Source of the DNA: a virus
Lineage: Duplodnaviria; Caudoviricetes
Virus record (IMG/VR): IMGVR_UViG_3300039239_000038
Location: 1-47,058 of that record
Strand: one strand, 5' to 3'
Length of the DNA stretch: 47,058 nt
The translations under genes were made by a program, and so were the position numbers. Positions 1-47,058 of this stretch are shown here, piece by piece. The notes below the pieces were generated by a model. That model worked only from the letters and a program-made list of their open reading frames with translations, made no database searches and was not told the DNA's origin. The first letter of the stretch is position 1. Each line of letters starts with the position of its first letter.

Positions 1-253
<253 letters not shown>

Positions 254-260
254 CGTGCAC

Positions 261-314
261 ATGAGCACGAGCACCATTAGGCCGGTGGCGGTGAGTATGG
301 CCCTCAGAAGATGA
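261..314 (+). CDS. Possible leaderless 17-aa peptide MSTSTIRPVAVSMALRR (or sRNA)
   Basis: ATG 7 nt after the -10 hexamer. Confidence 0.3.
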   Translation: MSTSTIRPVAVSMALRR

Positions 315-376
315 GGAGGGGACAACGGAGTCCCCGCCAACGGCACGAAGCACCAGGATCACCCCGACCAGCTACC

Positions 377-634
377 TCACCACGCGTGAGAAGAGAAGCC
401 CCCGACTCGCCGAGCGGGGGCTTTCTTCATGCGGCGCGGCGACCCTCGCGCGCGGATCCGGCCGCAGAGCAGCGGGTCCAACCGGACGCCTTCCTCCGAC
501 GTTACGGCGTGGATCAGGAGCTGGTAGTACCTGGCCGGCGGGAGTCCGAGCTCGTCGACGATCAGCATCTCCTTGTGCGACGTGTGCCGGGGGTGACGGT
601 TCTCGAAGTCGAACAGCTCTTGGACGGTGGGCAT
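377..634 (-). CDS. DUF3263-like small actinobacterial protein
   Basis: LFDFE...KEMLIVDELGLPPARYYQLL...LDPLL pattern. Confidence 0.7.
   Translation of the reverse strand: MPTVQELFDFENRHPRHTSHKEMLIVDELGLPPARYYQLLIHAVTSEEGVRLDPLLCGRIRARGSPRRMKKAPARRVGGFSSHAW
396..428. terminator. Probable bidirectional intrinsic terminator
   Basis: AAGCCCCCG...CGGGGGCTT stem followed by TCTTC. Confidence 0.55.
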
Positions 635-640
635 GTGGAC

Positions 641-662
641 AGTGTCCGCGGGGGTTCCGACG
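641..662 (-). promoter_or_regulatory. PafBC/RecA-NDp-like promoter (degenerate), leaderless
   Basis: CGTCGG-N10-GACACT-N6-ATG(634). Confidence 0.45.
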
Positions 663-667
663 TAGCA

Positions 668-1075
668 TCAGCCCAGCCGGGTCACTGTTGCTGTTGCGGT
701 GCCGCCCTCGAAGACGACGGAGCATTCGAAGGTGTTGCGCAGTGCGGCGCCGAAGCTGTTCTCAGCGTCTACTTCCCCAGTGACACGGAAAGTGGTTCCT
801 GACCCTACGGCTTTGGTGCCAACGAACTTTGCGGTCGATGGCGCCTTGAGGGAACGTTTCACGGCGTTCTCGCACGAGATCTGCGCGAGGACGGGACGGT
901 CGCGGGCTTCATCTCCGGAGGTGTCGCGTGTTGCGCTGTAGACGAGGAAAGCGACGACTACGGCCGCAACGATGCCCAGACAACCAAGGCATCCCCCTAG
1001 ACCCCCGGCGGGTTTCTTTGGCCCGATGCCGCCTTTGATGCTGTCCATCTTCGGGTTGTAGTCGTCTTGCGCCAT
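668..1075 (-). CDS. Membrane-anchored hypothetical protein
   Basis: One TM helix (GCLGIVAAVVVAFLVY) then Cys-containing soluble domain; CAGGGGG RBS. Confidence 0.7.
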   Translation of the reverse strand: MAQDDYNPKMDSIKGGIGPKKPAGGLGGCLGCLGIVAAVVVAFLVYSATRDTSGDEARDRPVLAQISCENAVKRSLKAPSTAKFVGTKAVGSGTTFRVTGEVDAENSFGAALRNTFECSVVFEGGTATATVTRLG

Positions 1076-1180
1076 TGCCGCCCCCTGTACGTACGTCCAG
1101 CACATCCTACGAGGAAGGCATCTCCTTCGCCGCCTCTAGGTTTAGCCTCACCAGCGGCGGTGTGCGCCTCACTGACGCAC

Positions 1181-1229
1181 GAAACGCCCCTCCCAGCACA
1201 CACAGTGCGGGAGGGGCGGTGATCGTTTC
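1181..1229. terminator. Hairpin / possible terminator
   Basis: CGCCCCTCCC...GGGAGGGGCG inverted repeat. Confidence 0.45.
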
Positions 1230-1247
1230 GGTGGGGGCGTCTACTGT
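1226..1247 (+). promoter_or_regulatory. PafBC/RecA-NDp-like promoter, leaderless
   Basis: TTTCGG-N10-TACTGT-N8-ATG(1256). Confidence 0.5.
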
Positions 1248-1255
1248 TCCGGGTC

Positions 1256-1534
1256 ATGGGTTCGGTGAAGGTCACGGCAGGGAAGCTCGAGGAGACGCTC
1301 GCGAGGGTGCCGCCGGTCACGTTGCCGACGCCGGCGTGGGGCCCGCAACCGATCGGATGGTTCACGGGGACGCGGCCAGTGTGGGTGTGGGTGTCGTGGC
1401 GTGACCGGCCCGCAACACGTGAACCCGGGGTCGCGCGGGGAGCGAACGACCGGGTCGTGATGGTCAGCATCGACGTGGGCGGGGACCACTGGGAACCCGT
1501 CGTCTGGCGCAACGCCGTCACCGTGCGGGGATGA
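1256..1534 (+). CDS. Hypothetical Trp-rich protein
   Basis: 92-aa ORF with promoter upstream and terminator downstream. Confidence 0.65.
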   Translation: MGSVKVTAGKLEETLARVPPVTLPTPAWGPQPIGWFTGTRPVWVWVSWRDRPATREPGVARGANDRVVMVSIDVGGDHWEPVVWRNAVTVRG

Positions 1535-1538
1535 ACGA

Positions 1539-1590
1539 CGAAACGCCCCCGACGTCACCTCACAAGGGAGGGAGGCCGGGGGCGTTGTTG
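1539..1590. terminator. Terminator between convergent genes
   Basis: AACGCCCCCG...CGGGGGCGTT inverted repeat. Confidence 0.65.
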
Positions 1591-1591
1591 T

Positions 1592-1759
1592 CTAGTAGGC
1601 CGCGAGCGCGGACAACAGTGACTGATCTTCGATAGCGATCCGGCGGGCCAGTTCTAAGCCCACGTCAGACCGGACGTACTCTCTGCCACCTCGGCTGACC
1701 GTGGGTGCGTTCTCGAAGGCCAGAGGCCACGGCGACGACGGCCACGTGTTCTCCATCAT
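1592..1759 (-). CDS. Small hypothetical protein (55 aa)
   Basis: GGGAGG RBS before ATG. Confidence 0.5.
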   Translation of the reverse strand: MMENTWPSSPWPLAFENAPTVSRGGREYVRSDVGLELARRIAIEDQSLLSALAAY

Positions 1760-1773
1760 CGTGGTCCTCCCGG

Positions 1774-3867
1774 TCACCCGGCCACGAACGAGGCAGAATC
1801 GAACCGTGCCACGGTCCCTGCGGCGGTGAGGCCATGCTTCTTGTTCGTCGCGAACGTCGAGTCGGTGTAGGTGATCCGTTCGGTGCCGTTGAGGCTCACG
1901 GAGATCGAGTTGCCGGACAACACCACCGAGAGGGTGTCCCCGTTCGCGAACGTGAGCCCCGTAGCGGACCCCACCAGCGTTCCCACCCCGCCTGCGACCT
2001 TCCGCAGCTCCAGGGTGGTGCTGTTGGGTTGCACGTAGAACAGGTTCGACGCGTCGAAGATGCGGAACGCAACGCCCGCGAAACTCGCCGTCACCGACAT
2101 GACCGCCGTGAGCGTCCCGTTCTGCGCACCCGTGTCAACGAACGCGTATCCGCGGGACGCGGGAGTGGGACAGTACGCCGCGTTCCCCGCAATGCCCCAC
2201 ACGCTGCTGTTGATCGTCTGCCAGGTCTTCCCGTCGGTGGTGGTGCCGAGGGTGGTGGACGAGTCGGTGCGGTTGAAGTCGTCGGTGAACCCGGTGGACG
2301 CGGAGACCGTGCCGGCGAACGTCTGACTGTTCGTGCCGGCACTGTTCGACGCGCGGATGGTGACCGTGTACGACCCGGCCGCAGTCGGGGTACCGGAGAT
2401 CACACCAACCGAGGACAGGGCCAGCCCTGCGGGCAGCGCACCCGAGGTGACCGTATAGGTCAGCGGTGGCGTGCCGGTCGCGGTGAGCGCCTGCGAGAAC
2501 GACGATCCGACGAACATGGAGTTCAGCGCGGTCGTGGTAATCGTCGGCGCGGTGATCGTGCCGCCGCTGTAGTCCCCGTACGGGAGCGGGAGCGCGTCGT
2601 GCAGGGCGGTGGCATAGTCCTTGTGCCCAAGGGTGCCGAAGTGAACGGTGGTGGGTGCGGCGGGCGGGTAGTACCCGTCCGCGACGGCCTGTGTGCGGTC
2701 GGAGATCACCAGGTGCCCGGGCCAGTACGCGACGTGATCGTTCGCATCGCTCAACTCCCGCGCCGCCGTCTGGTAGGCGGACTCCGGGATCGCGAACGCC
2801 TCGCCCCCGTTGATCGGAGGAGACGACGCGAGCAGCACGCACGCACCGCCCGCGACGGCTTCGGTGATCGCTTCCTGGATCTGGGTCTTCCACGTGGCGA
2901 TCGGTGTCTGCGCGTACACGTCGTTCGTGTCCAACTCGATGACCACCATGTGCGAGTACCCGGATAGAACCGACGCCTTGATGTTGCGAGTTCGCGCCGT
3001 GCCGGTGGCTGCGCCAGCAATGTCATACGCCTTCGATCCAGGCGCGCCGACCCGGTTCACGATCACCCCGGTGCCGCGGTGAGGGACCACCGCGAACACG
3101 TACGCGCCGTTCGTGGACCCGCCGGGGTGGCTGACCGTGATGTCGTGGGCGACGTCGGTGAACCCGGTCAGCCGCATCACGTTCAGCGTCCCGGACACCA
3201 CAGTCGTCGTGCCGGCGTCGGCGACGGTGGAATCGACGGTCACCTTCGGGCGCACCGGGGTTGTCACGCCCGAATCTGAGCCCCAATAGAACGCGTCCAG
3301 CGCGGTGAACCGGCCCGCGAACGTCGAGGGGATCGTGATCGACGCGGCCCCCGCCGCGTAGAGGTTGTACCCCCCGTACTGGAAACCACCCGGCGTCGAC
3401 ACATAACTATCGAACGGCCCCAGCGTGGGCGAGAACGCCGGTGCCGGCGAAGTCGACAACGAAGCGACCCCGTACGCCGAGTACAGGCCGAGGAAGTTCT
3501 GCGCCACCGCCTGCCGGTTGTCGCGGGCGAACAGCTTCCGCAGCACCACGGGCCACGCGTTCTCCCGGTACAGACCGTTCGGGTCGACCATGCCACCGTT
3601 GACGTCGTCGGATCCGATACCCCAACCGATCGAGTGAGTCAAGCACGTGATCACCGCAGGAGTGATGTCCTGCCGCCCGAGGGCCGCGGCCAGTCGGGCG
3701 AGCTTCTGCACGTTGTATATCCGGTTCGCCCGAAGTGCACGCGCCTGCCCCTGCGCGATCTTGGGCGCCGCAGCGGACACCCGCGAATCGATAAGCTCAG
3801 GAGCCGACGCGCCCAGAACGAAGATGGAGTCCGCTGCTTCCTTGGTGTAGATGACAGGTCCAGGCAT
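1774..3867 (-). CDS. Tail/receptor-binding protein with SGNH-hydrolase-like domain, Ig-like domain and C-terminal beta-sandwich
   Basis: SGNH blocks LTHSIGWG / NRVGAPG / ELDTND / TVHF; ALPAGLALSSVGVISGTPT putative Ig motif. Confidence 0.7.
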   Translation of the reverse strand: MPGPVIYTKEAADSIFVLGASAPELIDSRVSAAAPKIAQGQARALRANRIYNVQKLARLAAALGRQDITPAVITCLTHSIGWGIGSDDVNGGMVDPNGLYRENAWPVVLRKLFARDNRQAVAQNFLGLYSAYGVASLSTSPAPAFSPTLGPFDSYVSTPGGFQYGGYNLYAAGAASITIPSTFAGRFTALDAFYWGSDSGVTTPVRPKVTVDSTVADAGTTTVVSGTLNVMRLTGFTDVAHDITVSHPGGSTNGAYVFAVVPHRGTGVIVNRVGAPGSKAYDIAGAATGTARTRNIKASVLSGYSHMVVIELDTNDVYAQTPIATWKTQIQEAITEAVAGGACVLLASSPPINGGEAFAIPESAYQTAARELSDANDHVAYWPGHLVISDRTQAVADGYYPPAAPTTVHFGTLGHKDYATALHDALPLPYGDYSGGTITAPTITTTALNSMFVGSSFSQALTATGTPPLTYTVTSGALPAGLALSSVGVISGTPTAAGSYTVTIRASNSAGTNSQTFAGTVSASTGFTDDFNRTDSSTTLGTTTDGKTWQTINSSVWGIAGNAAYCPTPASRGYAFVDTGAQNGTLTAVMSVTASFAGVAFRIFDASNLFYVQPNSTTLELRKVAGGVGTLVGSATGLTFANGDTLSVVLSGNSISVSLNGTERITYTDSTFATNKKHGLTAAGTVARFDSASFVAG

Positions 3868-3877
3868 TTTGTCCGCC

Positions 3878-4135
3878 TCACAGAGTCAGGGTGCCGTCAC
3901 CGTTGTCGGTGAATGAGCCAGGGTTCAGGGTGATAGTGCCGTCGCCGTTGTCGGTGTATCCGCCACCCGCCCCAGCCGCGGCTATCGCACGGGCAACAGC
4001 GGCGCCTACGGGAGTGTCGGGGTTGTCCGCGTCCGCCGCGACGGTGTCGTACTGCTGGCCGAGGATGTCAAGCTTCTCGGCTGTGACGGCCTTGGACGGG
4101 TCCCCGTCGCGCCACTGCGGTCGAGAGAACGGCAT
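3878..4135 (-). CDS. Small putative virion/tail-associated protein
   Basis: AGGAGG RBS; two TDNGDGTxTL repeats. Confidence 0.6.
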   Translation of the reverse strand: MPFSRPQWRDGDPSKAVTAEKLDILGQQYDTVAADADNPDTPVGAAVARAIAAAGAGGGYTDNGDGTITLNPGSFTDNGDGTLTL

Positions 4136-4144
4136 GTGCGCCTC

Positions 4145-4267
4145 CTACACGGGGTGATGCCGACAGGGTGACGGCTGGGATGACGACGGGGTGATGCGGG
4201 TGAAAGCGGGGTACGTGAGAGCGGCGGCCGCCCAGAGGACGGCCGCCGCGAGCAGGAAACGGATCAC
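4145..4267 (-). CDS. Small hydrophobic/signal-peptide protein (40 aa)
   Basis: GTGA overlap with holin stop; IRFLLAAAVLWAAAALTY. Confidence 0.45.
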   Translation of the reverse strand: MIRFLLAAAVLWAAAALTYPAFTRITPSSSQPSPCRHHPV

Positions 4268-4593
4268 TCGTTGTGTCCGCCAGGCGCCCGGTAGCGGGCC
4301 GTGTGCGGGTCGATCGCGTCCTGATACTCCGTGCGCGTCACAGTCGACGGGTCGGGCGCGTACGCCGGCAGACGGGCGATTCCGAGGAGCCACCCGAACC
4401 GGGGCGCGACGTACAGCTCAAGCAGCCGCACACCGATGTAGTACACGCCCTGGAACGCGCCCGTGATGACGAGGGTCAGCGCCACCTCGAACTGGTCGTC
4501 GAGGGTGATGCCGGAGGTGACAGCCCATCCGATAACGGCGCCGACGATGATCGGCACGAGGGTACGGACGATGGAGTCGAACAGAGCCTTCAT
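4264..4593 (-). CDS. Holin-like membrane protein
   Basis: Two TM segments, SIVRTLVPIIVG...GWLLG; GAAAGG RBS; lysis cassette. Confidence 0.7.
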   Translation of the reverse strand: MKALFDSIVRTLVPIIVGAVIGWAVTSGITLDDQFEVALTLVITGAFQGVYYIGVRLLELYVAPRFGWLLGIARLPAYAPDPSTVTRTEYQDAIDPHTARYRAPGGHNE

Positions 4594-4606
4594 GGCGGGT
4601 GTCCTT

Positions 4607-4921
4607 TCAGACGTCGGCGTAGGAGCCGTTGGTGATGAACCCGTGCTTGCCGCAGCAGTCGGGCCAGATGACGGAGGCGGTGATGGTGAGTGGTTCGATC
4701 TGCACGAGCGTGTGCGCACGGTGCCCCGAAGGTCGCCATCCGAATCGCTCGCCCGGGGCGACCGTCTCGGGGCCGAGGATCTTCCCGCAGTCGTGCCACA
4801 CCCACAGGCACTCGATGGCGTGGATGTGCCCTTCGGGCTCCTCGCACGTCCAGGAGTAGGCGACCCCGTTGCCGAGATCACGCGAGAACTTCGGCGGCTC
4901 GATAGCGGCGCGTGCGCTCAT
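4607..4921 (-). CDS. Cys/His metal-binding protein (DUF6527-like)
   Basis: WHDC...PLTITASV...CCGKHGFITNG motif; GAAAGG RBS. Confidence 0.55.
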   Translation of the reverse strand: MSARAAIEPPKFSRDLGNGVAYSWTCEEPEGHIHAIECLWVWHDCGKILGPETVAPGERFGWRPSGHRAHTLVQIEPLTITASVIWPDCCGKHGFITNGSYADV

Positions 4922-4965
4922 GGCTGGGGTGTCCTTTCAAGACGAAGACCCCGGGGCACCCGGAG

Positions 4966-5286
4966 TCAGGAGGTGTCGCGGTCTGGCCGTGACGGGTACG
5001 GGTCGAGCTCGTCCGGGTCGGTGCAGGGCGCGTCGATGAACCGGCGGCGGGCGAGCGCGAGAGCCTCCTCGAGGATCCGCACCCACCGTTCCAGCCAGCC
5101 GACCCGCGCGATTGCGACGTCGCGCTCCACGCGCGCCTTGTCGCGCTCGGCGATCGCAGCGTCGACCTCCGCACGCCGCTTCTGCAGGTGGCCCTGCCGG
5201 GCGTCGCGGACCCAGTCGAGGATCTTCACGAGCAGACCACCGGAGGTGATCGCGATGATGAGCTTCACGAGGTCTTCGATGGTCAC
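4966..5286 (-). CDS. Membrane protein with coiled coil (lysis-associated)
   Basis: N-terminal TM then charged heptads. Confidence 0.65.
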   Translation of the reverse strand: MTIEDLVKLIIAITSGGLLVKILDWVRDARQGHLQKRRAEVDAAIAERDKARVERDVAIARVGWLERWVRILEEALALARRRFIDAPCTDPDELDPYPSRPDRDTS

Positions 5287-5293
5287 GTGGCGC

Positions 5294-5716
5294 TCACCTC
5301 CGGGGCTCGAACGTGTACTTCCTGATCAGCAGCCAGCGGACGAAGAAGAGCCCCGCGCCGAGCGCGATCCACCCCATCTGCGTGAGGCGCGACCCGGACT
5401 GCGAGAGCTGCAGGGACAGGACGACGATGAAGTAGATCGCCGCGCCCAGCCAGATCATGACGATCGAGAGTCGCTCAGCGAACCACCACCCGGGGAACAC
5501 CGTCAGCAGGCCGCCGAACGCGCCCATGATGACGAACCCCGCCCACACAGCGGTCAGCGGCCCACCAAGCGCACCCTCGATCGACTGCGGCGGACGCAGG
5601 AGGGTCACGAACCCCGTCAGCAGCGCCACCCCGTAGAACACGAAGTACGTGGCCTTCAGGTGCCGGGGTTCTGTGATCGACTCCCACACGCGCCGCGCGC
5701 GCAGGATCACCATCAT
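5294..5716 (-). CDS. 4-TM membrane protein (holin-like)
   Basis: Four hydrophobic segments; coupled to endolysin stop. Confidence 0.7.
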   Translation of the reverse strand: MMVILRARRVWESITEPRHLKATYFVFYGVALLTGFVTLLRPPQSIEGALGGPLTAVWAGFVIMGAFGGLLTVFPGWWFAERLSIVMIWLGAAIYFIVVLSLQLSQSGSRLTQMGWIALGAGLFFVRWLLIRKYTFEPRR

Positions 5717-6513
5717 CCGACCCGCGACAGGTAGGCGCGGACGATGTCGTACTCCGCGGTGAGCATCTGATCCGACCCGTTGTTGTTGAAGTACCGCTGG
5801 ATCAGCGACACCTCGTACGGGTTCGCGATGTGTGTCCGCTTCCCCGTCTCCGAGTTCGTCAGCCAGATGCCATGATCACCGTCAGCGAGCGGCAGCAGCG
5901 TGTACTTCCCGTAGTCGCCGCGCGCGTCGAGCGCCTTCTTCACCTCCGAAGCAACGATGTCGCGGACACCGTTGAGGATGTCTTCCTTCACGCCCATGAT
6001 CTGCTCCTCCTCCGTGACCACACGGGTCGCGTTGTTCGATGTAGCTGCGGGTGCCCCACTGCGAGGGTTCTTGTCGATGACGTGCCACGGCTCATCCGGG
6101 TAGCCCCGATCGGGCTGGATCATCCCCGGCGTGAGACCGACAGCACGGCAGTCTTCGTAGAACGCGGCACGACCGCCGTGCTTCTCGTACACCCACGCCC
6201 AGTTGCCATAGTCGACCGCGAGGGTCTCGATGCCCTCCCAGAATCCGCCGTGCGACGAAGTGCGCGGTGTGGCTGCGCCGATGCCCCAGATGCGTCGGGC
6301 GATCACCTGAGCCGCGTACGGTCGGTAACACGACCACCCATCCGAAGGTTCCAGCCACCGTCCCGTCCGGTCGAACGCGCGCTGCAACAGCGCCAGGTGC
6401 CGGGCGTACGTGCCGGGGGTGAGACCCCAGAACCAGTCACCGTCGATGCTGTTCCACCCTCGGCGGAAGATGACCAGATCACTCTCGGGGATGTCCCCGT
6501 TCTTCCATGCCAT
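5713..6513 (-). CDS. Endolysin, M15-family zinc peptidase
   Basis: YRPYAAQ, SSHG...AVD and EPWH motifs. Confidence 0.85.
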   Translation of the reverse strand: MAWKNGDIPESDLVIFRRGWNSIDGDWFWGLTPGTYARHLALLQRAFDRTGRWLEPSDGWSCYRPYAAQVIARRIWGIGAATPRTSSHGGFWEGIETLAVDYGNWAWVYEKHGGRAAFYEDCRAVGLTPGMIQPDRGYPDEPWHVIDKNPRSGAPAATSNNATRVVTEEEQIMGVKEDILNGVRDIVASEVKKALDARGDYGKYTLLPLADGDHGIWLTNSETGKRTHIANPYEVSLIQRYFNNNGSDQMLTAEYDIVRAYLSRVG

Positions 6514-6538
6514 GGCAGGTTTCCTCTCCCTCGGTCAG

Positions 6539-7531
6539 TTAGACCGCGCGGGTCCACTCCATGTCCACGAGCACGACCATCCCGTCCGCACCAGAATTCG
6601 ACGCCACCGCCGACGACAACCAGATCTGGAACAAGCCAGCCGAGGTGACTCGCGCCCACCCCCACACCGTCGTAGTCCCGGAGAACACGATCGGACAGAA
6701 ACCGTCCGACCCAGCCGCCGGCCGCCACCCCACCGGAACGTTGCCGACCGTGTACAAGGTCGTCGCCGAGAAGTTCGTCAACGACGTCGTCGTGAACGCG
6801 CCCCGAAGTCCTCCGCGGGTGCCTCGACGGCGGAGCCGCAGCGACTCGTACAACCCGTGGTCTGCGTAGAACGACTCCGCGTACGGCACCGTCCGGGTCT
6901 CCTCGAACGCCCAGATGCCGTTCTCCCGCACCGCGAGGACGTCGAGGTCAAGACGGTACGCAGTCGCACCGTCAGCCGGCGTCCACGCGTCCATCTCTGC
7001 CTGATTCCTCAGCCACACCGTGCCACCCGCCATCGCGGTGAACGGTGCCGTCTGCGTGATCACGACCGTCTGCGTCGTCAGGTCGCCGGACGTGACCACC
7101 GCAGTGGCCAGCTCGAGCGCGCCGGCCGGGATCGAAGGCTTCGACGGGGACGCGTTCGCGACCCCCTGCGTCACCCCGAACAGCGGCGCCGTGCCCGTGT
7201 CACTCGCGAGAGGGAACAGGCACCGCACCCAGATCACGTCGATCCGGGAATTCGATCCCGGCGCCGCGGTCGTCGCGACGGTGGTGATCGCGTCGTTCGC
7301 GACCCACTCCACACCGGCACTGTTCCGCGCGGTCACCGCGACGAACGGCGCGATCTGGTACGTCATGCCCAGGTCGGCGGTGCCGGTGACGATCGGGTCC
7401 GTCGAGAACGGCACCACCCCCACACGGGACACCCCGGCGGCGGAACGGACGGCCATGCCCGCCTGGATGCGACGCCACGCAGCAGCGGACAGTCCAGCGG
7501 GCGCCTCGGTGGGAAGGGAAGGGGTGAGCAT
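6539..7531 (-). CDS. Minor tail protein
   Basis: AAPGSNSRIDVIW...GVANASPSKPSIPAGALELA pattern; position. Confidence 0.75.
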   Translation of the reverse strand: MLTPSLPTEAPAGLSAAAWRRIQAGMAVRSAAGVSRVGVVPFSTDPIVTGTADLGMTYQIAPFVAVTARNSAGVEWVANDAITTVATTAAPGSNSRIDVIWVRCLFPLASDTGTAPLFGVTQGVANASPSKPSIPAGALELATAVVTSGDLTTQTVVITQTAPFTAMAGGTVWLRNQAEMDAWTPADGATAYRLDLDVLAVRENGIWAFEETRTVPYAESFYADHGLYESLRLRRRGTRGGLRGAFTTTSLTNFSATTLYTVGNVPVGWRPAAGSDGFCPIVFSGTTTVWGWARVTSAGLFQIWLSSAVASNSGADGMVVLVDMEWTRAV

Positions 7532-7539
7532 GACGCCTC

Positions 7540-7962
7540 CTAGGCGGTGTTACCGATGCGACCGTCGCCCGCGGTCCACGTGACAACGCGGCCCGAAGCG
7601 GACGACAGGTTCGTCGTGAGGATGGAAGGCATACGCACCACACCGCCGGTCTGGCCGATCGTGACGTCCGGCCCGGCGAGAGCCGCCGCCACCTGCGCGG
7701 CGACGATGTCGTCGATGTTCTCGTTGATGAAGTCGGTGATCCGCTGGTCCAGGTCGCTGACAAGGATCGTGAGCTGTTCCTGCTGTGCGGTGAGCTGCGC
7801 CTGCTGCTCCGCGATGACCGTCACCGCGGCCTGCAGCGCCGAGACAGCGTTGTACTGCTGCGTGCCCGTCGGGGACTGCAGCTCCTTGACCGCCGCGCGG
7901 AGACGGGCGATCTCGTCCGCGAGACCCTCGAGGTCTGTGCGGGGAGGGGACGGGTCAGCCAT
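7540..7962 (-). CDS. Minor tail protein (coiled coil)
   Basis: TGATG coupling; GAGGAGG RBS. Confidence 0.65.
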   Translation of the reverse strand: MADPSPPRTDLEGLADEIARLRAAVKELQSPTGTQQYNAVSALQAAVTVIAEQQAQLTAQQEQLTILVSDLDQRITDFINENIDDIVAAQVAAALAGPDVTIGQTGGVVRMPSILTTNLSSASGRVVTWTAGDGRIGNTA

Positions 7963-9185
7963 CAACCCTCCTCGTCGTACGTGGCCCCACAGGTCACCTG
8001 GATGAAGTCCGACCGGGACGAACCCGAGAGGCCCACGATCCGCCGCTTGTACGAGCCGGGAGGCAGGTAGTCGTAGATCGGGTCGAGGGTCGTGTCCCCG
8101 GTCACCACACCCGGGCCAGTGAGCGTCCCCGGGCCGGTGAGGAGGCCGAGCTTGATCTGCTGCCGCTCCGACAGGAACAGCTCCGCCATGTCGCCGCACC
8201 CGTACTCGTACGGAAACGGGGACTGATCCCCCGACGCGTCGAACGACCAGAACTCCCACGGCTTACGCGCCGTCCGCAGAGCCTCCACGTTCGCGGAGTC
8301 CAACGTGCCCGTGTCCTTCGCCGTCGTCGACACGTCAGCATCCAGATGCAGCAGCGGGAACCCCCGGTCGACAAGGTACGGGTCGTACAGCATGCGCAGC
8401 AGCGTCGTGTCCGACGAACGCCCCGCGGCCGCCCACGACACCGACCCCATGCGGGACGGGTCGAGCTGCACCCCCACACCGGTGACGTCGTTCGGCTCCC
8501 ACGTCAACGGCACCTCACCCTGCAGACGCGGGCGATCCTCCGTGCCCGACTCGTACACCCACCCGAACGAATCCGAACCAGTGCGGACAAGCCGCACACG
8601 GATGTCTGGGCCGTTCTCCTGGTTCGACAGGTCAGTGAGCGCGGCACCGACTTTCTTCCGCTCAACAGCCGTGTACGACTGCTGGCGGATGCCAGGCCGG
8701 TCGGGGTGGAACTCGATCGGGATGTCCGTCCACCCGGGCCACAGGCACGCCTGCTGCACCAGCCGCTTCCCGATCGTCCCGTGATCCACACCCTCGATGA
8801 CCGTGTCGAACCCCTCGGCAGGTTTCCCCTCAGGCGCGAGCCAGTCCGGCGCCGCAGCACCCAGAAGACCCGGCGGCGGCGGGAGCACCGGCACACCAGC
8901 GAGCATGTGCCGGAACCCGCGCGCGGTGACCTTGAGCGAGCTCCGGTCACGGTCGAAATCCTGCGGCAGGATCGGCCCGCCCAGCAGGTGCCCTCCGGCA
9001 TCCACCGCGATCGAGTGCTTCCACGGGGTGAACAGGTTCCGCCACCCGCGGATCCCATCAACGAAGTGGACGTTGACGGTCTCGGCGGTGTTCGACTGCT
9101 CCTGCCAATCGTGCTCGTCGGGCTCGACTTCCTCGAGCAGCGCACCCCCACGGGTCTCGAAGACGAAGAACCGGGTCACCACCAT
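7962..9185 (-). CDS. Minor tail (baseplate hub/Tal-like) protein
   Basis: Follows Dit; LTDLSNQENGPDIRVR motif typical of actinophage minor tails. Confidence 0.75.
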   Translation of the reverse strand: MVVTRFFVFETRGGALLEEVEPDEHDWQEQSNTAETVNVHFVDGIRGWRNLFTPWKHSIAVDAGGHLLGGPILPQDFDRDRSSLKVTARGFRHMLAGVPVLPPPPGLLGAAAPDWLAPEGKPAEGFDTVIEGVDHGTIGKRLVQQACLWPGWTDIPIEFHPDRPGIRQQSYTAVERKKVGAALTDLSNQENGPDIRVRLVRTGSDSFGWVYESGTEDRPRLQGEVPLTWEPNDVTGVGVQLDPSRMGSVSWAAAGRSSDTTLLRMLYDPYLVDRGFPLLHLDADVSTTAKDTGTLDSANVEALRTARKPWEFWSFDASGDQSPFPYEYGCGDMAELFLSERQQIKLGLLTGPGTLTGPGVVTGDTTLDPIYDYLPPGSYKRRIVGLSGSSRSDFIQVTCGATYDEEG

Positions 9186-10006
9186 GCGTGATCCACCTTC
9201 CCCGCCATCATCGGAGACCCGACCGGGTCAGTCACGTCGAACTGGAACGTCCGCGAGAACCCGCCCGGGATGCTCGTCCACTCACGGAACCGCAACCACC
9301 GGGACACGTCCTGACCGCCGAGCGTCGCCCGACCTTTCTCGATCACGACCGACTGGCCGGCGGGGATGGGACGTTCGAACCCGAACCGGGCGCCCGTCTC
9401 CACGCACGTGACCAGCGCGGACGAGAACCCACCCGACAGCACGAACGACGGCGACGACGGCGCTTTCCCATCGTTGGGGAGCAGCACACGCCCGCTCGAA
9501 CCACCACCGGGCCAGACCGCCGTCCAGACCACCGGCCAAACGACACCCTGACCGGCAGACGGCGGGCCCGTCTCCACCCACTCCCCCGTCGAATACCGGC
9601 GGGGATCGGCCGCGCGGAAACGCACCTGATAGACCGCGGTCTTCCCGTAGACCAAGATGCGAACGTCGGGCTCGCCGACACGTCGCACCATCGCCCACTT
9701 GACGCCGGCCGGCTCCTCCACGGTCAGGAGCCCGCCCTCCCCGCCGGCCAAGACCGAAGACAGGGCGTTCATGCGTTCGGCCTGATCCAGGCCATCCTCT
9801 GTGTGGATGACACCCTCGACCGTGATCGTGCGTGCCCCCAGAAGACCGTCCTTCGGGAACTCGCCGTGCTGCTGAGGGCGCTCGATGGTGGGCAGACGTG
9901 TCGCAACGCCCGCCCACCACCCGGTGAGCCCGTCCTCGCTGATCGTGTACGTTGCCGGGCCATCTGTCCCATCGAGCGTCAGACCGCCTACGTGCACTCT
10001 CACCAT
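9176..10006 (-). CDS. Distal tail protein (Dit-like)
   Basis: First tail gene after tape measure; FRAADPRRY motif; GAAGGAG RBS. Confidence 0.75.
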   Translation of the reverse strand: MVRVHVGGLTLDGTDGPATYTISEDGLTGWWAGVATRLPTIERPQQHGEFPKDGLLGARTITVEGVIHTEDGLDQAERMNALSSVLAGGEGGLLTVEEPAGVKWAMVRRVGEPDVRILVYGKTAVYQVRFRAADPRRYSTGEWVETGPPSAGQGVVWPVVWTAVWPGGGSSGRVLLPNDGKAPSSPSFVLSGGFSSALVTCVETGARFGFERPIPAGQSVVIEKGRATLGGQDVSRWLRFREWTSIPGGFSRTFQFDVTDPVGSPMMAGKVDHAWW

Positions 10007-10060
10007 CACGGACTCCTTCGTGCGGGATAGAGCCCGGCATTGGCTGCTACGTTCTGCCAC

Positions 10061-10252
10061 ATGTACTCATCTGCCGCTGCATCCACGGGGCTCGTCGTCA
10101 CGGCGCTCATCGTCGCCATTTCCCTCCTGGCGCTGTACTTCATCGTCCGAGGGGCCGTATCGGACGGGATGAAGAACTACGCGCGCTGGCGAGAGGAGAC
10201 GGGGCGGGACGTGCCACCCACCACAGATGGCAGCGCACCACCCGCCCCGTGA
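10061..10252 (+). CDS. Small single-TM protein, opposite strand within tail operon
   Basis: Extended -10 TGCTACGTT (10045-10053) 7 nt before ATG; TM GLVVTALIVAISLLALYFIV. Confidence 0.65.
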   Translation: MYSSAAASTGLVVTALIVAISLLALYFIVRGAVSDGMKNYARWREETGRDVPPTTDGSAPPAP

Positions 10253-10255
10253 CCC

Positions 10256-13200
10256 TCAGGCCGATCGCATCGCGAAGGAGATTCGTTCACCCGCGATCCG
10301 CCCGACCTCAGCCTCCGACATCCCCGGCTGCGGGTAGATCTTCAGGTCGATCGGTCTCTGCTCCTGCACGACCGGCGCGGAGACAGGACTCGCGGAGACG
10401 TAGGAACTCATGTACTGCGGGCTTCGATCCACGTAGCCACCGTTCGCATACCCCTTGATCGGGGGCATCTCCCCGCCAGCATTCATGTGCTCCAGCCACG
10501 CCCGATTGCGAGGCTTCGCAACCTCACGCGAGCGAGTGACGAACTCGCCAGTGGCGAGTGCGTACACGACGTTGTCGCGGTCAGACGGCGGGCCCGGAAT
10601 GATGCCACCCATCGCACGGCCGGGTCGGATGCTCGTGGGATCGAGCGAGTCCGTGACCGTGTTCAGGCGGATGGTCGTGCCGTTCCACTGGTTGTAGATC
10701 GCGGTGAGCTGAGCATTCACTCCCGAGGTGTCCACCTTCAGGTACGGCGTGACGTTCTCGATGCGGAGCTTGTACTCCCTCATGATCTGCTCGACCGTGG
10801 CCTGACCGCTGGCCAACTTGCCAGCGATCTCAGACGCAGCACCCTGTCCCAGTTGCGCGGCCGCCGCCGCCACAATCGGTGACGCATTCGTTAGGGCGCT
10901 CGTGAAAGCATCCGTACCGCTCTTCGACCGCTCGCCGAATGCTTTCTCCATCACGGCCAGCTGTTCGTCGCTGGCATTGACCAGCTCCGCGACGAGAGGA
11001 GCACCTTCCGGGCCGAGAGATGCCAGCTCAGAGAGGACACCTTCCGATACGCGCCCGGAGAGCAGGATCATGTTCTTTTCCCACTCTGTCTGCGCATCGA
11101 TCTGCTTCTGCAGTTCGGTTATGTAATCAGCCAGGTTGACGGAGAAACCGTCGTAGTAGTCCTCCCACGAATCACCCGAGTCTTCGGTCTTAGCCGCGGT
11201 GTCTTCCGCCCACTCGCGCTGCTTATCCTGCATCGCGGTGAGTGCGTCACCGAAACCGATAAACCGCTCGTCACCGCCAGCTAGCGCCTCGAAGAATGCC
11301 TTCTGGGCATCCGTTGCTTCCTGCGTAGCCGTGGCCACGTCACCCTGAGCGATCTCAAGCAGCTTCGTGGACTTCGCGGAGGCGTCGAGCCCCTCGACCT
11401 GCACGCCGGTGCTGTTCGCCTGAGCGATCAGCGCGTCGCGGAACTCCGGCATCCGGTCGAGTAGGTCCTTCTGCTCCTGGTCGGTGAGATTGAACCCATC
11501 CGCCAGGACACGGAAACCATCCTGAGCAGCTGGAAGATCCGTCGCGGCCAGGCGTCCAAGCTGCTCGCCTAGTCGCCCGAGGTTCGCATCGAGCTGCTGA
11601 GCCTCGATGTCGAACCCCTTGAGGAAGGGGTTACGGGCGATGATGTCTAGCTTCGCCTTGAACGTATCGGCGTCCTTGATCGCTCCCGACAGGAACGAGA
11701 TTGGCGTCCCCTTGTCCGAAACGGCGAACAGCTCCGCCGGGCTGGTGGCGTTGCGGATGACGTTCTCGTACTCTGCGGATGTGGCCTTCAGTTTGTCGAG
11801 AGCCTGCTGCAACGCGGCGACGCCGACAGCGCCAGCCGCGAGACCAAGGCCCCATGGCCCGCCGAGGAAAGACACGAGGCTGCTCATACCGCCACGCATC
11901 CGGCTGACGCCGTTCACTGTCGCCTCTGCCGCTCGAGCGACACCCGGTAGCTCCGACGCGCGGAGCGTGGTCAGGGCGGCGTTGAAGGCCGCGATCTTCG
12001 GCACGGCGATCAGGAACGCCCCGCCTGCCAGCGCGGCCCCACCCGCGACCGTACCGAGCAGCGCGACACCGAACTGGAGCCCCTCGGGAAGGTCAGAGAA
12101 CCCCTTCGAGAGCGTGGTGACGGCTTCTGCCACACCCTTCACGGCCGGGAGGAACACCGACCCGTAGTCGATCGCAGCGTCCCGTGCCGCGTTCGCCGCG
12201 ATCTGCAGCTTCGCCTCAGTCGTCTCGTACCGCTTGTTGGCCTCATCAGTCAGCGCGGAGTTCTGCTCCCACGCCTTCGACTGCAGGTCGAGCGAGTCGG
12301 TGAGGAGATCCCCGGCACCCTTGAGCTGCAGCAGCACCCGCTGCTCCTCGGTCGACTTGAAACCGAGGTCGGTGAGCGTCTTCACGACGTTCCCGCCGGA
12401 CGCCTCGACCCCGTTCAGACCCTTCGCGAACGTGTCGAGCGCGCGCACCGGGTCGTTCCGGAACTGGTCCGCGAACTCCTTCGACGTGACGCCCGCTACC
12501 TTCGCGAAGGCGGCGAGCTGGTCACCACCCGTCTGCACGGCCGAGTACAGGTCCTGGAGCACCCGAGACGCGACGCCACCACCGAGCTCTGCGGTGATAC
12601 CCATGGAGGCGAGGGCGTTCGCGAGACCGAGGACTTCACCTTCGGTAGCACCGACCAGCTTGCCGGAGCCGGAGATGCGCTGCGCCATCTGGACGATGTC
12701 GCGCTCCGTCGACGCCCCCGCGTTACCGAGCGCCACGAGGGTCGCCCCGAGCCGGCCGACGTCCTCAGGTGCGGTCTGCATCACGTTCATCAGCTGCGCG
12801 ATGCTCGTGGCGGCCTCGTCAGCGGAGAGATTCGTCGTCTCCGACAGGTCGATCATCGTCTTCGTGAACGAGGCGATGTCCTGACGCTTCACGCCGAGCT
12901 GACCCGCAGCTTCCGCGACTCCCGCGATCTCCTCATGGGTGGCGGGGAGAACGCCGGTCAGCGAGCGGAGCTGCTCCTCGAGCGCGCCCATCTCCTCGGC
13001 GTTCCCGTCGACGGTCTTCGTAACGCCGGCCCACGCCGACTCCCAGTCGATCGCGGCCTTCACCGATAGTGCCGTCGCGGCGGTGGCGATCGCGCCGACG
13101 GCGAGGAGCTTGGTGCCTACTTGCTCCATCGCCGCGTGCTGCCGCTCATACGCGGCCATGGCGTCCTCGCCGGACTCCTTGAGCTTCTGGTTCGCCTGGC

Positions 13201-13270
13201 GGGCCTTCTCGTAGTTGGCGAGGTAGTTATTCACCTCGGCGAACAGGACGACCTTGACGATGCGCTCCAC
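10256..13270 (-). CDS. Tape measure protein
   Basis: 1004 aa, Ala-rich, TP901-type N-terminal region (AAIDWESAWAGVTKT). Confidence 0.93.
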   Translation of the reverse strand: MERIVKVVLFAEVNNYLANYEKARQANQKLKESGEDAMAAYERQHAAMEQVGTKLLAVGAIATAATALSVKAAIDWESAWAGVTKTVDGNAEEMGALEEQLRSLTGVLPATHEEIAGVAEAAGQLGVKRQDIASFTKTMIDLSETTNLSADEAATSIAQLMNVMQTAPEDVGRLGATLVALGNAGASTERDIVQMAQRISGSGKLVGATEGEVLGLANALASMGITAELGGGVASRVLQDLYSAVQTGGDQLAAFAKVAGVTSKEFADQFRNDPVRALDTFAKGLNGVEASGGNVVKTLTDLGFKSTEEQRVLLQLKGAGDLLTDSLDLQSKAWEQNSALTDEANKRYETTEAKLQIAANAARDAAIDYGSVFLPAVKGVAEAVTTLSKGFSDLPEGLQFGVALLGTVAGGAALAGGAFLIAVPKIAAFNAALTTLRASELPGVARAAEATVNGVSRMRGGMSSLVSFLGGPWGLGLAAGAVGVAALQQALDKLKATSAEYENVIRNATSPAELFAVSDKGTPISFLSGAIKDADTFKAKLDIIARNPFLKGFDIEAQQLDANLGRLGEQLGRLAATDLPAAQDGFRVLADGFNLTDQEQKDLLDRMPEFRDALIAQANSTGVQVEGLDASAKSTKLLEIAQGDVATATQEATDAQKAFFEALAGGDERFIGFGDALTAMQDKQREWAEDTAAKTEDSGDSWEDYYDGFSVNLADYITELQKQIDAQTEWEKNMILLSGRVSEGVLSELASLGPEGAPLVAELVNASDEQLAVMEKAFGERSKSGTDAFTSALTNASPIVAAAAAQLGQGAASEIAGKLASGQATVEQIMREYKLRIENVTPYLKVDTSGVNAQLTAIYNQWNGTTIRLNTVTDSLDPTSIRPGRAMGGIIPGPPSDRDNVVYALATGEFVTRSREVAKPRNRAWLEHMNAGGEMPPIKGYANGGYVDRSPQYMSSYVSASPVSAPVVQEQRPIDLKIYPQPGMSEAEVGRIAGERISFAMRSA

Positions 13271-13309
13271 GATGGCACCTCCGTCCTGTCGTCGACGGCG
13301 GGCAGTGGC

Positions 13310-13729
13310 CTACCGTGTGACCCGTTCGACGTCGAAGTAGACGCCGTTCAGGTTCGCTCCGTCGCCGGACGCCTTCTTGTGCGCATCCATCGCGTCAAGA
13401 GCGGCCCTGCGGGCGTAGTTCGTGTGCGGGCCCGTCGCGGCGTACGCGTAGTCGCTGCCGTAGCTGCTGGGCGCCGCGTCGTCCGACGTTGCTTCGGGGA
13501 GCCATTCGCCGAACTCGCCGGTGTTCCGCTCGACGATGAGGAGTGCCTGCACGAGGCCTCGGGACTCGTCGTCCCACTCGCTCTCCGTCACGGACGAGAC
13601 GACGCGGCCGTGCTCGTCGTGAACGTACGTCGTGGTGGGCTGCCAGCCCCAGTACCTCCGTGGGGAGATGCCGGCGCGAACGGCGGCAGCTACTTCGTTG
13701 CGGAGCGCCGCGCTGCCCCGAAGTCTTTT
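13310..13729 (-). CDS. Tail assembly chaperone, -1 frameshifted C-terminal extension
   Basis: -1 frame from G GTA AAA (13732-13726) is open: KRLRGSAALRNEVAAAVRAGISPRRYWGWQP...VTESEWD. Confidence 0.75.
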   Translation of the reverse strand, partial: KRLRGSAALRNEVAAAVRAGISPRRYWGWQPTTTYVHDEHGRVVSSVTESEWDDESRGLVQALLIVERNTGEFGEWLPEATSDDAAPSSYGSDYAYAATGPHTNYARRAALDAMDAHKKASGDGANLNGVYFDVERVTR

Positions 13730-14283
13730 ACCAGTGCGTCCAGGCGGCTGGCCGGTTCCGCTTCGTTCAGGGACCAGACGGCGTTCTGCACATCCGTGAC
13801 CTCAGACCCAGAGAGGACCGCGAACAGGCGCGCCCACTGCTCGAGCGTGAGGCGATGTTCCTCGTCGTCTTCGACTCGGTAGCCGTACGCGGTGTCGGTG
13901 TCCTGGTCGACGTACGCCGCCGCCGCGAGAGACAGGGTGGAGATGTTGTAGCCGTAGTGGCGGTCGACGGGCACGTCGGCGCGGACGGGGTGGTGGAGGC
14001 TGAGCTCGCTCCATGCGTGACCGGGGATTCGGTAGAACCGCAGCGTGACGAGAGACTCCATCGCACGCTCACGCAGGTCGTCGATCTGCATCTTCAGCTC
14101 GGTGACCTTCGGGTTCTCGCCTGATGCCAGTCTCTGGTCTGTGGCCGCCTCGGCAGCGAAGTCGGTGATCTGCGCGCGGAGGCTGCTGATGCGCTCCGCG
14201 ATGTCGCCGTCGAGGCAGACGTGGACGTCCTTGAACGCGCGGGGGCGTTGTTCGGATCGGGTGAGGAGTTCGTCGAAGTTCAT
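13690..14283 (-). CDS. Tail assembly chaperone
   Basis: Between major tail and tape measure; start MNFDELL. Confidence 0.8.
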   Translation of the reverse strand: MNFDELLTRSEQRPRAFKDVHVCLDGDIAERISSLRAQITDFAAEAATDQRLASGENPKVTELKMQIDDLRERAMESLVTLRFYRIPGHAWSELSLHHPVRADVPVDRHYGYNISTLSLAAAAYVDQDTDTAYGYRVEDDEEHRLTLEQWARLFAVLSGSEVTDVQNAVWSLNEAEPASRLDALVKDFGAARRSATK

Positions 14284-14357
14284 GGTGTCCGCCGTTCTCC
14301 GCCGTGAAGGGGTGGACCGTGGGGGCGTCCGGCGGAGAACGCCCCCACGGGGTTGTG

Positions 14358-14870
14358 TCACGTCAGGGCGTGCTCGGCCGAGATGTAGTTCACGGCCGCG
14401 GCCTGCTTCATCGTGAACTTGCCGTCCTGGATGGGACCGGGGAGCTGAGCGCCGAGGGTCAGCGAGTATGCGCGGACCTTCTGCGACGCGGCGGCCAGGG
14501 TCTTCTGCGGGACGTTGCGGCGCTCGACGAAGATCCAGTCGCCCGGGGTGAGGATGACCGACGCGGACCCGGCGTCCGTGGAGTCCACGTACGACAGGTC
14601 CGGGACTTCCTGTGTCACGGCCTGCAGGGACTGACGCGACTGCGGCGACGTGAGGCGGGTGTCGGCGTTCTTGCCCTGCGACGGGTTGGGGTTCCACCCG
14701 CCCTGCATGAACGAGTAGGTGATCCGCTTCGCGCTCGTCGCGGCCAAGTTGGCGGCGGTGATGGCGTCGAGGTTGACCCCCGCAGTGGCGGCGGGGATGG
14801 CCCAGATGGTGAGGTTCCCGGTCTGGTCCACGGCGGGAGGTCCGCCGAATGCTTCAGGCGCGTCGGCCAT
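14358..14870 (-). CDS. Major tail protein
   Basis: Position; strong GAAAGGAG RBS; biased codon use. Confidence 0.8.
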   Translation of the reverse strand: MADAPEAFGGPPAVDQTGNLTIWAIPAATAGVNLDAITAANLAATSAKRITYSFMQGGWNPNPSQGKNADTRLTSPQSRQSLQAVTQEVPDLSYVDSTDAGSASVILTPGDWIFVERRNVPQKTLAAASQKVRAYSLTLGAQLPGPIQDGKFTMKQAAAVNYISAEHALT

Positions 14871-14945
14871 GAGCTCTCCTTTCGTCTCCCCGGCAACCGG
14901 GGGTTTCGGTTGACCCTCGGGGAGGCCGAGGGGGTCAGTGGGTGA

Positions 14946-15359
14946 TCAGGCAGCGCGGCTGCTGACGGTGTCGAAGTAGATGTCCTGGTAGAACAGGCGA
15001 ACGTTCGAGTCGTAGCGGGCGTCGTCCATGTCGCTCGTGAACGGGGTGCACGCGCGCCCGGCGACCTCGAGCCGCTGGCCGACGAACTGGGTGCGCAGCG
15101 CATCGACGAGGTCGACGAGACCGCCCGCGTCGACGGTGACGACCCGCCACTGGAACTCGACGCTGTAATCGCCTGCGACGTCCTCCGGTGAGGTGTTCCG
15201 TTCCCCGGCGTACCCGCGGATGGTGACCGTCAGCACGAGGTAGTTCCCGGAGACGGCCGTGGCGCCACTGTCGCGAAACACCTCGAAGATGTCACTCGAG
15301 TCGATGTATTCGTGCCCGGCGGCGAGGGACTTCGCGGCTTCGATGTGTTGGCGGAGCAT
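14946..15359 (-). CDS. Tail terminator
   Basis: Position and size. Confidence 0.6.
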   Translation of the reverse strand: MLRQHIEAAKSLAAGHEYIDSSDIFEVFRDSGATAVSGNYLVLTVTIRGYAGERNTSPEDVAGDYSVEFQWRVVTVDAGGLVDLVDALRTQFVGQRLEVAGRACTPFTSDMDDARYDSNVRLFYQDIYFDTVSSRAA

Positions 15360-15754
15360 CAGACGTCCGCCGCGTCAACGCCGGCCATGAGGATGCCGCG
15401 GATGAACCCGTCCTGGTTCGCTTTCGCGGCCAGGCGAGCCGCGTGCTGCGGGGACGTACCACGCTCTGCGACACCCTCTTCAAGGAAGCCGAGCGCGCCC
15501 TGCCCCTTGGTCGGGTCCGGACCGATCTCGGCCATTACGCCGTCACCGGTCTTCTCGATGTCGTAGCTCATGGACGCGGGGTAGCCGCGCGCGTGGCGGC
15601 CGGACGACGCCCGTGACACTGCGCGCATGTCGTCGCGGACGTCTTGCGCGGACACCTGCACCGCCTTGCGGACGTTGCTGTGGAGGTGCCGTGGCACGTC
15701 GCCCATGTCGGCAATGAGACCGTTCAGGTCGGTGAAGTCGAATGACACGCTCAC
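15359..15754 (-). CDS. HK97 gp10-like neck/tail completion protein
   Basis: AEIGP...GFLEEG motif. Confidence 0.65.
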   Translation of the reverse strand: MSVSFDFTDLNGLIADMGDVPRHLHSNVRKAVQVSAQDVRDDMRAVSRASSGRHARGYPASMSYDIEKTGDGVMAEIGPDPTKGQGALGFLEEGVAERGTSPQHAARLAAKANQDGFIRGILMAGVDAADV

Positions 15755-16143
15755 GTCTGCTCCTTCACGGGGTATCGGTGGGCAGTCACCTGCCCCATGT
15801 CCGGGATGCCGGTCACCTCGAACGTGAGGCCGACGAGGGACTGGTCCGAGGTCGACCCGGTGACATCGATCTCATCCCCGTCGGTCAGCATCGGCGCGGC
15901 CACGGGAAGGTCGACGCGGAGGTCCTGTGTGGCGACGGCCTGGCTCGCGGAGTCACGGTCGGAGACCGCGCGGCTCGCCCCGTTGGCGACGCGGGCGGAG
16001 CCCGAGTACTTCTCGGTCACCAGCACGCGTGTCGCCTTCCCAGCGACCGTGCGCATCGCCCAAGTACCGGCGACGATCGTCTCCGTCATCCGCTGCTCCG
16101 CGCGCTCACGGCCACGCTGAAGCACGGTCGGGTCGTACGCCAT
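15751..16143 (-). CDS. Head-to-tail stopper
   Basis: GRERAEQRMTET...TAHRYPV pattern. Confidence 0.65.
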   Translation of the reverse strand: MAYDPTVLQRGRERAEQRMTETIVAGTWAMRTVAGKATRVLVTEKYSGSARVANGASRAVSDRDSASQAVATQDLRVDLPVAAPMLTDGDEIDVTGSTSDQSLVGLTFEVTGIPDMGQVTAHRYPVKEQT

Positions 16144-16553
16144 CAGCTCTGCCCCAACCGGATCGTGAACGCCCCCGTGCGGCGCTTCACGAGCGGGACG
16201 AGCGCGTCAGCCTCCGAGTCGCTGATGAACAGGACACCCTCCTCCGACTCGCGGGCACGGCGGCGGGTGAGGGACCAGTCGTCGATCTGCTCCCGCTCCT
16301 CAGCCCACCCATCGGTGTTCTTGAGGAACCGTGCGACGACGTCGGCGATCGTGGAGACGTACCGCCGCTCCCAGTCCGCGAATTCCTCGGCAGTCGCGAA
16401 GGTGGGCGGCTGGTGGATGCCGCGGAGGCGCAGCGCTGTCCGGAGCTGCGCCCCCGCGTCTTCGATGCGAGCCGCCGCCACTACGGCCTCCGCGGCGGTG
16501 AGCGGTCGCCACCGATCCGCGATGTCGTCCGCGGTGACGTTCGGCCACGCCAT
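16143..16553 (-). CDS. Head-to-tail adaptor
   Basis: DIADRWRPLT...VARFLKN...GAFTI pattern. Confidence 0.75.
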   Translation of the reverse strand: MAWPNVTADDIADRWRPLTAAEAVVAAARIEDAGAQLRTALRLRGIHQPPTFATAEEFADWERRYVSTIADVVARFLKNTDGWAEEREQIDDWSLTRRRARESEEGVLFISDSEADALVPLVKRRTGAFTIRLGQS

Positions 16554-16555
16554 CG

Positions 16556-16918
16556 TCACTCCACCGGGATGTCGACGCTCTTCAGCGCCTCGATGATGTC
16601 GGTCTTCGTCGCGTCGGCGGGGATGTCGATCTCGAGCCCCTTCGCCTTGGCGGCTGCGACGCCATACGCCCGCCAGGCGCCCGCACCGGACCCTGCACCG
16701 CCACGAGGGGGCAGAGACGGCTCGGACGCGCCAGATGAGCCGGTGTCGCTTCCTGCGCCGTCTTCCTTTCCCTCGTCGGCGTAGACATCATCGGCGTTCT
16801 TCTCGGCGAGGAGGTGGTCGCCAACCTTCACGCCCTTGGGGATCTTGTCGCCCGCTCGGAGGATCAGACCCGTCTCGGTGAGGGCGATCCCTTCGAGGTC
16901 GTCTCGGATTTTGGCCAT
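16556..16918 (-). CDS. Capsid-associated hypothetical protein
   Basis: PPRGGAGSGAGAWRAY motif after major capsid. Confidence 0.65.
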   Translation of the reverse strand: MAKIRDDLEGIALTETGLILRAGDKIPKGVKVGDHLLAEKNADDVYADEGKEDGAGSDTGSSGASEPSLPPRGGAGSGAGAWRAYGVAAAKAKGLEIDIPADATKTDIIEALKSVDIPVE

Positions 16919-16990
16919 GTCGTTGTAGTCCTTTCGCGCGAGCGGGGCCCGAACGCATTGCGCGCCGGGCCCCGCCAGTTCTGTGATGGG

Positions 16991-18007
16991 TTACGCGAGG
17001 ACCTTGGCCGCGAGGCTCAGGTTCGCGTTCGCGAGCACGGGAAGGGCGATCGCGTCCGAGATGACCTCGGCGATCATCGGTGGCTTCTCGCCGCGGTACG
17101 TGCCGGCCACGATGCCCGGCTGCTCCGATTCCTCGATGCCGTACCGCTCGTCCGTCGACGTCAGGGTCTGACCCCAGAACGTCGCTCCGAGCTCGGTGTC
17201 CTCCCACGCGTCGGTGTCGACCGGCGCGGGCAGGAGCAGCAGCTTCGTGTCGTCGAGGACCTTCCCCGACTTCGTGCGGCGGTCGTACTTCACGATCGGC
17301 GGGAGGCCGGCGCCGGTGACGATGTCACGCACGTCGGTCTCGGTCGATGCGCGAGAGGCGCCGTTGTTGAGCTGCACGCGGAACTGGTCGCCGGCCGACA
17401 GGGCGGTGAACACCTTCGAGGACATCAGCATCGAGCCGGGCTCAACACCGTTGGTGTCCAGGTAGATGTCGCGCAGCGCCTGCAGGTACGCGAGGCGGTC
17501 GACGTTGCTCGCGGACCACAGGCTGGTCGCGGTGACGTCGTGCTCGGTCTTGCGACCGAAGGTGTCGTCGGCGCCGATCTCGGGGATCGTGGCCTTGCCG
17601 GTGGCGAGGACGATGCCGCGGAGGCGCTCGACCCGGTCGGCGACGGCCTGCACGACGCGGCGCGCCGTGGCGAGGATGGATGCCTCGATCTGCGCGTCCG
17701 GGGCGTTCCGGGTGCGGAGCTGCTCGTACTCGGAGATCGCGATCTCCTGGCCGACTGCGGCAAGCTCGAGGATGGTGCGCTTGCGCGCGGGGCGCGCGCC
17801 GGGCTTGATCTCGGCGTCGAAGGCGCGGAACAGCGCCTCCTCCACCAGTCCCGCCTCACCGGCGAAGAACCGCACGACGATGTCGGCGACCTCACGGTTC
17901 GGCAGGTATTGGGCGAGGGTGGCACGGTTGCGCTCGTACTCCGAGAGGGAGGCGCGCACGTAGCCGGTGAGGGTGGCCGGGTCGACGATGTCAGTCCACA
18001 GGGGCAT
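16991..18007 (-). CDS. Major capsid protein
   Basis: 338 aa, position, highly biased codons. Confidence 0.88.
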   Translation of the reverse strand: MPLWTDIVDPATLTGYVRASLSEYERNRATLAQYLPNREVADIVVRFFAGEAGLVEEALFRAFDAEIKPGARPARKRTILELAAVGQEIAISEYEQLRTRNAPDAQIEASILATARRVVQAVADRVERLRGIVLATGKATIPEIGADDTFGRKTEHDVTATSLWSASNVDRLAYLQALRDIYLDTNGVEPGSMLMSSKVFTALSAGDQFRVQLNNGASRASTETDVRDIVTGAGLPPIVKYDRRTKSGKVLDDTKLLLLPAPVDTDAWEDTELGATFWGQTLTSTDERYGIEESEQPGIVAGTYRGEKPPMIAEVISDAIALPVLANANLSLAAKVLA

Positions 18008-18020
18008 GATCTGTCTCCTC

Positions 18021-18410
18021 TCAGACGTACTTGATCAGCGAAGCGAGCTTCGCGGTGGCGGGCTTGGCGAAGTTCGCGTAGAAGGCGGCGATCTTCGAGA
18101 CCTTCACGCGACCGTGATCGAACAGCGGGACACCGAAGTCCTTGTCGTCGACGACGCTCTGGTCGGTGAGGATGTGTCCCTCGAGGACGCCCGCGCCGGT
18201 GGTCGTGCCGGCGGTGACGTCGTAGGGAACGAGGAGGCCGCCGACGAGGGCGACCGGAGTGCCGGAGCGGATGTAGCCGTCCGGGTAGTGCGTACTCTTG
18301 GTGAAGGCCGAGATGTCGAGGATCTCGGTCCGGCCGTTACGGATGCCGTGGTCGGAGTCGAGCCACGACATGTCTCCCGTGCCGAGCGTCTCCTGGCGGA
18401 GCTTGGGCAT
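18021..18410 (-). CDS. Capsid decoration/minor head protein
   Basis: GDMSWL...HYPDGYIRSGTPV motif between scaffold and capsid. Confidence 0.7.
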   Translation of the reverse strand: MPKLRQETLGTGDMSWLDSDHGIRNGRTEILDISAFTKSTHYPDGYIRSGTPVALVGGLLVPYDVTAGTTTGAGVLEGHILTDQSVVDDKDFGVPLFDHGRVKVSKIAAFYANFAKPATAKLASLIKYV

Positions 18411-18414
18411 GATG

Positions 18415-19053
18415 TCAGTCCTTTCCAGACTTGTTCTTGGAGTGCTTCTCGTCGTAGAGGTCACGTCCCGACTGGACGCTGCCGCCGGTCGCGTTGGTGT
18501 CGCGGTCGCCCTGTCCGGGAATGGGGCGGCGCCCCGGCTTCGCGGGCTCGACGGCGGTCGAGTTGTCGTCGACCCACTTCTTCAGCGCTTCCGCGTCGAC
18601 GTTCTTGCCGTCCTCGCTGACGAGGCTCTTGCGGTCGAGCGCGAAGAGCTTCGAGGCGGGCACGGTGCGCCCTTCGAGCGCCTTGTCGAGCTGGTCGCCG
18701 ACGCGCTCCAAAGCGAGCTCGAGGCGATCCGCTGCGCGGGCCTCCTCGATGCGCTTGTCGACGTCCTCCTGCGAGAGCGGCGCCGGCTTGCCGTCGTCGT
18801 CCTTCGGCTTCGGCTGCGTCACGGCACGGAACTTCTCCGCGTCGCTCTTCAGGTCGTCGTAGTCGGAGTACTTCGCGCGCTCTTCCTCGCGGGCCTTCTG
18901 CTCGGCGCGGCGTGCCCGGTCGGACACGATGCGGTCGAGTTCCTCCTGCGATGCCGGTGCCTTGAACTCCTTGCCGCCGCCCTTCTCGTCATCGTCGGCG
19001 ACGAAGCGGAGGTAGGGGCTGCGGATGAGATGGCCGAATGCGTTGCGCTTCAT
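18415..19053 (-). CDS. Scaffolding protein
   Basis: SQEELDRIV...YSDYDDLK motif, charged. Confidence 0.8.
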   Translation of the reverse strand: MKRNAFGHLIRSPYLRFVADDDEKGGGKEFKAPASQEELDRIVSDRARRAEQKAREEERAKYSDYDDLKSDAEKFRAVTQPKPKDDDGKPAPLSQEDVDKRIEEARAADRLELALERVGDQLDKALEGRTVPASKLFALDRKSLVSEDGKNVDAEALKKWVDDNSTAVEPAKPGRRPIPGQGDRDTNATGGSVQSGRDLYDEKHSKNKSGKD

Positions 19054-19069
19054 GGTGGGTTGTGACCTT

Positions 19070-19113
19070 CCGTTTATCGGGCCCGTCGGCCGCCGTTTAT
19101 GGCCCGTCGGCCG
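19070..19113. repeat. Imperfect tandem repeat upstream of scaffold gene
   Basis: CCGTTTAT(CG)GGCCCGTCGGCCG x2. Confidence 0.7.
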
Positions 19114-19211
19114 TGCCGCGACACGCTCGCGTAGCGCCTCCACCGAGACGGTGGGAAGTGTGTGGGGGCGGCGCCCGTAGACCGGGGAAGATGCCGGCGG
19201 ACGCCGCCCTG

Positions 19212-20501
19212 TCAGATGAGTCCGAGTGCCCGCGCCAGACGGCGCACAGACTCGGGTGTGCCGCGCTCCCCCAGCCGCCGCAGTTCGCGGGCCAGATCAC
19301 GCTCCAGCTCCGCGACCTTCGCCGCAGATGCCGGAAGTGGTGACGCGTACACGTCGGCGCTGCTGAGCCCGACACCGCGGGGGACGTTCCCGGTCGTTCG
19401 GGCGTACTGGAGCCGGTAGTTCGCGTCGTACAGGCGCCGCTCCGCCGCGGTCATCGTGGCCCTGTTCAATGGGTCGCGCTGACCGGTCGCCGCAGCGTCG
19501 AAACGCGCTGCACGGTTCGTCACGACCGTGCGCCCGCCGATCGTGACTGTCCCCCGTCCCCGGCCGGCCGCGATGATCTGCCGATCGGTGCGGACCCCAG
19601 GAGCCAGCGATACCGCAGTCTGTCCACGGTCGAGGATGTACCCCTCCTGACGCATCAGCCGGATCGCGTTCGTCCGAGTCCCAGCCCGCCGGTAGATGTC
19701 ATCCACCGTCAGCCGGGAAGGCGCCCCGTACCGTCGCGCGCCCACAGCAGTAGCGAGGCCACGCTGCGAGACGTTCACGACACGGTAGATGTCGGCACCG
19801 TCCCGGATGGCTCGCGCTTCGCTGCGACCGAACACCTTCTCCTGCTGCTGCTTCGTCATCGCCTGGAACGTCGCGTACGGGTCTGTGCGCTCATCTCCGA
19901 CGACATTCTCGGCACCAGGCGCATGGAAGCAGTCGCACCGAGGATGCCTCTGGAACCCTTGATTCCAGCGGTACCAGCGGCCCGCGAGGATCACGCACCG
20001 CCGACATGACGGCGGGTTCAGGACCCGCACGTACCCGGTGATGTCTGGGCGTTGGACGATGTCGGCGGCGTACACCTCGCGGCGTGTGTCGGCCATGACC
20101 GTCAGCGACGTCATCGTGAGCCACCGGCGCCCGACCTGCAGCGCGTCTGCAGCTGCCGCGCCCCGGCTGACCGCGACCTTCGTCGTGATGACCGCCTCAT
20201 CGAGCAGCGTGCTCATCGATCGACCGTCCGGAGCCGAGGACAGGAACACGGACGGGTCGAGCACACCGACCGGGTCGTCGAGCTGGTTCGTCTCCGCGAG
20301 CACCGCAGCCGTGTAACCGACCGCCGCGGTTACCGCCTCCTCTCGAGCGTCCTCCAACGTCGACAGGACCCGCGGCTTCACCCGCTTCCACGACTCATCG
20401 AAGTCGTCACCCATCCGCGACCACTGCCGGCCCACGTCCGCCGCGGCTGCGACGGACAGTGCCTGCTGTTCGCGGTACTGGTCAGTTGCCGCTTGCAGCA
20501 C
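19212..20501 (-). CDS. Minor capsid / head morphogenesis (MuF-like) protein
   Basis: SCRRCVILAG...FQRHPRCDC motif after portal. Confidence 0.7.
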   Translation of the reverse strand: MLQAATDQYREQQALSVAAAADVGRQWSRMGDDFDESWKRVKPRVLSTLEDAREEAVTAAVGYTAAVLAETNQLDDPVGVLDPSVFLSSAPDGRSMSTLLDEAVITTKVAVSRGAAAADALQVGRRWLTMTSLTVMADTRREVYAADIVQRPDITGYVRVLNPPSCRRCVILAGRWYRWNQGFQRHPRCDCFHAPGAENVVGDERTDPYATFQAMTKQQQEKVFGRSEARAIRDGADIYRVVNVSQRGLATAVGARRYGAPSRLTVDDIYRRAGTRTNAIRLMRQEGYILDRGQTAVSLAPGVRTDRQIIAAGRGRGTVTIGGRTVVTNRAARFDAAATGQRDPLNRATMTAAERRLYDANYRLQYARTTGNVPRGVGLSSADVYASPLPASAAKVAELERDLARELRRLGERGTPESVRRLARALGLI

Positions 20502-21867
20502 CCTGGACCGGCCTTCCCGCGGCCGCGATCTGCGGGTCCAGGGTCACGTTCTCATCCCAATCCCGCATGCGGCCCTGCACGATGTCCGTGTAGCCAAGGT
20601 CCTTGCGGGCCTGCTCGATCGGAAGGATCGAACGGCCCGTGGTGTCCTTAGTCCCGACGAGCTTCATGATCGCGTCGGCCTTCTGTGCCACAGTCGGTGT
20701 CGACGGGTCACGCCAGATCGTCTCGATCTGCATCGGGCGCGCGTCAGCTTCGCGACCCATGTTCATGAGCACGAGACGCTGCACCTGCTCCCACCGGGTC
20801 GACAGGGTCCGCTGCTTCCGCTCCGCACGCTTCACCAGCTGCGCCTCCGACGCACGGATCGCGTCCGCCGAGGGCGGATTGTCACCCTTGAACAGCAGGT
20901 AGTCCGCAGGGATACCGAGCTGCATCGCGACGATCTGCATCAGCAGCTTGATCGACTCGTGGAAGTTCGACAGCGACGCCTCAGGGAACTGCCCGAACGT
21001 GGCCTTGTCGTTCTCCGTCGACCACATGCGGCCGGCGATCATCGAGTACGTGTTGAGCGCCTGACCGGCCTCGTCGGTGAAGTCTTCCTCCTTGAGCCCC
21101 GTCGCGAAGCGCCGCGGCAGGGCATGAAACTCGGCGGACACCATCATGTCCGAGGCGAGCTTGTTCAGCGCGTCCAGAGGGCTGACGATCGGGTGGAACA
21201 CCGACCGGCCGAGCCGCTGGTCGAACTTCCCCGGCCGGTTACGACCCAGGATCCGCGGGTCGTTCATCAGTGGGACGAGCGAGCACAGGTTGTTCCCGTT
21301 GTCGTCCTCACGGTCATCCTCGACCCACCCACGGCCCTGCTGGAACCGCCAGGTGACCCACCCGTTCTGGTGGTGGAACGTCATCCACCGGGTCTTGTCG
21401 AGGTCCGTCCACCGCTTCACGCCGTGCTTCACACGCTTCGTCTTCGGGTCGTCCTCATGGATCGCGTCGAACGCGGACTCGAGCGTGATCACCGGCACGT
21501 CATCCGCGGCCTCACCCGGCCCCACAGTGGCGTACGCGCGCCCCAGAGCGAGGCTCTCCCGGTGACCCTGCTGCGACAGATCCGGGCCGTCGTTCTCCTG
21601 CCACACGTCCCACAGATCGTCGTCCGCCTCTGCACCGCGGCCGATACGGAACCCCTCAACGTCGAGCCGGTTGTCGTACACGTCGACGGCGAACAGTGCC
21701 AGGTTCAGCACGATCGGCGACAGACGGTAGCCGAGCTCCTGCTGCAACACCGGGGCGAGGAACTTCAACGGCTGCTCACCCTCGAAGTACAGGTCGTTCT
21801 TCTCGAGCATCGGCTTCTGCCGGCTGATCGCGCGGGACAGCCGCAGCGCCTCGTCGAGTTCCGTCAC
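20482..21867 (-). CDS. Portal protein (SPP1 gp6-like)
   Basis: YFEGEQP, NPPSADAIRA, IWRDP motifs; AGGAGAG RBS before GTG. Confidence 0.9.
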   Translation of the reverse strand: MTELDEALRLSRAISRQKPMLEKNDLYFEGEQPLKFLAPVLQQELGYRLSPIVLNLALFAVDVYDNRLDVEGFRIGRGAEADDDLWDVWQENDGPDLSQQGHRESLALGRAYATVGPGEAADDVPVITLESAFDAIHEDDPKTKRVKHGVKRWTDLDKTRWMTFHHQNGWVTWRFQQGRGWVEDDREDDNGNNLCSLVPLMNDPRILGRNRPGKFDQRLGRSVFHPIVSPLDALNKLASDMMVSAEFHALPRRFATGLKEEDFTDEAGQALNTYSMIAGRMWSTENDKATFGQFPEASLSNFHESIKLLMQIVAMQLGIPADYLLFKGDNPPSADAIRASEAQLVKRAERKQRTLSTRWEQVQRLVLMNMGREADARPMQIETIWRDPSTPTVAQKADAIMKLVGTKDTTGRSILPIEQARKDLGYTDIVQGRMRDWDENVTLDPQIAAAGRPVQGAASGN

Positions 21868-21877
21868 GGCAGCTCTC

Positions 21878-22513
21878 CTATCTGCTGCGCCAGACGCGCA
21901 CCTTCGCTCTCGGTTTCGGGGGCGACCAGCCAGCGGCGAGCGAGTCACGCACCGCAGCGTTCGCGAGGATCGAGCACATCGCGAGGTCGATCTTCTGGGT
22001 CTCGTTCGGCTTCCCGAGGATGTACTTCTGACCGGGCTTCGCGACCTTCTTCGCGTTGCCCATGTGCAACTCCGTGGTGGGGCACCCGTCGTTCGTGATG
22101 CGCCCGTTCGCCAGGTCCGCCTCGAACCGGCGGATCTCGTCGTACATGCGACTCACCGAGTTGGTGGGCCACTCGATCACGTGCTCATCACCGTGACGCA
22201 ACGCCCACGTCTCGATGTCGGTATTCCAGTCCTCCGGGTCGCAGTACATCCGCACCACCGTGAACCGGTCGAACAGCTCGTCAACGGCCGCGTCGACATC
22301 GCTGTGAGGGATTCTGTCGCCGTGCTCTCTGGGGTTCCAGAACGACGGTCGGTCGCGGTCGGGACCGACACGAGGTGTGAAAGCGAACCCGGTCATTGTC
22401 TGGGCACGGATTCCGGTCCAGTCGTTGTTGATGCTGCCGTCCAACTAGAACCCGATGCAGATGGCAGTGCCATCCGGCGGGTTCGGCAACCACGGTCGCT
22501 TCGTCGCCTGCAT
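21878..22513 (-). pseudogene. Terminase large subunit nuclease domain, interrupted by in-frame TAG at 22445-22447
   Basis: GAGGAG-ATG(22513) MQATKRPWLPNPPDGTAICIGF*LDGSINNDWT...KIDLAM. Confidence 0.7.
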
Positions 22514-22544
22514 CGGGAACCTCCTCACCTGCCCGCAGGGGCAC

Positions 22545-23603
22545 TCATGCAACTACGCGCCCCAGCGAGGCGTACGCGCCTTCCCAGACCCCTTCGGGTA
22601 GCCATGTGCCCATACCGCGCACCAGCTTGTTCCCGTAGAAGCGTTCCGCCTGCGCCGGGTCCTGCTCGAGCAGCTCCGCAGCCTCCGCCTCGATCGAGTC
22701 GAGGTCGACGTGCGCAGCACCGACGTACACGTATGCGTGGATCTTCCGGCGGTCGCGCTTGTTCTTGTAGCTGAGGTTCTTCGGCGGCTGCCGGTAGAAC
22801 TTGAACAGGTCGGCCGCGCGCGACTCGTACGTCGACCGCGCGGTGGACTCCTCGGCGGGGTCCCACGTGTTCGTCAGCTCGATGCCACGGCCGCCCATGC
22901 CCGACGTGCCGCGGCGCATCGTCTGCGCCGTGCCCATCAGTCCGTTCGACTTCGTGTAGATCCCCGTCTCGTCCTGCACGAACCCGGTGGTCGGGTTACC
23001 AAGGCGGGACGACTCCGCCGAGGTGACCTTCTCGATCACCCCGTCGTCGCCGATGCGCATGAACTTCTCACCGACGCGGACGCGCTCGCTCAACGGGCCG
23101 CGGAGAACCATCTGCTGCAGCGGACGCCAGGTGTTGTTCACCTGGTCCTCGGACGTCGCCATGAGCTGGATCAGCGGCGTCGGCCAGGGCATGCCCATCG
23201 GCTCGCCGGGCTCGTACTCGTAGACGAACCCGCACTGGCATCCGTACCGGGCGCAGTCGTAGACGTCGTCGTCACCCGCCCACCCGGCAAACAGGTCCGG
23301 CCCGAGCGCCATGACCGCGGTCTCGGCCGCAGCCCACGGGCTCTTCCCGTACTTCTGTGGGCCAACTACAAGCGATCGACGGTAGGTGAACGCCTGGTTC
23401 TTGATGGGGTCCTCAGGCCGCCACGGCGTCTCCGGGCGCACGCGGCCGTGGTTCGCGGTGCACCAGAGCTGCCAGTCCGACAGGATAAACGGCTGCCCCT
23501 TCCGGAACCCATCCGGGATCGGCAGGTGCCACGCCATCCAGTCGGCCTGCAGGTACCCCAGCGTCGGCCACGTGACCTCGAACTCAGCGATCTGCTCCGA
23601 CAT
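22545..23603 (-). CDS. Terminase large subunit ATPase domain
   Basis: Walker A GPQKYGKS, Walker B FVQDE. Confidence 0.9.
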   Translation of the reverse strand: MSEQIAEFEVTWPTLGYLQADWMAWHLPIPDGFRKGQPFILSDWQLWCTANHGRVRPETPWRPEDPIKNQAFTYRRSLVVGPQKYGKSPWAAAETAVMALGPDLFAGWAGDDDVYDCARYGCQCGFVYEYEPGEPMGMPWPTPLIQLMATSEDQVNNTWRPLQQMVLRGPLSERVRVGEKFMRIGDDGVIEKVTSAESSRLGNPTTGFVQDETGIYTKSNGLMGTAQTMRRGTSGMGGRGIELTNTWDPAEESTARSTYESRAADLFKFYRQPPKNLSYKNKRDRRKIHAYVYVGAAHVDLDSIEAEAAELLEQDPAQAERFYGNKLVRGMGTWLPEGVWEGAYASLGRVVA

Positions 23604-24069
23604 CTGGCAACGCCCTCAGCCTTCCTCGCGACGACGGCACCTGCCGCTTCGCAGCAGCCGGAGTCGACGCGGCCACCGTCGGCGACGGCGTCGGATTCAC
23701 CGAGATGCGATACCCAGCGCTGATCAGTGCGGTGTTCGTAATCAGCAGCGCGTTCTGCTGCTGCAGCAAGAGCGTGCGCCGCGCCGCGGTCACACCGATC
23801 TCCTCGGCCTCGCAGAACGTGCGCACGTACATGGCGACCTCATCCGCGGCGCCCTGCTCATCCCAGAGAATCGCCTGCGGCCGTTTCCACAGCCGGCGCC
23901 ACACGACCATCTCCCGAGCGGTGGCCTTCGTCAGCGGCCAAGCCGGCGCAGCGCCAGAGCGCGTTTTCGGGAGCGTTCGGATTGCGCCGCCTTCGATGCG
24001 GAGCGCCTCAGCGAGCGAACCCGGATCCGGCGCACGCCCGCCGCCCGGCCGTTTCCCACCACGGGGCAT
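23584..24069 (-). CDS. Terminase small subunit
   Basis: MPRGGKRPG start, WRRLWKRPQAILW motif; AGGAGG RBS. Confidence 0.8.
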   Translation of the reverse strand: MPRGGKRPGGGRAPDPGSLAEALRIEGGAIRTLPKTRSGAAPAWPLTKATAREMVVWRRLWKRPQAILWDEQGAADEVAMYVRTFCEAEEIGVTAARRTLLLQQQNALLITNTALISAGYRISVNPTPSPTVAASTPAAAKRQVPSSRGRLRALPDVGADR

Positions 24070-24078
24070 GGCGACCTC

Positions 24079-24750
24079 CTAGGCGATGAGACTCAGTGGC
24101 CGAGCGATCTCGAGCGAATCGCTCTTCCGGATGTTGCAGAGCAGATGAGCGAGCTGCGCATTCTCACGACTGTGTGCCCCGCCGTGTGCAACCGGAGCAA
24201 CATGGTCGAGGCTCGGGCTCATCGGGTCGGGCCATGCGCAGTCAGGATCGACGTCACCTTCGCAGATTCCGCAGACCCATCCGTCACGCTCGAACACCTC
24301 GAAGTAGTCGAACGACTCGGCGTCCTCGGCACCTCGAGTCAGCGCGTACCGCTTCTTCCAGTTCGCCCGGCGGCGAGCATCCCATGGCGGGTTCGCCTGG
24401 CGACCATCAGCCCGAGACACACGGTTGTAGTGCATCTTCCCGTGACGCTCAGAGCAACACCGCTCCATGTCGCGGCGCGGCAGGAAATCCACATCGCATC
24501 CTTCGAGCGCGCACACCCTCGCTGGCAACAGTGTAGGCAGGACGTCACCGCGAGCGACTGCGCCGCACCGGCCGCTGCAGTAGCGACGGTTCCGCGCAGC
24601 CCCTGTGATGTCCAAGCCGCACCCACCACAAGCTCGAATCGGAGTCTCGCACTCAACACAGAGGCGTCGCCGAGGCCCGCCGTTGTACGGCGCGAGGTGA
24701 CCGCATCGAGCTAGGCGAGGCGGTCCTGGACGAGCTCCTCCACGAGGCAT
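24079..24750 (-). CDS. HNH endonuclease with Zn-finger repeats
   Basis: ERDGWVCGIC...SLDHV...GGAH...NAQLAHLLCN. Confidence 0.85.
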   Translation of the reverse strand: MPRGGARPGPPRLARCGHLAPYNGGPRRRLCVECETPIRACGGCGLDITGAARNRRYCSGRCGAVARGDVLPTLLPARVCALEGCDVDFLPRRDMERCCSERHGKMHYNRVSRADGRQANPPWDARRRANWKKRYALTRGAEDAESFDYFEVFERDGWVCGICEGDVDPDCAWPDPMSPSLDHVAPVAHGGAHSRENAQLAHLLCNIRKSDSLEIARPLSLIA

Positions 24751-24800
24751 TTCAGCGGCCCCCTCAAAAATCTTCGGTTCCGGTTCGCTAAACAGCGCCC

Positions 24801-24809
24801 TCCCCGGCG
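24801..24809 (-). other. Candidate cos (3' cohesive end) CGCCGGGGA
   Basis: Intergenic, between packaging HNH and terminase genes; resembles actinophage 3' overhangs from memory. Confidence 0.35.
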
Positions 24810-24908
24810 GTCCTGGTTGGGAGGGGCCTTGGGGGGCTTCCCCCCACCCTTTGAGGGCTGCCCGTGGGTCGGGTCGGGGGTGGTCTTGGGGAGCGCTGTG
24901 CGGCTGTC

Positions 24909-25151
24909 TCAGGGTGTGGGAGGTGTGGTGAGCGCTATGTGGTCTTCGAGGGTCTGAACGCGCTGTGTCCACTGTGTGTGGCCTTGGTGGAGGCCGGGGA
25001 GTCGGGTGGTGAGGTCTTGGCCGCGTTCGGTGTGGGTGCGTTCGTGTTCGCTCATGTCGGCGTACTCGGTGAGTTGGGCTTCGAACATGGCGACGAGCAT
25101 CTTCGCGGTGACGAGCTGCTTCGCGGGGTCGCGTTCGGGTTGGGCGCTCAC
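24909..25151 (-). CDS. Hypothetical protein
   Basis: GTGA coupling to HNH stop. Confidence 0.55.
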   Translation of the reverse strand: MSAQPERDPAKQLVTAKMLVAMFEAQLTEYADMSEHERTHTERGQDLTTRLPGLHQGHTQWTQRVQTLEDHIALTTPPTP

Positions 25152-25498
25152 GGGTGTGTGCCTCTCTGCTGGTGGGCGGTGCGGCCGCCTTCGCTGCGGT
25201 TGCACCCGGAGTGTTCGGGGCCTCGGTATCCGGTGCGGTCGGGTGTGTGTCCGAGGTCCCATGGTTCGCCGGGGTGGATGAACGGGTCGTCGGGTCGGAG
25301 ACAGTTCGGGTTCGCGCATCGGATCCGGCCGGTTTGCACTTCGATTTCCCAGGCGGCCCGGGTGCGTTCGTGATCGGGCCCGTACCCGCGTTGCTGTCTC
25401 GTGCCGCGCTGGCGTTCACGTTCGCGCTGGTGGGTGGTGCAGCGTGTGCCGGTGGTGAGGTTCGGGCATCCCGGGTGGGCGCAGACCTTCCGGGCCAT
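25148..25498 (-). CDS. HNH-like endonuclease (packaging-associated)
   Basis: CAHPGC...RGY...WDLGH...GPEHSGCN. Confidence 0.75.
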   Translation of the reverse strand: MARKVCAHPGCPNLTTGTRCTTHQRERERQRGTRQQRGYGPDHERTRAAWEIEVQTGRIRCANPNCLRPDDPFIHPGEPWDLGHTPDRTGYRGPEHSGCNRSEGGRTAHQQRGTHP

Positions 25499-25635
25499 CA
25501 ATCGTACGAGCGGACGATCGACGGGAGGTCGTACTCGTCGCGGCAGCAGAACATGAGCGCCTTCTCCGACTCCCATGTGCGTTTGCAGTGGGGGCACTGG
25601 TACAGGCCGAACGCCTCGAGCTCGTCAGGCGTCAT
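25498..25635 (-). CDS. Small Zn-finger-like protein (45 aa)
   Basis: MTPDELEAFGLYQCPHCKRTWESEKALMFCC; TGATG coupling. Confidence 0.55.
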   Translation of the reverse strand: MTPDELEAFGLYQCPHCKRTWESEKALMFCCRDEYDLPSIVRSYD

Positions 25636-25912
25636 CGTCTGCGTCTCCGTCGTTGAGCATGTGCCAGTGTGCGCGTTCCAGGACGACGCTCAGGAACTGC
25701 ACGATGCCGGATGCGTCTGTGGTTGACGTCTGCGGGCCGAGCGCGTACTGCGCTCCCGTGACCAGCGGCAGGACGTCGTCAGTTTCGGACGTCTCGACCC
25801 GGGACGGCCAAGCACACAAGGCGATCAACGGGTGGGTGGTCGGCATCTCCACGGTCTCGGTCAGGTATGTGTGGATGGCGTCGTCGAGCCGCTCGAGCGG
25901 TGTGGTGCTCAT
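25625..25912 (-). CDS. Hypothetical protein
   Basis: GGAGGG RBS, coupled ORF. Confidence 0.6.
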   Translation of the reverse strand: MSTTPLERLDDAIHTYLTETVEMPTTHPLIALCAWPSRVETSETDDVLPLVTGAQYALGPQTSTTDASGIVQFLSVVLERAHWHMLNDGDADDDA

Positions 25913-26091
25913 CAGCCCTCCAGCATGTGGGTGAGGTCGAGAACGGTCGCGCCGGCCGCTTGGAGGGCTGGGGTGTGTTGATGGCCGTGGTGGGCGCAGT
26001 ATGCGAGGGTTCCGCCGCCCGTGAGTTGGACGTGGATGTAGGCGCGGGCGTTGCACTGGTCGCAGGATACGAACACGGCGACGTCAGTCAT
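25912..26091 (-). CDS. Small conserved actinobacterial Zn-binding protein
   Basis: CDQCNARAY...GGTLAYCAHH. Confidence 0.65.
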   Translation of the reverse strand: MTDVAVFVSCDQCNARAYIHVQLTGGGTLAYCAHHGHQHTPALQAAGATVLDLTHMLEG

Positions 26092-26290
26092 CACCGTTCT
26101 CCTCGCTGAGGTAGGCGGACACGATGTCGCAGCACACGCCGATCGCGTGCTCACCGCACACCGGGCAGCGCAGGGGCTGGTTGAGGATGCGCCAGCGTCT
26201 CCCGCAGGAGCAGATGACGTCGCGGCTGTCGCTTCCGGGGGTGTGATCCCAGTGGAGGAGCAGGTGCCAGAGGAGGGTGATGGTGCGCAT
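26084..26290 (-). CDS. Small Cys-rich hypothetical protein
   Basis: GGAG RBS; CSC, CPVC, CC. Confidence 0.5.
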   Translation of the reverse strand: MRTITLLWHLLLHWDHTPGSDSRDVICSCGRRWRILNQPLRCPVCGEHAIGVCCDIVSAYLSEENGDD

Positions 26291-26442
26291 GTTCGACTCC
26301 GTCGTCGAGGTTCGAAAGTTTGCCCCAGGCCGTCGTACGCGCTTCTCGGCCGCTCTCCCGGGATAACCGTCGGGATCACCTGGGGTCTTCTGCGAGGGCT
26401 GCAGCTTCCGCGTCGGGCATTTCCCAAACACGCCTCGCATTG

Positions 26443-26514
26443 CTCCGGGGGCTGGGATCGAACCAGCGCGCTATCGATTAACAGTCGATTGCTCTGCCGC
26501 TGAGCTACCCCGGA
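26443..26514 (-). tRNA. tRNA-Asn (GTT), CCA not encoded
   Basis: Acceptor TCCGGGG/CCCCGGA, D arm GCTC/GAGC, anticodon ATCGA-CTGTTAA-TCGAT, T arm GCTGG-TTCGATC-CCAGC. Confidence 0.92.
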
Positions 26515-27029
26515 AGGGTGTGAGAGGCGCCGACTCTCGACTCGTCGGGTCGGCGCCTCTCGGGGGCCGGTGCAGGTGTCCCTCCGCGATGTCGGCGCGG
26601 TCATGGGGATCCTTGATCGAGTGAGGAACCACACACTCGGTGAACACCGGGGTCAGGGCCCACGGCAGGGAGGAGCGGACGCGGCAGCACACCGTGGCTG
26701 CGGGCGTCATGGTCGGCTCGGACTCCCCGCCGTGGGAGCGGGTAGGGCAGGTTCATCTGCAAGAGGGAAACAGCGAAGCGCCCGGAGCTGATCAGGCATC
26801 CGAGCGCTTCTACGCTGTGAGGGTGCTTTCGGGAGGCATTACTCCCTACCGGCCGTTGGCCCCCGTCGTCATGGACGATTCGCGGTAGGGCTATAGTAGC
26901 GCGCCACATGGGGGTCCGGGAAGTGGTGGCACGACGAAGCCCCCGGGAACCGGATGTCGGTTGCTCACGGAGGCATCGTCGTGTTCCTGTCCTGTTCGAC
27001 AGGTTTCTCTGATCTTGAAGGTAAGGGGA

Positions 27030-27308
27030 TCAAGTACTCTCCCCGGTGGATGCCTGGAAAACACGGCGTGTCGCGTCCTGTGCGGCTTCCTCAGCTCGTT
27101 TCAGTGCCCGGAGGCGGTACTGGTGCGGGGGCCAGTTCTTGAGGCGTTCACGCCACCATTTCATGAGCACCCGCTCGTCCACGACTCGCACGTTCTGCCC
27201 GTTGCGGACCTCCCATCCCATCGGGAGGCCCTGACGTCGCCAGTGCCGGATCGTGTTCATCGACCTGCCCGTCTTCTTGGCCGCTTGCCGGTAGGTGAGT
27301 AGGGGCAT
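27030..27308 (-). CDS. HTH DNA-binding protein (possible late regulator)
   Basis: LTYRQAAKKTGRSMNTIRHWRRQG. Confidence 0.75.
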   Translation of the reverse strand: MPLLTYRQAAKKTGRSMNTIRHWRRQGLPMGWEVRNGQNVRVVDERVLMKWWRERLKNWPPHQYRLRALKRAEEAAQDATRRVFQASTGEST

Positions 27309-27311
27309 CCG

Positions 27312-27563
27312 TCACCCGCCCTGGTCGCGCTGCTGCCGGTTCCGCTCCCGTGTCTCCCGGATGCGCGCCTGGCGGCGGTTCTCGGACTCTTGGAGAGCTC
27401 GCGCTCCTGCTGCTCGCTCGGTGCGCCGGTCGGCCTCCCACCGCATGATCCGGGCGGTCATCAGCTCCCGCTCCCAGATCGGGAGTGACTGGACCTCCTG
27501 CAGCATCTCGTGCACGGGCTCGTCTTCGGTGGCGTGCACCTCGAATACGATGGAGACGGTCAC
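27312..27563 (-). CDS. Hypothetical protein
   Basis: Coupled ORF in early operon. Confidence 0.55.
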   Translation of the reverse strand: MTVSIVFEVHATEDEPVHEMLQEVQSLPIWERELMTARIMRWEADRRTERAAGARALQESENRRQARIRETRERNRQQRDQGG

Positions 27564-27931
27564 GACGTACTCCCAGGCGACGGAACACTCGGTTGGTGAG
27601 CGTCGTGCTCAGGCGTGGTGCAGAACATCCCGCACTCCATGCAAAAGCCCCCGCCATGCTTCCGATCCCAGGGCGTGTCACCGGCGATAGACGCCTCGAT
27701 TCCCTCTTGGTCCCTGTTCTCGCGCTCGGGCTCCTGCACGCCCGATCCGGGAGTCCCCGTGTAGTTCATCCAGAACTGCGTCCAGTGCCTCCACGGCACC
27801 GGCACGTGCCACGCGACCAGAGAAGACAGCAGGTAACGCTCGTGAACGTCTTCGGCGCCGAGGAAGTCGATTACTAGCTGGGCGTAGCGTGGGGCGCGCA
27901 GTGGCGTTTCCTTCGACCACGGCTTGGTCAC
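27560..27931 (-). CDS. Hypothetical protein
   Basis: GTGA coupling; C-terminal CMEC. Confidence 0.55.
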   Translation of the reverse strand: MTKPWSKETPLRAPRYAQLVIDFLGAEDVHERYLLSSLVAWHVPVPWRHWTQFWMNYTGTPGSGVQEPERENRDQEGIEASIAGDTPWDRKHGGGFCMECGMFCTTPEHDAHQPSVPSPGSTS

Positions 27932-28281
27932 GGCGTGCTCCCGTTCAAGATGCGCTCGCGCTCGCGCCAACCCCGCAGGAACGCCTCGACCATCACGTCG
28001 TACTGACGCTCCTCGCCTCCCGCACCCTGCCAGTCCTGAACGGCCTGGTTCTCGCACGGCCAAAGCTCAACGCCTCCCTCGTACTGCGAATTCCATTCGC
28101 TGCACTCCTCGCAGATGATGGCTTTCGACGACGGGCATTTCCCGGAGGGGTGCTCTTCGGCGTCATCGACGCCGTGGTCGCAGTCGCCGTAAATGCAGTC
28201 CATGTTCCACACGTCGGCCTCGACGCGCGTGTGCGTCTCAGGGGCGTCGCTCTCGTACTTTTCTCGCAGCTTCATGCTCAT
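27928..28281 (-). CDS. Hypothetical Cys-rich acidic protein
   Basis: ATGA coupling. Confidence 0.55.
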   Translation of the reverse strand: MSMKLREKYESDAPETHTRVEADVWNMDCIYGDCDHGVDDAEEHPSGKCPSSKAIICEECSEWNSQYEGGVELWPCENQAVQDWQGAGGEERQYDVMVEAFLRGWRERERILNGSTP

Positions 28282-28970
28282 CGTTCTTCTCCCTCGTGGG
28301 TACGGTTCGCGTGGTTGGTGGGTTCGGTCATTTCGGTTCCTTCCTCGATCTGCTGGGTAAAGGTCTCCCCGCAGGAACGGCACACGCCCACACGAGCCAC
28401 CCCACCGCCCCGGGTGTCCACGTAGTCCCAGGTGACCTTGTGACGTCCGCATGTGTCGCACATGCCCGGGCGTGGGTGTGGGTGGATGCCGTGGACGGCT
28501 TTGAGTCGGCGGACGGTGGAGAACAGTTCCCGTTCGTCCTCGGTGAGGGCGAGGGTGTGGGCGGTGGGTGCGTGGTGGATCAGCCACCCCACCGTCAGGA
28601 GGGCCGCGTCCTTCGCCGTGGACGGGGACGTGAGCGCCCCGCCGGCAAGGTCAGGGGCATTCTGGCGGGTGTCCTCGGCGCGTTCCCACACGGCCGCCGC
28701 ATACCCCGTCAACAGGCCCCACAGGTACCCGGCGTCACGGGTGAGGGTTTCGTCGATCGTGTCGCCCAGGTCCCGGTGCTCGTTCCCGCCCGTGATCTGC
28801 AGCCGGTCGAACCTCGACCCGCCCCTCGAGACCCCGATGGTGGGTTGCGCGAGGGTGACGAGCATGGAGAGGACGTCGGGGATCTGCCCTAGGTGGTGTT
28901 CGAACTGGTGCACCCACCGGCGGTAGTCCAGGTCAGCGTGCTGCTCCGTAGTGAAGCCGATGTCGGACAT
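28278..28970 (-). CDS. Hypothetical protein with C-terminal Zn ribbon
   Basis: CDTC...CRSC. Confidence 0.65.
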   Translation of the reverse strand: MSDIGFTTEQHADLDYRRWVHQFEHHLGQIPDVLSMLVTLAQPTIGVSRGGSRFDRLQITGGNEHRDLGDTIDETLTRDAGYLWGLLTGYAAAVWERAEDTRQNAPDLAGGALTSPSTAKDAALLTVGWLIHHAPTAHTLALTEDERELFSTVRRLKAVHGIHPHPRPGMCDTCGRHKVTWDYVDTRGGGVARVGVCRSCGETFTQQIEEGTEMTEPTNHANRTHEGEER

Positions 28971-29161
28971 CAGAGCACCCCGCATCCGCAGGCACCGTTC
29001 AACGCCCGCTCAACGAAACACTCCGGGCACACGGGCCGGGGCTGCGGGCACTGCACATGCCCCCACCCGCCCTCGTGCTTCGTCACCCTCGTGCCGGCCG
29101 GGAACGTCTCCTCACACTCCGGGCATCGCCCTGGATGCCGCGCCTCGATCACGGCGCTCAC
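28970..29161 (-). CDS. Small Cys-rich protein
   Basis: ARHPGRCPEC...CPEC...CGC. Confidence 0.6.
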   Translation of the reverse strand: MSAVIEARHPGRCPECEETFPAGTRVTKHEGGWGHVQCPQPRPVCPECFVERALNGACGCGVL

Positions 29162-30456
29162 GCGGCCAGCTCCCACTCAATCGCCGGCACGCCGGGGCGT
29201 GCCAGGAGCATGCGCAGCGCTGCGATGGCCTGCTGCAGGACGACACCGTTCCCGCATGCCTTGAGCTGCTCCGCCCGGGACAGCCCGATGATGGATGCCG
29301 TCACCCAGCCGAAGGGCCAGCCCATCATCCACTCGGTGAGCTCCGGGTTGAGGCGGGCCTTCCCACCCTTCCCGTCCATCCGCACTGGCGATGGCGCGCG
29401 ACGCCCCATGACCTGCTCCCACCGCGCAATCGCCGCGGCGTACGGGCCCCACGACGACACCTCCCCGGTGACATTGATCTGACCGTGAGCGGCCGGCGAT
29501 GACGACCCCACCATCGGCGTCGGTAGCAACCGGCCACCCTCAGCCAGCTCGACCGCGATGCCCGGCAGCAGCTTCTCGTCGCCCCGGTCGCCGCCGCGCT
29601 GTGCGTTGCCGCCCGTTGCGTTCCCCACGGTTGGCGTTGGCAGCAGCTGTACGGCGATGGGGAGCGGCATCCCCATGCCGTTGCCGTTCACGCCGGTCGC
29701 CTTCACCCGGTCACGGCGCGCGGACCACGACTCGACCGACTCGCCGTCGTTCATCACGACCGTCGGCGTCGGCAGCAGCGTCAGAGCAGAGTCTGTACCG
29801 CCGAGCTCATCGCCAGATCCCCGCGACGACCCCGCTGATTCGGGCCGCCCTTCTCCCCATCCGATGCTCTCGGCGTCGGGAACAGTGCGCTCTGCGGGCC
29901 AGGCGAGTATGAAGACGCGGAGGCGGCCGTGGGGGGCTCCGATGTCGGATGCTCGGATGCTCGTCCATTCCGCATCGAACCCGAGCGCGGCCAGGTCAGC
30001 GAGAACGGCTCCGAGTGCCCGCAGAGCAGGTTCACTCGGTTCGTCTCCCAGACACCACGGGCAGGGTTCCACGTCGCTATGTGCTTCGGCACTGAGCAGA
30101 CCTCCAACGTTCTCGATGACCACCCAATCCGGGCGGTCTTCCGCTATCGAGCGGGCGAACTCCGACCACAGACCGGAGCGGGTGCCGTCGCGGAGACCCG
30201 CGCGGGCACCGGACACGGACACGTCCTGGCAGGGGAACCCGCCAGCGCGGACGTGCGTGTGCGGGACGGTCGTGAAGTCGACCTTCGTGACGTCGCCGTA
30301 GTTCGGCACGTCGGGGTAGTGGTGCGCGAGCACCTTCGACGGGGCGGCGTCGAACTCGCAGAACCACGCCGGCCGGGTGCCGAACACCTCGCCGACAGCA
30401 CGGCCCAGCATCCCGGTACCGGCGAACAGTTCACCTGACAAGATCTCGTCTCTCAT
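29158..30456 (-). CDS. DNA (cytosine-5) methyltransferase
   Basis: Motifs LFAGTG, GFPCQD, ENV, HGRLRVF, GNGV; internal LLPTP repeats. Confidence 0.9.
   Translation of the reverse strand: MRDEILSGELFAGTGMLGRAVGEVFGTRPAWFCEFDAAPSKVLAHHYPDVPNYGDVTKVDFTTVPHTHVRAGGFPCQDVSVSGARAGLRDGTRSGLWSEFARSIAEDRPDWVVIENVGGLLSAEAHSDVEPCPWCLGDEPSEPALRALGAVLADLAALGFDAEWTSIRASDIGAPHGRLRVFILAWPAERTVPDAESIGWGEGRPESAGSSRGSGDELGGTDSALTLLPTPTVVMNDGESVESWSARRDRVKATGVNGNGMGMPLPIAVQLLPTPTVGNATGGNAQRGGDRGDEKLLPGIAVELAEGGRLLPTPMVGSSSPAAHGQINVTGEVSSWGPYAAAIARWEQVMGRRAPSPVRMDGKGGKARLNPELTEWMMGWPFGWVTASIIGLSRAEQLKACGNGVVLQQAIAALRMLLARPGVPAIEWELAA
29781..30092 (-). CDS. Nested alternate-frame methyltransferase-associated polypeptide
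   Basis: GGAGG RBS (30105-30101) + GTG; ends with FPTPRASDG...VQTLL repeat unit like those of the host frame. Confidence 0.6.
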   Translation of the reverse strand: MPKHIATWNPARGVWETNRVNLLCGHSEPFSLTWPRSGSMRNGRASEHPTSEPPTAASASSYSPGPQSALFPTPRASDGEKGGPNQRGRRGDLAMSSAVQTLL

Positions 30457-30746
30457 GCCGCCCAGTCCTTTCGAAGTTCCTTCAGCTGCAGTGCGCTCTT
30501 CCCGCCCCAGATGCCCTCGTCCTGCTTCGTGCGCAGCGCGAAGGCAAGACACTGGACCCGCACGGTGCACTCGGCGCAGACCCGCTTCGCGCTCTTCGTG
30601 CTCCCGCCCTTCTCCGGGAAGAAGATCTCCGGGTCGGTCTCGGCGCAGCGGGCGTCCTGCATCCACGGCTCGGGGGTGATGAGGGATGCGGTGCCGGACC
30701 ATTGCACGTGCGGGTGCACGTGGGTGCCGGGGATCAGTTGGTCCAT
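30453..30746 (-). CDS. whiB: WhiB-family transcriptional regulator
   Basis: WMQDARC...FFP...CAECTVRVQC...GIWGG. Confidence 0.93.
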   Translation of the reverse strand: MDQLIPGTHVHPHVQWSGTASLITPEPWMQDARCAETDPEIFFPEKGGSTKSAKRVCAECTVRVQCLAFALRTKQDEGIWGGKSALQLKELRKDWAA

Positions 30747-30895
30747 CGGGTTTCTCCTGCTGCTTGATCTGCTCGGTACGCCGCGTGGCAGTCCTCGCAG
30801 TGGACGTCTGGCCAGTCGGCGGGTTTGGTGGTCTTCCGGCCGCAGTACCCGCGGCCAGGGGCACCGGGCGCGCACACCCGGGATGACTCGGTCAC
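30734..30895 (-). CDS. Small Cys-containing hypothetical protein
   Basis: GTGA coupling. Confidence 0.45.
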   Translation of the reverse strand: MTESSRVCAPGAPGRGYCGRKTTKPADWPDVHCEDCHAAYRADQAAGETRWTN

Positions 30896-31173
30896 AGGGG
30901 GACGAGTCGGATCAGGTCGCTGAGGACGCCACGCGCTCCACAGGAGCCGTGGAATGCGGCGTCGAGGGATGCGGCCACGATGACGCCGTGAGGGCCGCAG
31001 ACGAGGCCACACTGCTTCCCGCAGTGGGAGCAGAGCGCGGCGAGCTTCGCGGGGTGGCCGCATGTGATCCCGCGGATCTTCCACACGCAGCCGGGTTCGT
31101 CGTCGGCGTGCTCGGCGAGGTGACGGAGGACCTCGTCGTCGCGCTGCTCGACCGGGGACAGGGTGGCGGTCAC
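30892..31173 (-). CDS. Cys-rich hypothetical protein
   Basis: GTGA coupling. Confidence 0.55.
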   Translation of the reverse strand: MTATLSPVEQRDDEVLRHLAEHADDEPGCVWKIRGITCGHPAKLAALCSHCGKQCGLVCGPHGVIVAASLDAAFHGSCGARGVLSDLIRLVPL

Positions 31174-31601
31174 GACGTCGCTCCGATCTGCGCGAGGATC
31201 CGCGCGGTCGTGTCGTCGTCGAGGCGGCGGAGGCCGAGCGCGCCGCGGTACGGGATCGGCTCGGCCAGGGCGCGCGGGTTCGCGAGGAACATGTGCCACT
31301 GCCCCATCTCGGACCAGGGCGTGCATTCGCACAGACGTTTCCTCGGGTCGTGCACGTTCACGAGGTCGACGACGCCGATAATCGCTCCGAGCGGACGCAT
31401 GTGGCTTCCGTCTTCATCAACCGCGATGGGCGCATACAGCGGAGGCGGGCAGATCGTGGCATCCATGTCGTACGCGAGGCCAGCGTGGATCGCGATGGGT
31501 CCGCGGTAGTCCCCGGCGATGTTCCGCACTCGGTTCTCGACGGTCTTCCCGCCGTGGATGATGGCCCACGCCCACGGCTGGCGAACGGTGAGGATCCTCA
31601 T
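31170..31601 (-). CDS. ASCH domain protein
   Basis: LTVRQPWAWAIIHGGKTVENR...IAIHAG...GAIIG. Confidence 0.88.
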   Translation of the reverse strand: MRILTVRQPWAWAIIHGGKTVENRVRNIAGDYRGPIAIHAGLAYDMDATICPPPLYAPIAVDEDGSHMRPLGAIIGVVDLVNVHDPRKRLCECTPWSEMGQWHMFLANPRALAEPIPYRGALGLRRLDDDTTARILAQIGATS

Positions 31602-32014
31602 GACCGCACCCCCGGTGCTTCGACCGGGCCAGGGCAGGCGGACACCTGGATCGCGGTGCTCGTCGCCCGGGTCCCGCAGCGTGCGCACACGGGGTTGGTC
31701 GAGAACGTGTCCTCGGTCCACCGCCAGTCGTGCAAGAGCACACCCTCTGCCTCCCGGATGATGCCTTCGATCCGCGTGTCCACGTCGAACCCGTGCTGTG
31801 CGGTTCTGTGCGCCCGCTGCACGCCCGTTTCCCCCGCAGCCTTCTCCGCATCCGCCGCGGCTTGGATGAGCTGCTGTGCGAGCGCACGCGCCGTCTCCGG
31901 CAGCATGTGGGTCCGGTGGCCGTCCGGGGTGGGGAACGTGAGGAGTTCCACCTCCCCGTCATCCGTCCAATCAGCCTCAGCGATCTCGACCGTCTTCGAC
32001 TCCCGGAGGATCAC
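31598..32014 (-). CDS. Hypothetical protein
   Basis: Coupled ORF. Confidence 0.55.
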   Translation of the reverse strand: MILRESKTVEIAEADWTDDGEVELLTFPTPDGHRTHMLPETARALAQQLIQAAADAEKAAGETGVQRAHRTAQHGFDVDTRIEGIIREAEGVLLHDWRWTEDTFSTNPVCARCGTRATSTAIQVSACPGPVEAPGVRS

Positions 32015-32418
32015 AGCCCCAGCCCCTCACGGATCTGGCGGTCATCGTCCGGTCCCGGCGTCTCGCCGATCAGGACTAGGTACGCGATGAGGTTGGCGAT
32101 GCGCTGCTGCTCCACCAACGCGAGCGTCGCGTGCACCTGGGCCGCCGCGATCACGTCGCTCTTGGACTCGCCCGTCTCCGAGGTCCACTCCTGCGACGGT
32201 CGTTGATCCGCGATGCCGAGCAAACGGAGAGCTTCATCGGCACCTGTGGCGCGGACGTGCGCGTAGCGCAGCTTCACCTTCGTGACGTCCGCGTCGGGGT
32301 AGAACGTCACGCCGTTCTGCCAACCCCCCTTCGTCTTCTCCGCGATCGGGTACTCGGTGAGGTCACCGCGCGTCACCTCGATGCGCGCGATGGTCCCGTT
32401 TTCGATGACGTCGGTCAT
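32011..32418 (-). CDS. Hypothetical protein
   Basis: ATGA coupling; ATLALVEQQRIANLIAY motif. Confidence 0.6.
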   Translation of the reverse strand: MTDVIENGTIARIEVTRGDLTEYPIAEKTKGGWQNGVTFYPDADVTKVKLRYAHVRATGADEALRLLGIADQRPSQEWTSETGESKSDVIAAAQVHATLALVEQQRIANLIAYLVLIGETPGPDDDRQIREGLGL

Positions 32419-32630
32419 GACTGCTCCCATCCGAGGGCGGCGCGCACCTCAGCACGCCGCGCGTTCTTCTCCTCGACCGCGGCCTGCGTGACCGGGTTCG
32501 TGTACGTCTTGTCGTCGTGCTTGAGCACCGCCGCCGGCAGGGCGAGCGCGGTGAGCTGATTCGCCAACCGGAGTTGCGCGGTGAGGTCGTCGATCGCGTC
32601 GACCTGCGTGCGCCTCCCTGACGCGCTCAA
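32415..32630 (-). CDS. Hypothetical protein
   Basis: TTGA overlap with ssb stop. Confidence 0.5.
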
Positions 32631-33073
32631 AACGGGGTCTCCGAATCGGAGGAGCCGGGAGTGATCCACGGCTCGTCAGCGGGCGCTTGACGCTGCCCAG
32701 ACCCACCCCCACCGGAACGGGTCACCTGCGCCGTCGCGTAGCGGAGCGAGGGGCCGATCTCGTCGACCTCCAGCTCGATCGCCGTGCGGTTCTGGCCCTC
32801 GCGGTCCTGGTAGGCCCGCTGCTTGAGCCGGCCCTGCGCGATCACCCGGGTGCCCTTCGTGATCGACTGCCCGACGTGCTCCGCCGGGTCACCCCAGACC
32901 GAGCAGCGGAGGAACAGGGCATCCCCGTCCTTCCACTCGTTCGACTGCCGGTCGAATGCCCGTGGGGTCGACGCGATGGTGAAGTTCGCGACGGGCTTGC
33001 CGTTCTGCGCATACCGCAGCTCCGGATCCGCGACCGCGTTCCCGACGACGGTGATGATGGTTTCATTGGCCAT
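32627..33073 (-). CDS. ssb: Single-stranded DNA-binding protein
   Basis: ITVVGN...DPELR...[12 protein letters not shown], acidic PF tail. Confidence 0.95.
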
Positions 33074-33084
33074 GCTGTGCCTCC

Positions 33085-34368
33085 TCAGGCGATGAATTCG
33101 TTGGCTTGGTACTTCGACAGGACCCGGGAGAACTGCCCCTGCCAGATGAGCGTCAGTTCCCCGGTCTGCCCCTGACGGTTCTTCGCGACGATGACCTTCA
33201 ACTCGTCACGGCCCGGGGCCCGGAACCGGTGCAGCAGCAACACGACATCCGCGTCCTGCTCGATGGCTCCGGACTCGCGCAGGTCGGTCAGCTGCGGTTC
33301 CGCGGCCTTCCCCTTCCGGCCGGCGTTCGCACGGTTCAGCTGCGACAGGGCGATCACCGGGACAAGCCACTGCTGCGCGGCGAGCTTCAACGCCCGCGAG
33401 AACCCCGCCACCGCCTGCTGCCGGTTCTCGACCCGCTCGTGCGTGTTCAGTAGCTGCAGGTAGTCGACGATCACGACCGGGTTGCGCCGGTAGATGCGGT
33501 GCACGGACCGGACGGCGGCTTTCAGCTGCGGGATGGTGGACACGTGCGACGAGTCGACGATGACGATCGGCAGCTTCTCGAAGTGTGCGGCGGCCACCTC
33601 AGCCGCTTCGGTCTCCGTGTTCGACAGCCGGTGCTTGTTCAACGACCCGATGAACACCTGGCTGTGCGCGGCGATCATGCGGCCCGCGATCTCCTCACGC
33701 GCCATCTCGAGCGACACGAACAGGACCGGCCGGTGCTCCGCGAACGCGAGGGCGATCTGCACCGCCATCATCGATTTCCCGTCGCCGGGTCTCGCGGCGG
33801 CGACGTACATGCCCCCGTCGCGGAACCCGAAGATCAGCTGGTTCAGGTCATGCCACGGTGTCGGCGTGTACGACGGTTTCTCCGCCAGTCCGGCGACGTA
33901 GTCCCGGATCCACGACCCGATCGGATGGACACCCTTCACGACCCCCGCGTCGACGTCGTCGAACGCCGCCCTCGCGAGCTCCACCATGTCCTCAGTGGGG
34001 AGGCCCTGGTCGTTCGCGAGCGCGATCGCTTTCGCTGCCCCGTCCCGCACGCGGCGCCGTTTCGCTTCGTCGAGGACGATGCCCGCGTGATACCCGGCAG
34101 CGGACGCTGTGGCCACCGCGTCGGTGAGGGAGTAGATCAGCGTCGCGTCGACATGCCCCACGAGCTCCCCTGCGGCTGCCAGAGCCGCTTCCACGGCGAC
34201 AGCGTCCGTAGGGTCCCCTGCGTCGTGCAGTCGCCGCACAGCGGCGTACACGGCCTGGTGTGCCGGGGTTGAGAAGTCCGAGGGTTGCAGGATCTCCGCG
34301 ACCTCGTCGTACGCGGCCGGGTCGAGCATGACCGCACCGAGAACAGAACGCTCCGCCTCCACGCTCAC
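33085..34368 (-). CDS. dnaB: DnaB-like replicative helicase
   Basis: [37 protein letters not shown]. Confidence 0.95.
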
Positions 34369-34667
34369 GACGTCACCGCCCGTCGCTCCGCAGCGAGACG
34401 CTGCTCCGTCACATTCCCCGCGTACGACACCGACACCGGAGGCGCGAACTGCTCAGCGAGCGCGATGATGTCCGCCGGCATGATCGGGTCCCGGCTGTGC
34501 TGGTAGTGCTGATCCAGCGCCCACGCCGCAGCCTTGACCGGAACGTCGGCGAGCAGACGAGCCCACGACGTCGCCATGTCCGCCCGCTCCTCCGGATTGT
34601 TCCGGCGCATCCGCACGTCGAGACGACCCGCCTCCGTGAACAGCGCGTTCACCTCGAACGGAGTCAT
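34365..34667 (-). CDS. Putative helicase loader/inhibitor
   Basis: WARLLADV...HY...IMPADI; between initiator and helicase. Confidence 0.55.
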   Translation of the reverse strand: MTPFEVNALFTEAGRLDVRMRRNNPEERADMATSWARLLADVPVKAAAWALDQHYQHSRDPIMPADIIALAEQFAPPVSVSYAGNVTEQRLAAERRAVTS

Positions 34668-35404
34668 GCGGTCACCGCCCGCTGCTGACGAGCCGCGAGG
34701 ATGTCGTGCACCTGCGCACCCTGCTCGTACGACGACACCGAACCAGGACGGGAGCCCTGCTCCTCCTGCCGGAACTCGGCCTGCTTCCGCAGCCAGTTCG
34801 TGAACCCGGCATTCCAGTTCTTCAGCCGGCGGTGCTTCCGTACCGCGTGCTCACGGAACCGCTGGTACTCGGCGCGCACGTCGAGGTGCAGCGCAGCGGC
34901 CTTATCGATGTGACTCTGGTTCGGTCTCCACTCGTCCGGGATGAGCGTCCCGTCGACGGATTCATCCGGCGACAGAAGAACCTGGTCTTCTTCCAGATGG
35001 TGTTCTGTGGACTGGTGTTCTCTTGTGTTCGGTTCTCCGCCGTCGGCTGAACCGCTTGCGGCTGAACCGCTTGCGGAGAATCGACCGGTGTCCGATTTTC
35101 GGGAAGCGGTCGGATCGGTCAGCCGGTACTCGACCTCACCGAACTGCCCGCGCGATCCGCGGCCCTGCTCGACCTCGAGATACCCCGCCTCCCGCAGCTC
35201 GTCGACCGCGGCTCGGATCGCGTGACGCCCCTCGGTGCCCTCTTTCGCGAGGCCCTCGATGGTGAGCCGCCAGCCCACCCGGTGCGACAGGATCTCCGTC
35301 AGCAGTCCCCGCGCCCGACGCGAGAGCTTCTTGTCTCTCGCCCAGTCGTTCGGGACCTGCGTGAACTGGCCCTCGAAGGCCAGCCCAGCTCGCAGAATGC
35401 CCAT
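34664..35404 (-). CDS. Replication initiator (wHTH + DnaT-like C-terminus)
   Basis: FTQVPN...LSRRARGLL...ELREAGYL; WNAGFTNWL. Confidence 0.8.
   Translation of the reverse strand: MGILRAGLAFEGQFTQVPNDWARDKKLSRRARGLLTEILSHRVGWRLTIEGLAKEGTEGRHAIRAAVDELREAGYLEVEQGRGSRGQFGEVEYRLTDPTASRKSDTGRFSASGSAASGSADGGEPNTREHQSTEHHLEEDQVLLSPDESVDGTLIPDEWRPNQSHIDKAAALHLDVRAEYQRFREHAVRKHRRLKNWNAGFTNWLRKQAEFRQEEQGSRPGSVSSYEQGAQVHDILAARQQRAVTA
34982..35076. repeat. Candidate replication-origin iterons within initiator gene
   Basis: CGGCTGAACCGCTTG x2 (35044-35073); TGGT(G/C)TTCT x3 at 15-bp spacing. Confidence 0.55.
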
Positions 35405-35805
35405 CAGCTGTTCCCTTCCACTTCCACGGCGCGGCCGTCCACGGTCAGCAACCACCACCCACCGGACAGCCGGCGCACACGCACCCGCTCCGGCCTGTAC
35501 TCATCGGTCCGCGCCGTTCCCGGGATCAGATACCCGAGCTCGAACGCGACGTCCCTGTTCTTCTCTGCCCAGTGGTGACACCCGGTAGGCGAAGTCGCGT
35601 GACCGCAGAGGGTCAGCGCGTTCGCCGGGCTGTTCACCATCGGGTCCTTCGACCCGCCCATGCCGCGCGGGCGACGGTGGTGCAGCGACCACCCGAACCC
35701 GCGCTCGTGCCACTGCAAGGGCCGGAGGCAGCGGAAGCACCTCTCCCTGTCCCGGTCGAAGAACACGAGCCGCACCGTCGCCGGGGTGAACTCCCCCACG
35801 GCCAT
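35404..35805 (-). CDS. HNH endonuclease
   Basis: CFRC...HHRRPRGMGG...NALTLCG...GCH. Confidence 0.8.
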   Translation of the reverse strand: MAVGEFTPATVRLVFFDRDRERCFRCLRPLQWHERGFGWSLHHRRPRGMGGSKDPMVNSPANALTLCGHATSPTGCHHWAEKNRDVAFELGYLIPGTARTDEYRPERVRVRRLSGGWWLLTVDGRAVEVEGNS

Positions 35806-35981
35806 CAGGACCACCACCCCGGGGCGGTGCCCCAGTGGATGCCAGCTTCGCGGGCGATCTCGTCCGGTGTCGGGGTCTGCCCGAGCCCCTTGGCCAGGTC
35901 TCCGCGGGCGCACCGCAGCATGACGATCCCGTCCTCGGTGGTGACGGTGAGCTTGTGTGTCTTCCGCTCGTGCGCGCCCAT
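35805..35981 (-). CDS. Hypothetical protein
   Basis: TGATG coupling. Confidence 0.5.
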   Translation of the reverse strand: MGAHERKTHKLTVTTEDGIVMLRCARGDLAKGLGQTPTPDEIAREAGIHWGTAPGWWS

Positions 35982-36424
35982 CAGGCACCTCCGCCGTACG
36001 TCTCGGCTGTGCGCATCTGCCGTGCGTCGACCGCATCCGACCGGGTCTTGTCGATGTCCTTGTCCACCGTGCGGAGGTGTTCCTTCACACCCCGCCATGC
36101 GGCTTCGGCTTCGTGCATCCGGTTCCGGTGTGGTTGCGCATCGGCATCAGCGATGACCGTCGCAGCCGACACCGAACGGCCAGCCTCGACCTCGGCCCGC
36201 TTCCGCTCCTTGAGCGTCGTCTCGTACTTCGATCGGGCTGTCCCGACCGTCGTCGCCGCGGCTGCGTGTGCTCGCCCGAGGACACCGCGGGTGATGATCA
36301 GCCGCTCCATGTGCGACTCACCGGCTGCGTCCTTCAACGCGTCGAACAGGTCCGCGTGCAACGCGTTGCCCGGGTCGAACGGGGCGATACCGAGGCGGGC
36401 GATGAACCTCTCCAGCGGGGTCAT
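35981..36424 (-). CDS. Hypothetical helical protein
   Basis: ATGA coupling. Confidence 0.6.
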   Translation of the reverse strand: MTPLERFIARLGIAPFDPGNALHADLFDALKDAAGESHMERLIITRGVLGRAHAAAATTVGTARSKYETTLKERKRAEVEAGRSVSAATVIADADAQPHRNRMHEAEAAWRGVKEHLRTVDKDIDKTRSDAVDARQMRTAETYGGGA

Positions 36425-36594
36425 GCGACACGCCCCCGACCCGCGGCGACCGCGATCTCCAGCTGCCGTTCCGGGGACACTAGACCCGACACCCGCACCG
36501 GCCACACCACCCCGCCGAACGTGTCCATCCGACGGTGCAGCCGCACCTCGTACGAGGCGAGGTAGCGGGAGAACCCTGCAGCCCACCCGTTCAC
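36421..36594 (-). CDS. Hypothetical protein (57 aa)
   Basis: Coupled at both ends. Confidence 0.5.
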   Translation of the reverse strand: MNGWAAGFSRYLASYEVRLHRRMDTFGGVVWPVRVSGLVSPERQLEIAVAAGRGRVA

Positions 36595-36917
36595 GACCAG
36601 GCCTCCCCGTCACTCGATCGCGGGACAGGTCTGGTAGCCGCCTCCACGGGATCTGCAGCGTGGCTGAGTACGTCACGGCGAGGAGAGCTCTCCCAGTCGG
36701 TGGGGTACTGGCTCACCTCCGGACGAGACCACGTGATCGAAAGCTGCTTGTGGATGCGGCGGTCGAAGTACAGTTCGTCCGGCAGACGAAACGCCACGCC
36801 GATGACCTGCCCCGGGTAGCGGTTCAGCATCACGAGCGGAGCACGCTCGGCAGGAGTGACCACCACTGCACGCCACGGCCACCGAAGATTCCCAAGACCC
36901 TTGATCCGGACAGTCAT
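36591..36917 (-). CDS. Hypothetical protein
   Basis: Coupled ORF. Confidence 0.5.
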   Translation of the reverse strand: MTVRIKGLGNLRWPWRAVVVTPAERAPLVMLNRYPGQVIGVAFRLPDELYFDRRIHKQLSITWSRPEVSQYPTDWESSPRRDVLSHAADPVEAATRPVPRSSDGEAWS

Positions 36918-37285
36918 GACGTCGCCGCCTTATCGACCCGGACCCGCTCCGACGTCCGCAGCTCGTAGACAACCTCAGCCCCACCATCGGTACGCGCCGT
37001 CACGTACACGCAACCCGGCGACCCGTGGTGCCGAACCGCGACAACGGTGGAAACCCCGCCAGAGAGGCGCACAACGTCGCCCAGGCGCACATGCCGTGCC
37101 TCCACCATCCCCGGGATCAGCCCGCCGAGCACCCGCCAGTCCAGGTGAGCGGCCGCCCACTCCGCCCCAGCACGGAACCCATCCGCGGAACAGATCCGGG
37201 TGACCTCGTTCTCCGGGCCGAAGTTCGCCGGCTCCCACGAGTACGCCGTGACCGCGTCATCCAGCGACGCCGTGAACCCGCTCAT
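36914..37285 (-). CDS. Hypothetical protein
   Basis: Coupled ORF. Confidence 0.55.
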   Translation of the reverse strand: MSGFTASLDDAVTAYSWEPANFGPENEVTRICSADGFRAGAEWAAAHLDWRVLGGLIPGMVEARHVRLGDVVRLSGGVSTVVAVRHHGSPGCVYVTARTDGGAEVVYELRTSERVRVDKAATS

Positions 37286-38310
37286 GCCGGGACCTCCGCC
37301 GTCGGCCAGTCCGCCACCGGCTCACCCGAAGCCACCGGCTCAGCGGGCGCCCACGCATCCGGGTCCGGCCCACCAAGCTCCGCACGCCGCGCAGCCATCG
37401 CGTCCGCGTACGCCTTGACCCCGTCGATCCTGAGGCCCTTCGCGTGAGCGTCGATCTTGTCGAGCTCGGACGCGTCGGGAGCCTTCGCGATCGCCGCCAC
37501 CGCCGCCGCGACTTTGTCCGCCGCGGTCTCCCGCGACACCTCGTTGCCCGCACGGTCCGCCACGGTCGTCGCATGCGTCCGCTCTCCCGCACCCGACCCG
37601 ATGCCCAGGTCGGCCCACAGCTTCTCCACCGTGAACCCCGGGTACTGGCGGGGACCCTCGAGCATCACCCGGATCGACTTCAGCTTCGTGATCAGGAACT
37701 GGCCCCGCTCCCGCAGCTCCACCACCCCGGCCGCGTCGAACACCAGCGACTTGTGCGCCTGAACCTTCCAGTCCTTCGCCCCGGTCGGCTGCCCGTTCTC
37801 CATCACCGCAACCGGATCCAGGCGGGCAGTCAGCACCACCGGGCCCTGGTGCAGACGGAGCGTGTTCATCACGTCGTTCCACTGGTCCGCCGCGAGGTTC
37901 CACAGATCCATCGAGATCGTGAAGTCCCCGTTCGGGTTCCGCCGGCCCTTCGCCCGCTTGTTCGCGATCGCCTGCACGTTGTCCTGGATCAGCGTCCACA
38001 GCCGCGACATCGAGTCCACGACGATCAACGTCTGCAGATCACCCACAGCGGGTTCCTCCACCGCCGCCTTGATCGCGGCGAGGATCCCCGGGTACGTTCC
38101 GTCGTTGACGACGATGTCGAACTCGACACCCGGGATCAGCGAGTACTCGTCCGGGTCGTCCTCACCGATCCCGATGTACAGCGTCCGACCCACCAGGGGC
38201 GACGCTGATGCGGAGAGCGCCGCGAACGTCTTTCCCGCACCTTCTCGTCCTGCGAGCAGCAGGATCGGCCACGACGGTCTCCCCGTCGGCCTCCTCGTAG
38301 TCAGCACCAT
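37282..38310 (-). CDS. AAA/Sak4-like ATPase recombinase
   Basis: Walker A GREGAGKT, Walker B LIVVDS. Confidence 0.8.
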   Translation of the reverse strand: MVLTTRRPTGRPSWPILLLAGREGAGKTFAALSASASPLVGRTLYIGIGEDDPDEYSLIPGVEFDIVVNDGTYPGILAAIKAAVEEPAVGDLQTLIVVDSMSRLWTLIQDNVQAIANKRAKGRRNPNGDFTISMDLWNLAADQWNDVMNTLRLHQGPVVLTARLDPVAVMENGQPTGAKDWKVQAHKSLVFDAAGVVELRERGQFLITKLKSIRVMLEGPRQYPGFTVEKLWADLGIGSGAGERTHATTVADRAGNEVSRETAADKVAAAVAAIAKAPDASELDKIDAHAKGLRIDGVKAYADAMAARRAELGGPDPDAWAPAEPVASGEPVADWPTAEVPA

Positions 38311-38311
38311 C

Positions 38312-38686
38312 TCAGTCCTCCTCGAACTCGTACGCGCACCAGGGGCACAGCCCCTCCTTGTCGATGACCACCCGGCGTTCACACCGCGGGCACTCGGCCG
38401 GGATCTTCGGATCCCCGACCAACAGGGGCCAGAACACCGACCCCGACTCCTTACGCAACTCCGCCAGCAACTCCCCCTGGCTGAGCTCCCCGATCGCAAG
38501 CTGCAACGTGAGGACGTCCTGCACGCCCCGCCAGTACCCCGACCGGTGCCCCTGCTTGGCCGACACCCCCAGCCGGTGCTGCCGCACATCCCAGAACGCC
38601 GACTCCGCAGCCTCCTGCTTCGAGCCCAGGGCGACACGGATCTGCGCCATGTCGAAGCCCGACAACGACGCGCTGCGGCCGGTCAT
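38312..38686 (-). CDS. Hypothetical protein with Zn ribbon
   Basis: CPRC...CPWC. Confidence 0.55.
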   Translation of the reverse strand: MTGRSASLSGFDMAQIRVALGSKQEAAESAFWDVRQHRLGVSAKQGHRSGYWRGVQDVLTLQLAIGELSQGELLAELRKESGSVFWPLLVGDPKIPAECPRCERRVVIDKEGLCPWCAYEFEED

Positions 38687-39006
38687 CAGTCCTCGTCCTC
38701 CATGTCGCCGAAGTCGAGCGCGCCCTCACCCGTGCGGGCCTTGTACTCCGCCGCCTGCAGCTTCCCCGCAGCCGCCGCCCGCTCCTCGTCGAACAACGGC
38801 TCGATGTGCACCGCCGCGACGATCGGGTACTTCTCGTCCGCGATCTCGTCGTGGATCACCTTCGGGATCTCGTACGTGACGATCGCGGTGATCCGCTCCC
38901 CCGCCTTCGCCGCCTCGATGAGCCGCAGCTCGTTGCCGAACATCCCGTTCCGCTCGGCCTTCGGCGCACCGTTCTTGAACGCCGTCGGCTTGATCTCCGT
39001 AGTCAT
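38686..39006 (-). CDS. Hypothetical protein
   Basis: GAGAGG RBS. Confidence 0.65.
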   Translation of the reverse strand: MTTEIKPTAFKNGAPKAERNGMFGNELRLIEAAKAGERITAIVTYEIPKVIHDEIADEKYPIVAAVHIEPLFDEERAAAAGKLQAAEYKARTGEGALDFGDMEDED

Positions 39007-39101
39007 GTCCTGATTCCTCTCTCCTGACGCACGAGGTGTGCGCTCGTGCCCTGCCCGGTCTCGAAACCGGCGCCGTCCCTACACGGCCACAGGGCCACCC
39101 G

Positions 39102-39518
39102 TCAGTCAGTGACGCGGCGGATCTGATCCGCCTGCTCCCGCTTCTCCCGGATCTCGTACAGGCCCGGCCCGATGCCGTTCGCCCCGTGCTCATCGGTGTG
39201 GATGAGCTGCGCCGACTCCCCGGCGGGGACCGCGACGATCGCGAGGCACTGCCCGTCGGTGACGCGGGCGTACAGCACCCCCGGGGAGTCGAAGCCGCGG
39301 TGCAGGAAGTGGGAGTTGCCGGTCGCCTCACCGAACACGACCTGCACGCCCTCGTCGGGGACGGGCAGCAGCTTCACCATCGACCGGTCAGTCGGGACGA
39401 TGATCAGGTCACCCTGCGCCTGCGGGCCGGTCAGGACCGGCACCTCCGCATCCGCGATCAGGTGATCCGGGACCGTCACGCCCACCTTCGTGAGCGCCTC
39501 TTCGTACGTCATCTGCAT
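39102..39518 (-). CDS. Conserved His-rich 'QGD' protein
   Basis: QGDLII...GEATGNSH...HTDEHG...GLYEIREKRE. Confidence 0.75.
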   Translation of the reverse strand: MQMTYEEALTKVGVTVPDHLIADAEVPVLTGPQAQGDLIIVPTDRSMVKLLPVPDEGVQVVFGEATGNSHFLHRGFDSPGVLYARVTDGQCLAIVAVPAGESAQLIHTDEHGANGIGPGLYEIREKREQADQIRRVTD

Positions 39519-39541
39519 GATCTGGTTTCCTTCTCTCTTTC

Positions 39542-40732
39542 TCAGGTGCGTCGAGCCAGGTCGGCGTAGACGCTGGGGTGCACGTCGTACTGCCAGGCAG
39601 CAGCGGCGAGCGGGTCAGTGATCGACGCGGGAACCGTCTCCCCGTACAGGCGCAGAGCACCGTTCCGGTCAGGGCTCCCGTTCGTCATGACGAGCAGGTT
39701 CACCGGCTCGTCGTAGAACTCGGCGGGTAGCGCGTACAGCGCCAGCTCGTGCGGCTCGTTCGCCGGGTCCGGGCACGTCGCGATCGGCGTCGACCCGAGA
39801 TGCTGAACCACTCGCGGCCACCCGATCCGTTCGAGCGCGGCACGCCGCTGCTCCGAGTTGTCGAGCTTCAACGCCCGGTCGATGTGCTCCGGGGTGACGT
39901 CGTCCTCGATCACCCACGCGGGGACACGGATCCCGTGCCACGCGTGCACCGCCCACCCGTCCCGGTACAACAGCGCCGGCCCGTCCTCACGGTGCAAGCG
40001 CCGCGACGTCGTCGAGAACGCGAAACGACTCGACTCCAGCTCCTGGTTCACCTCGACGGGACGCTCCGTGCACACGACTACCCCGTCGTACGGGAACCAC
40101 CACCCCGTCGACCGGGAGATCGTCGCCCACAGCCCGAGCTGTTCCGAACGCTTCGGGTCGTAAGTCACCAGCGACTGCTGCTCCGGGAACAGGTAGTACG
40201 CGATCCAGTACGCCTCGTGCTGACCCCACCAGGCCTCACGGTTGGCGGCGTCTCGCGCACGACCGAGGAGCGAGTCCCTGAGCGAGTCCCCGAGCGAGAC
40301 CCTGAGCGAGACCCTGAGCGAGTCCCTGAGCGAGTCCCCGAGCGAGACCCTGAGCGAGTCCCCGAGCGAGACCCTGAGCGAGTCCCCGAGCGAGACCCTG
40401 AGCGAGTCCCTGAGCGAGTCCCCGAGCGAGTCCCTGAGCGAGACCCTGAGCGAGACCCTGAGCGAGTCCCCGAGCGAGACCCCGAGCGAGACCGCCGCGG
40501 GAGTGAGCTTTCCGGACAGGATCGCGACTGCCAGCGCACCTGTCGCCGGGGAGTCACACCACACGAACTGTGGTGCGGGTTTTCCGATGATCTCGTACAT
40601 GCGGGTGATCGCCGCCTCCGTTGCCGGACGATCCGACGGCTCCGTGTAGGTGCCGTACCGGTACCACTCCGCGTGATGCGCGCGGAGAGCTTCTTCCTGC
40701 TCGCTGGTCAGCGAGTCGATGCGCGTGCCCAT
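39542..40732 (-). CDS. DUF6745-like protein with tetrapeptide repeat tract
   Basis: WCDSP, GWWFP...ERP...LHREDGPAL..DGW..HAWHG, NSEQRR motifs. Confidence 0.75.
   Translation of the reverse strand: MGTRIDSLTSEQEEALRAHHAEWYRYGTYTEPSDRPATEAAITRMYEIIGKPAPQFVWCDSPATGALAVAILSGKLTPAAVSLGVSLGDSLRVSLRVSLRDSLGDSLRDSLRVSLGDSLRVSLGDSLRVSLGDSLRDSLRVSLRVSLGDSLRDSLLGRARDAANREAWWGQHEAYWIAYYLFPEQQSLVTYDPKRSEQLGLWATISRSTGWWFPYDGVVVCTERPVEVNQELESSRFAFSTTSRRLHREDGPALLYRDGWAVHAWHGIRVPAWVIEDDVTPEHIDRALKLDNSEQRRAALERIGWPRVVQHLGSTPIATCPDPANEPHELALYALPAEFYDEPVNLLVMTNGSPDRNGALRLYGETVPASITDPLAAAAWQYDVHPSVYADLARRT
40268..40493. repeat. 12-bp tandem array, 18 units plus partial
   Basis: GAGCGAG(T/A)CCC(T/C) units encoding (R/G)(D/V)SL. 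Confidence 0.97.
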
Positions 40733-40734
40733 GC

Positions 40735-41235
40735 TCAGATCCCTTCGTGGTTGGGTCGCTCGAGGTGCGACCAGTGCGTGCCACAGCGGATGCCGGACAC
40801 GAGGCTCTGTGAGATGTGGAAGCGGGCCGCGATGGTCCGCTGATGGACGCCACCAGCGAGGAGCTCGAGCACCGAGATGGCGTCTGACTCGGACAACCGG
40901 CTTCGGGGGTGGGCCGCGCCGCGAACGTGTCGTCCGCGCGTGACTCGGTCCGCGGAGTTGTCCGCGTGCGTCCCGACGCGGAGGTGCGCGGGGTTGACGC
41001 AGGGAGGGTTGTCGCACGAGTGCAGGACGATGAGACCGGTCGGGACGGGCGAACCCGTCGCAAGCTCCCACGCGACGTGTGTCGCGACGAGGGTTCGCCC
41101 CTTTGAGCCGCCTTCGTTGATGGCGCCGTAGCCGCGTCCTCGACGAGGGCCTTCCCATTCCCAGCACTCGTCAGGCGCACCGACAGTGAACTTCTCAGCG
41201 AAGCGCTCGGTCAGCGGCCGACGGGCGATGGTCAT
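40735..41235 (-). CDS. HNH homing-type endonuclease with C-terminal HTH
   Basis: CWEWEG...GYG...VLHSCDNPPCVNPAHL...THADN. Confidence 0.88.
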   Translation of the reverse strand: MTIARRPLTERFAEKFTVGAPDECWEWEGPRRGRGYGAINEGGSKGRTLVATHVAWELATGSPVPTGLIVLHSCDNPPCVNPAHLRVGTHADNSADRVTRGRHVRGAAHPRSRLSESDAISVLELLAGGVHQRTIAARFHISQSLVSGIRCGTHWSHLERPNHEGI

Positions 41236-41642
41236 GACGCACCCCCAACCGGGGTGACGGTGACGTGCACACCAGGCGCCTCGCCGTACACCTTCGACGT
41301 CTGAACTTCCACGACCTGCGAGTCGTCGCCCCACACCTCACCGGAGTCGGTGATCCCGTCGAGCAGGGCACGGAGCAGCTTGTCCAGGTCGGGTCGGACG
41401 TGCGGGAACTCCCGCTTCACCGACGCCGGCCGGGCGAGCACGAACGCCGCCTCCACCCGCACAGGGCCGGTGAGCGCCGGACGATGCACCCACGTCGCCG
41501 CAGCTGCCCGGGCCACGGCCTCACGCCACGGCTTCAGCAGCGCCGGGTTCTTGTCGACGATCACCGCACGCCCACCCCGCACGAACGCGGTCTTCGAGCC
41601 CTGTGGCTGCGGCACACCGGCCACGAAGAACGGGGCGCTCAC
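41232..41642 (-). CDS. rusA: RusA-family Holliday junction resolvase
   Basis: PQPQGSK...RPDLDKL..A..D...DDSQVV. Confidence 0.92.
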   Translation of the reverse strand: MSAPFFVAGVPQPQGSKTAFVRGGRAVIVDKNPALLKPWREAVARAAAATWVHRPALTGPVRVEAAFVLARPASVKREFPHVRPDLDKLLRALLDGITDSGEVWGDDSQVVEVQTSKVYGEAPGVHVTVTPVGGAS

Positions 41643-41839
41643 GACTGGACCTCCGTCGTGAAGGGGCGGCGTCCGCGTCCCTGCTGCTCATCGCACAGGT
41701 CACATCGGAGTTGGTCGCGCTCATCCGCGATACGCAGGAGGAGGTCGAACTCCTCGGGCGACAGCTCGACGATGCTCTGGAACACGCCGCGCCACTGCCG
41801 CAGGTTCGCGAGCATGCGGGCGTCGCTCTCGGCGCTCAC
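41639..41839 (-). CDS. Hypothetical protein
   Basis: GTGA coupling. Confidence 0.5.
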   Translation of the reverse strand: MSAESDARMLANLRQWRGVFQSIVELSPEEFDLLLRIADERDQLRCDLCDEQQGRGRRPFTTEVQS

Positions 41840-42498
41840 GAGCGGTCCTCCCGTGCCTTTGCCGCGTATCGCCTTGGGAACTCCGGGTAGATCCGCCACG
41901 ACACGGGCCGCAAGCCGGCTTCGTGTGCGCGCGCAATGAAGCAGACGGGGCAGAGGTTCCAGGTCACGTTGTCCGTGAACCAGACCGGGGTGTCGAGGGT
42001 GCCGCAATCCATGCACGGGCCATCGCCACGCGCTGCCTCCGGGAAACTGCGCCGCTCGGCGTCGGTGACCGTCCCACGGGGACGAACCGCGATGGCGCGC
42101 ACCCGGTCGATGAGCGCGAGAACAACGTCCGGCGACGCAGCCGCGATGTACTCCGCGTTCGGGCCGTGCCCATCCTCCGACGTCGCGATGATGTCGGGGC
42201 CGTCGAGCGCTCCGATGAATCGGTGCGCCCAGTAGTTGACTTCGGGCTCGTCTTTGCCCATGCCGTCGAGCATCCACGGTCCGGGAGTCGCGGCGCGTGC
42301 CTTCGCTTCGAGCACGTCGAGGTCCAGCGCTTCGCGTACGTCGTCGGCGGGCGGGGAAGACAGGGCCGCGAGGAATCGATCCAGCTCGGCTCCATCTGCG
42401 CGAGCCACTTCCTCACGCCACATGCGACGCGACCACATCCACTCGGCCACAGCCTCGCGGACCTCCGCCTCACTCGGCGTATAGCTCTTGGCGCTCAC
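41836..42498 (-). CDS. Ead/Ea22-like mosaic protein
   Basis: AATPGPW...NAEYIAAASPDVVLALI. Confidence 0.7.
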   Translation of the reverse strand: MSAKSYTPSEAEVREAVAEWMWSRRMWREEVARADGAELDRFLAALSSPPADDVREALDLDVLEAKARAATPGPWMLDGMGKDEPEVNYWAHRFIGALDGPDIIATSEDGHGPNAEYIAAASPDVVLALIDRVRAIAVRPRGTVTDAERRSFPEAARGDGPCMDCGTLDTPVWFTDNVTWNLCPVCFIARAHEAGLRPVSWRIYPEFPRRYAAKAREDRS

Positions 42499-42653
42499 AG
42501 GGTCACCACCAGCGCGAACACCAGCTCCACCAACACCAGGACACCCAGCACACCCGGGAGGACCAGCAGCACCCGAGGCGCCGGACGAGCATCCACCACC
42601 GCAGCCACGACGTCGTCACGGCGGACATCCTGCGCGGGCATCGGGCGGTTCAC
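42495..42653 (-). CDS. Small membrane protein
   Basis: C-terminal hydrophobic run; coupled. Confidence 0.5.
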   Translation of the reverse strand: MNRPMPAQDVRRDDVVAAVVDARPAPRVLLVLPGVLGVLVLVELVFALVVTL

Positions 42654-42826
42654 GACCGGCCACCCTTCGGCAGCACCACGAACAGGAACACGAACGGCGA
42701 CAGCAACACCAGCAGGTCCGCCGCATTGAAACCCGGGACGGCAGCAGCCGGAGCGAGGACCGCCGCAACAGCGATCACGGACAGCCCACCGACCACACGG
42801 CGGACAGGGTGAGAACGAACTCTCAT
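42650..42826 (-). CDS. Small 2-TM membrane protein
   Basis: GAAGGA RBS; hydrophobic. Confidence 0.55.
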   Translation of the reverse strand: MRVRSHPVRRVVGGLSVIAVAAVLAPAAAVPGFNAADLLVLLSPFVFLFVVLPKGGRS

Positions 42827-42922
42827 GAGGGATTCCTTCGAACAGCGGGCGCGACGAATAACGCCCAGAACAGGCAGGGAAGATCGGGGGGATCTACAGG
42901 GGTGAGGGTCAGCGGGCGCCCG

Positions 42923-43492
42923 TCATACGGTCCGCTCCGGGTAGATGCGACGAGCGTCGCGGATGGTCGGGTCGTCGGTCTCGATCTCCACCTGAGTGTG
43001 AGCGTCCCGGAACACCGTCACCGGCTCGTCTTCGTGGCGGGCTGAGTAGACCGTCACCGCGCGCATCCCGCCGGACGGCAGGTCTACGTCCCACACCTCG
43101 GCCGGCCCGGCGTCGTACCACGGCTTCGGCTCCGGGTGAGCATCGAAGTAGGCGCGGGCCGCGTCCTTGAACGGGCCGTCGATGGTCGATCCCTCGACCG
43201 TGTCCACGAAGTCACCGGTCGGTTCGAGGATGACCCGCACCCGCCGCGCATTCTCGGGTGGATAGGCGTCACGCTGGTAGACCACGTAGTCCGGGTTCTC
43301 GGGCCACCTCCACCGTCCGAGGCGGGCGTCCTCCTCAGCCAGGGCCGTCGAACGCACGTACTCGACGTACTCCTTGAGCGCCGCCCCGAGGTCGGACGCC
43401 CCAACGAGAAGAACACTCCTCGGCGTATTCACGCTGATGCCAGCGTTCGACTCGGCAAAGGTGTAGCCGCTGGACGAAGTGAAGTCGTTCAC
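42923..43492 (-). CDS. Hypothetical protein
   Basis: LGRWRWPENPDYVVY...AYFDAHPEPKPW. Confidence 0.65.
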   Translation of the reverse strand: MNDFTSSSGYTFAESNAGISVNTPRSVLLVGASDLGAALKEYVEYVRSTALAEEDARLGRWRWPENPDYVVYQRDAYPPENARRVRVILEPTGDFVDTVEGSTIDGPFKDAARAYFDAHPEPKPWYDAGPAEVWDVDLPSGGMRAVTVYSARHEDEPVTVFRDAHTQVEIETDDPTIRDARRIYPERTV

Positions 43493-43950
43493 GACGCCAC
43501 CGCCTCAGCCGAGTGGATCGCATCGCGCAGAACCTCGGGCAACGCGGCCACAGCCTCACTGGCCAGGTTCTCCCGCGCCCGCTGCAGTTCGCTCTGGTAC
43601 TCATCCCAGTGCGCGGCGAGCACCGTCTCGCGTGCGACCTTGTCTGCTTCGGCGATCAGATTGAAGTTCTGCTCGCCGTCGAGCTCCCGGATCGCCTGCG
43701 CCACGTGACGCTTGCAGACAGGTGCGGTACGAACGGTGATACGAGGCCCGCGGTAGTCGCGCTCCTCGCTCGTCACTTCGATGACGGCGACCGGAACCGA
43801 GCATGCAACGAGACGCTGCTTCAGGGTGTGGGCGCAGGCCAGACCGTCGCCCGGGTACCAGACACGGATCTGGGCAGACACGGGGCGCTTCGACCCGCGC
43901 ACCTCACCAGAAACGGCGAGCGTGAACCATTCTTCGACGTTCGTGCTCAC
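43489..43950 (-). CDS. Hypothetical protein
   Basis: Coupled ORF. Confidence 0.6.
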   Translation of the reverse strand: MSTNVEEWFTLAVSGEVRGSKRPVSAQIRVWYPGDGLACAHTLKQRLVACSVPVAVIEVTSEERDYRGPRITVRTAPVCKRHVAQAIRELDGEQNFNLIAEADKVARETVLAAHWDEYQSELQRARENLASEAVAALPEVLRDAIHSAEAVAS

Positions 43951-44198
43951 GGCCGAACCTCCGCACCGGTGTCACGCGTGACGACCCGGGTGCTCGCTAC
44001 CCATGCGTCGATCTCCGACGCGAGGTAGAGCACCGTCCGCAGGGTGGGCTTGTAGAAGGCGGGACCCTTCCGCTTCTTGCGGAGGTCCTCGAGGATCACA
44101 GTCGTCATGCCCGGCACGCGGGCGCACACCTGGTCAGGTGACAGCCACACGGGATCCGGCGCCGAAGACGCCTTCTTGAGTGGAGTGACGTTCCCCAT
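43947..44198 (-). CDS. Excisionase/AlpA-like HTH protein
   Basis: WLSPDQV...GPAFYK...VLYLASEIDAWV. Confidence 0.8.
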   Translation of the reverse strand: MGNVTPLKKASSAPDPVWLSPDQVCARVPGMTTVILEDLRKKRKGPAFYKPTLRTVLYLASEIDAWVASTRVVTRDTGAEVRP

Positions 44199-44200
44199 GC

Positions 44201-44476
44201 TCAAGCCGCCTCGTCAGGCTTCGGATCCTCGGTCGTGACGAGCACGAACAGGGAATCGAACGAAGCGTGCGGGAACGCAGCGGCGAGCTTCGCGAGGAAC
44301 TCGTTCGACGCGACCGTCTCCCCCTTGCGCACTCTGCGGAGGGTGGAGTCGTCGACGCCGATACGACGCGCGAACTCGGTGTCCGTGGGGATACCGTGCG
44401 CGTCACGGAGCTGGTCCAGTCGACGCGGGTCGACCGTCAGGTGGTGGGCTCTTGCGCCCGTGCTAGTGGCTGGCAT
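44201..44476 (-). CDS. Cro-like XRE HTH protein
   Basis: TEFARRIGVDDSTLRRVRKG; divergent from repressor. Confidence 0.8.
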   Translation of the reverse strand: MPATSTGARAHHLTVDPRRLDQLRDAHGIPTDTEFARRIGVDDSTLRRVRKGETVASNEFLAKLAAAFPHASFDSLFVLVTTEDPKPDEAA

Positions 44477-44621
44477 GCGTGCAACCGTAGGGCATGAATG
44501 GACGTCATGCAACCCTTTTGCACGCGCGCAATTCACGGGCATGGGCGCGCCACAGAGAAACCCCAGGTGTGCGCGCACTTTCTTTGCACGCATGCAACTC
44601 CGACGTGTAGCGTTGGCCAAT
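44471..44621. promoter_or_regulatory. Immunity switch: divergent leaderless promoters with three 14-bp operators
   Basis: Operators TGGCATGCGTGCAA (44471), TTGCACGCGCGCAA (44518), TTGCACGCATGCAA (44584); minus TTGCAT-N17-TACGGT; plus TTGCAC-N18-TAGCGT. Confidence 0.75.
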
Positions 44622-45248
44622 GTGAGCGAGAAGACCTGGGGCGTGTACGTCCAGACGAACAGCAACGGCGAACAGAAGAGCGCGATCGCGGGGAAGCTCC
44701 ACGTCGACCCGTCCACCGTGGGCAGGTGGATCAGCGGGCATACCCAGCCGAAGCCCCTGCAGGTGATCGCGTTCGCGCGCGCCTACGGCCTCTCCCCCAT
44801 CCCAGGACTGATCGCCGCCGGATACCTCACCCCCGAGGACGTCAGCGGCGAAGTCGTCATTGAGTCCTCCCCCACCCTCGACAGCATCGCCACCCACACC
44901 CTCATCGACGAACTCGAACGACGCCTCGAGGTCATGTCGCATTACGCCGGATGGATCCGAGCCATCGCCGCCGGAGGGACAACGCCGGCCCGACTCAGCG
45001 AGCACGTCCTCCGCTACCTGGACCCGACCGCACCGCCGCGGTCCGTGCAGGGCGCGGACTTCGCGGCGGCCCTCTCCCCGCACGTGATCGAAGTGCCCGG
45101 ACCGGACGGAGAACGCACCTTCGGGCTGCCAGACGAACTCACCCGCGCCCGGATGGCCCGCAATGTCGGAGGCCCTTCGCAGACTCAAGAAGTCGCCGCA
45201 GACACCCCCACTCGACACGAGGATGACACCGATGACTACACGCCATGA
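44622..45248 (+). CDS. Immunity repressor (XRE/ImmR-like)
   Basis: AIAGKLHVDPSTVGRWISG HTH; LIAAGYLT motif; no S24 autoprotease domain seen. Confidence 0.85.
   Translation: MSEKTWGVYVQTNSNGEQKSAIAGKLHVDPSTVGRWISGHTQPKPLQVIAFARAYGLSPIPGLIAAGYLTPEDVSGEVVIESSPTLDSIATHTLIDELERRLEVMSHYAGWIRAIAAGGTTPARLSEHVLRYLDPTAPPRSVQGADFAAALSPHVIEVPGPDGERTFGLPDELTRARMARNVGGPSQTQEVAADTPTRHEDDTDDYTP
45164..45185 (+). promoter_or_regulatory. PafBC/RecA-NDp-like DNA-damage promoter inside repressor 3' end
   Basis: TGTCGG-N10-CAGACT, 46 nt upstream of the immA-like ATG. Confidence 0.6.
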
Positions 45249-45705
45249 GCGCGACGTTGCGCATCTCGTCGGCGTCGCGAACGAGCTCGGACTAAAAGTC
45301 GTCGAGCGTCGCGGCCATCACCGAGGCGGGTACCACGACGGCATCCGACAGATCCGGATCAACCCCGGGATGTCCGTCCGCCTGACACGGTCGATCCTGG
45401 CCCACGAGATCGCCCACGCTCTCCACCGCGACGTACCGTCTCCATACGGCCCCGTACGAATGAAACAGGAACGTCGCGCGTGGGAGTGGGCCGCGGTCTA
45501 TCTCATCGACCCCGCCGACTTCGCTGCAGCCGAAGATGCCAGGTGTGGTCACGCGCCGGCCATGGCGTTCGACCTCGGCGTCACCGTCGAGCTCGTCGAT
45601 GCGTTCCGGGGTGCGCTCGAGCGAATCGGTGAACACGTCTACCTGCAGCCGCGGATGGGCGCTGGTGGGTGGACTGAGCGAGTCGAGATCCGAGAGACGG
45701 CCTGA
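45232..45705 (+). CDS. ImmA/IrrE-family metallopeptidase (antirepressor)
   Basis: LAHEIAH (HExxH) ... QERRA; GAGGA RBS; between repressor and integrase. Confidence 0.88.
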   Translation: MTTRHERDVAHLVGVANELGLKVVERRGHHRGGYHDGIRQIRINPGMSVRLTRSILAHEIAHALHRDVPSPYGPVRMKQERRAWEWAAVYLIDPADFAAAEDARCGHAPAMAFDLGVTVELVDAFRGALERIGEHVYLQPRMGAGGWTERVEIRETA

Positions 45706-45707
45706 CC

Positions 45708-46820
45708 ATGGCTGGGTCGATCTCCCCGTACACAACCGCCTCGGGGAAGCGATACCGGGTCCGGTACCGGAAGCCCGACGGTCAGCAGACCGACAAGCGC
45801 GGCTTCAAGACGAAGCGTGAGGCGGAGACGTATCTCGCCGAGGTGACGGTGTCGAAGGCGACGGGCGGCTACCTGGACCCAGCCCTCGGCAAGAAGACCG
45901 TCGCCGTGTTCGGAGAGCAGTGGATGACGGGGCGGCTCGCTCGCCTCAAACCGTCCAGCCGGAACACGATGGAGACGGCCTGGCGTGTGCACGTCGAACC
46001 GAAGTGGGGTGGCCGCGGTGTCGCGAGCATCCGGTCCTCCGAGGTGGAGGACTGGGTGAGCGCCCTCATGACCGCGACGGTCGACCGGAAGGCGCTGGGT
46101 GCGCAGACCGTACGGCGCTGCGTCTTTGTCCTCTCCAGCGTGCTCGCGATCGCCGAGCGGGACGGTGTGATCCGCTCGTCTCCCACCAAGGGCGTGCAGC
46201 TACCGGCGAAGAAGTCGAAGCCGAAGCGGTACCTCACGCACGCGCAGGTCGAGAAGCTCGCCGCCGCGGCCCCCGGACACGAGACGCTCATGCTTCTCCT
46301 GGCGTACGCCGGCCTGAGATGGGGCGAGGTGTCCGCGCTTCGCGTCCGGCACCTCGACATGCTGCGGCGACGAATGCTGATCGAGGAGAACGCCGTCCTC
46401 GTGAAGGGCGTCTACGAGATCGGCACACCGAAGCACGGCGACGCCCGGGAGGTTCCAATCCCGCTGTTCCTCGTGAAGCCGATCGCGAAGCTCTGCGAGG
46501 GCAAGGGGCGAGACGGCTTCGTCTTCTCCAACGGGCCCGTCCCGATGTCGTACCCGCATCGGACGTCTGGCTGGTTCGTGAAGGCTGTCACAGCGTGCCA
46601 GATCGCGGACCCCAACTTCCCGACGATCACGCCCCACGATCTGCGCCACACAGCAGCGTCGCTCGCGATCTCCGCCGGCGCCAACGTCAAGGCAGTGCAG
46701 CGGATGCTCGGGCATGCCTCCGCAGCGATGACACTCGACGTCTACGCTGACCTATTCGACGACGACCTCGAGGCGGTTGCCGTGGCGATGTCCGAGGCGC
46801 GCGCGGCTGCCGTTTCCTGA
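45708..46820 (+). CDS. int: Tyrosine integrase
   Basis: GLRWGE, HDLRH, LGH, catalytic Y (DVY); N-terminal arm-binding domain. Confidence 0.96.
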   Translation: MAGSISPYTTASGKRYRVRYRKPDGQQTDKRGFKTKREAETYLAEVTVSKATGGYLDPALGKKTVAVFGEQWMTGRLARLKPSSRNTMETAWRVHVEPKWGGRGVASIRSSEVEDWVSALMTATVDRKALGAQTVRRCVFVLSSVLAIAERDGVIRSSPTKGVQLPAKKSKPKRYLTHAQVEKLAAAAPGHETLMLLLAYAGLRWGEVSALRVRHLDMLRRRMLIEENAVLVKGVYEIGTPKHGDAREVPIPLFLVKPIAKLCEGKGRDGFVFSNGPVPMSYPHRTSGWFVKAVTACQIADPNFPTITPHDLRHTAASLAISAGANVKAVQRMLGHASAAMTLDVYADLFDDDLEAVAVAMSEARAAAVS

Positions 46821-46822
46821 CG

Positions 46823-46844
46823 GATGTGGGCAGAGCGTGGGCAC
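46823..46844 (+). promoter_or_regulatory. Putative integrase arm-type sites
   Basis: GATGTGGGCAG AGCGTGGGCAC. Confidence 0.65.
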
Positions 46845-46852
46845 CACCACGA

Positions 46853-46898
46853 AAGGCCCCCGGCAGATCACCCGAGAGGGCGACCGGCCGGGGGCCTT
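46853..46898. terminator. Terminator between int and the convergent nrdF 3' copy
   Basis: AAGGCCCCCGGC / GCCGGGGGCCTT 12-bp inverted repeat. Confidence 0.7.
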
Positions 46899-46932
46899 GT
46901 CAGTGCGGTGACTCCACGGGATCTCGCGGGAC

Positions 46933-47058
<126 letters not shown>

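Follow-up and report, generated by a model that had tools for sequence, protein, structure and literature searches.

In the ImmR/ImmA pair of Bacillus subtilis ICEBs1, phage phi105, the Listeria MpaR/CI-like pair and the pneumococcal ImmAR phages, the available texts describe an XRE repressor without an autoprotease domain, followed by an HExxH anti-repressor protease of the PF06114 family. The trigger, in the same texts, acts on the protease, through the RecA-dependent SOS response in phi105 and through RecA, DprA or single-stranded DNA (ssDNA) in the pneumococcal phages. Such pairs are described as autoregulated as one unit. The phage locus analyzed here has the same arrangement of genes, with the difference that a separate promoter read by a host activator would uncouple immA from the repressor gene.

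Two further groups of systems are related in part. Deinococcus IrrE (PprI), known with DdrO, belongs to the same protease family, but it is chromosomal, multi-domain and controlled after translation, and is not a phage switch. Coliphage 186 Tum and N15 AntC are LexA-controlled phage antirepressors. Another example, as described in part of the text of PMC13492144, is GP07. Such systems resemble the present locus in that the repressor is not self-cleaving and the antirepressor gene is plugged into the host damage regulon by transcription. They differ in relying on release from LexA and on binding antirepressors, whereas here an ssDNA-sensing host activator and a protease would serve.

The candidate activator is PafBC, which controls the RecA-NDp promoters of mycobacteria and other Actinobacteria. 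Its activating signal is ssDNA (PMC11804915); once bound to ssDNA, PafBC adapts SigA-RNA polymerase to -26/-10 promoters. The consensus given in the consulted part of PMC8635444 is tGTCgg(N10)tA(N3)T, where lower case marks bases conserved at 50% or less. It has no -35 element, and its GTC triplet is read by PafB residues R46 and R50 (PMC8635444, same part).

The phage is most likely a circular temperate phage genome. The window, that is, the whole stretch of 47,058 nucleotides analyzed, is a complete 47-kb contig with a 126-bp terminal repeat (46933-47058 repeats 1-126). Its best named relatives are Microbacterium proteins (75% for ImmA, 63% for the repressor), from which we infer a Microbacterium-type host. 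At the right end, xis and cro are read leftward, and rep, immA and int rightward toward attP. The features discussed below are:

43947-44204, minus strand: excisionase-like HTH_17 gene, second in the leftward early operon (phrog_66 excisionase, E=1.2e-4; weak HTH_17)
44201-44476, minus strand: Cro-like HTH gene, divergent from the repressor (HTH_3, E=2.2e-6; phrog_3642)
44622-45248, plus strand: XRE/HTH_3 repressor of 208 aa with a low-confidence acidic tail; no autoprotease domain detected
45164-45185, plus strand: PafBC-type motif TGTCGG-N10-CAGACT (-26/-10 elements) in repressor codons 181-188; transcription start predicted near 45192
45219-45223, plus strand: GAGGA, putative ribosome-binding site of immA within the repressor gene, read from the sequence
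45232-45705, plus strand: ImmA/IrrE-family zinc metalloprotease of 157 aa, HEIAH (PF06114, E=2.2e-8; phrog_87)
45708-46820, plus strand: tyrosine integrase, 2 nt past the immA stop (PF00589, E=2.7e-20)
46933-47058 (= 1-126), no strand assigned: 126-bp terminal repeat with the likely attP core; 3' end of nrdF on the minus strand
377-662, minus strand: DUF3263 gene (634-377; PF11662, E=1.3e-11) and degenerate CGTCGG-N10-GACACT (662-641), 6 nt before the ATG
1226-1534, plus strand: unnamed 92-aa open reading frame (1256-1534) and degenerate TTTCGG-N10-TACTGT (1226-1247), 8 nt before the ATG

The repeat at 46933-47058 encodes the last codons of nrdF, and the same stretch ends the ribonucleotide reductase small-chain gene beside the integrase of locus L259. 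Because the likely attP carries the nrdF 3' end, integration would restore the host nrdF. The same nrdF end lies beside the integrase in relatives L259-L267, which have the same repressor family. TGCA/GCATGCA operator-like repeats cluster in the gap between cro and rep (44476-44597) and recur at 233-247, just right of attP, which suggests a second repressor-controlled promoter there. Elsewhere in the early region, the open reading frame at 39542-41167 (minus strand) contains a long tandem S-L-(R/G)-(D/V) tetrapeptide repeat.

The repressor and protease are of the ImmR/ImmA type. A sequence-only reading of this DNA had described a repressor without an autoproteolytic domain, followed by an HExxH ImmA/IrrE protease, and both descriptions hold. 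The Pfam matches of the repressor are to HTH domains only (HTH_3, E=2.5e-6); at E<=0.1, no peptidase family is listed and the C-terminal S24 peptidase domain of the lambda CI type is absent. Its structural model (mean pLDDT 75) has only HTH-type structures among the matches listed, none at E<=0.001 and none with an S24-type fold, and DdrO is among the top HTH matches. Directly downstream, the protease matches PF06114 with an intact HEIAH motif and a downstream Glu. Across a 48-sequence ImmA alignment, E59, H62, Q79 and E80 are invariant and H58 nearly so, and profile matches to IrrE structures are weak (E=0.025-0.035). The immA start overlaps the last 17 nt of the repressor gene.

The motif has the form of a PafBC promoter. 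As the sequence-only reading had it, TGTCGG (45164-45169) and CAGACT (45180-45185) stand 10 nt apart within the last codons of the repressor gene (encoding N-V-G-G-P-S-Q-T), 46 nt upstream of the immA ATG at 45232. The -26 element holds the GTC triplet and the spacer leads to an A(N3)T hexamer; CAGACT is permitted as a -10 element because the first t of the consensus is conserved at 50% or less. Neither a sigma-70-type site nor a canonical -35 was found in 44150-47058, a weak test in high-GC DNA. The site thus shares the invariant GTC, the spacing and the missing -35 with the PafBC regulon. It differs from the known PafBC targets, which are host genes, in belonging to a phage, in lying within coding sequence and in having no T at the first position of the -10.

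Within the window, a scan with the consensus gives four one-mismatch matches against 4.53 expected, which is chance level. Scored with a matrix from 24 host sites, 45164 comes out on top among 94,070 positions, with 17.1 bits against 15.7 for the runner-up; the 24 sites were picked by pattern and include a recA site nearly identical to the window site. The second-ranked site under this matrix (15.7 bits) is TGACGG-N10-TACCGT at 6953-6974 on the minus strand. A LexA box pattern has four one-mismatch matches in the window (3.5 by chance) and none in 44-47 kb. The missing box at the switch speaks against LexA control of immA and agrees with the LexA-independent switch proposed earlier. RNA runs X1-X3 (shares 0.06-0.08) each gave one contig of 205-255 nt.

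The motif is strongly enriched upstream of immA in related loci. We assembled 112 immA loci plus the window; L024, L032, L053 and L065 were dropped, having no HExxH match or too little upstream DNA, and removal of duplicates (72% over 200 nt) reduced the remaining 109 to 73. Single-protein searches of viral contigs returned no loci; alignment-based searches found them. The Microbacterium-type set (n=48) consists of the window, vB_MoxS-R1, genome loci with Microbacterium in the title and viral loci L033-L071, which were grouped by similarity; its ImmA proteins have a median identity of 47%. A relaxed pattern, TGTC-N12-NA-N3-T, was set after a first look at the loci, with the published spacing. 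It occurs in 43 of the 48 loci, 56-136 nt before the immA anchor (125-nt test window); the 48 loci are related, and the 43 matches are not 43 independent events. By comparison, 99 of 5232 background windows (1.9%) contain it, the reverse strand has it in 2/48, and eleven other spacers (7-11 and 13-18) give 0-6 of 48. The enrichment upstream of immA homologues that the sequence-only reading had called for is seen in this set. Among the five loci without the strict motif, CGTCCG stands at the correct spacing in L042, and the other four show no such sequence. In the more distant loci, the pattern is found in 10/25 (shuffle mean 2.4) and missing from 15/25.

The conservation acts on DNA rather than on the encoded peptide. 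When codons were shuffled synonymously with the peptide kept, the average was 1.0 and none of 2000 rounds exceeded 6, against 42 observed sites. GTC is present in all 43 sites. At site positions outside the selecting pattern, the 43 phage sites score above 157 chance matches under the host matrix (p=4e-14). Reading frame is shared by 41 of the 43, and in these the first T of the motif fills the third position of an Asp, Asn, Gly, Ser, Thr, Pro or Arg codon, GTC encodes the Val in 41/41, and the last T closes GAT, ACT or AAT. Among flanking codons the T-ending share is 5-20%, and no immA column exceeds 31%. DNA-level constraint follows from the shuffle result and from the variation of frame and of these seven amino acids.

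These features also bear on whether the tail peptide itself, [N/D]V-x4-[Q/E][D/T], is kept as an ImmA recognition or cleavage site, with the DNA likeness as a by-product. Val182 is invariant in an 18-sequence repressor alignment (18 homologues of the repressor were found, one named Microbacterium), and the single frame of most sites would fit such a reading. The shuffles, at about 1 in 48, speak against it, as do the rare T-ending codons across seven amino acids and the motif copies in other frames and between genes. Residues 183-203, partly encoded by the motif, form a low-confidence coil in the repressor model. In a variant of this explanation, an ATG overlapping the motif (45163, in frame with immA) starts a longer ImmA; we rejected this N-terminal extension, as the reading frame from such an ATG runs on into immA in just 7/29. 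Conservation for protein-level reasons is the most improbable of the alternatives, and we give it next to no weight.

All 43 Microbacterium-type sites lack the first T of the -10 hexamer, so the promoter may be weak; the middle of the hexamer prefers RRM. A T at -12 would create a stop codon in 34 of the 41 in-frame sites. Amber avoidance was rejected as the sole cause and is at most a contributing reason, given that leaderless host genes and DUF3263 genes often have the non-T form too.

The motif also occurs outside this frame and gene context. In L011, L016, L109 and L238 the frame differs, and three of these sites have a full TA -10. L244 has a perfect intergenic copy 6 nt upstream of the protease ATG. 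The L244 protein led to 174 phage records, six of which were inspected. Among these, Xavia, Squirty, Kenna and ODay show a perfect site at leaderless distance, 7-8 nt upstream of the annotated protease start; in Dulem virus 32 the sequence TGTCAG-N10-AATACT stands 6 nt upstream of the start. Sidious would have a perfect leaderless site if the start were moved downstream; in its gene 39 (L270:1180) the annotated GTG lies inside the motif and an ATG follows 24 nt later at leaderless distance, so that the annotation is probably too long. Xavia, Squirty and Kenna (L269, L271 and L272) also share GTAA(T/C)TCCTGGTCAG about 25-35 nt upstream of the -26 element. In Rhodococcus phage Sleepyhead and corynephage phi16, the motif is in the repressor tail. 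Behind the same repressor family, it is kept in front of two other ImmA subtypes in all 7 of the loci listed (of 10), some of them near-duplicates.

The integrase is probably a passenger of the promoter, because the motif is kept although the gene after immA varies and, in vB_MoxS-R1, is encoded on the other strand. Several tyrosine integrase types, an opposite-strand integrase or no detected integrase are found in this position; longer genes after immA in some loci can be read as serine integrases. The constant partner of the motif is thus immA, whatever gene comes next in the loci compared. A promoter that serves integrase supply for excision, with immA transcribed only as the gene in between, would suit the 2-nt gap between immA and int, and a similar integrase adjoins on the same strand in 14 of the 43 motif loci, with other types in many more. 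Against this, the motif persists in vB_MoxS-R1, Squirty, Kenna and ODay, whose int runs the opposite way, and in L244, where none was detected, and in the leaderless cases the predicted transcription start coincides with the immA ATG. We therefore consider integrase supply a very unlikely main function. The earlier proposal that PafBC transcribes both antirepressor and integrase is likely in its first half and is weakened in its second.

Repressor-immA cassettes that carry the motif with no integrase detected nearby occur in L003, L006 and L021 (with duplicates L009, L010 and L014) and in L244. In L003, L006 and L021 the next gene looks like a GNAT acetyltransferase. These integrase-free cassettes are possibly domesticated damage switches.

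The distribution of the motif has limits. It was not found in SamW, Juicebox or Bifidobacterium phages PMBT6 and Bbif-1. In a phylum sample of long-type PF06114 genes, 51 were fetched and 43 scored (7 without an HExxH match and 1 without any match were dropped; profile scores were low, at 5-26 bits). The motif is present in 0/43, 14 of which are in genomes with a PafB-like gene (E<=1e-14), and several of these distant genes are probably not phage genes. Phylum-wide generality is thus rejected, and the motif is limited to short ImmA types.

The two motifs near attP add little. The sequence-only reading had cited two similar motifs there, giving no coordinates, and we took them to be 641-662 (minus strand) and 1226-1247 (plus strand). 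Both exist, but they are degenerate and offer weak support in this genome; the latter changes the G of the GTC triplet read by PafB. Upstream of DUF3263 homologues, TGTCRG-N10-VANNNT was found in 6/30 loci, apparently the phage-like ones. Homologues of the open reading frame at 1256-1534, which has no Pfam or PHROG match, have TGTC-N12-NA-N3-T within 125 nt in 13/30 loci. This 92-aa family (L275-L304) occurs in 32/151 Microbacterium genomes. Several members have a LexA-box-like sequence between -26 and -10, which suggests a damage gene under two controls.

On the host side, Microbacterium genomes have PafBC genes and contain sites of the same form. A tandem WYL pair is present in 5/5 genomes (2-5 WYL matches per genome), and one WYL protein is identified as PafB by its matches to 6SJ9, 9FND and 7P5X. 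The motif precedes recA in 5/5 genomes, with two of these sites matching the window site at 17 of 18 bases. The non-T -10 form followed by a start codon 6-7 nt later was found 97 times in the five genomes against 7 for the reversed pattern, CAGACT once. These host sites were chosen by pattern, as predicted PafBC sites in Microbacterium. Among 22 scanned genes behind the non-T form, five are of RecQ-/Lhr-type helicase, RmuC, Ada/AlkA or DinB-family types, four are DUF222 and one is DUF3263. Seven of the 18 scanned genes behind the TA form are of UvrD, RadA-like, SbcD, RecF-like, RecQ or methyladenine glycosylase types. The remaining genes behind host sites are unrelated or unnamed (e.g., EamA, MFS and RibD). 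Genomes G002 and G003 have many copies of promoter TGTCGGAGGTCCGTGACATGATTCGAACATG, which stand ahead of DUF222 genes in the cases scanned; at the start codon the sequence resembles a LexA half-site.

A real promoter could still be read by another WYL activator or sigma factor, or act as a weak constitutive top-up of unstable ImmA. The several WYL matches per genome allow for other readers, the phage -10 is never T-first and has its RRM middle, unlike TA-type host sites, and genes such as EamA, MFS and RibD are not repair genes. On the other side, GTC is invariant at the exact PafBC spacing, no sigma-70 -35/-10 site was found, and the same form stands before recA and before radA-, recF-, sbcD-, uvrD-, dinB- and alkA-type genes. 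A non-PafBC reader is unlikely, while retaining more weight than the other alternatives. The comparisons support the view that selection maintains the motif at the DNA level, in the form of a PafBC promoter and in a position to transcribe immA. It is, we think, very likely a PafBC-driven immA promoter.

Repressor cleavage by ImmA is inferred from related systems: MpaR, ImmA and IrrE cleave XRE repressors in other phyla, according to the available parts of the literature. Even with PafBC driving the promoter, ImmA might mainly act on another substrate: Cro, a small HTH or DUF3263 protein encoded nearby, or some protein of the host. Xavia, Sidious and Kenna have other genes between repressor and protease, and there the protease is followed by a small HTH or DUF3263 gene; chromosomal cassettes without a detected integrase exist (L003, L006, L021 and L244), and one repressor family pairs with three ImmA subtypes. 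Yet the repressor is directly upstream in nearly all Microbacterium-type loci and has no autoprotease domain, and the XRE-cleaving relatives favor it as the target. A different main substrate is rather improbable, a little more so than a different reader.

We propose that PafBC starts an immA-int transcript after damage, that ImmA cuts the repressor and that the prophage is induced; we put the probability of this whole chain at about 0.7. In the lysogen, rep, immA and int would be read from the repressor promoter, fixing a low ratio of ImmA to repressor. On DNA damage, host PafBC would switch on the internal promoter, with a start near 45192 and a 40-nt leader carrying GAGGA. The short transcript would raise ImmA and Int without raising repressor, the extra ImmA would cut the repressor, and its loss would free cro and xis and lead to induction.

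Independence from RecA is a weaker proposal. The phi105 ImmA is activated RecA-dependently (PMC13492144), cleavage by Listeria MpaR is only partial in the absence of mitomycin (PMC6872733), and the need for RecA varies among pneumococcal ImmAR phages (PMC12637031), in each case as the available part of the text describes. For these reasons we hold full RecA independence to be doubtful, somewhat short of an even chance. A second trigger may operate, given phi105, the differing pneumococcal phages and the PafBC-type site at Microbacterium recA; ssDNA, zinc or RecA filaments could be a second key for ImmA. Equally tentative is the broadest form of the idea, in which PafBC alone would induce a large class of temperate phages infecting Microbacterium, Gordonia, Mycobacterium, Rhodococcus and Corynebacterium. 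ImmA transcription would then make up the entire switch, which would need neither RecA filaments nor LexA, and the acidic tail of the Microbacterium repressors might be kept largely for the promoter and ribosome-binding site of the repressor's own destroyer.

Both parts of the wiring, PafBC promoters and ImmA anti-repressors, are known; we did not find their combination in the open literature searched, which included available text of PMC7617703, PMC10023795, PMC8223512, PMC6789036 and the Xavia preprint. Within that scope the earlier impression that the wiring is undescribed persists. The available main text of the Xavia overexpression preprint makes no mention of the peptidase. Phage vB_MoxS-R1, which carries the motif, is mitomycin-inducible, and the consulted part of its paper names an ImmA gene and mentions no such promoter (PMC9030533).

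The question addressed is how actinobacterial prophages with non-self-cleaving repressors sense damage. The wiring likely ties an anti-repressor gene to the host damage response by transcription, via an activator instead of LexA. Cultured systems that pose the same question are vB_MoxS-R1 in Microbacterium oxydans R1, Xavia and Squirty in M. smegmatis, and Gordonia terrae phages. If the proposal is true, a phage switch would be hooked to a WYL activator instead of RecA/LexA, and the PafBC regulon would extend to prophages. The conserved peptide in many repressor tails would then be explained as a promoter in disguise.
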